Below are positions 1 through 64,000 of a stretch of 64,000 bases of DNA, one piece after another. The DNA lies in NCBI GenBank assembly GCA_036867785.1, contig CP145415.1:744001-808000 (forward strand). The letters run 5' to 3'. The notes under the pieces were generated by a model, which saw only the letters and a list, made by a program, of their open reading frames with translations, did no database searches and was not told where the DNA came from. This DNA comes from Plasmodiophora brassicae. Lineage: Eukaryota. Each line of letters begins with the position of its first letter. Positions within the stretch are counted from its first letter, which is position 1. The translations under genes and the position numbers were made by a program.

Positions 1-3000
1 GCTGGGTTCCTGCTGGGCTCGTTCCAGATTCGTACCCAATTTCAATCACTGTCAATGGACGTGACTACTTCGCAGGAGTGGCAAGTTCGTCCGTTTTCAC
101 GGCCGTACCACTAGCGCTAGCGACGTCACGGTCTGTTTCGACATCAACAATCAGCGGAAGTGGTTTCGTCGCACCGCTGCAATGCAAATTCGGCCAGTCG
201 TCGCCATGGCTCAATGCGTCGATCACGACGTCGGGAAGTATCGTTTGTCAGACAACTGTCCAGTGCGGGGCACTGCATCTTTCTGTCGATGGCGGTCTCA
301 CAACACTGACATCGGCAAGCGTCATCTCAGTTCCTTGTGGAACAGCAAACGGATCATCCCTCATCCTGTCGTTCCTGAATCCACCATCTGGTCCCATTAC
401 AGGTGGTACTCCAGTAACTGTACATGGCAGTGGATTTACAGACCTTCCCGATATCCCTGCATGTAGGTTTGGGGATGCCATCTCCAGTGCGGCAGTGCTC
501 TTATCTGACACCGAACTTCTCTGTGTTGCTCCTTCCGCTACCGTCGTCGGTCCAGTCCTCGTTGGCCTAGTAGCGGAATCCTTTGTTGTTCCCAAATCTC
601 TCACATATAACTTCACGATGTCGGCGCCTTATATATTATCAGTCGCTCCGAGTGCGTCTTCACCCTCTGGCGGAAGCGTTGTCACGTTCACCGGATCCAG
701 TTTTGCTGGCTCGGCACTCTGCATAATTAATGCAACAATCGCTGGACCTGCCACATTCGCATCAAGTTCACTGGTTGTTGGCATAGCTCCCGAGTTCCGA
801 ATCCCTGGACCTGCTAGTGTCGTTGTTGGTACTTCGTCGGCACTGCCCCTTTCGTCCTCGCATTCCTTCAATTACCGATCTCCAATGACGATATCGTCGG
901 TTGCTCCATTCGGTGGTTATGCTGGAACCATCGTAACAATTACTGGCACTGGCTTCAATGACAGCTCCGACCCAACTGTATGCCTGTTTGGGACTGCTGT
1001 AGCTACGACGTACGTTGTATCAGACACCCAGGTTACATGCGTTGCTCCTCACGATCCTTTACCTCCCGGTCGAATTTCGTTGACGTTGTCCTCGTCGATC
1101 CTGCCGGCATCATCTTGGCCGAACGCCACCTTCACGTACTTACAAAAGGCTAGCCTACTGTTCGTTGCCATCGTTCCACCCGTTTCGGTCCTTGCACACC
1201 AAGGGTTTGACATCATTGGGTCGTCTTTCGACGATGTTTTTCCAGTATTCGTCCGACTGGGCTCATCAACCATCACTCAGTGTAGCAGAACCTCCTCAAG
1301 TTCACTAACATGTGAGGCGCCAAACGGGGTGACAACGTATCCGTCGGGGGTCACCGTTAGTGTCGCCTTTGGTTCTTCGTTATCGACTGCGTTCATAACC
1401 ACGAGTCTTGTGTACGTGCGTTTGCCGAACCCGACCGTAACTGTCGTGACGCCTTCACTTGTACCGCTCCGTGGTGGATCCCAAATAACCGTGCTTGGAA
1501 GTGGTTTCTCGCCACGGCTTAACCTATCGTGCAGGTTCGTCCCAGATGGTGCATCACCCATACTTCCGGCGGTCGTTATCAACTCGACTGCGCTTTTGTG
1601 TGTCTCCCCTAGCGGCCTGCCATCGTTAACCAGCATCGCGGTTCGCGTCAGAGTTGATTATGCAACCGAATTCGGAGGCGGCGCTTCCTCGACCTTCACT
1701 GTATACGATGACCGGATTTCGCTGATTGTGCCAACAACGGGACCTTGGACTGGAGGCACAAACGTTCGCGTGTACTTGCGTTCGGTTCCTCCTCCAAGCG
1801 CGGTCGTTATCTGTCGCTTTACGGCTCCCGCAGCGGTTCTCTTATCAACTGCACCTTTACCCGTTCCTTTGACTTCAGTCGTTAATTGTCCGACTCCGAA
1901 TTTCCAGGGTCCTGTCAATGATACACTTTTATCGGTGTCTCTCAATGGCGGTCACGATTTCACGTCGACAGACGTCGCGACGTTCTCGTTCCAGAATCCG
2001 GTCGTTCTCGTATCGGCATCTCCAGCCAGAGCTCCTGCCAACATTGCCGTCTTTGGGTCAGGATTTCTGCCATCGCCTGGACTCTTGTGTTCTTTCGGAA
2101 ATGGTATCGTCAACGTCAGTGCGGTTTGGATTTCTTCAACCCACATCCAATGCCGGGCGCCGTCAATTGCTACGGCATCCTCAGCTGTGCAGCTAGCTGT
2201 GACTAACAATGGGCTGGACTACTCTCCGTCGACTCTTTCAATTGCTGTCGATTCAGTGAGCGCAACTGCGCTGTCTGTTACCCCGCCCCTAGGCCAAATT
2301 GGGTCAGTCGTTTCAGTCTATGGTAGTGGATTCTTGAACTCTACGAGCTTGGCCTGTTCGTTTGGTACGTCGACAGTCCGAGGATCTGCGACCTTTCATG
2401 TCGCCTGACCTTTGCGATACAGGTGGAGTCACAAGCCCGTCACTATATATTTCTTCGACCAGCGCGTCTTGTCAAGTTCCTGCCGCCACGGGGCAGTTTG
2501 CACCAGGGCTAACTGATACAACTGTTATCGTCAAGGTCAGCAACAATGGTCAGGACTACGCTGGATCGGCATCGTTTCTGTTTGGTACGCGTCTCTCGCT
2601 TGCTTTGGTTGCTAGCTTCGTAATAGTCTCACAGAGCAAGGCACTGCTCCATATCCTGTTGCAATAACACCAACGTCTGGCGAAACCACAGGCGGAACAT
2701 GGATTACGATCACCGGACGAAACATTCATTCGTCTTTCTCGCTGTGCGCCTGCCTTTTCGATGAGAGGTTAGCGTCAGCCCCAGGTGTCTGTATGTCTTC
2801 CACATCCATGAAGTGCCAAACGCCATCGTCAGTACTTGTTTCTTCGATGCGCCGACATGTTCTGACACTGCACAGGTTCCCGTCTGCGGCAAATGTTACT
2901 GTCCGGATCACAGACAATAACGGCACTGATTGGTCATTGCCAACGGTAATGTACCGGTTTACGCCTTCAGCAACACCAGCCGTGATAGGGTCTCCATCGT

Positions 3001-6000
3001 CGTTATCGATGAGCCCAGTCGCTGTTCTTGGCGCAACGCCTAGTCTTGGTTCTGTTTCTGGCGGCACCCGTGTGCATTTGTTTGGAACAGGATTCGAGAA
3101 CTCCGCCATGCTTACCTGTTTCTTCGGTACCTTGCTGTCATCTCCAGCGACTTTCATATCCAGCACTTCAGCGGATTGTTTGACGCCTGCTGCTGGGTCT
3201 CCAGGGACTGTGAAGCTGATGATCAGCAACAACGGTTAGTTCAAACGCGATATCGTTATATTGTCGTCCTCAGCGAATATAACTGCATAGGAATGGACCT
3301 GAGTGCGAATTATACGTTTTCCTTCTATGCTGCACCGACTATAACATCGGTGTCACCGCTCTTGGGTCCGGCGTTCGGAAGCACAACTGTTACGTTCATT
3401 GGTTCGAACTTCGTAAACACTGGGTCGACGTTAACCTGCAGATTCGGGACAACGCTGGTTCCTGCAGTATGGGTTTCTTCCACCCAAATACTTTGCAAGT
3501 CGCCTGCAGCCACGAGTAAGGCATCGCATTTCATCGTCGGTATACCCATTCTGATCAGAAACAGTGGGGACGGTTTCAGTTTCAGCTCGCATCAACGCTG
3601 CTGATGACATTCCTGGAAGTGCAATCAACTTCCGCTTTGTCAATTCAATCGTGCTATCTTCGGTGTCTCCCAATATGGTCCCGACAGTCGGCGGCATTAC
3701 CATCACCGTGCTGGGTGCGGGCTTCGTTTCACATCCGCTCCTGCAGTGCATCTTCTGCTCAGCTGTCCGATCGGTGGCCACCTTCATTAGCAGTCAGCAA
3801 ATTCAGTGTCCTCTGCCAAATCTGCTTCCAGGGGTGTGCTCGGTCGAGGTATCATATAACGATGAGCAATTCTCCAGTTCGGATGTCAAACTCAAGGTCA
3901 ACGTAACGTTTCCATCCAAAGGTTTCTTCTGACTGGCTCCCCTGCAGGTATTTTCCGACACCGTTTCGTGGTTTGCTCCCAAGGTTGCCCCATTATCCGG
4001 AGGCACCGTGGTTTCAGTATCTGGAAGTTTGTTTGTCGACAACCAACAATTGCAATGTCTTTTCGGGAGCACTGCGGTACCCGCTAGATTCATCGTAAGA
4101 ACGGGTATGCATAACTTTGTGCCCTGCCTCACGTTCTGTCAGTCCAATTCATCGATATCATGCAATACGCCACCGCTAGCGCCAAGCACTGTTCCGTTTG
4201 CCGTTTCGCAAAATTCAGGTGCAAGCTGGACTCCATCGTCCTATGGAACGTTTACTTTCAGGGCTGCACCGGTGATAACTTCCGTCAGTCCACTGAGTGG
4301 TAAATGTTGCAACGTGGCCACATCCAGCTGCATTCCTCATACGATTCTTGTAGGGCTTCCTGGTACAGTCATTACTATTGATGGGCAGAACTTTGTGCCC
4401 GGCTCGGACCTCTTTGTTCAACTTGTTTCACGGAGCGGTCTGCTGGGACAGTCTCAACCCGCATATCCACTGCTCTCATGTTCCGTTACTATCGTATCCA
4501 CTGAAGTGCAGTGTTTTGTTTCGCCGAGCACCGTTTCGGGAGTGTACACGGTACAGATAAGCAACGATGGCGGCTACCAATGGACATCAAGTGGCCAGGC
4601 ATTTACGCGTTCTGTATGGTCTTTCCTCTTACGGTACGTACAATGCTAAATCTAACAGAATGTCTTAGGTGAGCGCTCGAGGCACAACCGTACTACAAGG
4701 TACGCCGGCAACAGTTGCCCAATGTCCCAGTGGAGACTGGTGCCCGATCGCCGATATGGGGACCTCTTTCCCTTGCCCTCCTGGAACATATTCGTCGTCA
4801 GGCCAGATCCAATGCACTGTCTGTCCTCGCGGCTCCTTCTGTCCAGGATTTGGATCCACTGTTCCTGTCCCTTGTACAGCCGGTGCGTAACCTATGAGGT
4901 GCATTGCTGGACGGATACTCATAACAGCACGGTCTCAGGCTTCGTCTGCGGTGACGTGGGTTTGGATCGCCCTACTCAGCCTTGCCCACGGGGCTACTGG
5001 TGTCCCGCAGGTACCAGCGTCGACGTCAAGGTGAATTTAACGGGGGCACGTGTTTGCCATGACTCCTTTCACTGAGCGTTACGACACAGGTCTACGCTCA
5101 CCAGAAGTCTTTGGCAGCTGCCAATTTTGGTGTTAGTTTTGTGAATGGATTCTTCCAGCAACTCATGTATATTGAAAACGGCACCGCCATGTACGCTAAC
5201 CTTTCTGCTACGGTGTCAGGTAGGACCGTTGTTACGCATTTGATGACTCCCATTCATGTCAACACAGGGGTTGGCCTAAAACTGGATTGGTTCAACGGTA
5301 GTGACATTGAGTTATACTCCTACAATGTGACATCCGGTGTCCGAAACCTCATCTACGATTTCAGCCCATCTGGCAACTCAAATGTTCAGCTGTGGAGTGG
5401 TATCGGTCCAGGTCGCGTCCTGTTCACTGCCGTCAGTGGGGCGTCGTCCAGAGCTTTGTATTCAGCAAAAACCGCGACGAATAGCCAGATCCTTCTTCAT
5501 CCTGGCTTGCCCATATCAGCATCAGTTAGCACTTTCTGGGCGATCTACAATGGATTTGCCATTTATCAAGTGTAAGTTGGCGCATGGTCAAAATATTCCC
5601 TGGCCGCCATTAATTAATGGCACAACAGTGGCAATAACATCTACAAAACCGATGGGCTGACACCATCAACGCTTGTCCACTCTCTTGCAACTGCTGCGAC
5701 GTACCTTTGCCTGTTTCGTGGAAGCTTTTACTTTGCTTCTTCTTCGACATTCTACAAATCAGATGGTTCAACTATAACAACTGTAGGGTCCCTTGGGTCT
5801 AACCCAGTCTACGTCGGTTCGCTATATGCCAGGACAATGCTCTTTGTCACCGACGGTACATGGCACTGGTAATGTACTGCACTTCCACTCCTAATTCGTT
5901 TGCAGGGAACTTCGCGAATGGTTCTTCTGTTTCGAGATCTCGTATATGGACCAGCTCTGGGTCCACAACGTCTTTGCTTATCGACGTCGGCCAAACCGAC

Positions 6001-9000
6001 GGTTCCTACATGCTAAATTACATTGCGGAGAGGAAGGTTCCTGCCATGCCAGGCAAGGAGTAGCGTTCTGTTGATTCTATCGTCTGTAATCATGTAATTA
6101 TGTTCTTATAGTGTCTGACGGCGGGTTAATCCACCTATTGTACCTTTCTGGATTTAACTCAGTTAACCAGTCGATAGCGATGTGGGAAATCGGACCTTCA
6201 TCGGTAATGAGGGTTCATAGCTTCCCACAACCTTGCCCAGCTGGCTACTACTGCGGCTCTGGAGTTTCTATGGTATGTGATATATGTCCACCTATTTAGC
6301 AATGTCTTAATTATTGAACAGGGTACTCCTAATACGACCTTTGGGGATGGTGTTTCCTCCAGTGGACCATCCTACCTTGACAGGACGCAGATCGCCCAAA
6401 GATATCCCGTTATTTGTCGATCAGGTTTCTGGTGCGGCGTTGCTTCTGAATCTGGACAAGGTTACTTGGCTGATGTATCTCAGCGTTCCCTCTGACTCGA
6501 GCCTTCCAGGTGATGGCTCCTGCCCTACCGGTTACTATTGTCCAGATGGAGTTCCAGTTATCTGCCCTGTCGGAACATACTGTCCTGGTAATCATGGCTG
6601 GACACACCGCAGAACGACAGCATGACGTTAGATCCGTAGGAACGGGGAATTCGTATCCGATCCCTTGTCAACGAGGAACTTTCAATGTGCTCACTGGACA
6701 ATCAATTTGTCGGTATTGTCCATTTGGAATGGTACGAAACCGATGACTTAGTCGAACTTCTATGACATTGAGTCGATATACCGTATCAGATCTGCCCAGA
6801 TCCAGCGCAGGCGCCTCTTGTTTGTCCAGCCGGTTTTGTGTGCAATACGCTTCGACGCGCGACGCCCCCACATCGGTGCCCTCCTTGTTATTTCTGCAAT
6901 TCAGGTTGACATGTAGTCAGGTGCACATGTTGACCCAAAACGTGCTCACATGCCGATTTTCCAGGAACACAAGCAATGCCCAACGATACGTCGACTTTGC
7001 AGAAACCAATTCCTTGTCCGCAAGGATATTACTGTGTTGAAGGAACCGCCACGTCTGTACCTCAACTGTACAACTTTTCCACTCCCCAGCTCTGTGCCGA
7101 AGGTTTGTGCAAATGCTGACCTCGCATTCCCTTCTTCTGATGTGATGACACATTCAGGATGGTACTGTCAAACTGGAAGCTGTTCACCCTATGGGACGGC
7201 AATTTGCCCACCTGGAGAGCACTGTCCTGCAGGGTCATACCAGCCGTCCTTGCCTGGATGTCCGTTACGTTGATGCGCCTGTATTTGCTTATTTTCTGAC
7301 GGACACGGAACAGACGGATATTACGCCAGACAAGCTGGCGAACCCGTCGCATCGCCGTGTCCGCCCGGCTATTACTCGAATATTACCAACAGTTACGGTT
7401 GCTGGGTATGCCCAGCTGGTTACTCTTGTGGCTATGATGCAACCACTCAGCCATTAATATGCCCTCCTGTAAGCAGCGACTCTATAATCGAGGGTCTTGG
7501 TTGTTCAGTGTTGTCGCGTAGGGCACATACAGAGACGATTCAACCAACGAACGCTTTTGTCTGTCGTGTCCGGAAGGACGCTGGGGTGACCGAGTTGGCC
7601 AAACGTCTGTCGATGATTGCTACGTTTGCTACGCTGGATGGGTTTGCGGGACAGAAGGTTAGGCGTCGCGCGGCGATTCATATTCTGTGGCATACACTGA
7701 ACTTTAAACTATAGGCCGCACGAAGCCACCGCAGTTGGACCTGAATCTTCAGTGTCCCCCTGGCAATGTGTGTCCCAACGGCACCACACAGGAAATGTCG
7801 CAGGTATTGCTTTCATGGTCTCGCTCTATGTTGTCACTTACCGATGGTGGCAGCAATTCCCGTGCCCTGGGGGCTACTACTGTCCTGCAGGTTCTTTGCA
7901 GGTTCACATGACATTGCCAATACGGAACTCACCCATTTCTTTGTTAGGAACAACACCTGCCACACAGTACATGCATGTCTGTCCAGAGGGCTACTATTGC
8001 GTCAATGGCACATCGGCTGTAACATACCTGCAATTCCCCTGCGAAGCAGGCTACTACTGCCCTCCAGGGCTTTGGACTCCGCCGTCAACTCTTGGCTCGC
8101 GCTATGCTTGTCCACGTAAGTAGCGTTTAGTTCTTGGTGTTTACCGATTTCCTGCTTAGCATTATTCAGGCGGCACAACGTCGCCAGTTGGCGCCAAAGA
8201 CATGAATTCCTGCGCGAAGAACTGTTTCTCTCTGGACACGTGCGAAGTCATCGACTCGGTGTATCCAGTTGTGAACCTGACAATCGTTGATGTACAACCC
8301 TTGGAAATGGCTATCATGCACATCGACTGGACCCGCAAACCACTGTCAGTAGAAGCGGCCACTTGTTCCTTATGATCAGAATTCACTTACACGCCTGTTT
8401 TCAGAATCGGGTTTGACGCCGAATTCGTTCTCTCCCTTCGTCTGAACGGGAATCCCAGCCGAATGATGCTCCCAAGTTGGTTCTGGAACGACACGGCCGA
8501 CCCGATGAAACAGATGAAGTTCGACCTGTACATCTTCGCTGTTCTGCCTGCACAGGTCAATGTGACGGTCGAAGTAAGCCCCCAGCAGAGTTGCATTTCT
8601 GCCGCTTCGCTCATATACGCTTCACAGTTATTCAACGAGTTCTACATGAGCGAAATGGACAAGTTCAAGAATACGATCACAGTTAGCACATTTCGCCCTA
8701 AGCGATCAAACACTGATCCTCTCGAAGAGTCGTTCGACTTTGCGTTCTACGCCTTCTACCAAGAAGTAATGCCGATGTGTTGCCTTGCGGGAGCAGTAGC
8801 TGACCCTGGATGGTACAGAAAGTCGCAAATGACTTGGGACTTGTGTTGCCTTTGAACCTGCCTAATGCTAACAACACCTACGTGTTCCTGGACGTCGGGG
8901 TCAATGAGACGTCGTACTCGAACTTTGCCCAGATTAAACCGCCACTGGACTCGGTGACACCGTCGCCGACCTATTTCAACGATGGACCCGGAGGAGATCC

Positions 9001-12000
9001 TGCTCGTGGGATCATTCCATTACCATACTTCCCTTTCTTCACAGCCTGCAAACGGTTTGAATTCTCTGTAGCTGATTCGTCAACTACTGGTAACACTTTT
9101 GAAGGTTCTCCCAGCACATTCCCGTCGAGTTCGCAATATCAGATCCAGCATCTTGCACGTTTGCCGACCCTGTTGTTCCAGTCGGCGATTTCCAAGTCGG
9201 GTTTGCTGGCAGCAGCGACCGGTGCAATTTCGTGACGACGTGTGCCATTGAAGAAGAGCTGGATGTCATTGCGCCTCAGGTGCGATGGTTCGAATTACCA
9301 TCGGATTCCATAATGTTCTTTCTCAGTCAAGGTTTGTGTGCCGCGGACGAGGTCCCAGCGTTCGTTTGACATGTCGTCGTAGATCCTCAATCGAATGTGG
9401 AGTTTTTCAAAGGCTGGCAATACTACGAGGCACTGATTGGATCCGACTCGATGATCCCAGTCACTGTGAAAAGCGATATGCCACAAGATGGGAACATCTA
9501 CACACCAACGTACGTATCAGGGGCAGTCCTCCGACATTTGAGTCTGAATGTTGGCAGGTACGTTGGGCTACAACTGCAATATTTCCAACGCACCGCGACG
9601 ACGCGCCGGCTTATTCTCGCATCGGTCAACCTGACGGGCTGGGTCCAAGTGCCTCAGTACGTCTTGGATGAAGCCGTGTTGGGGAACCTATCCACAGGTT
9701 ACACACCGACTTACACTCTCGAAATTACCTGGGCACCTATGAGTAAGCTTTAGTTCCATGTGATTGTGAAGTCACCAACCTCGATGTGTATAGTTTGGTT
9801 CGACCTGATGAACTCGTTCGCATTTGGGCTTCAACTCTATGCTGTTGTGTTCTGCGTTGTCGGCCTTATGGGATTCTCTTCAGTCTTCACTCTCTTCCTC
9901 ATCAACCGCATCATCATCCATCATAGAACGCCACCGGCCTTCAAATTCTTCCAGTACTTTGAGATCGTCATTCCCTCTCCTGTGCTTGGGGGCATATGCA
10001 TATATGGGCCAGTGGTCACTCTTGCTGCCTTCGTGTAAGTACAGGATCAATGTATGGGCTTTTGTCATTGACTTCGGCGTCAGGTACATATTCTTCAACG
10101 TCCTATATCCGTTCTCATCAGTCACCGGCGCGTACCTTGACTTAACAACTCTGACTCAAACGACCGTCGACCTGTATCGCACTGGTCGTTTATCCATTAT
10201 GATAATGACGGTGGCGTACTGCATCCTGATACAAGGTCTTATCACAAGCAGTAATTTTGGAATATCACTGACACATTGTTCTAAGGTGCTCGGATGATTG
10301 TCACCAAACATCGTGAGCGGGGGAGTTTGAAGTCAACGTTCTGGAACCCTACTCAATGGCGACGAATCCAGCTGGTGTTCATGGCAACGCTTTTGACACT
10401 TGGCCTGACGTACATAATGGAATTTTCCTACACATCGTACTTCGCGTCATATACGTACGGTTTCGTTGTTGTATACAAAGGTAAGAAGGCACCATGGAGT
10501 AAAGCGGCGAACTCACGTGCAACGCAGTTATGTCGATCTTCCTTGAGACGGTTCTGACCAATACGGTTGGTGATCTCATGCTTGTGTCTCCGCTAATGGT
10601 CATATTTGCGCCGTAACGTTGTTTGCATCCGCACTCTGAATGCGAATCTTAGGTGACGGTGAACATTGTCCAATTCCTTATCACTGTTGGTGCTGCGGAC
10701 ATCTTCAGTTTCGTCCTATCCTACTTTGTCGACATTGCCTTCCTGGTATTACCAGCACGACGGTTCCTTTGAGTGGTTTCCTAATGTCGTTGCAAAGTGC
10801 GGCGAGCGAGTATACATCAACCCGTTTATAAATTGGGCAAAGGAAATGTTCCCCATCCTGCAAGCGAAGTTCAAAGCTAAGGCTCTTAAGCGCGGCGATA
10901 AAGAAGCAGCTGCGGCCATCTTGGAGAAGAAGGTTTCGTTTTGTGGTTGGCTTTGCCGTAATGCCATTCTGAATCTTTTGGCTAGATCCACCTGATGCTT
11001 GAAGAGATTGATTCCGCCACTGTCGAACCCATGCTCGACGCTTATAACACTTATGCGAACGACACGATCGGTCTAATATTGTCGCCGATGACATTGTTAT
11101 TCGTTATGTTCTGGAACAAAGAAACGCAAATCCCGTTCAATTATGGCATTACGTCCGGGGACCTTCGAATCTACCTCATTTACTCAATCGTTATCATCAT
11201 CTTCCAATTCGGTACCTTGACCACGTATATCTGACGTTTCAACAGTCAACTCATATAGTGTTAGGAATCGACGTGGTCGTCCTAAACCTGCAAGAACTGT
11301 TCCATACGTGGCCTATATTCGACTATGCCGAATTTTCTCGGTACCTTAGCTGCTAGGCACAGGTCTTATGCCTGCTAAGGATCGTTTTAGATATCGATTC
11401 CGCATTCGAAAAGAGAGGTGGCGTCCAGACGAAACGGAAATGGACTCTACTTTGAAGCCAGACCTCCAGCTCATGGACCATTTGTGCTTCTCGTCCCAGT
11501 TTTACTTCATAGCCGGGTTCAACTCTCTTGGCATCGTCCTGCTGATAATCGGTAGTACATGAATCGGAACCATGGTGTACATGTCACAGACTGGCACCTG
11601 TAGGGATGACAATCATGCTTCGGCAGGGTTACGTTCTCTTCTCCGACAGTCTGTTTCCTGTTGTTATTGGGTACTCAATATTCACATGCTATATCTTCCG
11701 CGAGTTGTTCTGCCTATTTGGCGACTGGATCCAGGTGGGAACCATATCGATGGGCTGCTTCAAGTCCGTTCACAACGTTTTGTCCTAGTTATGGTACCTT
11801 CCCAAGAAAGAGGAAGGCGAAGCGGACGAGATGTCGGAACTAAGCGAATACGAGGAGAAGTATGAGCTGAGGAGCAACATCACGTCGGAGGCTGTTCGGA
11901 TGAAATTCTTGAAGCACAACAAACTCTGGCTCCTTCACCATCTCACATCAGTTCTAACTCCAAGGTCAGACAATTATCACGTGTGCGTATGGTCAGAGGA

Positions 12001-14041
12001 TAACGTATGGATTCTAGATCAATCGAGAGAAACCGCCCTTACCTAATCAACCAATACGAGACCCTCATCCACCAGCAAGCGGACGGCCACTTCGATAACG
12101 TCAATGATGTTTCTTCTGACAGCGAGGCCTTCCATTCGGATGAGGAAAAGAAGCAAGAGGTATCAGTGTTTTCCGGTTGTATCCCGTTTCATAACACGAG
12201 TGATGCAGGTATACCTCGGCGATCGCTCTGAAGCTGCGAGGTCTATCAGCGAATGGTGGCTCGCAAGATCTCGCAAGCATCTACGACTGCGGGCGTTGGT
12301 TTCCGGGGTCACATTCGGCGCCCGGAAAGGTATAGAAGCATTTGACCGGAGCCACATAGCCGGATGCTCAGACTCCGAATCATAGGAGCTTGTGAACAGT
12401 GTGGCACGGTGATGAACCTGTCCGTCGAGCAGCTGATTCGATTCATGGACCTCGTCGACAAGTTCGATAAGCTGAAGTTGAATCCTGAATTCATGAAGGA
12501 GTTCAACGAGAATGAGAAATGGCGAAACTTCTACAGAGAAAACCAAGTCGGCGGCCCGTCTTCTTCTAGTCGTAATCGTCGTACTTACGTTTGCTCTGCA
12601 GGTGTTCAGAACCCGCTGCCGGAACTGTATTATTCGCACAAATGGGGTCTGTTGCACGTTATCCATTGTATGCTACGTTGCTAACCATGTCGTAGCCTCC
12701 GGCCAGTAAGGCTCAAACTCCAGCAGCGTCTCGACGTCCTTCTGCTGCTCCATCGAAGACGATTTCACGACAGGCGTCTACGTCGCGTGACTCTAGGTAA
12801 CATCGTTGCTGTCTTCCGGGATTTCTCAGAATCTTGCCTGACCGCAGATGGTCACAGGCGTGCGAAAACTGATTCGGCTGAGCCTCCTAAGCCCACTTCC
12901 ACCGAAGGAACGGCTTCTACACCGACGCCAGGGGATTCGGTCCTACAGTCTCTTCCTCCGATCGTCAGTGACGATGTATACGTTCGGGTCACCTTTCATG
13001 TGCTTACCATGATTTCGACAGGCTTCACCAAGGCCGCAACTTCGTCGGCTTCCCAGTGCATCAGGGTCGGGGAGGGCGGAACCCCACCGAGAGCCAGCCA
13101 TACCGCCAGCCTCGGCAGAGGCATCACCAGCAACGCAGCTGCCTTCACGTTCAAGTGTCGTAGAATCAACCGGCGCTGAGGTTCCGTCCGAATCTGCCCT
13201 ACCGCCCATTGCGGCACCCCGATCACCACGAGAACAAGAAGGGCAAACTCCCGGCAGGCTCCCAACGATCGTGGTCCCAGTTGTCCCAGAGTCCCCGTCC
13301 CTAGTCGCTGCGCCCGCTGAAGTGCCTCCGCCTGCCTCTCCACTGACGCTGGGTGATGACGTACCGCCATCGGTACCGCTTTCTGTCGAGCTGGTTGCAC
13401 CAGTTCGCGCACGAGTAGAGACGAAGCAGGTAGATTCCATCGTTGGGCAAAGCCCTAGAAGCAGGGTCGATGATTCAGCCCTGGAAGTCAAGGATCCGAT
13501 CCGTAAGCTTGCTCCGCTTGGTGCTCCCGTTGCTCCTGCCGGCGCTCGGAGGGCCGGGTTGCCGCCTCTTGCTTCGCCCGAGAAGCCAAATGTGCTGCGG
13601 GCACCGTCGACTGAGAAACCGAGCTTATCACGGACGACTTCCACAGAGAAGCCAGGGTTGTCGCGCCCGGCTTCGATCAGTCCATCGTTATCGCGGCCAA
13701 CGTCTCGTCCATCGGCGACGCCTGTCGTGCTTCCCGCGCGTGGCGATATTTCGTCCGATTCAGAAGACGACCAGATCCCTCTGGAGGCGCCGCCATCAGA
13801 GCCGATTGCTCAACGGCTGCCCAAGGGCGGGCCGGCGAAGAAACTGGCGCCCGTGAAGCCTCCCGTCAAGGCCAAGAAGGTCGACGACGACGATGACGAT
13901 AAGGTCGACGTCAAGCAGGAGCGTAAAGATGACCGCAAGAAGTTCAAGGACATGCGGCAGAAGAAGCGCCTGCCTCCCGTCAAGAAACCGGGTCCCGTTC
14001 GACACGACCTATCCAGCGATGAAGAAGATGCCAAAGACTAG
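1..14041 (+). CDS. Giant multi-exon membrane protein, 5'-truncated by the window: many IPT/TIG repeats, GCC2/GCC3-type (ephrin-receptor-like) Cys-rich repeats, multipass TM region, split CxxC..CxxC motif, Pro/Lys/acidic tail
   Basis: Repeated 'P..GP..GGT.VTV.GSGF....CRFG' IPT units at 78-4600; 'CPxGxYCPxG' repeats at 4700-8150; hydrophobic helices at 9790-11750; CEQC (~12390) and CRNC (~12617); last ORF 13271-14041. Consecutive + strand ORFs are separated by short GT..AG gaps. Exact exon structure not fully resolved and could be more than one gene. Confidence 0.75.
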
Positions 14042-14112
14042 GCTGTCTTTAGCGTATCTCTAAGCAAGTAATAATAATGCCGTTGTTTCCAAATCGATGA
14101 TAGAGACGTCGT

Positions 14113-15890
14113 TTACAACGTAGTGCTGTTTCCATCGTCAACGCATGGGTGTACTGAACGGCTGAGTGGGACAACACTATTGTTCGACACGTCGCCGAAC
14201 GGGAACTTGCAAAGCAGACGCTTCCGGGGGTCGACGGGACCCCCAGTCGTCCACTGGCCGACATTGTTATCGTTCTCTACAGTAAGGCCCTCGCTGATCG
14301 GATATGTGCACAGGCCGGGCATGGGCCGACCGTAGCCGAGCGTTCGCCGTCTGCGGACGAGCGTACTCATCCCTGAGGAACGGGTGCGTCAGCGCCTCGC
14401 TGGGCCGGATGCGCACCCGTGGGTCGAATTCCAGCATTCTGTGCAGCAGGTTCAGGAACGCCGCTAGAGAGCACGACGGGCCAGTCAGCGCGCGGTGCAT
14501 GCACAGGGGACACCCGTCGGTCGAGTACTGTGCTCCAGTTGACTGTGCCGCACAATGGGGACGTGCTCGCTGATCACGCTTGCTAATTTGGACACGGACG
14601 ACTGCGAAGGGGGCGATCCCGGGTCAGCAGCGGTCGAACAGCGGGCCGGGAGTGATGGCAGGCATACCGCCCTGCCGGGTGCGCCGCCTCGAAGTACGCA
14701 ATGGCCGAACTGGTCGTACTCGAAGTAGACGTGCGCCTTCCGGGATCGGTCGACAACGACACGTGGCGGCAGGCCGAGGACGCTGACGAACTGTTGCATC
14801 TGCTCCAGTTCCGACCCGCCGCTGAAGAGCGGCTCGCCCTGCACCGATCCCGCCGGTTAGCCATACACGGTTGCGGCCAGCACCCGGCCACGTGCTGTAC
14901 CGTGTAGAGCTCGACGAGTATGCACCCAAGGGACCACATGCTGTTGGGGAACGGTCAGACAGGGCATTCGCGTACATGCCGTATGCGTACTCGATGGCGG
15001 TCGTGACGACATCGCCGATGAGGACCTCGGGCGCCCTGTAGAACCGGCTCTGGATGTACGTGTAGATCTGTTCGCTCTCGAAGCACGCCGACCCGAAGTC
15101 GATGACCTTCACCTCGAACCGGTGCGGATGCTGCAACAGGATACTGTATCGCACGCGTCACGTGACGGGGGTACCGGCACCCGGCGCGCGCCAACTGACT
15201 TTTCAGGTTTCAGATCGCAGCTGATAATCTGAGCACCGCCCACTGTCAATGGCACAGCCGATGGCGCTGGGCGGCAGGCCGCTACGTACGGATTCATTGT
15301 CGAGGAAGTGCAGGGCCTCGGCCAGCTGCCTGCCGACGTGTCGCACCAGGGTCAGCGACAGGCCCCGGAACCGGGTGCCGCGCAGCACCTCGTACAGGTT
15401 GCTGGACAGCATCTCGAAGACGATGCACTGGTGCCCGTCGTGGACGAAACTGTCCATCATGGTCACAATGTGCCAGCGCCGCAGCGGGTCACGACGCTTC
15501 AGGTGCCGCAGGATCCGGATCTCGGTCTGCGCCTGCGCCGTGAACACCTTCAGGCGCTTGATGAGCTTGATGGCCACCCAGGTGCCCGACACCCGGTCGA
15601 ACGCCTTGACGACCTGGCAGGGGCACACGCACCCGTCACGACGATCGTCATGGGTCACGCAGGCGGCAACCGGGTAGTACCTGCCCGAACGACCCTTTGC
15701 CGATGACGCTGTCGACCATGTACCGCTGGTGCATGCATTCCCCAGGGCGAACCGCGTAGTCATGGGCGGCGGCGTCGTCCGACGACGATCCAGCGTTGTC
15801 GGGCGGTGCCGCGGCCGTCGCGTTGATCTTCGAGTACGTGTCGTACAGGTGGACGGTGAGCGCCTTCAGCGGCCGACTGCCGCTGCTCAT
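14113..15890 (-). CDS. DYRK1-like dual-specificity protein kinase (multi-exon)
   Basis: [18 protein letters not shown] (DYRK1 N-terminal motif), [12 protein letters not shown], x[28 protein letters not shown] (YxY activation loop), [29 protein letters not shown]. Confidence 0.92.
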
Positions 15891-16090
15891 TCGCCTGAGC
15901 CAGCCAGCGAACGGACGCGACCAGCAACTCGTCGTGCCACTGTGACGGGAGAACCCGGTACTCGGCGTGCAACGCGCGAGCGTCGACGACACGGGCGCAT
16001 GCTGTGCGTTGCTCCTATACGTATGGGATGGGATAGGGTTGCGTGTTAAGACAGAGGGCATCGTGTCGATGTAATCGGGGCGACGGCGCG

Positions 16091-16686
16091 TCACGCTTGC
16101 TTCGCCGGCTGCGTGGCCTTCTCCAGGATGAAGGGCGACATGAGGGCGCGGTCGATGTCGGCCTTCTGGGCCGGCGTCAGGTTCTTGAAGCCGGCGACGC
16201 GCTTCTTGCAGTTGGACGCCCCACAGATGCAGTCGAACGGCGACGCCATGTCCCATTCGGTCGTGTTGTAGTCGAACTGGGACGCACAGGCGGACCGTCA
16301 GGCGGGGGGTCATGCGGGTCGCGGCACACTGACACGCGCTACGTTACCGTGATCGGGTCGCCGGCGTTGATCTGCTTGATGGCGACCATGCGCACGAGGC
16401 CGTACTCGACCTGGGCCTTGCAGTTGGGCTCGCAGGAGTGGTTGCAGAAGATGAGCGGGCCGGCGCACAGCATGTGCTGCCCGTCGTCCAGCTGCAGCGT
16501 GTACTTGTCCGGCAGCGATCTCACCTCGCCGACCTCCTCGAACACGGTCGTCCCCGTCTTCAGCGCCGCGACCGCCGCCACGAACTTCCCCGACGAGTCG
16601 TGCCGGAACGTGAACAGCTGCGGCTCGGGGCGCACGCCGTCCGAGGCCACGATCGACGGCGCGGGCGCATCGGCGAACAACGACAT
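16091..16686 (-). CDS. Small SET-domain protein with post-SET motif (2 exons)
   Basis: FCNHSCEPNC, AIKQINAGDPIT|FDYNTTEWDMASPFDCICGASNC after splicing an intron at ~16279-16346. Confidence 0.88.
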
Positions 16687-16792
16687 GGCGGTTTCGTCCA
16701 ACGACCCGTATTGACCAACTGGCGCAGAGACCGCGTCCGAAGCGACGGCACCCGCCAACGTCCGCCCATCGCGCGCGCGCCCGCGCAACCCG

Positions 16793-16822
<30 letters not shown>
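16793..16822. repeat. C30 homopolymer between divergent genes
   Basis: 30 consecutive C. Confidence 0.95.
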
Positions 16823-16825
<3 letters not shown>

Positions 16826-17083
16826 CGCCCACGTTACAAGACGACGGACCGGGGCCCTCACGAAGCGTCGCCCGCCGTGTGTGACGTGCTGGACCCGCGC
16901 AATGTCCGGCAGTGCGCGTGTCGCGCGAGAGTCGCCCCCAGACCGTCGCCGCGCGCACTTGAGCCTATTTATAGGGGCGCGCGGGGCCGTGCGTGCTCCG
17001 TGCCAACGCGGCCGTGTCGACGTCGCCGGTCACCCCCGGGGACAGGACGCCCCCCCCACGTTTTCATTTGGGCGACGGTCGTC

Positions 17084-17875
17084 ATGCAAAGTGTGACGGT
17101 GGTCGGGCCGGACCTGGACGCGTTCGTGGCGTTCCTGACGGATGCAGGCCGGGTGCTGGTGTCCGTGGTGCTGGCGCTGGGGGCGCGCGGGTCGGGCGTC
17201 GTGCTGCGGGCGATAGCGTCGGCGGTGTCGCCGGCGACGATGTCGATGGCGGTGCCGATGCTGCCGGTTGCGCCGCTCGTTGCCGTGTCGATGATCCTGC
17301 TCGATCTGTCGGGGACGAATGCGACGCGTGTGATCCGGAACGCGAGGAGGTCGGACCCGATCATGACGATGGTCGTCCCCGGCATCGTTGTTATCGGCAA
17401 AGCGATCGTCAACGTGTGCCCGGCCGTTGCGCGAGAGCTGAGGCAGGTGGATCCCGATGAACTCGTGGCCATGGTTGGCGCCCTGTTGCTGATCGTTCGT
17501 GTTCTCGTCATGATTCCGTTCATGCCTGTCACGTTCCTGATTCCTTCAATCCTTGTTCCTAGCATGCCCGTGGCGACGTTCATTGGCGCGATGCTGACCT
17601 ATCGTGGCGTGCAGCAGCTGGGCGAGCGGCGGCCCCCTAGACTCGTCTTGCCGCCGGCCCTGCCTGGACCGGGCGAAGACCGCGTCGATGAGCATGTGCG
17701 CAGCAGCCGCCATGCTGAACCTGCCTCCAGTCCAGATGGGCCACCTCGAGCGGCCCAGAAGGACAACAGTAACGGACAGGATGCGCCCGCCGCCACAGGA
17801 TTCTCTCATGTACTACGAATTTCGTTCGCTACAAACATCCTGCCGGTCATTGTCCTGTCAATGTCAATGTATTAG
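17084..17875 (+). CDS. Hypothetical hydrophobic/membrane protein
   Basis: Open frame from ATG 17084 with several hydrophobic segments; TATTTATA box ~115 nt upstream. No family recognised. Confidence 0.5.
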   Translation: MQSVTVVGPDLDAFVAFLTDAGRVLVSVVLALGARGSGVVLRAIASAVSPATMSMAVPMLPVAPLVAVSMILLDLSGTNATRVIRNARRSDPIMTMVVPGIVVIGKAIVNVCPAVARELRQVDPDELVAMVGALLLIVRVLVMIPFMPVTFLIPSILVPSMPVATFIGAMLTYRGVQQLGERRPPRLVLPPALPGPGEDRVDEHVRSSRHAEPASSPDGPPRAAQKDNSNGQDAPAATGFSHVLRISFATNILPVIVLSMSMY

Positions 17876-18149
17876 ACATCGCGTGCTGGTCTGCTCTGCT
17901 TCGACCGACCAACAATGATCTGGCTGAGCCCTTCCGCCCTTGTTGTTTCGAGCATGTGACCATGCACCGACGTACGCGTTCAGCGTGTGTTTGAGGTTGT
18001 ACAAGCTCGCCGTGTTATTGTTCGCCGAGTGCGAATACGAAGGTGCTCGTAGGGCGTGATGTGAGAAGCGCTTCTGGGCTAACAAATGTGAAGGGCCGGA
18101 TTCGTTGCGCGTCACTGAGACACCCGTCTCTCGCGGTACGTCATTCCGA

Positions 18150-19533
18150 TGCCACTGGCAGGGCGGTTCATCCAGCGTTGATCCAGGGCAAGCTGTGGAC
18201 CTCTCTCAATCGCAGGAGGGAAGAGCTCCTCAGGGGATACGGTTTTTAAAGACCGTTGTCGCCAGCTAGGGTACCAATGCACCTGTTTCCGCGCAGTGCT
18301 TGCGACACCTTCGTTCATGGTCGTCACCGAGGCGCGCGTACAGGCTGGAGAAGTCAAGTGTCTTCTACGGGGAGGTATTCCCGTTCAAGACCACGGATGT
18401 GGACGCGGACGAGGAAAATGGGGGCGATGCTGCTGCGGCTGAGGTCGATGCTGTCGATGTCGATGATTCAGCGGACGACGATGATGATGCAGCAAGCGAC
18501 GATGATGATGATGACGATGATGGAGGGGGGCGGCGACCATTATTCGCCAGAACTGCGACGGTCAAGGCGAATCAGGTTCCAGCCTGATCGATTCGCGGAG
18601 GTTGACTTCGATGAGATGATGAAGTTGGCACGACGAGATGGAGATTCCGGCGGAAGAGAAGGAGCATGTTATGAAGCCGCCGAGGAGGACGAAGCACCGC
18701 TGTCGTCAGGTGGGGAGGACGTGGACGTGTTCTACGATGTCCCTGACGACGATGATGAAGGGCTGGCGAGCCTGCTTTCGGGAGAAGTCCCGGAAGCGTC
18801 CGACCCGCAGGTGGAACATGAAGCGGTGAACGAACCTGACCGTCATCGTTGGATGGAGGCTGAACGCGACGAACATCAGAGCGCCATGGACGGACAAGTT
18901 GCTGACCTGGTCCCGCCCCCTGACAACGAGCCGGAGCCGGTGTTGTCGTCGAAGAGGGTCTATAAGACGAAACGCGACGAGATGACGGCAACATCCTGCG
19001 CTACAAGGCAAGGTTCTGCGTTGTCGTGCGGACCCTCCTGGAAGCCGGAAGGCACTGATAGACACGTTTGCTCCGACGTTGCGTTACGCGACGCTCACGG
19101 TGATGATCACGATGGCAGCGGTCATGGGAGCGACGATTCATCAGACTGACGTGAAGACGGCTTTCCTGCACCTATCGACGTGTTGCAGCCGAGAAACGTC
19201 AACCAGAAGAGCAAGGGGTACGTGTGGAAACTGACAAAGGCGCTCTACGGCCTGGTTGAAGCTCCTCCGCTGTGATACGAGGCGCTCCACCACTGTGTCT
19301 GGCTTCGGTTTTGGGAGAGCGCTTGGCGATCCCTGCGTGTACGTGCTCAGACGCGGGAGGCATATCGTACTTCTTGGCGTGTTTGTGGATGATTTCCCAC
19401 TATTGGCTTGGTGGACGAAGTGAAGGCGATGTTGTCGACACGATTCGAGACCAAGGATATGGGTCCTGCCAGATGGGTCCTCTGGATGCGGCTGACGCAG
19501 ACGGCGACGGTGGTTGATTGTGTTTGACCAGGT
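18150..19533 (+). mobile_element. Degenerate Ty1/copia LTR-retrotransposon pol fragment (integrase C-terminus and RVT_2 reverse transcriptase)
   Basis: Across frameshifts: LRRSRR, W.EA.RDE, VLSSKRVYKTKRD..G...YKARF, HQTDVKTAFL, VWKLTKALYGL, DPCVY, LGVFVDDF. Multiple stops and frameshifts; no LTRs identified; left boundary approximate. Confidence 0.85.
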
Positions 19534-21056
19534 CCCAGAATAGAATGTGTGCCATCCGTTGACAGGGTAGGATTTGTATGGACGGACGCTGAACGTTTTT
19601 AGTATAAGGGATTTCTGGAATAAGTAAACAGTTGGATTAAAACAGATACCGCAATTGTCACGAGCGAACATCGTCCCTTAAGAAGCCATCGCGCCAACTC
19701 AATACGCACCGTCAGTACTGCCATGCACTGTGACTGTCCTTCGAGATCGACTGGCGCCTTCCTACGCCGCCGCTTGGCGCTACTATGTAGCGGATGACTT
19801 GGTGACAGTGACGCCTGGCGCAAACCCTATTGACTCACACGGGCATGGCAGTGGGTCGCATGTCCAAACAACAACCACTGTATAATGGCAACAGTTCGCA
19901 CGCTGCAGTGTCTTATTTGGTTGCCCTCGTCACGGGTGTCCGGCTGCCCTAGGCAGGTCTAGCGTCGCCCTACGACGGCCGCGACCCGGTGTACCATTGA
20001 ACACCCGATCACGCTTCAAGGCGTCATCGGATTCATCGGTGATCCGCCGGTCACATTGTACGTGGCGCGCTCCACAGAACAGACATGGACGACGGTCTTG
20101 CCGAAGACTACCTGAGTACTATGGTCGAACGATGTTCTCATTGTCGGGGCGCGAATGTTTCCAAATGAGAACATCAGTTGCTGTGGCCGCTACCACCATA
20201 TCACGTTGCCGCTACGAACCGTCGCCGACATCCCTCAGCAAACCTTATTTTCTGAAACGGAACAGGTATCGCTCCTCACTTCGTCAACCATAACGGCGGC
20301 CGTTACCGCAATGGATCCTGCTATACAAGACATTCATGCTGCGATAGCTTTATTACGAGACGAAGTTCGTTCGGCACAGTTGCAGTATCAATTTCTCGAA
20401 TTGTTTTACGTATTCCAGAAATTGATACTGCAACTGTGCCGAACGAACTTCGTCTATCGCAGCGTGAATGTCTTGAATAGCAGGATCCATTGCGGTAACG
20501 GCCGCCGTTATGGTTGACGAAGTGAGGAGCGATACCTGTTCCGTTTCAGAAAATTAGATTTGCTGAGGGAGGTCGGCGACGGTTCGTAGCGGCAACGTGA
20601 TATGGTGGTAGCTTCTACAGCAACTGATGTTCGTGAATGTCTTGTATAGCAGGATCCATTGCGGTAACGGCCGCCGTTATGGTTGACGAAATGAGGAGCG
20701 ATACCTGTTCCGTTTCAGAAAATAAGATTTGCTGAGGGATGTCGGCGACGGTTCGTAGCGGCAACGTGATATGGTGGTAGCGGCCGGCCACAGCAACTGA
20801 TGTTCTCATTTGGAAACATTCGCGCCCCGACAATGAGAACATCGTTCGACCATAGTACTCAGGTAGTCTTCGGCAAGACCGTCGTCCATGTCTGTTCTGT
20901 GGAGCGCACCACGTACAATGTGACCGGCGGAACTGCCATGCCTGGGTAGAGGCTGATAATTCGTGCATGGTTTGCCACCCAGAATAGAATGTGTGCCATC
21001 CGTTGACAGGGTAGGATTTGAATGGGCGGACGCTGAACGGTTTTAGCATAAGAGAT
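19534..21056. repeat. ~79-bp imperfect direct repeat pair (19534-19612 and 20978-21056)
   Basis: CCCAGAATAGAATGTGTGCCATCCGTTGACAGGGTAGGATTTG...TAAG(G/A)GAT occurs twice in the same orientation. Confidence 0.92.
20043..20931. repeat. Long inverted repeat (fold-back) with a ~170-bp tandem duplication in the right arm
   Basis: Left arm 20043-20396 is reverse-complementary to right arm 20417-20931; loop ~20 nt; 20463-20632 is repeated at 20633-~20805. Confidence 0.95.
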
Positions 21057-21291
21057 CCTCTCTCGATTCATGTCTCTTTCGAACTCGGACAACTGGAAGG
21101 ATCGTACAGCGGCCGTCTGCGCTCCTGCAGCAAACTAGCATGGGACTCTCCCATTTGTTCACGAGTTGCATTGCGCACCGCAGACCTCAGGCAATGCAAC
21201 GTGGATCCTACTGATACCTGTTACGAGACGGCACACGGCTACGCCGCAACGTGAAATACATTTCAGCCAAACAATGAGATATGACGTTGGG

Positions 21292-22949
21292 TCACATGAA
21301 GTTCTTGATAACGTCAACTTTGACGTCGTTGATCTCCGACTGGGCCTGGAACTTCTTGTACTCTTTCGTATTCGTGAACCTGGCGAACACGTCGTTCTTC
21401 ATGGTGCAGAACGCCTGCCAAACATGACGCATCAGCGACTGCCCGAACGGGGACACCGCTACCCGCAACGGTCGTATACCTCCTTCTGACACTCGTCGAA
21501 TACGACGAACATGGCCCACATATCGTTCCAGATGACGGGGTCGATCTTGGCCTGGGCGGCCGCATTCGTCGCGGGACGCTCCCGCTTAATGAATTCGGCG
21601 TCGTCCCTCTTGTCGTCCAAATCCTGAGTCGTAGCGCCGCTGGCCCACGTCAATCCGCTCGTTGCCGTCCCGTTCAGCTTTGTCTTTGAGGCGGCTGTCG
21701 ATGAGGATACGGAGGCGGCGGATCCTTCCTGCCCGCTGTCGGTCCTCGTATGGCTCTTCTCCCGTTCGTTAATACGCTGGACGACGGCTTGCGCGCACCG
21801 GACGCTTTCGAAGCTGAGGTTCACCTGGAACGGCGAGTCGTCCTTCAGGAACCGGTCGAAGATCGCGTTCATCCGCTGGACGACGTGATGCCTGGCGGAA
21901 CCTGTCAGCGGCCGTTTCGCGTCCAGCATCGCCAGGTACAACTTGTCCTTGTAGTTCGACACGTCCTTCCAGAACACGGCGTTCTCCTGGCACAGCGACG
22001 CCTTGCAGAACGCAGAGAACTGCCGGAACGACTTGGCGTTGCTGAGCACAGCACGTAGTCGGACGGCGCTCTCGTCGTTGTCAACCTCCGCCTCGGTCGT
22101 CCCTGACCCCGTCGAATCGCGATCTTCGCCGTTACCCGCCCCATGTATGACGCTGGCGATCATCAGCATCGACGTGAGCGCGACCGACGACGAACTCGCG
22201 ATGGCAACGTTGGTGCCGTTGGAAGCGATCAGCGGCACGACCGCGAATCGTAGAATGGACTGCTTCAGAGCCAGAACCAGAAGGATACCGATCTCGACGC
22301 CGCGTTCCTGTAGACATCGGGCGAGCAGGGTGATGTAATTCCTGACACCGGTCTGCGCCTTCAAGATGGTGACCGCGGACCAGAGTCTGAAGGCAAGGAC
22401 AATGGAGAAGACGATGGTTTCCTGGAAATCGCCGACGACGGTCAGCGGGTTCATGTCGGTGCTGCCGTTGTTGATGATGGTGGCGACGATGACGACGAGG
22501 TTGTAAATCGTGTACAGGGCGACAATGCCGAGGAGGATCAGGACGGTGCGCATGGGAACAACGCGGCTGTGGATCTCGATGATGACGGGGAGGACGACGA
22601 ACAGGAACGATAGGCACTGCGCCTGGGAGCTGATGTGGAACAGCGAGTCGACGACGATGGACTGTGTGAGCATCAGTAGGCAGGAAACCGCTCCCAGGAA
22701 AGCGAACAACGACATCAGCATGAGGACAAGCGTCGTGACAATACTGGCACGATTGCGGCGGTCTCGTCGCTGAAGGACGCGAAGCAACGGCGACCCGTTG
22801 CTCCTCAAGCTTATCGTCGATGTCGCCATGCCGATACGGTCGTCGGTCGCCCAATCCCGACGCATGCGCCTGGCCCAGACGACGAGCGGGAACACCAGCT
22901 GCATGACGATGGCAAGCGCCATCGTCAGCGCCAGGATCGGCTGCGACAT
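21292..22949 (-). CDS. 7TM-RGS protein (seven hydrophobic helices plus C-terminal RGS domain)
   Basis: Seven hydrophobic segments, then LRAVLSN..FRQFSAFCKASLCQENAVFW..IFDRFLKDDSPFQVNLS..VFDECQKE|AFCTMKNDVFARF; intron ~21415-21479. Confidence 0.88.
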
Positions 22950-23201
22950 GATCTGACGGCAGATATTGCGGCAGAACGGATGAACGCATACACACACGGA
23001 CGCGCGCGCGCGCGCCACGTTAGTATATCTCGGCACCCGCCGCCGCCTGCAAAATTGGCTCAAGTTCATCAATATATCGTGAGCAGCTCCCGGTGAACAC
23101 AGTGGCGCACTGCGTGCAGCTCCGGCGCAACGTCTTCGGATGGGGCCGGTGCACAGCTCCGTTGTATCGCGTGACACGTGTAGGTAGGCAGTGGCGGCGT
23201 C

Positions 23202-23762
23202 TCAGTACACATCGAGACTGACAAACGGGTCGAACATGGTGCAGACTCTGTACTTGGCGCCATCCTTGAGCTCCTTGACCTTGGTGACGACCTTGGACAG
23301 GTCGGTGACCTTGACGAGGGCGCGTCCGCGCTGCCCGAGGACCTTCTTGAAATCGGACTGCGACTCGAGGTGCACGAGGCGGAACGTCTCCTTCGGGCGG
23401 TATTGATGGTCCATGTCCTGGATGTAGACGGTGCGCGGCCGCGGCACGATCACGTAGACGGGGCTCTGCTGCGTCGACCGGAGTTGCCCGATCGGCGCCT
23501 TCATTTTGACGTTAACGCCCGGTTTGCGTCGCGTATTGATGCGCAGCTGGGCGACGTCGAACTTCTGCAACGCGTCCACCGCCTTCCACACCTTGTCGCG
23601 GAACACGCCCACGCTCTCCTCGCTCGTCATTGCGATCGACAGCGGCGAGCTCCCCGCGGGATACGGCCACATCTCCGGGTTCACCACCGAATACCATATC
23701 TCATAATCTGCATGCGCCGCGCCACGGTCAACAACCGCAACCCGGACGTCCAATCCTGTCAT
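23202..23762 (-). CDS. Small protein with Crinkler-like N-terminal ubiquitin-fold domain
   Basis: IWYSVV...PLSIAM...SVGVFRDKVWK....FDVAQLRI......VYVIVPRP mirrors the CRN header layout. Intronless 186-aa ORF. Confidence 0.5.
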   Translation of the reverse strand: MTGLDVRVAVVDRGAAHADYEIWYSVVNPEMWPYPAGSSPLSIAMTSEESVGVFRDKVWKAVDALQKFDVAQLRINTRRKPGVNVKMKAPIGQLRSTQQSPVYVIVPRPRTVYIQDMDHQYRPKETFRLVHLESQSDFKKVLGQRGRALVKVTDLSKVVTKVKELKDGAKYRVCTMFDPFVSLDVY

Positions 23763-24045
23763 GCACGACGACCGTACTCTTGACGGGCTGGACGCCGTTC
23801 AGCCGGCGCTTGCGGAACGGGGAGTCCACGTCGAATTTCGTCACGACCGGCCGGGTCGACATGCACCGGACCCGAACGCACGACGGCGGCACGACCCGGA
23901 TGCACCGCATCATGATGACGTGCTGCGGCGGATGGTGACGCGGCCGGGAGACGCAAAGCCGCGCGGAGTCGGCACCGTTGACAGCGACAGCAACGCCGCC
24001 GCCGCTCGACCAAAATCCAACTGCGAGTTCGCGGCCGCCCAGGGC

Positions 24046-24765
24046 ATGGAGCGGATCGCTGCGATGTACGGCGATGGGAGCGACGAGGAGGACCAAGGGT
24101 GCCAGGGCGGGGGCCTGGGGCGGCTGTCCTTGCCGCCGGCGCATATCGTCAGCGGGACGCGGCAGGCGTGGTCTGACCGGCCGGACCTGCATGGCAACCG
24201 GTCGCGATCGTTCCCCCACGTCGTCGGCAACTATCCGACCGTCGTTTTCGTGGCGGTCGGGCCGTGCCCCGCGTTTCGATCCGTCTGCGATCGCCTGAAT
24301 CGGTGCAGCCTGACCCGTGTTCCGGATGAGGACAGGCACATGTCGCTGTCGAAGACGGCCACGTTGCGACGACACGAGATTCGCGCGTTCGTAGACGAGC
24401 TGGGCAAAGCGGTCCGCGACCTTCGTTCATTTCGGGTTCGATTCCGACGATTGATTCTGCTCGTCAACGAGGAGCGCTCGAGGACGTTTGTTGGGGCGTC
24501 CGCCGTTGAACGAGACGTGGGTGCCGTCGCAAAGCTGATCGAACGAGTGGACATGGCGATGCGCGCCTTTGGCCTGCCGGTGTACTATGCAGACCCGAAG
24601 CCTCATGTGACCCTCGCGTGGTGCATCGGCGATCAACGACAGGAGCTGTCCCATGTCATCGGAGACGATCCATTGTCATTGGATGCGGACGCCGCCGTCG
24701 TCGTCGACAGTGTCTCTGCCAAGATTGGCAACCGCTTATACACTGTGTATCTGAAGGACCAATAA
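24046..24765 (+). CDS. USB1: U6 snRNA phosphodiesterase (2H family)
   Basis: RSRSFPHVVGNYPT, HMSLSKT, LVNEERSRTFVG, YYADPKPHVTLAW (two HxS/T motifs). Confidence 0.92.
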   Translation: MERIAAMYGDGSDEEDQGCQGGGLGRLSLPPAHIVSGTRQAWSDRPDLHGNRSRSFPHVVGNYPTVVFVAVGPCPAFRSVCDRLNRCSLTRVPDEDRHMSLSKTATLRRHEIRAFVDELGKAVRDLRSFRVRFRRLILLVNEERSRTFVGASAVERDVGAVAKLIERVDMAMRAFGLPVYYADPKPHVTLAWCIGDQRQELSHVIGDDPLSLDADAAVVVDSVSAKIGNRLYTVYLKDQ

Positions 24766-24822
24766 GTCAGCTCGCGAGCGCCTCCAGACGAAGACACGGG
24801 TGGATATTATATTCGCGGGCAT

Positions 24823-25512
24823 TCATGCACGACGCCTGGAGACGATATTGTCGAGGTTCTTCTCGACGTGTTCGTAATCGTCGTCGATGACCGAGTAGAA
24901 CAGCGAGTCGCGCGATTCGCCCTTGAAGAACATGTGCTTGCGGAACGTGCCTTCGTGGACGACTCCAAGCTTGGTTGCCAGGTTCTGACTAGGAACGTTC
25001 TTGTGGTGGGCCTTCCACTCAACGCGGCGCAGGTGCAGGTTACGAAACGCATGCCACAGCAGGAGCCCTGACGCTTCGGCTGCGTAGCCTCTACCTACAG
25101 ATGTAGCCGGCTTAGCTGGCTTATTCCAAGGCGGGGTGGCGCAGGTGAACGACCCTGGAACTTTTCCGCAACCCAGATCATGCCGATTTCAGCAGCCTTG
25201 TATTCCGGCACAATGTTGAGGAACGCCACCATGCCAATCAGCATGCCGGACGCATTTTCGCGCATGACGAACGGCATCCATGTCGGGCTCTTATGGATGC
25301 ACTCCAGCTTGCCCATGTACTGCGGCTGCGACTCGAACGGCCCGAACGGCATGTACCGGAAGTACTCGTTCGTCATGATCCCATACAGCTCGTCGCCGTG
25401 CGCCACAGGATCCAACGGCGCTAACGTCACCTGGCCCCTGCAGGGTGACCGCGGAAATGAGGTCATTCCGTGCACCAGAGTAGGCGCATGGCGCGAACGA
25501 GAACTCGTTCAT
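24823..25512 (-). CDS. GNAT acetyltransferase, RimJ/RimL family (multi-exon)
   Basis: AEIGMIWVAEKFQG|RGYAAEA..LRRVEWKAHHKNVPSQNLATKLG..HEGTFRKHM..RDSLFYSVID. Start exon tentative. Confidence 0.88.
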
Positions 25513-25672
25513 CGCGTTGCACTCGCGAAAAATGGACCGTGCTCAGTATTGGTAAGCGGCGCGGGTGGGATGTGTAGATTAGGGCGCCTTGCCATATATC
25601 GGGGCCACGGACTGCGTGGCGGACTGCCTGGACGGGTGCGTTCCCCGTGATCGCATTGCCGCTGGTATCGCT

Positions 25673-26236
25673 ATGGGTATCGATTTGAAGGCGGGAGGGC
25701 GCCGCCCGGCCAACGGGCGTACGCAGGCCGTCACCAAGAATGTGTACGTTCAGATGCTGATCAAGCTGTACAAATTCTTGGCGCGCCGCACGAACTCGAA
25801 GTTCAACGCCGTTATCGTCAAGCGGCTGATGACGTCGCAGGTCAACCGCCCGCCCATGTCGCTGTCGCGCCTGGTGGCGTTCTCGCGCGGTGCCGAGGAC
25901 AAGATCCTCGTCGTCGTCGGCACCATCACGGACGACACGCGCCTGGTCGAGGTACCGGAGAACCTCAAGGTCTGCGCCCTGCGGGTGACCGAATCTGCCC
26001 GCGCCCGTCTCGTCAAGGCGAACGCCGAGATCCTCACGTTCGACCAGCTGGCGCTCCGTGCGCCGACCGGTTCTAACACCGTCCTTCTTCGTGGACGCAA
26101 GAGCCACCGTGAGGCCGTCAAGCACTTCGGTGCGCCCGGCACGAAGCACTCGCACGCCAAGCCGTACGTGCGCTCCAAGGGACGTAAGTTCGAACGCGCC
26201 CGTGGTCGTCGCCCCAGCCGCGGTTTCCAAGTCTAA
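25673..26236 (+). CDS. RPL18: 60S ribosomal protein L18 (eL18), intronless
   Basis: MGIDL..., [45 protein letters not shown]. Confidence 0.98.
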
Positions 26237-26315
26237 GCACGTTGTCGCGCTCACGACCACCTGGACTGATCTCCATAAATACAGCAATCAATCTGTCGTT
26301 CCTCGTCTTTATTCG

Positions 26316-27863
26316 TTAGCGTTGCCGCGAATCCCACAGGCGGACGAGCTCGTTGACGACCGCAGAAACGTCGGCGTCGACGGTCTTACCAGGCACGTAG
26401 TAATGCAAGCCGTCGCGGCTATCGTCAAACATGGCGCCCGTCGTCTGGAACGTGTCGACCCATCCCAGACCGCGCTTCAGGGCTTCGTCCCTAACCACAA
26501 GGTTCGTGCGGTACAGCATCTGCGCCAAGTACCACCTGGAGTTCGTCCCGAACGAAACGTGTTCATCGTCCGGCCCGGCCGCGATCATGTGGGTGCTGGG
26601 CTCCCCCATGACGACGATCTCGAACCGGTCGGTGTACTTCATCGCCCGGCACTCGTTCTGGACAATGTCGAGGATGTCGGACGCGTACCGCCGGAAGCGC
26701 TCCATTGTGAATTCGGTACGTGGCACGTGGTCGACCTCGTGGATGCCGATGGCGATAACAATGGCAGCGCGTCGGGCCAGGTCGCTGCGATTCCCGCACA
26801 GCTGGCTGGAATCCAGCTCCATCGCAATCGACGTCATGACGCGGGCGTACCTCTCGTGGAACCGGTCGATGGTGATCTCGTCGGCGCGGATGTCGACCCG
26901 GTCCAGGCTCATGTAGATCTGGTTGGATCGAACGCGGCCGCCCGCCACCGTGGCATCGTGCGGCTCGAATTTCTCCCCGACGATCATGAAGTCGTGTTCG
27001 ATGTCGTGCCCTAGCTGCTGCATGAATCGGCACCATCGTTCTCGGACTCGCGATGTCCCATAGAACAGCAGGTCGAGCGACCCGATACCGAGGCGGTCCA
27101 TCGCGGCCAGCATGTCCAGCGACGTGTTCAGGGGCCGGTCCTGGAATCGGACCACGTCCCGTACGAGGTTGCTAGGGCGGACGTGTATCCGTCTCTTCTG
27201 CATCACGAGAGCCGAGGGGATAGGCGGCGCCTCGGTTAGGAAGTCGACACCTTCGAGGACGAACACCAGCTCGTAGTCGCCAGCGCATGCACCGTATAGT
27301 TCCGCCTTGTACACGTCGCCGCCGGACGGCTCGAGAAACAACGAGAACCGGTGCCCGACGGGATCCCTGATATACGCTCGAATCGAGCATTGGCCCACAT
27401 GGCATGGGGCTGCTTCTAAGGCTGACGTTATCGTGGTCACGATCTCCGTCGTCCCACAGACGTGCACGCGAGAGACATTGCTCGCCCACTGGGATATATC
27501 GAGAGACACCTGGCACCGAGCAGCAGTGCCTGAAGCGCCAGGATCGATCTGCCGGGTCGCTAGCGGAATGTGGTCCCCGGCGCCCTCGGTGGTCGACCAC
27601 CGCACGGTTGGTGCCAGGTGCGCACAATCCTGAACGCGCGTGAAGAGCACCAGCAGCAGCGCAGCGTTGACCACCAACGTGGCGACAATCCAGGAACGCG
27701 CCGGAACCATCGGGCGGGGCGTCGAACGTACTGAAATCGCGGTTGCGGATTCGCTGGCTGCCTTGTCGGGTTTCGCAGCACTATCCGAGTCGTCACTCCG
27801 GCGGGGGAGGCTCCGCGGCGACCCTGGAACGGTTTCTGCGGGCCATCGTTTGTTCGTTTTCAT
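26316..27863 (-). CDS. Type II membrane protein with Ig-like region and SGNH/PC-esterase-like domain
   Basis: N-terminal TM (WIVATLVVNAALLLVLF), LLFYGTSRVRE (GDS-like), C-terminal DGLHY (DxxH); 515-aa ORF. Confidence 0.62.
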   Translation of the reverse strand: MKTNKRWPAETVPGSPRSLPRRSDDSDSAAKPDKAASESATAISVRSTPRPMVPARSWIVATLVVNAALLLVLFTRVQDCAHLAPTVRWSTTEGAGDHIPLATRQIDPGASGTAARCQVSLDISQWASNVSRVHVCGTTEIVTTITSALEAAPCHVGQCSIRAYIRDPVGHRFSLFLEPSGGDVYKAELYGACAGDYELVFVLEGVDFLTEAPPIPSALVMQKRRIHVRPSNLVRDVVRFQDRPLNTSLDMLAAMDRLGIGSLDLLFYGTSRVRERWCRFMQQLGHDIEHDFMIVGEKFEPHDATVAGGRVRSNQIYMSLDRVDIRADEITIDRFHERYARVMTSIAMELDSSQLCGNRSDLARRAAIVIAIGIHEVDHVPRTEFTMERFRRYASDILDIVQNECRAMKYTDRFEIVVMGEPSTHMIAAGPDDEHVSFGTNSRWYLAQMLYRTNLVVRDEALKRGLGWVDTFQTTGAMFDDSRDGLHYYVPGKTVDADVSAVVNELVRLWDSRQR

Positions 27864-28117
27864 TCCGACAGAGGGGGTATTGCAGCTCAGCTATCTATAG
27901 TGATTCCAGAATGAGCCATGGCGGCGATCAGCGGCCAAGGCCGCGATCAAGCCGCGAACAGCATCCGGTCGAGATGTCTCTTCATCACTGCAATATCGTA
28001 TATCGTATAATTGCAGTCTGAGGTTTAACAAAGACTAATTATAGTGAGTGCGCAGCTGCCGACTATAGCGGGTGCCCGGACCCGCACCGTCCTATGGGGC
28101 CTGTTCCCGCTGCCTCC

Positions 28118-29874
28118 TCAGTTCATTTCGAGGACGACCGGCATGCTGGTGCCCCGCTGCGGGTGGGGCACCTTCTCGGCAGCGACCGACGTCGGGGTCA
28201 CCTCGCTGTCCAGGGCCATCCGTTCAATGCGACTGGCTTCGTACTCGGCCCACGCCGCCTTCCCCGCTGCTGTCGAGCGGAACCTCGGCAGTATGTCTGT
28301 GTAGGTCGTACGTCCTGAGCAAAGAGTGACCCCCGCGATCTCCAACCGGGCTTACCAACCTTGCGCTATTAGGAACTCGATCGCGTTCACAGCGTCTGTG
28401 TATACGCTGCTGTTCAGGATCGAACTTGCCGACCCTTGCGTGGTCGACAGCGAGCACGCATCGGGTGGTCCTGCCAATCCTTTGAAATAGGCGTGGAGGC
28501 TGACCGTCACGTCTGCAGGCAGGTTGACCTAGGCGGACACGGTCAGGCTGATGTCGCATGCCTGCGCTGCGCCAGCGAGAACATACCTCTAAGGGAGCGC
28601 CAGGAGCAATGAACGTGTTGTAGATGAATTGCATCTGCGGCTGGTCGCTCTTGACCCCCAGGCGCCGCAGGGAACGCGACGACCGGATCCGAGAGAGTCG
28701 TTTGATAGGGGACGCGGTCCCATTGTCGCACTCCTGAACGGATTTCCAGAACAGCAGGTTCTCGGCGTTGCATTCGGTGATGGCGTGCTGGTAGAGCGCG
28801 TCGAACCATTTCGGCACCGACAGGAACGGGTGGATGTCCTGGTACGTTTCAGGGCTTGACTCAGCAGCGAACCGTTTCGCCCTAACGACTGGCTCGGTGA
28901 TAGCGAAATGGAACACGGCATGGAACCCGAGGATCAGCAAGTTCCCGAAGACATCGGCGTTGGTAGCTGACAGAGCCGTCCGCCCGAACAGGGTCGTCAG
29001 CACCAGGTACAGTGCATAGCTGAGTAGGTACGAGACGGCGACGCGCTTCAGGCCCGACTTGGTCCCTGTCGAATCCTGGACGCCGGACAGGCAGAACGAT
29101 ATGAAGGCCGCCAGCAGTAGGCTAACCACGCCCTTGCAAATGACGACGATGATCCTGGACACGTTTGTCAGGTCGCTGAACGTAAGGGAGACGTAGACGA
29201 CCGTACAGGTTCACACAGCCCCGATGTACTGCGTTGTTAGTGCATTCAGAGGCCGGCAGGAACGCGAGGCCCTGGTGACGTGAGAAGAGCACCAGGCACG
29301 GAATGGCCTGCAGCACAATTGCATTGACAGCAATGAACAGGATGGACGCCGCCGGGGTCAGGAGGCATGCCAGGTATCGGGCGGCACTCGGAACCTTTGG
29401 TGCCTCCCTGTTCGTGTCGAGTGTCCCAGCAGTACTCATGCTCGCGACAGCGCCAGACTTATTGACCCGCTGGAATGTCTTCAGTTTGCGATAGACCTTA
29501 CGCGGCGGTCAGTTCGGTGAGAGCATCCTCTAGACTGCTCCCGACGTACGTTGGCGGCTTCGAGGAGGAATATGTCGATTGTGATGGACTCGGTCACCAT
29601 GAGCGGTATGGCGGCGGCAATAACGGGAAACTGTTCCATTGCTTGGGACATACACAGTACCCAGATGTGGAACAAGAGGGACCACCCGGCGGCAGTCACG
29701 AACCCGTGCCTCCACAACCTGGTCGGATCATGAACCGCGACGCACGGCATGTGCAAGTCAGGCGACGGACCGAATGGGGAAGTCTTGCCGATGGCACCTG
29801 TACTGGTACAGGCGAACCGGCATGTAGCCTGTCAGGGCCAGCTGGACGAGGTACAGACTATTGTAGTCGAACAT
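28118..29874 (-). CDS. Second multi-TM RGS protein (multi-exon)
   Basis: Hydrophobic helices, then FLSVPKWFDALYQHAITECNAENLLFW..IYNTFIAPGAPLE|VNLP..DILPRFRST. Start and 5' exons tentative. Confidence 0.8.
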
Positions 29875-30141
29875 GGCGCTGCGGATATGCCAGTGGACCT
29901 GGGCGTAAACAGCCAGTTGTCGTGTCGCGTGGACCTGTTGTTCGATCGTTCTCTCTGGCACAGCCTGTAGTCTGTGACCGCCGTCACACGAAGAGGACGA
30001 CGACGAACTGGGGGAGATCGATTGCAAGGACGGGCGGAACCAACCGGGTAGAGATGGGAACTCGAACTGATAGCGTTTGTATTTACTTTAAGCAATGAAT
30101 TGAGGTGGTGATCACAGAATTCGTTACTAGACTGCCAACGA

Positions 30142-33082
30142 TCATTCGTGGTTCAGTAACCGCTGCCTGTCAGAACGCAGGCAGTGTCAGATAGATTCCA
30201 GACAAGACGACGGGCAGTGTCCGCACCCGACTAGATACCGATCGTTAAACAGGGACTTCTCCAGATTGCAGAACCAGCGCAACAGTAACGCGCACAGGAA
30301 CACGGCGAATCGACCCACTCCAAACACAAAGAAGCCGAACCTCAGCATGACTTCCTGGCCTCGGGGGGACTCGTCGAGCATCGGGTACACGGCCCGTGCA
30401 AACACATACGGGAACGCTGCGACAAACCGTTGTAAACATTAACATACAGACAACAAGACAAGGAGAGCCCTACCAAGATGGACCCCAACATTGAGCGCCA
30501 CCGGCCATATGATTTCGGTTAGGACCCAGGCAACATCCAGCCCTGTTACGCCCATATGGCCCAGATGCTCAATTCGTTCCCTCCATCGCGACGACGGTAT
30601 AACGCCGATCCGTATCAGTCTTGCACAGATTTTGAGAGTCACGAGTCCAAGAATCCAGTCTTGCGTCAGGTATACCACAGGGCTCTGGTCTACCGGCACC
30701 CTGACAGGAATGATGACGAGCAGGTCAAAGAGAATGCCGACCATTAGCGGAAGTTGCAAGCCACCCGCAAGCATGATCGCAACGACTTTCCCCGACTGTC
30801 GACAATATTCCCGTTCAGATATAAGGCAGTACATTTAAGCTCAAACGCAGGACTCACAAACACGATCCATTTGCTGAGGAATGCTGCCATTTTCGCAAAG
30901 TCTCCTCTTTGACAAACACGGACGGCCGTCTCAATGGCCCATAAGATGCCAAGGAAAATGTTGAAGCCGACGAGGAACGCGTACATGTCATGGTATGTCA
31001 GCACGACGACGGCATGAGCTAGAACCGCCCGCCCAACAAGCAGAGGCGTTACGAAGCAAGCAAAGAAAACGACAATGTACGTTATCCAGGCCAGGAGGAA
31101 CAACAGAAACACGCGCAATGATAGGTGAGAAGGAGCGGCAGGTTGCTGGTTCGTCCCAACAGGCCGTGGCAACACGAAATCGGACAGTGACAGCAGTCGG
31201 CAAACATGTTTCAGCCAGAACGATACAAACCTACTGTGCAAACGGCCTGAGTGTATGCGCTCGATGGCGAACGGGAGACAGAAATGGAGGAACACGAGAT
31301 CACCAGGCATCCTAACATCACGAAACACATCGCTGAGAACCGAGGCTGTCGATTAACAAGAAGCGTACGTACTCGTTTGAATTGGAAAATCGCAGCGTTA
31401 GAGGAGCAACAGACGGGACGATCGACACAGCCATTTTCGTTGGGACATGTAGGCAGAGGAGAAGGAGAACAACATAGATGGTAACAGATACAACCAAACT
31501 TCGAATAAGGCGGGGAAGAGGCTTGTCAACGAGTTCCTGAATAGGGTGGAAATCTGGATCTTCAGGCTACACGACATTCACCATTAGCATGGAGTCATTG
31601 CTGTCGCATGCAGCCCACACTTACGTCTCGGAAAAGAACGAGGTATACCTCTCTTCGAACAGTCTGACGTAGAACGGATGCGAAAACTGACAGGTTTAGA
31701 AAGAGGGCGATGCCTGTGAACCAGAAGAGCAGGACGGAGAGGGACGGAGATGCCAGGAACGCGTCCATCCGAGCTGATAAGGTGGTATGCCGTATCCCGA
31801 TTGTGAGTACATCGATAATTATCCCGAACAGGATCGGGCATCCAACCAGTTCCACTGCTAGTAACACGGCGACTTTGATGCACATCAAGATATTGAGAAA
31901 CGCCGACAGAAGGAAGCGGCCAATAGCATTGCTCCAGGCACTCCCAAACGATGAGACGGCAATGATGAAGAGCGACATCGACAGAACGAGGACTCCAAAT
32001 CCGACGGCAATGGTCATCGCTTGGTCGAAAAACGAGCCCGGGGCGAACGATTCGATAGCACTCACACGCAGTGCATCCGTGTCCGGAACGAGGTTCTCCG
32101 AGAGCGCCAGGGCCATCAGGGTGCTGGCTCCGTCCAGGATCTGGATAGCGAGCGTCGACGACTCGATTTGCCACACATGGTTCATGATTACTCTCCCTGT
32201 CCGTAGAGGTATGAAGATGGCACAGAGAAGCACCATGAAATTGCCTACATAGACGATTAGCACGGTAACGACACAACGGTCGACCGGGTACATACACAGG
32301 AGTACGAACGCGAAGTGGCAAATGAAGACCGTCCAGTGACCAGAGAATCCGAGCCACTGAGAGAGCGGCATGTCTTCAATGAAAACCCCGGCCTCGTCAG
32401 GTTCGGCAACAGGCAAAGGCGCTTGCTCAGCGGGCAGCAGGGCAAACGCTGGGTCGAACGGATCATCGACACCAGGTTCTTCGTCTGAAGGCGCCTGTTC
32501 CCGATTGTCGAACGGGACGAAGTCGTCGGGGAATATATCCCGAAACGAGGCCATCAGAGCGACGGACACGAAAATCAGCGAACAAATCAGGATGCCGGTT
32601 TGGAAATCGAACAGCAGATTCAGCGGAGTCAGTGGACGAGGAAGGACGCCACGAAATGCGGCGACAGAGAACAGCCAGGACAGCTCCGCTCGGAAGCACG
32701 CTCGCAGCATGAACCGCGTCAGCAACGGCACAAGAATTAGCCAGGCAGCGGCGACCACAGCGGATCTTGCAACGCCCGGGAGGCATTTGATAAACCTCGT
32801 CGCAAGATCCGTCACGACCTGGACGAACGACAGCGATTCGGGCGCGTCGCTCGCGTATATCGGTGCGAACGCAATGGGATGCCGACACAGTTCGCATCGC
32901 CCGTCCGTTCGCGGTCGATGCGCCAGCCAGTCCTGCAGGCACGACTGGTGCACCCACTTGATCGACCCGCGGCACAGGCACGGGTTGTACAGCGGCTCGT
33001 CGTCGAACGACCCGCCGCGACAGACGCGGCACTCGCGCACGGTCCCGACGTCATCGACGTCCGCGTCCGCCATCCCGCCCAT
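30142..33082 (-). CDS. MARCHF6: RING-CH membrane E3 ubiquitin ligase, MARCH6/Doa10/SUD1 family (multi-exon)
   Basis: CRVC..PLYNPCLCRGSIKWVHQSCLQDWL..CELC..FAPIY; many TMs; PEDPDFHPIQEL; QDWILG; NDRYLVG..LLN C-terminal element. Confidence 0.93.
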
Positions 33083-33485
33083 CTCAACGCCCGGCGCGAT
33101 GCGCTGCGCGTCACAGGCGAATACCATACCCAAAATGATTCCGCGGAATGGAATCCGGCCCGCCCCAGTGCAGCTGCCGCTCTGCCCCGTGCCCACCCAC
33201 GGCTCAGAACCCGCACTCGCGTTGCTTCGACACGCCGCCCGGCGGTTCGCGTCAGGGCGTCACCCGCGGACGCGCAGTGAACGTGTTTGCCCCGCGGGGC
33301 GCGCAGTCGCCGAAAATAAGTATGGCCCAACGTGAACGAACGACACCTGTCACCCCAACTGCACTGCCCTGCCCGGATACCGACTTGGAACCAGGCGCGC
33401 TCGTCAGGGTCCTTCCGGATGCAGAGATCGCATTCGCGTACTATTATGGTTGGTGTTTAGCTATACCAGGGGAGGCGTCGGGAGT

Positions 33486-34544
33486 ATGAGCGCCAGCGAT
33501 ACCGTCGCAGGCGGGGGGCCGCCAACATCCCCGCGGCGGTCGCTGTTCGGGTCGAAAGGCAATGCGCGGTCGCCGTCCCTGTCGAGCCTGTCCAAGTGGA
33601 AATCGAGGCTGTTCTCGTCGACGCGGTCGCCTTCGATGACAGAGTTTCCTGGGGAACGCGAGTCCATAGGGGAAACGACCGATGCAGGGCAGGAGCGCAC
33701 GATCTCGGACGCCGCCCCTGTGCCGGTGGTCGAGCCATCATCTCCCTCCGATAACCCCAGACGTAAGCTGTGGCGGCGCCTGCGATCCCTCTGGCGCCTG
33801 CGTAGGCGTTCGTTCACAGGGGGACTTCGGGAACAACATCCCCCATCCGGGCAGGAGCAGGCTGTCCCAGGAACGGGCCATCCGCCGCAACCGGCTGCGA
33901 ACGCATCGTCGACGATCATGGAGCAGCAGCCCAAGAAACCGCGACGAAAACCAATACGGTCCCAGAGGCGGCCTCGCCGACCAGATGACTGGTTCTACCA
34001 GCGAGATCGGGAGGAAATGGCAGCCACCATCGCCAAGCGGAACCACCTGATCGCCCGCATTGAACAGGACATGGCGAACACCTGCACGTTCAGCCCCCGC
34101 GTCCCGCCCATGAAGACGAAGCGGAAACTGTTGCCGTTCCACCAGCGGCAACGCCGGGCGTACGAGGCGCGTGTTGCCGAACGTATCGAACGAGATCGGA
34201 TTCGCGCTGCACTGGCGGCTCTCGACGAGCCGAGCGCCCCGCCGTGCCACGACCTCAACGGCGTCTACGACCGCAGCCTCGCATGGAACGACGTGCGCAT
34301 GGAGAAGCGCATCGTCCGCGGCATCGACCAGCGGATCCAGCACCTGTCCGCGTGCACGTTCAAACCCGTCATGGACTGGAAGCACCTGGACGGCGGCACC
34401 GCCGACGGCTTCGGCCAATGGAAATCCAGGACGGCCCACTCCGACAGGTCCAAGCTCTACCTGGAGCTCTCCGACGGCATCCGCATGCTAACAACGGGCG
34501 TTGCCCAGCCCGCGCCTGCATACAATGGGAACCGCGCCTCTTAA
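33486..34544 (+). CDS. Hypothetical basic protein with two CTFxP motifs
   Basis: Long ORF; TCTFSPRVP and ACTFKPVM, a motif common in protist cytoskeletal/ciliary proteins. Confidence 0.6.
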   Translation: MSASDTVAGGGPPTSPRRSLFGSKGNARSPSLSSLSKWKSRLFSSTRSPSMTEFPGERESIGETTDAGQERTISDAAPVPVVEPSSPSDNPRRKLWRRLRSLWRLRRRSFTGGLREQHPPSGQEQAVPGTGHPPQPAANASSTIMEQQPKKPRRKPIRSQRRPRRPDDWFYQRDREEMAATIAKRNHLIARIEQDMANTCTFSPRVPPMKTKRKLLPFHQRQRRAYEARVAERIERDRIRAALAALDEPSAPPCHDLNGVYDRSLAWNDVRMEKRIVRGIDQRIQHLSACTFKPVMDWKHLDGGTADGFGQWKSRTAHSDRSKLYLELSDGIRMLTTGVAQPAPAYNGNRAS

Positions 34545-34593
34545 ACCACAGCACGCAGAGCAACGGCGGGTCAATGTAGCATTCGGTCGGGTA

Positions 34594-37500
34594 CAGTAAT
34601 TGCTCCTATTAAGGTTTCCTGTAATAAGCCCCGAACCCTGAATTCGATGGCTTATGACCCCGAACCCCGATTTCGAGGCATATCCGGGGTCTTAATAAAA
34701 GACATAGGGCTAAATTTAGATGTTTGGGGTCTTATTAGGAATTCCACATAACGTTTTGCTGTTTTTTTTGGTGCACGGACTACGCGGCGGTGCCGCGGCG
34801 CAAGCTCATTGACTCATTGTGCATTGTCGAATGGTGTTGTAGTGCTTCTGTGCGAATGTCATCGATGCTGGAAGAGCTCCGTGAGCTATCTGGGCTGCTG
34901 AAGGATGATATTATAACACCTTCGGAGTTCGATGATATGAAACGAGCGCTTATCGCCCGATACAAGGGATCAGGCAACACAGGTCCCAGCGACAACAGTC
35001 ACCTCGAGGAATCGAGTGAAGGTCAGCGAGTTTTTGCCACGAACGTTCGTGAATAACTGTCTCTCTCGTAGACGTGAATGGAAAGCAAGAAGCAAGACCC
35101 GCATCGTGTGCGTCTTCGTCAGACAGAACTCTTGACCCTTTCCGTCCTGGCTCTGCTGCTCACAGTACGTGTTGTGGTTACTTGTTCGTTCTTGAACTAA
35201 TGACGTTTGCTGACAGGTAGTTCATCGAATGCAACGTCCGGAAAGACTGTGACGTCGCAAGCGACTCTGCATAAATACTTCGGGCCGTCCATGTTAATGT
35301 CCCGTGGCTCCGGCGAGATATTCGTGTCCTCCAAGTGTCCAGCTATGGTCAAGGACAGGTTCACATGCTCTGAATGTGATAAACGCTGTCAAACCAAACA
35401 AGCCCTGATTTCCCACATGAAAACGCACAAGGTCGAGGAAGAATGTATGCCGAATGGAGTTTCTACGCCCAATATTGTGCCTTGTGTGATAATTCGTGGT
35501 TGTGTCATAGACCAAGCAAATCCCCAGCCTGATGAACAACGGGTTGATGGCCCTTCGTCGAAGCGCCAGCGTTATTCGTTTGAGCGCAAGGTGGATATTA
35601 TCAAAGAAGTATTGGACACGCAGCGTCCTAGCTCGGGTGAGAAGCGGTCTCGTGCGCTGGCGGTTCAACTTGTATCCGATGATACTGGTATACCTGCAAC
35701 GACCATCGCAAGATGGATGAAGAACGAAGATCAACTACGTGACCGTGTGGCTTCGTCGGCCGATCGTGCCAAGAAGTCCTCGTACAATCGCTGTTGGTTG
35801 AAGGACTTGCGGCACCTCGAAGAGGTGCTTGCTCGCGAGATCCGCAAAGAGAGGGCGAAAGGTGGTTCCGGGTTAACCGTCAAAGGTAACCGTTTTAACT
35901 GTGTAATTCCAGGTAGGAAAATATCGAAGAACTGGTCACTCTCAATGGCCAGGCAGATTCGTCGAAGGCCGAACATCGTAAATCCAAACAACGCGAAGGA
36001 GATTAAGCTCTCGTATGGGTGGTACTATCATGGGTTCCTTCCGAGGCACGATTTCTCCATCAGACGCGGGAACAACCGAAAGAAGATTGATGCAGTAGCA
36101 TACAAGCCCATCGTTTACGAATTTCATCAACTACTCGCGAAACGCAATTCCAGTCGTAGTGTATTTCCACATTCCATGTTCAACTTCGATGAGGTCCATT
36201 CCGCCTAGATGCTCTGTATTGCACTTCTTTGATGCTTTGCAGGTTCCTCTTCCATTCGTGAATGATGGTGACAGACGGACCGTTGACGACGTTGGCACAA
36301 AGCGAGTCTGGATCAGGCAGCCGGGTGCGGGAGATGAAAAGCGGCAGGCGACACTGTTCCTCTGCATTGGGGCGGATTGTGAGGTCCAACCGCGACCCCA
36401 TGTCATATTTCGCGGCAAGGGTACACAGATTCTCCGATCTGACGAGCCGAATCAATGGGTGTGTTCTTCACTGGACGCTTCAAATCAACTTCTAAGTGCC
36501 ATTTGTCACAGGACTCCAGGGTGTCGGTCCATTTTCAAGAAAACGGATGGGTTGACACCAAGACCGCTGTAAACATCGCGAAGGTCATGCAGCAAGATCC
36601 TGCGTTCGTAAACCCTGACGAGAATCGGACCTTCCTCTGCGACAACCTTCAATCCCACAAGGCACCAGAGTTTGTCGATTCGATGAAGTCCTTGGGCGAA
36701 ATCGTGCTGTTTCCGCCAAACGTTACTGATTTGTTGCAACCTGGTATGTATTTCGTTCACCTTGATTTTCCCATGCTAATTGTCGTTGACAGTCGATGCC
36801 GGCGCCGGTCGGATGATGAAATATCTGATCGCATCGCGGCTTGATGCGCAGATGGACGATGACGCTGCGTTCTCATCCAAATGGTTAGGAGGAAAGTTCA
36901 CGGCTTCCGAGCGTCGCGTCCTCATTACCAACTGGGTGGGTGAAGCGTGGGAGCGGTTGTGTCAAGCGGGGTACATTCATAAGTACTTCGAGAAGACCGG
37001 TTGCCTGCTTGGTACGGTGGGTGCGGATCCCGGCAGGATCAAGATCCAGGGTCTTGATGAGTACCGGTTTATCCCGAACGTCCCGTTCATAATTAACGTC
37101 GATGACGGGACAGATTCCGACAGCAGCGACAGCGGCGAATTTTCTGAAGGCACCTACAAGGCCGCAGACCCTAGTTCATCGGACGAGGACGCGCCTATCC
37201 TGTCGTATGAACCCGGACAAAACCGTTTTCGTGAAGGCGACTATGTCGAGGTGTTCGACTCCGATGGCCAGCCGCTACTCACCGGCTCTGTTACTGCACC
37301 GCGTACCTCTCTACACGGACAGCCTGTGCCCGACGGCCACATCGTGGTCGTTATCGCACGACTGCACACTACAAGTTGTCTGGGCGTGGATCACTTTGGA
37401 GAACCTGTTGGCGTCGGAGGATATACTGCCGTCCCTGTGAATCGAGCATTCCTGTGCTGCGACAAATAAATGTTCCGTTTCTTGTTGTTTGGGCTAATCG

Positions 37501-37679
37501 GGACCAGTCTGTGGTTGAATTACGCAACGTAACTCCAAGTATAAACTGTGCTCCTGATAAGACCCCAAGCACTGAACCTACCCAAAAAATATTTCACAAT
37601 AAGACCCCAAACCCTCACAATGCTCTATGACCCCGAACCCCAATTATTTCAGTTCGGGGCTTATTAGAAGCAATTACTG
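34594..37679 (+). mobile_element. Complete pogo-type (Tc1/mariner-related) DNA transposon, 3086 bp, TA target-site duplication
   Basis: TA|CAGTAATTGCTCCTATTAAG ... CTTATTAGAAGCAATTACTG|TA (18/20 TIR match); subterminal repeats TAAGCCCCGAAC, ATGACCCCGAACCC and TAAGACCCC at both ends. Confidence 0.95.
34856..37469 (+). CDS. DDE_1 (pogo/CENP-B) transposase, 7 exons, with SHOCT-like, C2H2, HTH and extra C-terminal domain
   Basis: Spliced motifs FNFDE|VPLPF, FQENGWVD, CDNLQSH, FPPNVTDLLQP|VDAG (DD34D); CSECDKRCQTKQALISHMKTH; RQRYSFERKVDII..GIPATTIARW; LSYGWYYHGFLPRH. Confidence 0.9.
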
Positions 37680-37747
37680 TAGTGCCGTCGTCGATCCGAT
37701 CGACGCAGTCCGTGGCGAGCATTGGTCGAGGGACGACGACGCACGCG

Positions 37748-38362
37748 ATGACGTTGTTCCACTTCCTGAACTGTGCGGCGCTGTCGCTCGGCCCGCACGC
37801 CGTCGTCTACCATTTCCAGTACGCGGCGTCGCGGACAACGTTCACGGCGCTGCTCGTGTACGTCGTGCTGAACCTGGTGCGGATCATCGCCGTCGTCCCG
37901 GTCGTCGGCAATTCGCTGGTCGTCGCGAGGGCGTTCGACGTGGCCGGCCTCTGGGCGACGCTGACGATGCTGTCGGCGCGGAACGCGACGCTGGTGGCGA
38001 TCGCGTGGGCGGCCATTGATTCCGTCTGCTCGAACGCCATGCTGCTGATCGACCTGCTCCGCTCGAGCGAGTTCAGCTGGGGCGCGCTCGAATCCGCTAT
38101 GCTGTCGAGCCCCACCCTGCTGATGACGATCGCCGTCGTACTGTCCATGGCGGACGCCAGACGCAACCCGAAATCCGCCAGCGCCGCCGGCGCGTTTGTC
38201 GCCAACGTTCTCGCTTTCGTCGTTGCCGGCCCTGTCCTGCTAGCGAAAGTGCAACATCATATCGCGTGTGCCGCCCTGACCGCCATCTCGTGTGGTCTGC
38301 TGGCCATGACAGCGTACGGGTCGCGCCTGTCCGATATCACGCTGGCCAAGAAGGCCAAATAA
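37748..38362 (+). CDS. TMEM147: TMEM147-like ER membrane protein
   Basis: N-terminus MTLFHFLNCAALSLGPHAVVY; AWA..DS; EFSW motif; multipass. Confidence 0.8.
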   Translation: MTLFHFLNCAALSLGPHAVVYHFQYAASRTTFTALLVYVVLNLVRIIAVVPVVGNSLVVARAFDVAGLWATLTMLSARNATLVAIAWAAIDSVCSNAMLLIDLLRSSEFSWGALESAMLSSPTLLMTIAVVLSMADARRNPKSASAAGAFVANVLAFVVAGPVLLAKVQHHIACAALTAISCGLLAMTAYGSRLSDITLAKKAK

Positions 38363-39494
38363 TGAACGGACGCGACGGCTGTGTGTATTTCCTCACCAGG
38401 CATCCATCGGTATGTGACTGTGCTTGCTCTTGACCTGGCCGGATGGCATCAGTACGTGTGACATGCGGTTGCACGATCTGCGAACTCACGTGAATGTCGC
38501 TGGCGCTGACCGTATCGCCTTCGCCATCGCCCTGGCCCAACTAACCGTCAGCCCTGGCAAGTGGGGGAGCGAGACAGTCGGGGAACACTTACGTCGTCGC
38601 CATGGTGGCTGTTGGTACGATGTTTATCGTGCCGATGTGCCTTGTGCCCGTGATGGCTCTGGAGCACAGCAATGTTAATTCGCTGTAGCTTTCAGCCGGC
38701 AACGTGCGGTAGTACCGAGTGGCGTCGCTCGCGATCATCATCTCCATAGTCGTCTCCATTGTCGTCCTAATGGAATCATTGTTTACAATCTGTTCAGATG
38801 GATAGGCAAGGACCGCGCTAACGTCGTCGTCATCGTCGTGGTGTCGACCAGAACGGTACTTTCTGTCCTGGAAGCATTGCACACCGTCAGTCCAAAGGGA
38901 CGTAGCTGTCAGCGTACTGAGTCCTCACGCCATCATCATTGTTCATATCGAAGCGGTCGTCGTGCCTCTTGGCGATCACGTAGGTCGCCAATGCAGAAAC
39001 CGCAATCATGCCGACCACCAACCTCAGCTGAAAGGGCGACATCGGCTATTATGTTGTTGAATTATGACAAGGGCATTCCAGATACAGTCAGGTCAGCATG
39101 ACGCATAACCGATGAGTCACGTCGACATGGTGCTGCTCTCTAAAGGGACCCAGCGCCTACCGTTGGACCCACGCAACGTCACACCCAGAGCTGGGACCTC
39201 ACCACCCAAAGGTTTGAATCGTCCTCCGGTTGAGATCCAGCACCCAGTGTTTGGGTAATCGCGCCCCGATCTGGGTGCGTCATACGCAGGCGTTGTAGCA
39301 CGACACTCTCGCCCGTGACAGGGCTTCACAGAAATGGTTCCAGCGCGCCCTCAGGAGGACTACCATATTAGATAAGCGAGGAATGCACCGCAGGACTTTG
39401 TCGACCCAGCCCTCTGCCCCGACTTGTCAGAGCCAGTGCACCAGGACAGAAATATCCTATATAGGATATCTTGTGTGCTGCAGCCCAACCTGCA

Positions 39495-42439
39495 ATGGCG
39501 GCACCAGCGGCGAAGTCGGATGACCAGTGGGCCGCCAGGACGACGCTGACGCTGACGGTCGAGGCAATGTAGCCGTCCCGCTTTGCACCCCCAGGAGACC
39601 CGCCATTGATCAGGTGTGTCTTTGTCGCAGGAACATACCGAGCTCGACACCGTATCTGGTAGCGGCCGTTATCTGCGGCGACCTCCACCTGCAATCCAGC
39701 GAGGTGGTCGGCTTGTGCAATGTAATAGCAGCACGCTATCGCTGGGCACTGTGTACCTGGCTCTGACCAACGACCCGAAGGTCAGCGCCAACGAAATGGG
39801 ACGCGTTCACTTCCAGCCGTCCATCGAGTTCCCTCTGGAGTTCGCCTCGCGGCAACAGATTTGCGTCAGGCTCTACTCGGCCACCACAAAGGACAAGCAG
39901 CCGGCGGTGACCTCAATCGAAGACCGGGTTGGGCACCCCACACCCGACCCAGACCGCCCAGCCTAATCCGTCATCAGATGGCCGCCCTGAGCCCGAACAT
40001 GTTCGCGGACATGGTCGTCCCCGTTATGGAGATGCTCCGCGACGCCAGCATCGAACCGGACGCGTTCGACCCCGCTCTCCAGACCGGGTTCAAACGCCCG
40101 CTGCGAACCGTGGTCCCGGGCGTAAGCGACGAGGCCCCCAGCATATCCATCCAATGGCGCGAGGTGCACCACAACACGCGTGTCGTCAACCTGCTACTGA
40201 GCGCCGCCCTCGTCGGCAACCGGTTCACCTGCGTCGACCGGTATTGTAGCAGTCGCGCAGTTACTTGTACCTGTTTTGTGACGCCGTGCAGGGCCCTGAA
40301 GACGCGCGTGCGCACCCGCCTGCAGGTCCTGCGGCAGCACGGGGGCACCGATGCCGACAAGACGTGGCGCCGGATCGTGGACACGGACCCGGTCGCCGGC
40401 TTCGAACCGTCGTGGTTCATCGAGCGCATCGCCGAGGACGAGATCACGCCCGACCCGGGCGATTCGCTGTGCGTCAAGCTGTGGCGAGACGCGGGCGCGT
40501 CGCGCCTGCTCCTGGGCGATGCGTTCGTCAGGCGCCGCGCCGTTGTGAAGCTGTTCACCGAGCTGGAGGCCCGACAACGCGGGTCGCTGACGGGCGCGAC
40601 CAAGGCCAGCGGACAGCGAATGAGCATCTTCGATGCGACCGAGAAGATGACGCCGTCGACGCTGTCGATAAAGCTCCGGTCGCCGAGCGACGAAACGCAG
40701 GTGGCCGCTGACGTGACGCTGGAGATCGCGCGCATCAACCGCGCCTTCACGATCTTCGAGTACATCACCGCCGGCATGATGCTGGACCTGACGATCGCTA
40801 TCGACGCGCACGCGCCCGGCGTCGGCACCGGCCTGGCCCGCGCCGCCAACGCCAACCCGTGTCTGATGGCCCTGGACCCGATCGTTCACCTACTGGCGCC
40901 ACACTGCTCGCGGATCTGCCCGATTGGATTTGTACTGGCGCCCGTGTCCAGCTCGTCGCCTGCACGACGTCCTGACGCTCCCCATAGAACGGTGCGCTCC
41001 CCGACGAACCGGGCAACGGCGGGTTCTTCCAGTTCAGGGTGCCCGGCGCCGATTCGAGCGGGCTCGTACGTGTCCAGCGGTCGTGTGGCGCGCGCGATTC
41101 TGTCATTGATCTGGATGCGCAGGTGGGCACCTGGGACGACCTGGTCGATGCATACGGGGCCACCATGGCCGCCGTCGAACGTGGCCGGGAACGCAACGCC
41201 GCCCCGCTCGTCGACTGTGCCGTGCAGGGCGTCCGGCCCATGACCGGCGAATCGCAGGCCTATGCCGTCCTGATCATCGTGACCGGCGGCGCCTTCGGCG
41301 ACATGGCCGCGTTCAGAACCGCGTCTGGCCGTCGTCATCAACTCGACCGCCGGCTCGCCATTGCTGAGCGTCCGTTGCGTTCAGGGTGTCGGAGGCGTCC
41401 ACCCGGCCGCTGTCGGTGGTGATCATCGGCATCCCGCCGACGAAACTGTCGCCCGCCGAGTTTGATGCGTTTCGGAAGCTGGTCGACGCTCCCGCGCAGG
41501 ACGGCGACGCGCGCAGCATCGTCCAGTTCACGACGGCGGCGATCGAGTCGCAGGGTGAACTCCAGCGGCAGAGCCGCGGGATCATGGTCGAACTCGAGGC
41601 GCAGATCCTCGCGTACGCCCATGTTGGGCACCCGACGTCGTCGCCCGGCTGATGTCCCCGCCTGCAGGTTCATGATCCAGAACCGCATCAAGCCGTTGCT
41701 GGTCAAGCCGCTGTTGGACAGGCCGACGCCGGTGGAGCCGCCGTCCAGGCCGGCCGCCACCGGGTCGCTGGGGCGTGCCGCGATCGCCGACCAGATGAGA
41801 TCGCCGGTATCCCGAGCGCCGTCGCTGTCCCGCCAGCGATCCGATTCGGATCGGATGACGCTGCCGGGGCAGAATCCGACGACGGACGCGACGACCGACG
41901 TTCGCGTGCAGGCGACAGGGTCCGCTCACCACGAGTCGGAAGACTCCCGACGCGAGAGTCGGGTCTCGTTTCACGAGGGGCCGCCGCCGCCGCTGTCGTC
42001 GATCAGGAAACCGTCGATGCGCGACGACAGCACGTCGACGAACGAGACGAACGCGTCGCGGAAGAAGACGCTGAGGCATGCGTCGGATGAGGGCGGGTCG
42101 TCCGAGGCGGCGTTCCCGGATAACGCCAGCCAGGCGTCGGCGAGGACGAACGCGACGACGGCGACGGTCGCGATGATGGCGAAGAACGGGACTGAGATGC
42201 GCGATGCCGTCGACAGGAAGTTGGCGGCGGACGCGCGCGAGTGGCGCCATAAGTCGTCGGCGCTGTTGGACACGCTGTTGCAGAGCAACGTGGCCTACCA
42301 GGCTGTCGTCCGGGCGCGCAAACAGCGATACATCCCGCCCAAAGTCGTCGAGCGAAAGACGATCGCCGACAAGGCCAGGGAGGCGGTGGCGGCCGCCGCT
42401 GTCGCATCAACGTCATCGCAGCCCGATAATGAACGATAG
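39495..42439 (+). CDS. Divergent copine-like protein (C2-like regions, vWA domain, low-complexity tail; multi-exon)
   Basis: FTIFEYITAGMMLDLTIAID, YAVLIIVTGG, PLSVVIIGI, DGDARSIVQF. Start and exon boundaries approximate. Confidence 0.68.
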
Positions 42440-42646
42440 CGCGTCGTGGTCGGTGGCGCCCCCGGCATCGGCTAGCACTTCGCATCGTGACGCTGGCGAC
42501 ACGTGTGTCCATCAGGAGAGCAGGTGAACGCCATCCAGACCATGCCGTTTCATGTCACCTTTCGATACGTGGCACGTGGAGGAGGTCGCCAGTGCCAGTG
42601 GGAGTGTGCCCCACTGTGCCGAGTACCAGTCGGTGCTACTGCGACC

Positions 42647-45600
42647 ATGTCAGTTCGCGCGTCGTCGCTGTCGTCGTCCCTGTTCGTGCTGGCCGACCAG
42701 GAGGCGTTGTCGTCGTCATCGATCGCCATCGTTGGTGCGGTGGTCGAATGCCTGCAACTGGCCGGTACCGTCTTCCCAGACACGGGGTCGGCCGCCTGGA
42801 CGGCGGCCGACACAGCCCCGATTCGATCCGTCCTGCACGTATGCGACCAGAACCTCCTCGCCGCTCTGTTCGGCCCGGTCGCCACGTCATACGTCGTGTC
42901 CGTCATCACTGTCGCCCTTCTGGCATCGTTTGTCGCCATAGGATACGCCCACGATGCCGTCGGCGAATCCGCCGTCCGCCTCGCTTCCCGCGTCCTGCGC
43001 CGCGCCCTCTCCGCATCCACGACCATCCTCTACCTGCCCATCTTGCGGACGTTCCTCGCCATGCTGCTGTCGTCGTCACCGCCCTACATCGCCCTGGCCG
43101 CCGTCTGCCTCCCGCCCTTCGTCGTCCTGGCAGCCACGTGCACATGCACCCTCTTCGACCAGCACTTCGAGTCGACATCGCCGACGGCCCGCCCTCACTC
43201 CCGCCTTGAAATGGCGTACTTTCTGGCCCGGACCGCCGTCCCCATCGTCATGGTCGCGTTCCCGAAGCCCGTCATCGCCGTCTGCATCTCGTTCGTGATC
43301 GTATCCGTTGTCACGTACCTGTTCGTCAGGTACGTCCCTTACTACTCGATGCAGATGGTTCGTGTGCGATGCACGCTGCTGGTCGTCGTCGACTGGGTCC
43401 TCCTCAGCGCGCTCGTCGGCATGATATCCGCCGACCCGACCCGGTCCGGCGCCGTATCCATGCTGGCCGCCGGTGTCCCGACACTGGCCGCCCTAACGCC
43501 TCTTCTGGTTGACAAGCGCATCGCGGCGATCAGACGCACCGACGACGACAAGCTCGGGTCGGCGTGGGACGCCGAGGTCAAGTTCCGCCTCCTGCTCTGC
43601 GACGTCTATCGGGACACCGACCCGGACACGTCGGAGCGCTGCGAGGCCGCCCGAGCCATTAACGAGCGCAACGAGCGCCTGTACCCGTCAGCACCTATCA
43701 CCATGCTGAGATCCGCGCTGCTGCATGTCACCTTGTTCCACGTACCGTTCATGGCCAACACGGCGATCGCAACGGCCATGGCGTCCAGTGCAACTCTGCC
43801 CGACTTGTGGTTCGCCCTTCGGCGCTTGCAGCGGGTGCACGCCCAGCATATCCTGCGGTCGGAAGCCAGCCGTGACATTGTCACGTACGTGGAGTACGTC
43901 GGGCGAAGAGGTCGGCGCGACTATATGGCGAGCTGCGCTAATATGGCACGGGACTGACGGGCCAATGGCAGGGGAAGCAGCGCGCGCTGAGACCGAGCTG
44001 GCCCGGGCGCTGCTGGCGCTCTGGCGGGAGCTGACGCTGGACGTGCCGAACGTGACCAAGATGCGGTCGATGGCGCATGTCGTGTCGGTGGAGATGGGGG
44101 CGGCGCGCGCCGCCTACGCCGACTGCCTGCGCCGGTGGACCGGGTCGCCCACCACGTATCGGATGTATGCCGACTTCCTCGGCACGCTCCTGAACGACCA
44201 GCGGCGCGCGTCGAAGTATCGGGGGCGGGCCAGCGATCTGGGCGCACACGCCGGTGCCGCCTCGTTGTCGTTCCGGGCGTCGTTGTTCAACGACGACAAC
44301 TGCGTCTTGATCGTCTCGGGGGAGAGCCACAATCTGGGCGAGATCGTCTCTGCGTCATCGGCCGTGTCGAACGTGTTCGGCGCGGGGCGCGCCGCCGTCA
44401 TCGGCAAGAACGTCAGCACACTGATGCCGGACCCGTTCTCAACCGCCCACTCCCACATCATGCGTCGGAACCTGTCCCGGGGCACAAACGCCATCCTCGA
44501 TCAGCGCCGTCGTCTTGTCTGTCGCCGCGTCGACGACGGCACCGTGTTCGACGCCACCGTATTCCTGAAGCTGTTCATCGACCAGGAGCACCTGTCGGTG
44601 CTGGGCGTCGTGGACACGCGCCAGCATCGCAGCGTCGATGGGGACGCGACAGCCATCGTCGTCTTGGATGAGAACGGGATCGTAACAGCGACCTGTCGTC
44701 AGGCGCCGACCGTCTTTGACGTGCGCCCTGGCCTGCGATTCGAGGACGCCGTCCCCGGCTGGAATGGGCAGTCCAGGACAGGGGCGTTGATGACAACGGC
44801 CGGCAGACGACGACGAATCGACATTGACGCGGAGCCGTTCACGCTGGGCAACGAGGACGGTGCGACTGCCGCCTGCGTTGCACGCATCAAGGTGTCGTCA
44901 TCATCGCACATGGGCACCGAGAGTGAAACCGGGCTCGGGGCAGGTGCCGCTCCCAACTTGACGGACCTCCAGGTTGCCATGCTGAACGATGACGGCGAGG
45001 ACGATGAGGGCAACGACGGGTCGGCGATCGAGGTCACGTTTACCGACGACGAGGACGACGACGACGAAGAGTCCCAGCTGTTGGACAAGGCAACGAACGG
45101 CGGCGGGGCGTCTTCAGCTACATCGGCAACGGGAGCCGGTGACACCACGTCGCAGGACGACGACGCCACTCAACGGCAACGCGCGCTTCTGACTTGGCTA
45201 CAGCGAGCGACGGTCATGCTATCGATCGTGCTCTGCGTCGTAACGCTAGCGTCGTTGCCGATTCGATCAGCGTTGCTGTCATCGCAGGTCGCGACGATTG
45301 CGAAGTTGTCGTCGTCGGCGTCCCGATCCACCGACCTGATCACGATCGCGTTGTGCGCCCAGGACCTGAAGGACATGTCGGTTGGCATCCTGGACCCGTC
45401 CGGCCAGTCGGGTACCCGTGCGGACATTGTTGCATTCGCTGCCGACGTCGCCGCCAAGAACGGGGCCAGCATCCAGCGCGGCGACCTGGCCGACACGGCC
45501 CTGATCGACGACCTGACCATGTCGATGGCGTACGCCAACGAGATCGCCATGATGCCGTTGAACGCACTGGCGTCCAGCGCCGTAGTGGCCTTTCTGATGG

Positions 45601-48022
45601 AGAACAGCGCGGGCCCTGTCGCAGACCGAGTCCTAAGAGTGGACCAGTCCATGGAGGACCAGTTCGCATACGATCTCAACGCGTACTCCACGTTCGGCAC
45701 CGTTGTCATCGTTCTCGTCGCCATTGGCGTCACCTTGCTGGCCGTGCTCGCGTTACGCGGCGTCGTCGTGACGGCACTTCGTGACCGGGACGACGTGTTC
45801 CTTCAGTTGCTTCGCATTCCTCGACAGCACATTCGTGCGCTGATCCCTCCGACGCTAAAGCATTTGACACTCCTGACTGCTGCCGGTGACATGACGGTGC
45901 AGGAAGGCGCCGATGCGAATCCTGTAGCGACCGAGACGCCGGCGACGTCGCAAGGTGCCGCCGACCGGCGTAACGAGGATGCCATCACGGAAGGCAGCGG
46001 AGCACGCCGGGCACGGTATCTTCAAGTCGCTCGACGCTTGTTCGTGATCATCATCCTGAACGCGGCCGCGCTGGCAGCCGCTACCGCCGTCCTGGGTTCG
46101 TTATCGACCAGGATGGGTGCGTTCCCGGCCATCTACGACTGGAGCTGGCGCGAGGAAGCAGCAGCGCGCCGTGCCCTGCTTTCCGTGCGGCAGGCCATCG
46201 CCAGCAATACGACTGTGTCGTACGCGGCTGCCCAGGCCGACATCCAGACGGCATCCGATGTCATGAACGCCCTGATCTACGGCAGTCCCGCCGACGGCAT
46301 CCCGTCTGGTCGGCTGGACGCGTCGGCCCCGTTGTTCCAGCTGATGTTCTCCAGCATGTAGCGCACACACGAATGCCGAACAACGATCCACACCTGACAG
46401 TGGCTGTTAGGTGCACGTTGCCAGCGCTGCAGACGGTGTCGGATTGTACGACGTACCGGTCGGGAGTGGCCGTCAACGGCCTGCACGCCGTCCTGGTGGA
46501 CTTCTTCACGCTGACGAAAACGTTGCTGGCCAGCGCCAGTGCCCCCGGTGCGAGCGGACGAGCTGTGGCGATGAGCAGCGATATGCACGATGCACAAGTG
46601 CTAGAGAAGGTGTACCTGCGGCCTGGGCTACGGGCCATGATCGCCATCACCGATACGAACCTGTCCAGCGCTCGCACGGCACAAATCACGTACGACGGCC
46701 TCGTTGTCGCTGGGATCGTCGTCATCGTCATCCTCGTGCATGTCGTCGTCATCCGTCCGCTGCTTCGCGAGGTGTCCGACGAGTTCATGGAGTCCACCGA
46801 CCTGGTTCGTCTCGTACCAGAAGACATGCGCGACAGCGGCTCCAACGCGAACGACGCCGATATTTCGTCCCTCATCGTCCCCCTTGACGAAGACATTGAC
46901 GACCGCGACGTTGCCGCCATCGCCGCCCAGCGCGCTCAACGTCGCCGCCTGGACGCCATCCAGCGACGAAACCGCCGTTCAGTGCTGCACAGGCTGTATG
47001 GGCTGCTGGCGAAGCACCCGGGCGTCGCGTTCGCTGTGGCGATTGCGATCCCGGTTGCTTTACAATTCCGGTTCTGGAAGGTGGCGGTCCCGGCCACGAA
47101 GACGTTGATCCCGGCGGCGCTTCTGGCGATCACCTCCGTTGTGTCGGCGGCGACCCCTTTGGACATATCATCGATGACGTACGCGTTCGGGACGGCGTTG
47201 CTGTCGTTGCCTGTCGGGCAGGTTCGTGAGCTGGCCATGGTGCAGACGGCGCTGGGCGGGTCGGCTGCAACGATCAACGCGATCCTGACCGGGGCACCCC
47301 TCGATCGAGCCGTGATCCTGTACGGGACCCTTGGGGGCGTTGTCGGGTCGACCATCGGCCTGTCGTTGCCAGACCCTGGGCCGCTGGCCGAAGTCATCAT
47401 CACGGGCGCTTGGGTCGCGTTCCTAACCGCTATGGGCGTCGTTCGTCTGGGCGTCGAAGCGCCGGCGCAGGTCGAATTGCCTCGTCGTTGGACGGTCCGA
47501 GTCGACCTGGCCCTGTTCGGCCTCGTTGGTGGCATCGTGTCCGGCCTGACCGGAACAGGCCTCAGCATGGCACTGTTCACGTTGTCGTCGTCGTATTTCT
47601 GTGTCGACGCCAACGTAGCCGTCAGGAGCGCTGTTGTCGCTGGGGCTGGGAACGCTGTGCTGCTGTGCGCCATCAAACTGGCGATGGGGGCGCCTTGGCA
47701 TCCAGGGACAGTAAGTATCCTGATGGCCGCCGTTCCGGTCGGCATTGTGCTCATGCCGCTGGCCATTCGTCAACGACCGAACCTACCGCTGATCGGTCTG
47801 CTGGCCGTCGTACAGTTCGCGGCGGTCGTCGCCGCCACATCCACCGGCGACGCCGATCGCGTCATAACGTTCGCGGCCGTCGGTACGCTCGCCGTCCTTA
47901 CCGCCGTCGCCGTCGTGGTCGGCACGACCGGCGTCATCCAGACCGTCAACAGGACCGGCGACGCCGACCACAGGCAGCAGCAGCTGGACAAGGACGGCGA
48001 CGGGTTCGGGGTCACCGCCTAA
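42647..48022 (+). CDS. ~1750-aa TmcB/TmcC-like multipass PAS-domain protein with C-terminal TauE/SafE-like membrane domain
   Basis: Exons 42647-43910, 43972-46357 and 46411-48022 splice in frame. N-terminal TMs with RPHSR..YVPYY; YRMYADFL..LND; PAS (VIGKNVSTLMPDPFSTAHSHIMRR); C-terminal GLVGGIVSGLTGTG..VDANVAVRSAVV. Confidence 0.8.
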
Positions 48023-48377
48023 CCCGCTCCCGAGGCTAGACTCGCCTTATACATTTACAAATGGCGTTGTTTCCTGGCTCAGTGTTTGCACTGAACGCCT
48101 GCGGCGTGGTCCGTTCGACTTCGACTGACCGGGCGTCTACCTATGTAGGCCACTGGGGCAACCCCCCTCTGTAGCGGGATGCACTGGACCTGTGGCAACA
48201 AACTGGGACGCCTCCTAAACGATCTCCTCTGACACGACAGTTTATTGATTCGCTCGGCGATATAGCAGTGTCACGGAAGACACCGTCAAGAAATACTGCA
48301 GAAGGGACGTTGCAACCAGTAATCAGTAATCACCCTTTGGAGCCGAAGCTTGTGCGCTGCTTTGAAGTGGAAGGGCC

Positions 48378-49890
48378 TTATAGCAGATAGACAGCGCTCA
48401 GGCACACGGTTCGATACGCAGGGTTGTGCGAATACCGACCAGGTATAGGAGCGCCCTTGGAGTTGTCGGGTGGCCCTATTTGAGTCGACCTGAACCGGCT
48501 CCACTTGAGAAATTTGTCGACCGCGCTCTGCCTGGGACGGAATGCCCAGACGTGCACGAGACCTGCCAATGTGAACGCATCCTGGATCATCCAGTAGAGA
48601 GTGTTCAGGGCGTCGAAACTCGTCGAATTGAAGATCGCGAACAGGATCAGCGTCAGAGCCACGAGGAACCCCATCCAGCCACTCAGACGAACGCGCCGAG
48701 AGAATTGCTCACGACGAGCGCGCTAGTGAATCACGGCCATTAAATCTGTTTGATCTGCTCAATGGGAGATGGATGCATACCTCGCCCGGTGACAGTTTAA
48801 TGGTCGTGCTGTGCAGTTGCTTGGCGAGACGGCCACCGAAGATGATAAAGGCAAAGGAGGCGGCGATATCGCACAGCAGGTACAACAAGGACAGATACGT
48901 TGAGTCCATGAGGTCGGTGAGCGTGACGGCGGTGATGATAATCTGGGCCTGATCCGCGATGAACAGGACGCCCAGGAAGGACAGACCGATGGTCATCGCC
49001 AGTTTCCGTTTCAATGAAGGTGGTTCGCTGGCCGTCAGGGATTCGTACGCAGCGTACGATACGGCCCCGACCGACAGATAATTGAACGCCATACACGCCA
49101 GTTCAGCGTACAGAGTGAATCCCATCGAAAGCCCTCGCGTCTTCAGGAGCGTCGTGTTGAGGGCATGCAGGCCTCGAAAGGAACTGGCCAACGTCTCCAG
49201 GAAGATCACGATGGCAGGCACCAGAGGTATGGCGCGAACTCGCCATTCGCTGTCGAACAGGAACCGAGTCAGCTGGATGGCGCACGACAAGAGGCTGAAC
49301 AGGCACAGAACCAGCGTCAGGATCTTGGACCACCAGATGGCCGGCTTATTCTCGTCCTGGAACTGTGCTTCGTTGAAGTCGCCGGAGCGAATGCGAAGGT
49401 AGACGGCACGAGGTGACGCGATCGTCGCCAAGAAGGCCGGCGTCTGCGTCAGGTCGATCACGACGATTGGAACGTTGGTGAACGGGGTAGGCGATGTCAG
49501 TCGGAAGGTGTACGCATAGTAAGAGTGCATCTGGTTTGCGGCCCCGTTGATGAACATGACGCCCGAACACGATACCGCCTGGCAAGCGTCTGCCCATCGG
49601 TTCGCGGCACCCGCCAACTTGAAATCGACGATGACGATCTTGCTGCTTGTCGGTGTTGATTCAAGGGTGTAATGGCGGTGATCATCAGCGGGAACCACAT
49701 AGAACGGGGCGCTGACCGTGAACGAGTTATTCCCCAAGCGGTAGTTCGGCGATGGTATACCGTCCCCGATGGCGGTCAGATTGCCATCCAAGACTACCAC
49801 GGCGCAGGACAGACGAAAAAGAAGGAGATGGAGCAGAACGTGCACGACGGCCGACCTCACCTCGAAGGTAGGCACTACAGCGTCCACCAT
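48378..49890 (-). CDS. GPCR-like 7TM protein with signal peptide and PA-like ectodomain
   Basis: Hydrophobic leader; SKIVIVD..CQAVSCSGVMFIN..NVPIVVID ectodomain; five TMs before an intron at ~48727-48780 and two after. 3' end tentative. Confidence 0.68.
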
Positions 49891-50136
49891 CCCCGAGTGC
49901 CCCACAAGGTAGATTAATGGTACCCAACAAAGTGATCCCGAACGCTGAAAGGTTATGGACGGTCCAACAGGAGAAACCCGAGCTGGTCGTCTCAGGAAAA
50001 CCGAGCATTTCGGTCCAACGCCAACCACATGGTCACAGAGTCGCACACCGACGTTCGAAGCTGCCGTGCTGCACCTGAGGGCGACAGGCCAGGAGTGGTC
50101 GACCCCTCTCCAATTGCACATTTTGCGCGACGGTGA

Positions 50137-50863
50137 ATGGCTTCGACGAAGCCGTCGTGCGTGTGGCATGCGTACGGCGACCTGCTGGGCAAGTATCCGC
50201 TGCCGACCAAGGCGACGACGTCGGCGCTGCTGTCGGCAGCGTCGTCCATCATTGCGCAGGCCGGGCGGCACATGCCGATTGACTGGAGGACGACGCGCAA
50301 CGAGGCTGTCATTGGTGCCGTCCTTCGCGGGCCGCTCGTCCATTTCTGGCATATCGCCCTGGACCGGATTGTGGGACGCCTGACGGGATCGGGTCCCCCG
50401 AAGTTATGGGCGACTGCTGTCGTAAAGGTCATCATTGATCAGGCCGTGTTTGCACCTGTCCGTTCGCTCCACTTGTCTACGTATTGGTGATCGTCCTAAA
50501 CCCGGTTGGGCGCACATAGGTCATGACGCTCCTGTATTTCATTGCCATTGGGATCCTAAACGGCAAGCGGGTAGACGAGATTCGAACGCATATCAAGGTT
50601 AGAGAATCGATTTCCTCGTGCATAGTCGTACCAGCTGACGCCTCGCTTGTCAACAGAGGCAGTACATTGCAATTCTCAGCGCGAACTATCGTGTCTGGCC
50701 CCTTGCGACGCTCTTCAATTTTCGGTTCGTCCCGGACCGGTTCAGAGTTGGGTTCTCCAACGTCGTCGCCCTGCTCTGGATGTCGTACCTGATCGCGGAG
50801 ACCAAGACATCGGTATCGTCTCCCCGACGAGGTGACGCGTTCCAGACCGAACGGTGCGACTAA
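50137..50863 (+). CDS. Mpv17/PMP22 family membrane protein (3 exons)
   Basis: YGDLLGKYPLPTKATTS, KVIIDQAVFAP, VWPLATLFNFRFVP..RVGFSNVVALLWMSYL. Confidence 0.92.
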
Positions 50864-50978
50864 TGTCTTCATAAACAAGCGGACGTCTTCCGTCTACCGG
50901 CGCGTACGACGTGTTTGTATTCCTGTGAGGGTGTGGCACGCGCCCATCTGACGTGCTTGTGCAACACAGCGGCCGTCG

Positions 50979-52876
50979 ATGTCGAAAGATGACATCGAGC
51001 GGGCCTTGCGCCTTCTTGATCAGGACAAGCCGTCCGATGCCATTGCCGTGTTTGACGAGATCCTGTCACGATCGTCCAATGACATCCAGGTACGTTCAGC
51101 GCACTAGCACGAAACTCAGGTCTGATACGGGTGCCAGTGTATAATGGGTCGTGCCAGTGCCTATCGCTCCCTAAAGGAATACAAACGGGCTTATGCGGAC
51201 CTAACCAAGGTGCTTTCGCTCGACCCCAAATGCATCGAAGCGTACAGGGTATGGGAGCGCTACTTGATCGTCCTCGCGCCCTACTGAGCCACGGTTTAGG
51301 TGCGGGCACTGATCCTGAACAAGACCGATGATCACGCGAAAGCGAATGATGACTTAACTGCGCTCCTTCAGCTGTCGCCTTACGACTCGGATGCCCTTCA
51401 TTTTCGTGGTATCACCTGGGCGAAACTTGGCGACTACCTGTCTGCTGTTGACGACCTGACGGCAGCGATCCAAATCGGTACGAATACTATGAGACCTTAG
51501 CGCACGTTGATAACAGAATGTGCAAGCAGAGTCACACTCGAGCGAGATGTTCCGCAGTCGTGGACTGGCGTATGGCCACCTGAAGAAGTACGCCCTGGCT
51601 CTAGCTGATTTCAACTGCGCCATTGCCCTAGACCCGCAGGTGTCGTCTATACCGTGCCCTGGTGTCCCTTGTCGCTAACGACGTGTGTATGTAGGACCCG
51701 TACCCGGCATATCGAGACCGGGGTTGCATTCACGTGCACCTGAAGAATTACCAGGCGGCCATATCCGACTTGACGAAGGCGATTCACGGCCGCCCGGACG
51801 ACGTCGAGGCGTACCATAACCGGGCGCTGGCGTACTACAGCGTTGGGCAGTACGAGAATTGCATCGCCGATTCCCTGTTCGTCCTGAAGCACGATCCAGT
51901 TGATGCCGACGCCTGTCTCGACATCGCCAAAGCCAACTTCAAGCTCAACAGGTACACACGCTTCGTCCCCAGCTTCGTGTGATCGATTTCTGACTGCGGC
52001 TCCGGTTAGGGTGTCCGATGCCATCCCGTTCTTGATCGATGCTGTCGTTGCACGTCCAAGCCATGCTCCTGCTGTCAAAAAACTTCTACAGAAGCTCGTC
52101 TGCAACGAGGCCACCATAGTCCAGTCGCGAAGCGCCTCCGTCGCCATGATCCACAATGAGGAATCACGAACGAGGTACATTTGTACTATTTAGAAATCGG
52201 TTTCGCTGAAGTCTATCCCTGATCAGCAACAGCACTGGTTCGGACGTGCAGGCGGAGGAGCCTAAGGTCGTTGATGACGATGATTCCGAGCACAAGCGCA
52301 AGACGATCCTCAAACAGATGATGGCGTCGAAGCGGTTAGCCGAGTTCCGCAGGCTCAACCACGACAAGGACGACCTGAAGAAGAAGATCGAGGAACGGCA
52401 CGCCATCTCGACTGCTGAGGTCGACAGACGAGCCGACCAGGCCATTCGCATCAAACGCGAAATCGAGGAACAGTTCCTGAAGACCCAGAAAGAAAGGGAC
52501 GATCTCAAGCAAGGTTGCATCTGGCCCTACTCGCCTGCTGCTGTTGCTGATCACTGTTCTCCTAGATGTCGATGCGGCCATCGAGCAGTGGGTGCGCGCC
52601 CATAAGATCGGGTCAGGCGGCGACCCGTTTCGCGTTCTGGTTTGCGCCCTGCCCAAACTGCTGACCTCGCGACAATTCGTCGACCTGGTTCCGATCTGCT
52701 CAGCGTTCGCCCATGACCCGTTCCCGCGAGCCAAGGCGTACCGAGATGTCGCGCGCTTCATTCGTAGGGATCGCAAGTGGCAAGCGCGTTACGCAGCGTC
52801 TATGCTAACGGTGCCTCCATTGCAGACCCAGACAAGATCGCTGCGAGTGTGTCGGCTCGGGATCGGGAACTGGTGA
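50979..52876 (+). CDS. TPR-repeat protein with coiled-coil C-terminus (multi-exon)
   Basis: Repeated A..DL..A....P / AY.NRALAY TPR units; charged helix at 52246-52510. Confidence 0.82.
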
Positions 52877-53021
52877 ACGCCGCCTGGTGCATCCTGTCGG
52901 ATGCATACTCGCAGTAGAATACACGACGCAGAGAACGTGTGGGCACACAGATTCGACGACGATCGGGATCGCGTGCATGCGTACACACGCGCGCGATCCT
53001 GCCGCATACCCATATCCAGCC

Positions 53022-53530
53022 ATGTCGATCACGATCAACGCATCCATTGCTGCCGCCTACAAGGACGTTGTCGACGACAAGACACCGACAAACTGGCTGC
53101 TGGTCGGCTACAATTCTGCGAACCCGCGCGAGCTCGTCGAGGTTGGGCGTGGCACGGGAGGATACGACGAATTCATCAGCAAGCTCGCCGACGACATCGT
53201 CTTTGGCGTGTTCCGATGGTACGAACACCGACGAGCGCCACCGGTGCTGTTATCTGAGACAGCGCTGGTTCGCCTAGCTTCGGCGTGGATCATCGCGGGT
53301 CAGTCGAGAGTCGCCGCGCCAAGTTCGTGTTCGTGTCGTACCTGCCGGGGGCGGCGCCGCCGATGCAGCGCGCCAAGACGGGCGGGCACCGCACCGAACT
53401 GAAGAAGGTCATCAGCAACACGCACATCGAGTTCCAGATCGAGAAACCGGGCGAGATGACCAAGGACGACATCGTGAAGAAGCTGCGTCAGAGCGGCGGC
53501 GCCCACCAGCCGTCCGACTACGAGTTCTGA
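53022..53530 (+). CDS. Coactosin-like ADF-H actin-binding protein (2 exons)
   Basis: AYKDVVDDKTPTNWLLVGY, GTGGYDEF, SRRAKFVFVSY, LRQSGGAH. Confidence 0.9.
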
Positions 53531-53694
53531 ACAGCGCGAAGTGAAGTTCGCCCTCCGGCACACGCGGTGACGTTCTCTCGAGTGCCAAAAATAGTTGCGC
53601 GTTCTAAATTTGGCACCTGGACCGCAACGACCTGTCCGGCTGTCCCGTTTCGTCGACAGGGCCGCGCGGCATTGCCATTTGAGTAGCGCGAGCG

Positions 53695-54820
53695 ATGTCG
53701 AAACTGACCGTGCTTGCGTTCGTGGCGACCGCCGTCGCAGTAGCGTGCGTCGCTGATGCTGAGACGAATTCGACGGTCGTGACGCGACGGCCGGAGATCA
53801 GCCTCGGTCGTCATCTCGCGACAACGGCCGCGTCGACGTCGGCCATGCTGGGGATCCTGACGTCACCGAAACTGGCGTCCGTGTTGCCGATGGCAGGGCA
53901 GCCGTTATGGCCACGTTTCGTCGCGTTCGTTGTCCTGTACCAGCTGGTTGCAATCGGGTTCACCGTGTTTGCGTCGCAAAGCCGACGTCTACGACGGCGC
54001 TTTGCGAATGGGCAGGCCCTTAACCGGTTCGCAGTGGCTGGAAGCGGCCAGTTCGCATCGTTCATCCACGCGATGGTGTCCGGTCTCGGGGCTCTTGCTC
54101 TGTGCGCGCGACCGTCCCAACCGATGCACGCGGATCACATCTTTGCCGAGGATCCTGCCGCGTGCACGCTCGTCCTCCATTCCGCTGGGTATTTCCTCTC
54201 CGACAGTACGTCGTACAATGATGATCGAGGCCATGGGCCGGACGTGTGCGCTAACGACTCCTCTTTTCTGTGCAGTGATGGACTTGATCCGGTCGCCGAT
54301 CGACCACCAGCCGATGTACCTGCTGCATCACGCCATGGCGATGATTGCGTTCATGATCGCATTCTACAGTCGGTTCGCGTTCTACGGCGTCGCATTCCTC
54401 TTGTTCGAGCTGTCCACGCCGTTCCTGGCGTTGCGCTGGGCGATCCTCAACATGAAGCTGGACAAGCCACAGACGATGAACGTGCTGAACGCCGCGTTCG
54501 CGCTGACGTTCTTCGCTGTCCGGTTGGGATTCGGCATGGGCGTTGTATCGCCGAGAGTTTTCCGGGAGCTTTGGCGTGTCGCGGTGCATGGGACGTTCGA
54601 CGAGAATTTGTTTCCGCTTGCCGAACAGGGCCTACAGACAACGAGCCCTGCACTGATCCAGAATTTCGCGCGTCTCATTGTTCTGGTCGTCGCCTTCTTC
54701 AACTGCCTGAACGTCTTCTTCTCGACGCAGATCGTCAGCATGCTCCGGAAGACGATCAAGCGAGCAAGGGGTTCGAGCACACGACCGCTGCCTCCTACGC
54801 AACATATGCATTCCGATTAA
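53695..54820 (+). CDS. TLC (TRAM/LAG1/CLN8) domain membrane protein (2 exons)
   Basis: SFIHAMVSG, SAGYFLSD, YLLHH, FELSTPFL, TFFAVR; intron ~54206-54275. Confidence 0.88.
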
Positions 54821-56318
54821 CGGATTCCCACCCTCGAATTCGTGATAAATCTCGTTTCAGACGTCGTTCGCTTATTTTCCAACCTCCATCACACGCCCTG
54901 AACATAGCATCCTTGGATCGACAGCAATCGTCGACTGTTTGAACTCGACGCTCAATTCCCTATCTTTAAGACGACAGTGTGGACGGCCGACTACCGTGGG
55001 GCAGTTGCTACACCATTGTGCAACGACAACTGGCAACACGGCTCTATTCATCACAGCATCGGGCCAAGCTATCAGGCATGCGGAGCTGGTGACATTCGGT
55101 TCAGAGGGCGTGCACCAATACGGCGACATGATCGCCCGGCTTGATGCCGAGCTGCTCCCAATGCTGACGGAAACCGCACTGGAAAGCTATCGGCCGCACG
55201 TCTTTGACCATGCAGTTGGGCGATTTCGCCTCGGCACTATTGAAAAGAACGGAACAAGGTACAGCGCTTCCACTTGACCATAACGTTGTCCCGCACGTTG
55301 TATCCATGTAAAACCATTTCAAAGGCGGCCAGTATGTCGCGGCTCGGATGTCGTTTCCCGGCAGATGAAGGGTGTGAGATTCTGGCCGTATTTACAATGG
55401 TTGAACGCGCGTGATCGATTTCTCTCGTCTTGGTTAAACGCATTCCAGTTTTGCCCAATTCATGTAGAACGCGGTAGCACTTTGTTGAGTGTCAGGACAC
55501 CTGCTGTGCTGGCGGAAAGACCGACGGCGAAGCAAGCGGTCTGGGCTCTGTGCGAGCGCGACCGAGCTTGGCGCGTGCTGATGTGGATCTTGTCGAAGAA
55601 CTCCTCAAACACGCGATTCCAGAAAGCGCTTGACTTCTGCCCATTTCCGACAATAGGAACTTATATATGTGTTAGGCGCTCGAACTGTTTGAGCATACGC
55701 GCGAGCCCATAAACTAGCGTTTGGCTTCTGCCATTTCCGACAATCGGATCATGAGATACGGCGGCCTGGATGATGATCCTGGTAAACCTCCGGTTCTTTG
55801 TACCACTGGCGACGCGACCACTGTGGCTCGTTTATTTGACGACGTTCTCCTGCACGCAACAGACGATCTCCAATTCTCAGTGAGCCGAAGTATGTCATGC
55901 TGCGCGTGTAATGGCTCCGTTCCTGTTTCGCCCTTTACGATCGGTTTTCGTTCTACTTTGTCGTGATTCTCCAGCTTGAGCTGTCCACCCCTTGTTCTCG
56001 CCGTCACGCTGGGAGATCAACAACCTGGGGCCGAACAAGACAAAGACGGCAGTCATTTTGGACGTTGCCTTCGCTTTGATCATCACGTTTCGACCGATAT
56101 TCGATACGGCGGTCTGGACGCCTTTGTTGTTGCGTGAACTTTGTCCTGTTCGCTGATCAAGGTTTAGATACAACCGTACATGCGGTCGCTGTACACGTGG
56201 CACATTGGCCTTCTCACTGACCTGATCAAGAGCTGGGCAAACGGCGCCATCCGTCACGTCCAGGTGCTCGCCGTCACGTAAGTCGGAGCGATGTGATGCA
56301 CGAGTCTGTATGCACCCG

Positions 56319-56342
56319 CCCCCCCCCCCCCCCCCCCCCCCC
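56319..56342. repeat. C24 homopolymer
   Basis: 24 consecutive C. Confidence 0.95.
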
Positions 56343-57126
56343 GAGACCCCGCGCTCATCGACCGGCATGGCGTGCGTCCGTTTACTAACAGTATTTCGCC
56401 GAGGCTGCGCGATCGAGGTTGGAGTCATCGGCGAAGGGTCGCGTGCCATTGTGAACAGTTACTCCGTAGCCAACCATGTCCAATTTCTTCGGCGACGTCG
56501 TGGATCACACGAGGAAGGGCAAGGTATGCGGGGCCGATATTGCTCGACGGCCAACTTCTGCGTGACGTCGATGTTGATTAGGTGCCCCGAGTCGGCAACC
56601 GTATCATTCAGGTGCTGCTCGGCCTGATCAATTGCGTCCTGTTCGGGGTCGGCACCATCTTCGCCGCCCTTGTCGAGAAATCGTGGCCCGACGTCCTGAT
56701 CGGCGTCCTCCAGCTCATCCTTCCCATCCTCGGGTAATATGTGTGCCGGCGCAATTGTATCGGTCCACGTGACTGCCCTAGCGTCGCCAGATGGGTCTGG
56801 AGCATCATCTGGGGAATCCTCATGATCGTCGACAAGTAGAGACTTCGTCATGTCGTATGCGCGGGCACCCGTTGCAGATGATACACTACGTTACCCTGGC
56901 TCTATCGTTTATGACATGACTGTCGCATGTCCAGAGGGCGCTCTAAGCGGTGTCCGGCACCGAGCGCCCTTGGACACGCGTCTCCACAGAACTTCCCCAG
57001 ACAGCTACTAGTACAGTTGTACAAGGTCGATCGATCCTCCGATTGCATGGTACCACTTGGTACCGCTAGCCGGGCCTAACGCTTGCTTTCGGGGGCGCAT
57101 CCACGCAAGACGCGAACGCTGCTGTG

Positions 57127-58310
57127 ATGGCGGCATCGTCGCCGGAGGAAGATGGAATATTGTCGCTCTTCCTCCAGAGCAAGGTCTGAGGCACAACGTG
57201 CCGATGCATGTGTCCCCGACTGCTTAATGTCGCTGGGCCACGACAGGCTTGCGAGCGGATGCTGCTGAGGTTCGCCGAGCGCGAGGTGTCGTTGGAGTCC
57301 GTCTACTTCTGGCGACACGTGACCGCCTATCTCAAAGAGACACAAAGGTGCATCGATTCCGTTGACCCTCACGGTCGTTCTGAAGATGGAAATGCAGTGA
57401 GACGTCGCGGACGCATGCGAACGACATGATTAAGGAGTATATCGAGAAGGGGTCCCGGCACGAGATCAACATCAGCGGATCTTTGCACGATGCCCTGCTT
57501 CGATCGCCAAATGACAGGTCGCTGTGGAAAGAAGCCCAGAGCGAGGTCAGCAAGATGGTCACCGACGGCCAGTTCATGCGCCTGTCCGCGAGAATTACCA
57601 ACCTTGTCAAGTCCAGTTGGGCGGAGGCCATGACGCTGCAGGGTCCCGATGGGATGACACTGCAGAAAGCCTTCTACAATCATATGTTCACGAAATCGCC
57701 CGAGTCGCGCGCGATGTTCAAGGAGGACATGTCGAAACAGGAGCTGATGTTCGGACAGATGATGACCGACGCGGTCAACATTTTGGACAACTTCGAGGAG
57801 CTGGTCGACAAGCTCGTGTACCTGGGCGATGTGCACCGTTACCTGAACCTCGTTCCGGAGCACTTCCGGGTCGTGGGCGAAAGTCTTATTGGGACCCTCG
57901 AAGACGTCCTCGGAAAGGTAGGCGTTTCTTGTCGCGTAGCTGTCGAAGCAATCATGCTGAAAGGCGGGTGTGCGTTCACGCAGAAGAAGTTCAACGCTGA
58001 AGTCAAAGAGGCGTGGGTGATGGTTTACGATTTGATGGCGACCATCATGCTGTTGACGATCAACCCCGAACAAGTATCAGAACTATCAATCGACCTATCT
58101 GGACTTGAAACTGCACGCCCCTGTGATGGCATCCCGATTCAGATCGAAGGATCGCAGACTGCCCGCCCTGATGTGCCGGGGCAAGATCCTCAGCATACAC
58201 ATCGAAGATGGCACTGCTGGAGCCTAAATCGAAATGTCACTGCTGCCATGGCTGCCTTCCTGCTCATCGTTATTGCCATTGTCATCATCATCGTCATTAC
58301 CCGCATGTGA
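57127..58310 (+). CDS. RGS domain-globin fusion protein with C-terminal TM anchor, copy A (334 aa, 4 exons)
   Basis: Exons 57127-57183, 57247-57347, 57398-57917, 57984-58310. RGS: LSLFLQSK..LLRFAEREVSLESVYFW..MIKEYIEKGSRHEINIS..LWKEAQSEVSKMV..FMRL. Globin: LVKSSW..AFYNHMF..PESRAMF..KQ..LGDVH..EHFRVVGESLI..EAW. Confidence 0.9.
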
Positions 58311-58686
58311 TCCACTGTACTGGCGTACTCACAACCCTCAATAAATGGCTGGTCATTGACGGATTATGAAGTCACGATCACGCTTGGTTCTTGGTCCCAT
58401 ATGGGATGCGGTTCTGGGCCGGGCACCGTTTCCAGTTAATAGACTACGCTGCCCTGGCTCAATCGTGTAAGACAGTGCTGTCGCATGCTCAGGAGGCCGC
58501 CCGTGCGGACGCTTATGTGCCCGGCACAGACCGGGCCCCTGGACAAACGTCGCCTCAGGACTTCCCCTGTTACAGTTGTACAACGCCGGCCGATCCGCCG
58601 ATTGCATGGTACCACTTGGTACAGCTAGGCTGGCCTAACGCGTGCCTTCTGAGGTGCACTCCACGCAAGACGCGAACGCTGCCGTG

Positions 58687-59872
58687 ATGGCGCCATCGTC
58701 GCCGGAAGAAGGTGGAATTTTGTCGCTCTTCCTCCAGAGCAAGGTCTGAGGCACAACGTGCCCATGCATGTGTTCCTGGCTGCTTAATGTCGCTGGGTCA
58801 CGACAGGCTTGCGAGCGGATGCTGCTGAGGTTCGCCGAGCGCGAGGTGTCGTTGGAGTCCGTCTACTTCTGGCGACACGTGACCGCCTATCTCAAAGAGA
58901 CACAAAGGTGCACAACGATTTTATCGACTCACAAGGTTACACTGAAGATGGAAATGCAGTAAGGCGTCGCGGACGGATGCGGACGACATGATCAAGGAGT
59001 ATATCGAGGAAGGGTCCAGTCACGAGATCAACATCAGTGGATCATTGCGCGATGCCCTGCTCCGGTCGCCAAATGACAGGTCGCTGTGGAAAGAAGCCCA
59101 GAGTGAGGTCGGCAAGATGGTCACCGGCGGCCAATTCATGCGCCTGTCCGCGAGAGTCACCAAACTCGTCAAGTCCAGTTGGGCGGAGGCCATGACGCTG
59201 CAGGGTCGCGATGGGGTGACACTGCAGAAAGCCTTCTACAATCATATGTTCACGAAAGCACCTGAGTCGCGCGCGTTGTTCAAGGAGGACACGTCTAAGC
59301 AGGAGCTGATGTTCGGGCAGATGATGACGGACGCGGTCAACATTTTGGACAATTTCGAGGAGCTGGTCAACAAGCTCGTGTACCTGGGCGAAGTGCACCG
59401 GTATCTGGACCTCGCCCCGGAGCACTTCCGGGTCGTGGGCGAAAGTCTGATTGGGACCCTTGAAGACATCCTCGGAAAGGTAGGCGTTTCCTGCCGCGTA
59501 GCTGACGAAGCGACCATTCTGAGTGGCGGGTGTGCGTTCACGCAGAAGAGGTTCAACGCTGAAGTCAAAGAGGCGTGGGTGATGGTTTTCGATTTGATGG
59601 CCACCATCATGCTGTTGACGATCGCCCCAGAACAAGTATCACAGATCTCAATCGACGCACCTGGCCGTGCAACTGGGTGCCCCTGCGACGGCGTTCAGAT
59701 TCAGATCGAAGGATCGCAGACTGTCAGCCCTGACGTGCCAGGGCTAGATCCTCAGCATACACATCGAAGATGGCACAGCTGGAGCCTAAGTCGCAATGCC
59801 ACTGCTGCCGTGGCTGTCGTCCTGCTCATCGCCATTGGCATTGTCATCATCATCGTCACTACCCGCATGTGA
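58687..59872 (+). CDS. RGS domain-globin fusion protein with C-terminal TM anchor, copy B (4 exons)
   Basis: Exons 58687-58743, 58807-58907, 58960-59479, 59546-59872; same introns and motifs as copy A; frame intact. Confidence 0.9.
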
Positions 59873-59967
59873 TCCACTGTCCTGGCGTACACGCAGCACT
59901 AAATGACTGACGGGTCATTCGTCGAATTTAACTGTATGCTAGGGTGACGTAGATTATGAAGTTACGG

Positions 59968-60631
59968 TCACGCCTGGTTCTTGGTCCCGAATGGGATGCG
60001 GTCCTGGACCTTGGCGTACTGCGCTTTGATGTACGCCCACAGGTCACCGGCGGCCTTGCGGCACGTCGACACCCATCCGGGCTCCGCTCCCGCTGGAGGA
60101 GCGTCGGACCCGGTCGGCTGCTTGTTCAGCATCGATTTAACAAGCCGAATGTAGTCAGACTCGGCGTCGGCCTTGGGCTTGCCGCTCAGAGCTTTCCAGG
60201 CGTCCCACTTCGCGCGCTCTTTCATGTTCAGGACACTCGGGCGCTCTGGGGACGAATCGGTAAGTTCGACGCGACCGCGGAAGACGTGGGGACCCCGTAC
60301 CAGTGTCACAGTCGCCCATGGTTGCTTGCTTGTAGAGGCCATACAGTTTCAGCTTTGTAGCATCGTCCAGGCTCCCCAGCGTCTTCACGTTATCGGCGGC
60401 ATCATTGAACGCGGCCTATCACTGAATATCAGTTTCTGATGTGATCCCGGCCCGACGTAGGTTCCGGACCGAAAGGCGAATTCTCGGTGTTGGTGTCTTC
60501 CCCGATATCTTGGGCCAGGTAACCGCGACGACAACCGTGGCGATGGCAACAACGACACCGACGACAACAACCGCGATCGCGGCCCAGCGGCGCTTGGATG
60601 CAGAGCGTTGCGACGACGACGACGATAGCAT
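59968..60631 (-). CDS. ACBP: Acyl-CoA-binding protein with N-terminal TM anchor (multi-exon)
   Basis: KLKLYGLYKQATMGDC, ERAKWDAWKALSG..AESDYIRLV; upstream exon WAAIAVVVVGVVVAIATVVVAVTW. Confidence 0.9.
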
Positions 60632-60677
60632 GACGACTGGGACTCACGTGGGCACACCGAATAAAATCTGGCGAGGA

Positions 60678-60705
60678 GGGGGGAGGGGGGGGGGGGGGGG
60701 GGGGG
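60678..60705. repeat. G6-A-G21 tract just upstream of ACBP
   Basis: Direct reading of the sequence. Confidence 0.95.
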
Positions 60706-61358
60706 ATTCGGACCACCGACACCAACCGGGGCCATGGCGTCGCATCGCGCGGTCCGCCACGGGATGACGACGATGTACCCGGGGCGCCTGAAATGGACCC
60801 GCCGCACGTCCCCAGGTGCGAATGCGATCCCCCGCCAACTGAGCCGATTTGGTTCGGCTCACTTGGCGGCGTACGCAGCGGGGCCGGGTGAACAGTGCGG
60901 CGGCGCTCGAGCAACGCCTGGAACGATCTCGTTGATCGTTTCGATAAGTCCCTGCGAAACAACCTATTCTGGTCGCATTCCAGTCCAAAGCTATGGCCGC
61001 CAAGAATGCAGACATCGAGGACACCTTGGTCGTGGCCATAATACTGTATGATCTGTCTGCCGAGTATCCAGAGGTTGTTATAATTGCGCTCGACACCGCC
61101 GACAAGGTTGACTGTCACAAATCAGCGTCTTGATACCTCTGCAGCCAGGTTGCACAGTATGATGGCCGCAATTAAGCTTCCTCGAATGTTGAGGCCTGCA
61201 TTCGGGTTGGCGCTCTGACATATTTTATAAAACATAATGCCTGGTTTAGAGTGACGATGCACTCAGGAATAATGTTTTGGGTGTTGAGTGGAACAATGCC
61301 CGCCTGGTAGGCTGGTACCTGACGTTCAGGCGTACACGGGCCGGCCAGCAGCCCCACA

Positions 61359-62282
61359 ATGACAGATGCCGCGGCGGAGTGCGCAGCGAGCGCTCAGGAA
61401 CCACAGCTGGAACGTGTCGTGTTAGTTCACGTTGATCGATTGTCACCGCCATTAATCGATGTCGTTGTTGTCGACGTCGTCGCCCGGAATATCAGCCAAA
61501 TTCTCGACCTGTTGGGGTCGCTGTCCCTGACGACGTTGCCGCGCTTATCGCATCTGGGCCGCGTCAAACGCGACAGAGGATCGCCGACGGCACGAATTCT
61601 CATCTGCGATGATGGTCACTTCTCAACACTCGACGAAACCTGTAGAACAAGGATACTGCAGTATGGTGCACATTTCATCGTACAAGTCCCGTCGTGTCCA
61701 CCCATGTCGCATGTTGAACACCAAACTTGGCGTAAAATCTGGCCGTTGTCCTCGCGTGCTCAACCTCCTCGACATAATCCTATCGATCCGCTGACGTCCT
61801 CTACTCGAGTTCGAATCATTGAGCTCGTGGAAGGCCTTCCTCGGGGCGATCTGATTGCTGCGTCACTTGTCGACGATGACGGCGTCGTGGTCGGCCAAGC
61901 AGTACAACGGGTTGGTAATCAACCGAATCCACTGGATCATGCGGTTATCCGAGTTATCGATGTGGTCGCTCGTGCCAACTGCGATAAATCGATTGCCAGC
62001 AAAGGATCGTGGTCCCAAGACCCCTATTTGTGTCGCGGGTTAGACTTGCTCGTTACACATGAGCCGTGTGCCATGTGTACGATGGCAGCCCTGCATTCTC
62101 GTATCGGCCGACTCGTTTACATCCGACCTGTGAAGAGATATGGCGCTTGTGGGTCCCAGTTCTACATTCACTGCGACTCCAGGTTGAACCATCGGTTTGA
62201 TGCCTATCGATTCGTCAGTCCAGCAATCGATGAGGACGATTACGCCCTCGCTCCTGACGGCTGCAGATCTGCCAAACAGTAA
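61359..62282 (+). CDS. TAD3: tRNA adenosine-34 deaminase regulatory subunit Tad3/ADAT3
   Basis: HLGRVKR, WP motif, PLDHAV (V replaces catalytic E), YLC..HEPCAMCTMAALHSRI, LNHRF. Confidence 0.92.
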   Translation: MTDAAAECAASAQEPQLERVVLVHVDRLSPPLIDVVVVDVVARNISQILDLLGSLSLTTLPRLSHLGRVKRDRGSPTARILICDDGHFSTLDETCRTRILQYGAHFIVQVPSCPPMSHVEHQTWRKIWPLSSRAQPPRHNPIDPLTSSTRVRIIELVEGLPRGDLIAASLVDDDGVVVGQAVQRVGNQPNPLDHAVIRVIDVVARANCDKSIASKGSWSQDPYLCRGLDLLVTHEPCAMCTMAALHSRIGRLVYIRPVKRYGACGSQFYIHCDSRLNHRFDAYRFVSPAIDEDDYALAPDGCRSAKQ

Positions 62283-62342
62283 TCGCTAATGTACAAGAAT
62301 GTTCTACCACAGCCCATCAGTGTTCCCAACTACAACGACGCG

Positions 62343-62933
62343 CTATATTCCTTTACGATGATAGAACAGGTGACGGCGCAGTCCAGCGGGTTTCGTGAAC
62401 CGTCTGTTGCATATTGTGCAGAGGAACTCTGTTGCTGCGACGTCGCTGTCCTGGGTATGCTGCCCCAAGCGCCTATTGGTAAACACGCATTCACAGATGA
62501 ACGACTAAAAGATACAATGTACGTCCCAGCATCCATACCTAGATGACGTGAAGGATGTCCCGCCTATCTTGCAACGACTGGACGAATGGTCGTTAAGATC
62601 TGCCGCGTTCACAAACGAATCACCACAAATTTCGCACGGGAACCGGCGTTGGCTCCTGCATAATGGGGACATTGTCAGCTTTCAACGCCATTCATGGCCG
62701 CCTGTACGACGTCGTTACACGTGTCGCGCGTTGCGGTGTACGTCTAGCTCCGCCGCCGAAGCGCAGCACACGCCGCACACCCGACACGCGTACTGCCGCG
62801 CGAATTCGGGGGCCGTGATTTCGGGCGGCAACTCGAACGGCTGCCATCGTCCGGGCACCTCTCCACCGGCGACCCCGTGCCATGGCCCGATCTGCTGCTG
62901 CTCCCGCGTACCGTCATTATTCACGCCCAGCAT
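62343..62933 (-). CDS. Small C2H2 zinc-finger protein (at least 3 exons)
   Basis: YACRVCGVCCASAAELDVHRNARH, FPCEICGDSFVNAADLNDH, FLCTICNRRFTKPAGLRRHLFYH in successive exons. Start uncertain. Confidence 0.78.
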
Positions 62934-63134
62934 GATGCAAAAAAGGCCCCGGAAACTCAGCCAGAAATCTGCCTGGACGATGTGCCGACTGCACCGGCTG
63001 CAGCCCGTCCAATCGATTCGGGTGATTCGGGGGGCGATGTCCAGGCGATAGTGCAACGCGGAGACCTGACAGGTGTGGGGAGCGCGATCGTATTAGACCG
63101 TGTGCACAAGCGGGGATCGCAGCGGCGTACGCCT

Positions 63135-64000
63135 ATGTCAAAGCCACTATCGTTGACCCTGCTGGAGAAAGCCGAACTGAAGCGGGTGGGTCGGCGGCTC
63201 CATCAACGCATCGTGGGCCTAACCTTGATGTGTGGAAGAGAATATATAGCCGATTCCGAGAAGCGCTTTCGCAAGCGAACGAGGAAGCGCCGAAGACCAT
63301 GCATATCCCAAACAACGTGTACCTGCGAACCGCACCTCCGTCACCATCACCAGAATTGGACCGAGATGAGAGCCGCTCCAGGTATCGGGATATGCCTGGA
63401 TTAACGGGTGCGGATGGTTGAGACTCTCTTCTAGCCTTGGGACATTCAACGAGACGCCGCCTAGCGTGTCGGCCCAGCTTCCGCCACCAGATCGCACGAG
63501 TCCCGCCGGGGAACTGTACACGGACGAGCCGTACCACGATGGGTCTTCATCTGCGGTGGAAGGTGAGCAACGACCGCAAGCGTCAAGGCTCGTATACGAC
63601 TCTGCCCGGCTTGACAAGACTCCCTTGTTGGTTGCTGTGGCGATCTTTACTTCCGCACTATCAAACGGCGTTGTTTGGCCAGGCCAGGAATGTCCCAAAT
63701 GGATTTGATCTTCGAATCGCGTTTCGAGTGTGGCAACCTTCGACGAGCATGGCGTAGGGTGAAAGAGCCCGAGGACTGTGGCGGGGTATATGATCTTTAC
63801 CTAAGACCGGACGACTGCTCTGCATCCCATACGCAGTGGTTCTACTTTCGCATTGGGAATCTCAGGTACGTACAGGGCCCGAACATCGCTGTTCATGGTG
63901 TAGATTGGTTCCTGACGTTTAGGTCTACTAGGCCATATGTCCCTTATCATGTCAACATTGTCAACTTCCAAAAGCCAACCTCACTCTTTCAACAAGTCAC
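63135..64000 (+). CDS. Cytosolic carboxypeptidase (CCP/AGBL/Nna1, M14D tubulin deglutamylase family), 5' part
   Basis: LIFESRFECGNLRRA..YDLYLRPD..HTQWFYFRI (63705-63865) and NIVNFQKPTSLF (63950-63990), not captured by the ORF track. Confidence 0.88.

Follow-up and report, generated by a model that had tools for sequence, protein, structure and literature searches.

Tandem RGS-globin genes of Plasmodiophora brassicae, candidates for haem-tuned regulation of G-alpha proteins

Introduction

The routes by which O2 and NO enter signalling in protists without animal-type hypoxia pathways are poorly known. A locus in the genome of the clubroot parasite Plasmodiophora brassicae raises the question whether the state of a haem could act directly on the shut-off of heterotrimeric G proteins. 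Within the 64,000-nucleotide stretch of contig CP145415.1 that we analysed (hereafter the window), positions 57127-59872 had been proposed in an initial annotation, made from the sequence alone, to encode an RGS domain fused to a globin. According to a review of clubroot, an agent that inhibits the GPCR pathway lessened the symptoms, and a hypoxia response is found in infected roots (PMC9180986); a parasite O2 sensor wired to G proteins would, if true, link both observations.

The architecture itself is already in print and apparently unstudied. The supplementary figures of de Mendoza 2014 (PMC3971589) include the labels /RGS//Globin/ and /Bactofilin//RGS//Globin/ among their RGS architectures, as two entries of a heat map; in the accessible main text, the word "globin" occurs 0 times, and no discussion of the fusion was found. 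We found no study of an RGS-globin fusion in the literature searched, which left most subscription journals outside, and the passages on chimeric globins in a globin review (PMC7475203) do not mention it. The initial annotation knew of no characterised RGS-globin architecture and had named an earlier description of it as a refutation; such a description exists in part, the architecture having been listed without discussion in the accessible text. The proteins described here share the domain order with those entries, and their relatives include ichthyosporeans sampled there (Pirum and Abeoforma) and a bactofilin-RGS-globin form. The tail anchor, the helix shared by the two domains, the residue signatures, and the plasmodiophorid copies come from the present analysis and were not found in the excerpts of that paper.

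Results and Discussion

Two complete genes in tandem

The span 57127-59872 contains two complete genes in tandem on the + strand, each with three short GT-AG introns that separate four exons. Copy 1 (57127..58310; exons 57127-57183, 57247-57347, 57398-57917, and 57984-58310) has an open frame of 334 residues after removal of the introns at 57184-57246, 57348-57397, and 57918-57983. Copy 2 (58687..59872; exons 58687-58743, 58807-58907, 58960-59479, and 59546-59872) also encodes 334 residues, with 86% amino acid identity to copy 1. The initial annotation had placed one gene in this span; copy 1 corresponds to it, and the second complete copy is absent from its text. Simple codon counting between the copies gave dN/dS values of 0.27 for the RGS domain and 0.25 for the globin, values that mark purifying selection on both domains.

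Because the frame stays open under many intron choices, the gene model of both copies needed outside support. We used contigs from four public runs of four studies (X1, X2, X4, and X8), picked using copy 1; the runs carry no RNA label on record, and their presumed RNA status is backed by the spliced joints. Joint positions were read with a cut of +2. The contig joints skip 63, 50, and 66 bases, which are exactly introns 1, 2, and 3 of copy 1. Intron 1 is joined inside copy 1 in one of the four runs (X8); the corresponding joint in X2 and X4 maps onto exon 2 of copy 2, which is identical to exon 2 of copy 1, and the X1 contig retains the intron. Three runs join intron 2 inside copy 1, and X4 goes via exon 2 of copy 2. 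Intron 3 is spliced in all four runs, which rules out an in-frame read-through of this intron. In X8, a single contig holds every one of the four copy 1 exons; its end, at 58352, lies past the stop codon, and the copy 1 contigs as a whole terminate at 58352-58367. The three introns and the 334-residue product proposed earlier are thus borne out at the exact sites, and, as far as the runs are indeed RNA, spliced contigs join the RGS exons to the globin exon. The junction between the two domains lies inside exon 3, so their joining is independent of splicing. Copy 2 alone is covered by only one short contig among the four runs (X1, 59559-59775); since the runs were picked with copy 1, this sparse unique cover is uninformative about the expression of copy 2.

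Public P. brassicae models of 334 residues agree with the two copies: P0151 matches copy 2 at 326 of 334 residues and P0152 matches copy 1 at 319 of 334. A third paralogue (G000:C6:1310103-1310618, hereafter the C6 paralogue) is 46% identical over exon 3. Its predicted model has no intron at the site of intron 1, over which the sequence stays collinear; introns 2 and 3 are present with unchanged phases, and there is one additional intron as well as a hydrophobic tail of its own. The gene model is therefore supported in three ways, by the spliced contigs, the C6 paralogue, and the public 334-residue models. Another public model, P0001, describes a single gene of 644 residues with a double RGS-globin. 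It consists of residues 1-329 of copy 1 and residues 20-334 of copy 2, and we ruled it out as a mis-fusion of both copies, given the stop codon of copy 1, the contigs ending just past it, and the separate 334-residue models.

Domain architecture and predicted structure

On P0151 and P0152, the Pfam RGS profile (PF00615) scored 40.2-40.3 bits against a cut-off of 23.9, covering profile positions 6-105 of 117, and was followed by the Globin profile (PF00042) with 46.2-50.9 bits against a cut-off of 22, the order of the published RGS//Globin label. In copy 1, the RGS domain comprises residues 16-112 from exons 1-3 (57172..57575, +; 40.3 bits on P0152), and the globin comprises about residues 118-254, split by intron 3 (57591..58067, +; 50.9 bits on P0152). 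If the sequence is taken only from exon 3 onward, the RGS profile gives no more than 17-18.7 bits, below the cut-off of 23.9, so the fusion is easily overlooked, as had been suspected.

An AlphaFold2 model (mean pLDDT 76, pTM 0.65) matches RGS4 (1agr_H) with a TM-score of 0.80 by target and an r.m.s.d. of 1.7 Å over 105 columns, and Hell's Gate globin I with a TM-score of 0.86 by target and an r.m.s.d. of 2.1 Å. Both domains found with Pfam are thus predicted to adopt folds of solved structures. In the model, one unbroken helix (residues 111-132; 57570..57635, +) forms both the final RGS helix with Arg114 and helix A of the globin with Trp127, in agreement with the near absence of a linker noted at first. 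The model of an ichthyosporean relative, P0093, likewise has a single helix, residues 172-208, across the junction; the two models were built on alignments of 17-18 sequences, with pTM values of 0.65 and 0.68. No PDB chain spanning RGS and globin was among the matches listed.

A low-confidence spacer (about residues 260-309) leads to a modelled helix of residues 310-333 (58233..58304, +). This is the one strongly hydrophobic stretch, with peak 19-residue hydropathies of 3.4 and 3.25 in the two copies, as first described; copy 2 has a weak second peak of 1.86 within globin helix H. With the sole strong hydrophobic helix at the extreme C-terminus and none at the N-terminus in the hydropathy scan, it is likely a tail anchor, which would place the RGS domain and the globin on the cytosolic side of the membrane.

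The architecture departs from three known ones. A FAD/NAD reductase domain C-terminal to the globin, as in flavohaemoglobins, gave no Pfam match on P0151 or P0152. Globin-coupled sensors (HemAT, S family; PMC7475203) also combine a globin with a signalling domain in a single chain; in them, an S-family globin at the N-terminus precedes the output, which is C-terminal, whereas here an F-family-like globin follows a eukaryotic RGS output, and neither protein had a Protoglobin match at E 0.05. The 7TM-RGS receptor-GAPs (AtRGS1, Naegleria; PMC9283941) likewise hold an RGS domain at the membrane, and a fused input module is proposed to set its activity. Unlike those, the RGS-globins have one C-terminal helix and no seven transmembrane helices ahead of the RGS domain, and their input would be intracellular.

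The RGS-globin family

A HMMER search with exon 3 against 1.84 billion representatives gave 945 matches, the best 150 of which were listed. We scanned 30 relatives with Pfam, picked mostly because the match extended into the RGS part, and 21 of them, including P0001, exceeded both cut-offs. With our own profiles, 32 of 163 proteins contained both domains, a number that includes cluster mates and models from P. brassicae itself. A word-index protein search missed the family, with 0 of 1194 candidates for the long ORF and 2 of 8000 for the alignment A2, and the ESM Atlas gave no usable match. Species names attached to members are Leptophrys vorax, Paulinella micropora, Chrysoparadoxa australica, Pirum gemmata, and Abeoforma whisleri, which we take to belong to Rhizaria, stramenopiles (one), and Ichthyosporea; most other members are environmental. 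Some members are a single module followed by a hydrophobic tail, others are tandem (RGS-globin)2 proteins with a CaaX motif at the end, and bactofilin-RGS-globins (P0042 and P0108) also occur. Membrane anchoring thus recurs in the family, either through a C-terminal helix or through a CaaX end.

All 43 modules place the residue at the RGS4 Arg167 site 13 residues ahead of the Trp of globin helix A, a count subject to ascertainment bias because the query itself carries the junction. In a tree of 154 globins (126 columns), 29 of the 30 fusion globins fall into one group (SH-aLRT 92, unstarred), and constraining all 30 together is compatible with the data (p-AU 0.83). The RGS tree requires four label changes with weak deep support; it groups the window protein with proteins of Paulinella and of environmental origin in a starred clade of nine rows, to which 29 other RGS domains from the same genome do not belong. 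A single origin of the family is possible, the globin test not rejecting it.

The haem pocket

The copy 1 globin has Tyr146 at B10, Phe160 at CD1, Gln167 at E7, Met170 at E10, His199 at F8, and Phe209 at G5, in line with the pocket of Tyr B10, Phe CD1, Gln E7, and His F8 that had been read initially. All three P. brassicae RGS-globin genes keep the residues at B10, CD1, E7, and F8. The PF00042 match and the predicted globin fold, together with Phe at CD1 and His at F8, identify a 3/3 globin of the F-family type, and copies 1 and 2 are presumed to bind haem. The nearest solved relatives are Hell's Gate globin I, flavohaemoglobins, and Vitreoscilla haemoglobin, with which the domain shares its predicted fold and the pocket of Tyr B10, Gln E7, and His F8. 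Unlike these relatives, it combines Met E10, Phe G5, and Phe E11, has no reductase, and is fused to an RGS domain. In the alignment, Tyr146 and Gln167 correspond to Tyr29 (B10) and Gln50 (E7) of the Hell's Gate globin, which hydrogen-bond the ligand, and Lys E10 of that globin is a proposed sixth ligand (PMC11203436). By analogy, we speculate that Met E10 might act as a sixth haem ligand.

We compared the pockets of 30 fusion globins with those of 124 non-fusion globins from one common search. Met E10 occurs in 27 of the 30 fusion globins versus 7 of the 124 others, 82 of which have Lys; Phe G5 occurs in 25 of 30, and 103 of the 124 others have Tyr. At E7, 14 fusion globins have His and 12 have Gln. 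Of the 30 fusion globins, 27 have His F8, and all 43 modules have Phe CD1. A constitutive RGS domain carrying the globin as a haem-free structural domain would fit the three modules that have lost His F8; the retention of both residues elsewhere in the family, and of all four pocket positions in the genes of this genome, makes that highly improbable.

Lys E10 and Tyr G5 have a role in NO dioxygenases. The globin could be such an enzyme, or an O2 buffer, held at the membrane near G proteins with the two domains working independently. This is suggested by the Tyr B10/Gln E7 pocket and the closest solved relatives, by the PF00042 matches of the genome, all three of which are the RGS-globin genes, and by the generality of the NO reaction among single-domain oxy-globins (PMC3820574). 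Nevertheless, Met E10, Phe G5, and the missing reductase domain point away from a flavohaemoglobin-type NO dioxygenase, and independent domains need no linker-free junction fixed over distant lineages; we therefore consider this function unlikely.

The globin might also sense a cue other than a gas (a lipid, a fatty acid, or pH) or contact G-alpha as neuroglobin does. The protein is presumably membrane-tethered, and its closest solved homologue alters haem coordination upon lipid binding (PMC11203436). Ferric neuroglobin is a GDI for G-alpha-i (PMC4842972), so that a haem redox state bears on G-alpha there; it differs in being a free globin, without RGS, that binds GDP-G-alpha in trans. An acyl-CoA-binding gene next to the pair merely adjoins it, and sensing of this kind seems to us distinctly unlikely.

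The G-alpha-binding surface of the RGS domain

By alignment to RGS1/6/7/8, with the RGS4 numbering of the motifs in part presumed, three residues of copy 1 fall on critical sites: Ser37 (57298-57300, +) on Asn88, Asn77 (57468-57470, +) on Asn128, and Gly110 (57567-57569, +) on Asp163. In RGS4, Asn128 contacts the catalytic Gln, and Asn88 and Asp163 contact Thr182 of switch I (PMC8252600). Copies 1 and 2 thus keep one of these three contacts, Asn128, which is also Asn in the C6 paralogue, so that the key Asn of the EVNL-type motif pointed out at first is present in all three genes. The intact GAP surface implied along with it did not hold: Asn88 is replaced by Ser (Arg in the C6 paralogue), and Asp163 by Gly. 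The RGS4 variant N88S is reported to be unable to stimulate GTPase and serves as a dominant negative (PMC3688948), which weakens the original case for GAP activity. The RGS domain, described before as complete, is complete in its predicted fold and incomplete in its catalytic residues.

Family counts help to weigh these replacements. Once 11 near-duplicates were dropped, 32 modules remained, 25 first or single and 7 second modules of tandem forms. Among the 25, Asn128 is kept in 22, Arg167 in 18, and Asn88 in 14 (two gaps), and 20 have Gly at the Asp163 site. Free-living relatives in which Asn88 is intact include P0093, P0108, and P0030. The Gly at this site is therefore a family trait rather than a lesion of copies 1 and 2, and Gly110 appears to sit where the shared helix begins. 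Ser37, on the other hand, is lineage-specific. The second modules keep Asn128 and Asn88 in 0 of 7 and may serve as an internal control for a relaxed RGS domain; compared with them, the retention of Asn128 and Arg167 suggests that the first RGS of the family is under constraint.

We examined 30 of the 82 RGS matches of the genome, 25 of which have a residue at the Asn88 site; in nine of these 30 other loci it is Ser, on a branch of the RGS tree separate from the RGS-globins. We could read 21 switch I motifs of G-alpha in 20 regions, three regions giving no clear read; Thr182 is kept in 15 of the 21 and replaced by Val, Ile (twice), Ala, Ser, and Asn in the other six. Co-adapted partners are therefore possible, although simulation in a plant study gave no support for a proposed compensating pair (PMC11061236).

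These observations bear on whether the RGS domain is a GAP at all. It could bind activated G-alpha without catalysis, as an effector, decoy, or scaffold, or act as a structural or inhibitory module, with the globin sensing the ligand. The Ser and Gly replacements, the dominant-negative N88S, and the more degenerate C6 paralogue, with Arg at the Asn88 and Glu at the Arg167 site, are in line with this explanation; so are RGS domains that lost GAP activity and turned into scaffolds (PMC3971589) and the RGS domain of the fungal protein BcLOV4, which blocks membrane binding in the dark (PMC6099885). It is countered by the Glu83, Glu87, Asn128, and Arg167 sites, intact in copies 1 and 2 where decayed second RGS domains have lost Asn128 altogether, and by the same Ser in other RGS loci of the genome. 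We regard loss of catalysis as rather improbable.

A possible route from haem to G-alpha

The reading that we prefer, for which the case seems to us evenly balanced, is a haem-state-tuned regulator of G-alpha. Copies 1 and 2 would be held in a membrane by the tail anchor with the RGS domain and a haem-binding globin facing the cytosol. The haem state (O2, NO, or redox) would shift the shared helix and thereby the G-alpha-binding surface of the RGS domain; alternatively, the globin itself might touch G-alpha. The outcome would be a tuned engagement with a subset of the many G-alphas of the parasite, as a GAP or weak GAP, and a shut-off of G-alpha tuned without a receptor. The helix starts at the third G-alpha contact patch (Met106/Gly110/Arg114), and the models support it as a structural route for coupling the domains. 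In globins, helix A is far from the iron, so the coupling may be weak.

In favour of a haem-tuned regulator are the 13-residue junction, the unbroken helix in two models, the selection on both domains, the constrained first RGS, the possibly co-adapted G-alphas, the Met E10/Phe G5 shift, recurrent anchoring, and the precedents of neuroglobin and fungal RGS-LOV. On the other side are the replacement of two of three RGS4 contacts, one by the Ser that is GAP-dead in RGS4, the more altered C6 paralogue, Asn88 in only 14 of 25 first modules, Thr182 kept by 15 of 21 G-alphas, and compensation unsupported in the plant study. The RGS-LOV proteins (BcLOV4; PMC6099885) also combine an N-terminal RGS domain with a cofactor-bearing sensor, and receptor-independent control of G proteins has been proposed for them. 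Unlike BcLOV4, which uses flavin, light, and switchable membrane binding, an RGS-globin would use haem, a fixed anchor, and a linker-free junction.

It is conceivable, if on balance doubtful, that RGS-globins are an old, widely scattered eukaryotic family of sensors of gas or redox state, each made of one component; haem would gate the shut-off of G-alpha by allostery along the shared helix, Met E10 might be a switchable distal ligand, and the clubroot proteins would report low-oxygen soil or gall to G-protein signalling. If the haem-tuned reading is true, O2, NO, or redox state may tune G-protein signalling in the clubroot parasite. A soluble fragment of about 250 residues would combine the optical read-out of haem with a standard GAP assay, so the link from gas to G protein is directly testable. 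The family across three eukaryotic supergroups offers natural variants that differ in the E7 residue (His or Gln), in the state of the RGS domain (intact or decayed), and in the anchor (helix or CaaX).

Genomic setting

The P. brassicae genome has at least 82 RGS matches and at least 85 G-alpha exon matches. Copies 1 and 2 and the C6 paralogue were considered as its sole globins, which is ruled out by two Protoglobin-type (PF11563) matches on C19; a PF01152 profile search of the genome gave no match, which is not proof of absence. The neighbour of the RGS-globin pair in the window is an acyl-CoA-binding gene.

Tandem copies and their transcripts

Copies 1 and 2 of the tandem RGS-globin-tail-anchor genes are identical over 114 bases that include the whole of exon 2 (window 57239-57352 and 58799-58912), and elsewhere the identity is 73% in intron 2 and 88-92% in exons 3-4. 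On the nucleotide sequence, local gene conversion between the copies around exon 2 is possible. Two public gene models, P0001 and P0153, merge the tandem copies into a single protein of 644 or 658 residues, and P0001 passes over the copy 1 stop codon. In X1, a public sequencing run presumed to be RNA, a contig at window 56900-57345 begins upstream of the copy 1 gene and keeps intron 1, with introns 2 and 3 spliced out. It may reflect a retained intron or transcription running on from the gene upstream.

Paralogue and tandem relatives

A third RGS-globin paralogue (G000:C6:1310103-1310618, L003 2234-997, - strand) is predicted by our own gene model to comprise 357 residues, including a hydrophobic tail, and its putative G-alpha-binding surface is more degenerate. 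Six relatives (P0016, P0021, P0027, P0056, P0100, and P0282) are tandem RGS-globin proteins with a C-terminal CaaX motif. Their second RGS domains have lost the G-alpha contact residues, and their second-module globins mostly retain the proximal haem ligand His F8.

G-alpha variants

In the G-alpha of L049 (G000:C4:1442500-1443900), Arg replaces the catalytic Gln of switch II, and the protein is possibly GTPase-deficient. At the switch I Thr182 site, six G-alpha genes (in L059, L061, L062, and L066) carry Val, Ile, Ala, Ser, or Asn instead.

Other genes in the window and genome

An additional RGS gene (window 21459-23201, - strand, RGS 40.3 bits) encodes several hydrophobic stretches N-terminal to the RGS domain and looks like a multi-pass transmembrane RGS protein. 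The fusion genes neighbour an acyl-CoA-binding protein gene with an N-terminal hydrophobic stretch (window 59968-60643, - strand) and a cytidine/adenosine deaminase-family gene (window 61323-62282, + strand). Two Protoglobin-type (S family) globin genes lie side by side at G000:C19:487332-488612 (L067/L068, - strand), at least one with an apparently C-terminal hydrophobic helix.
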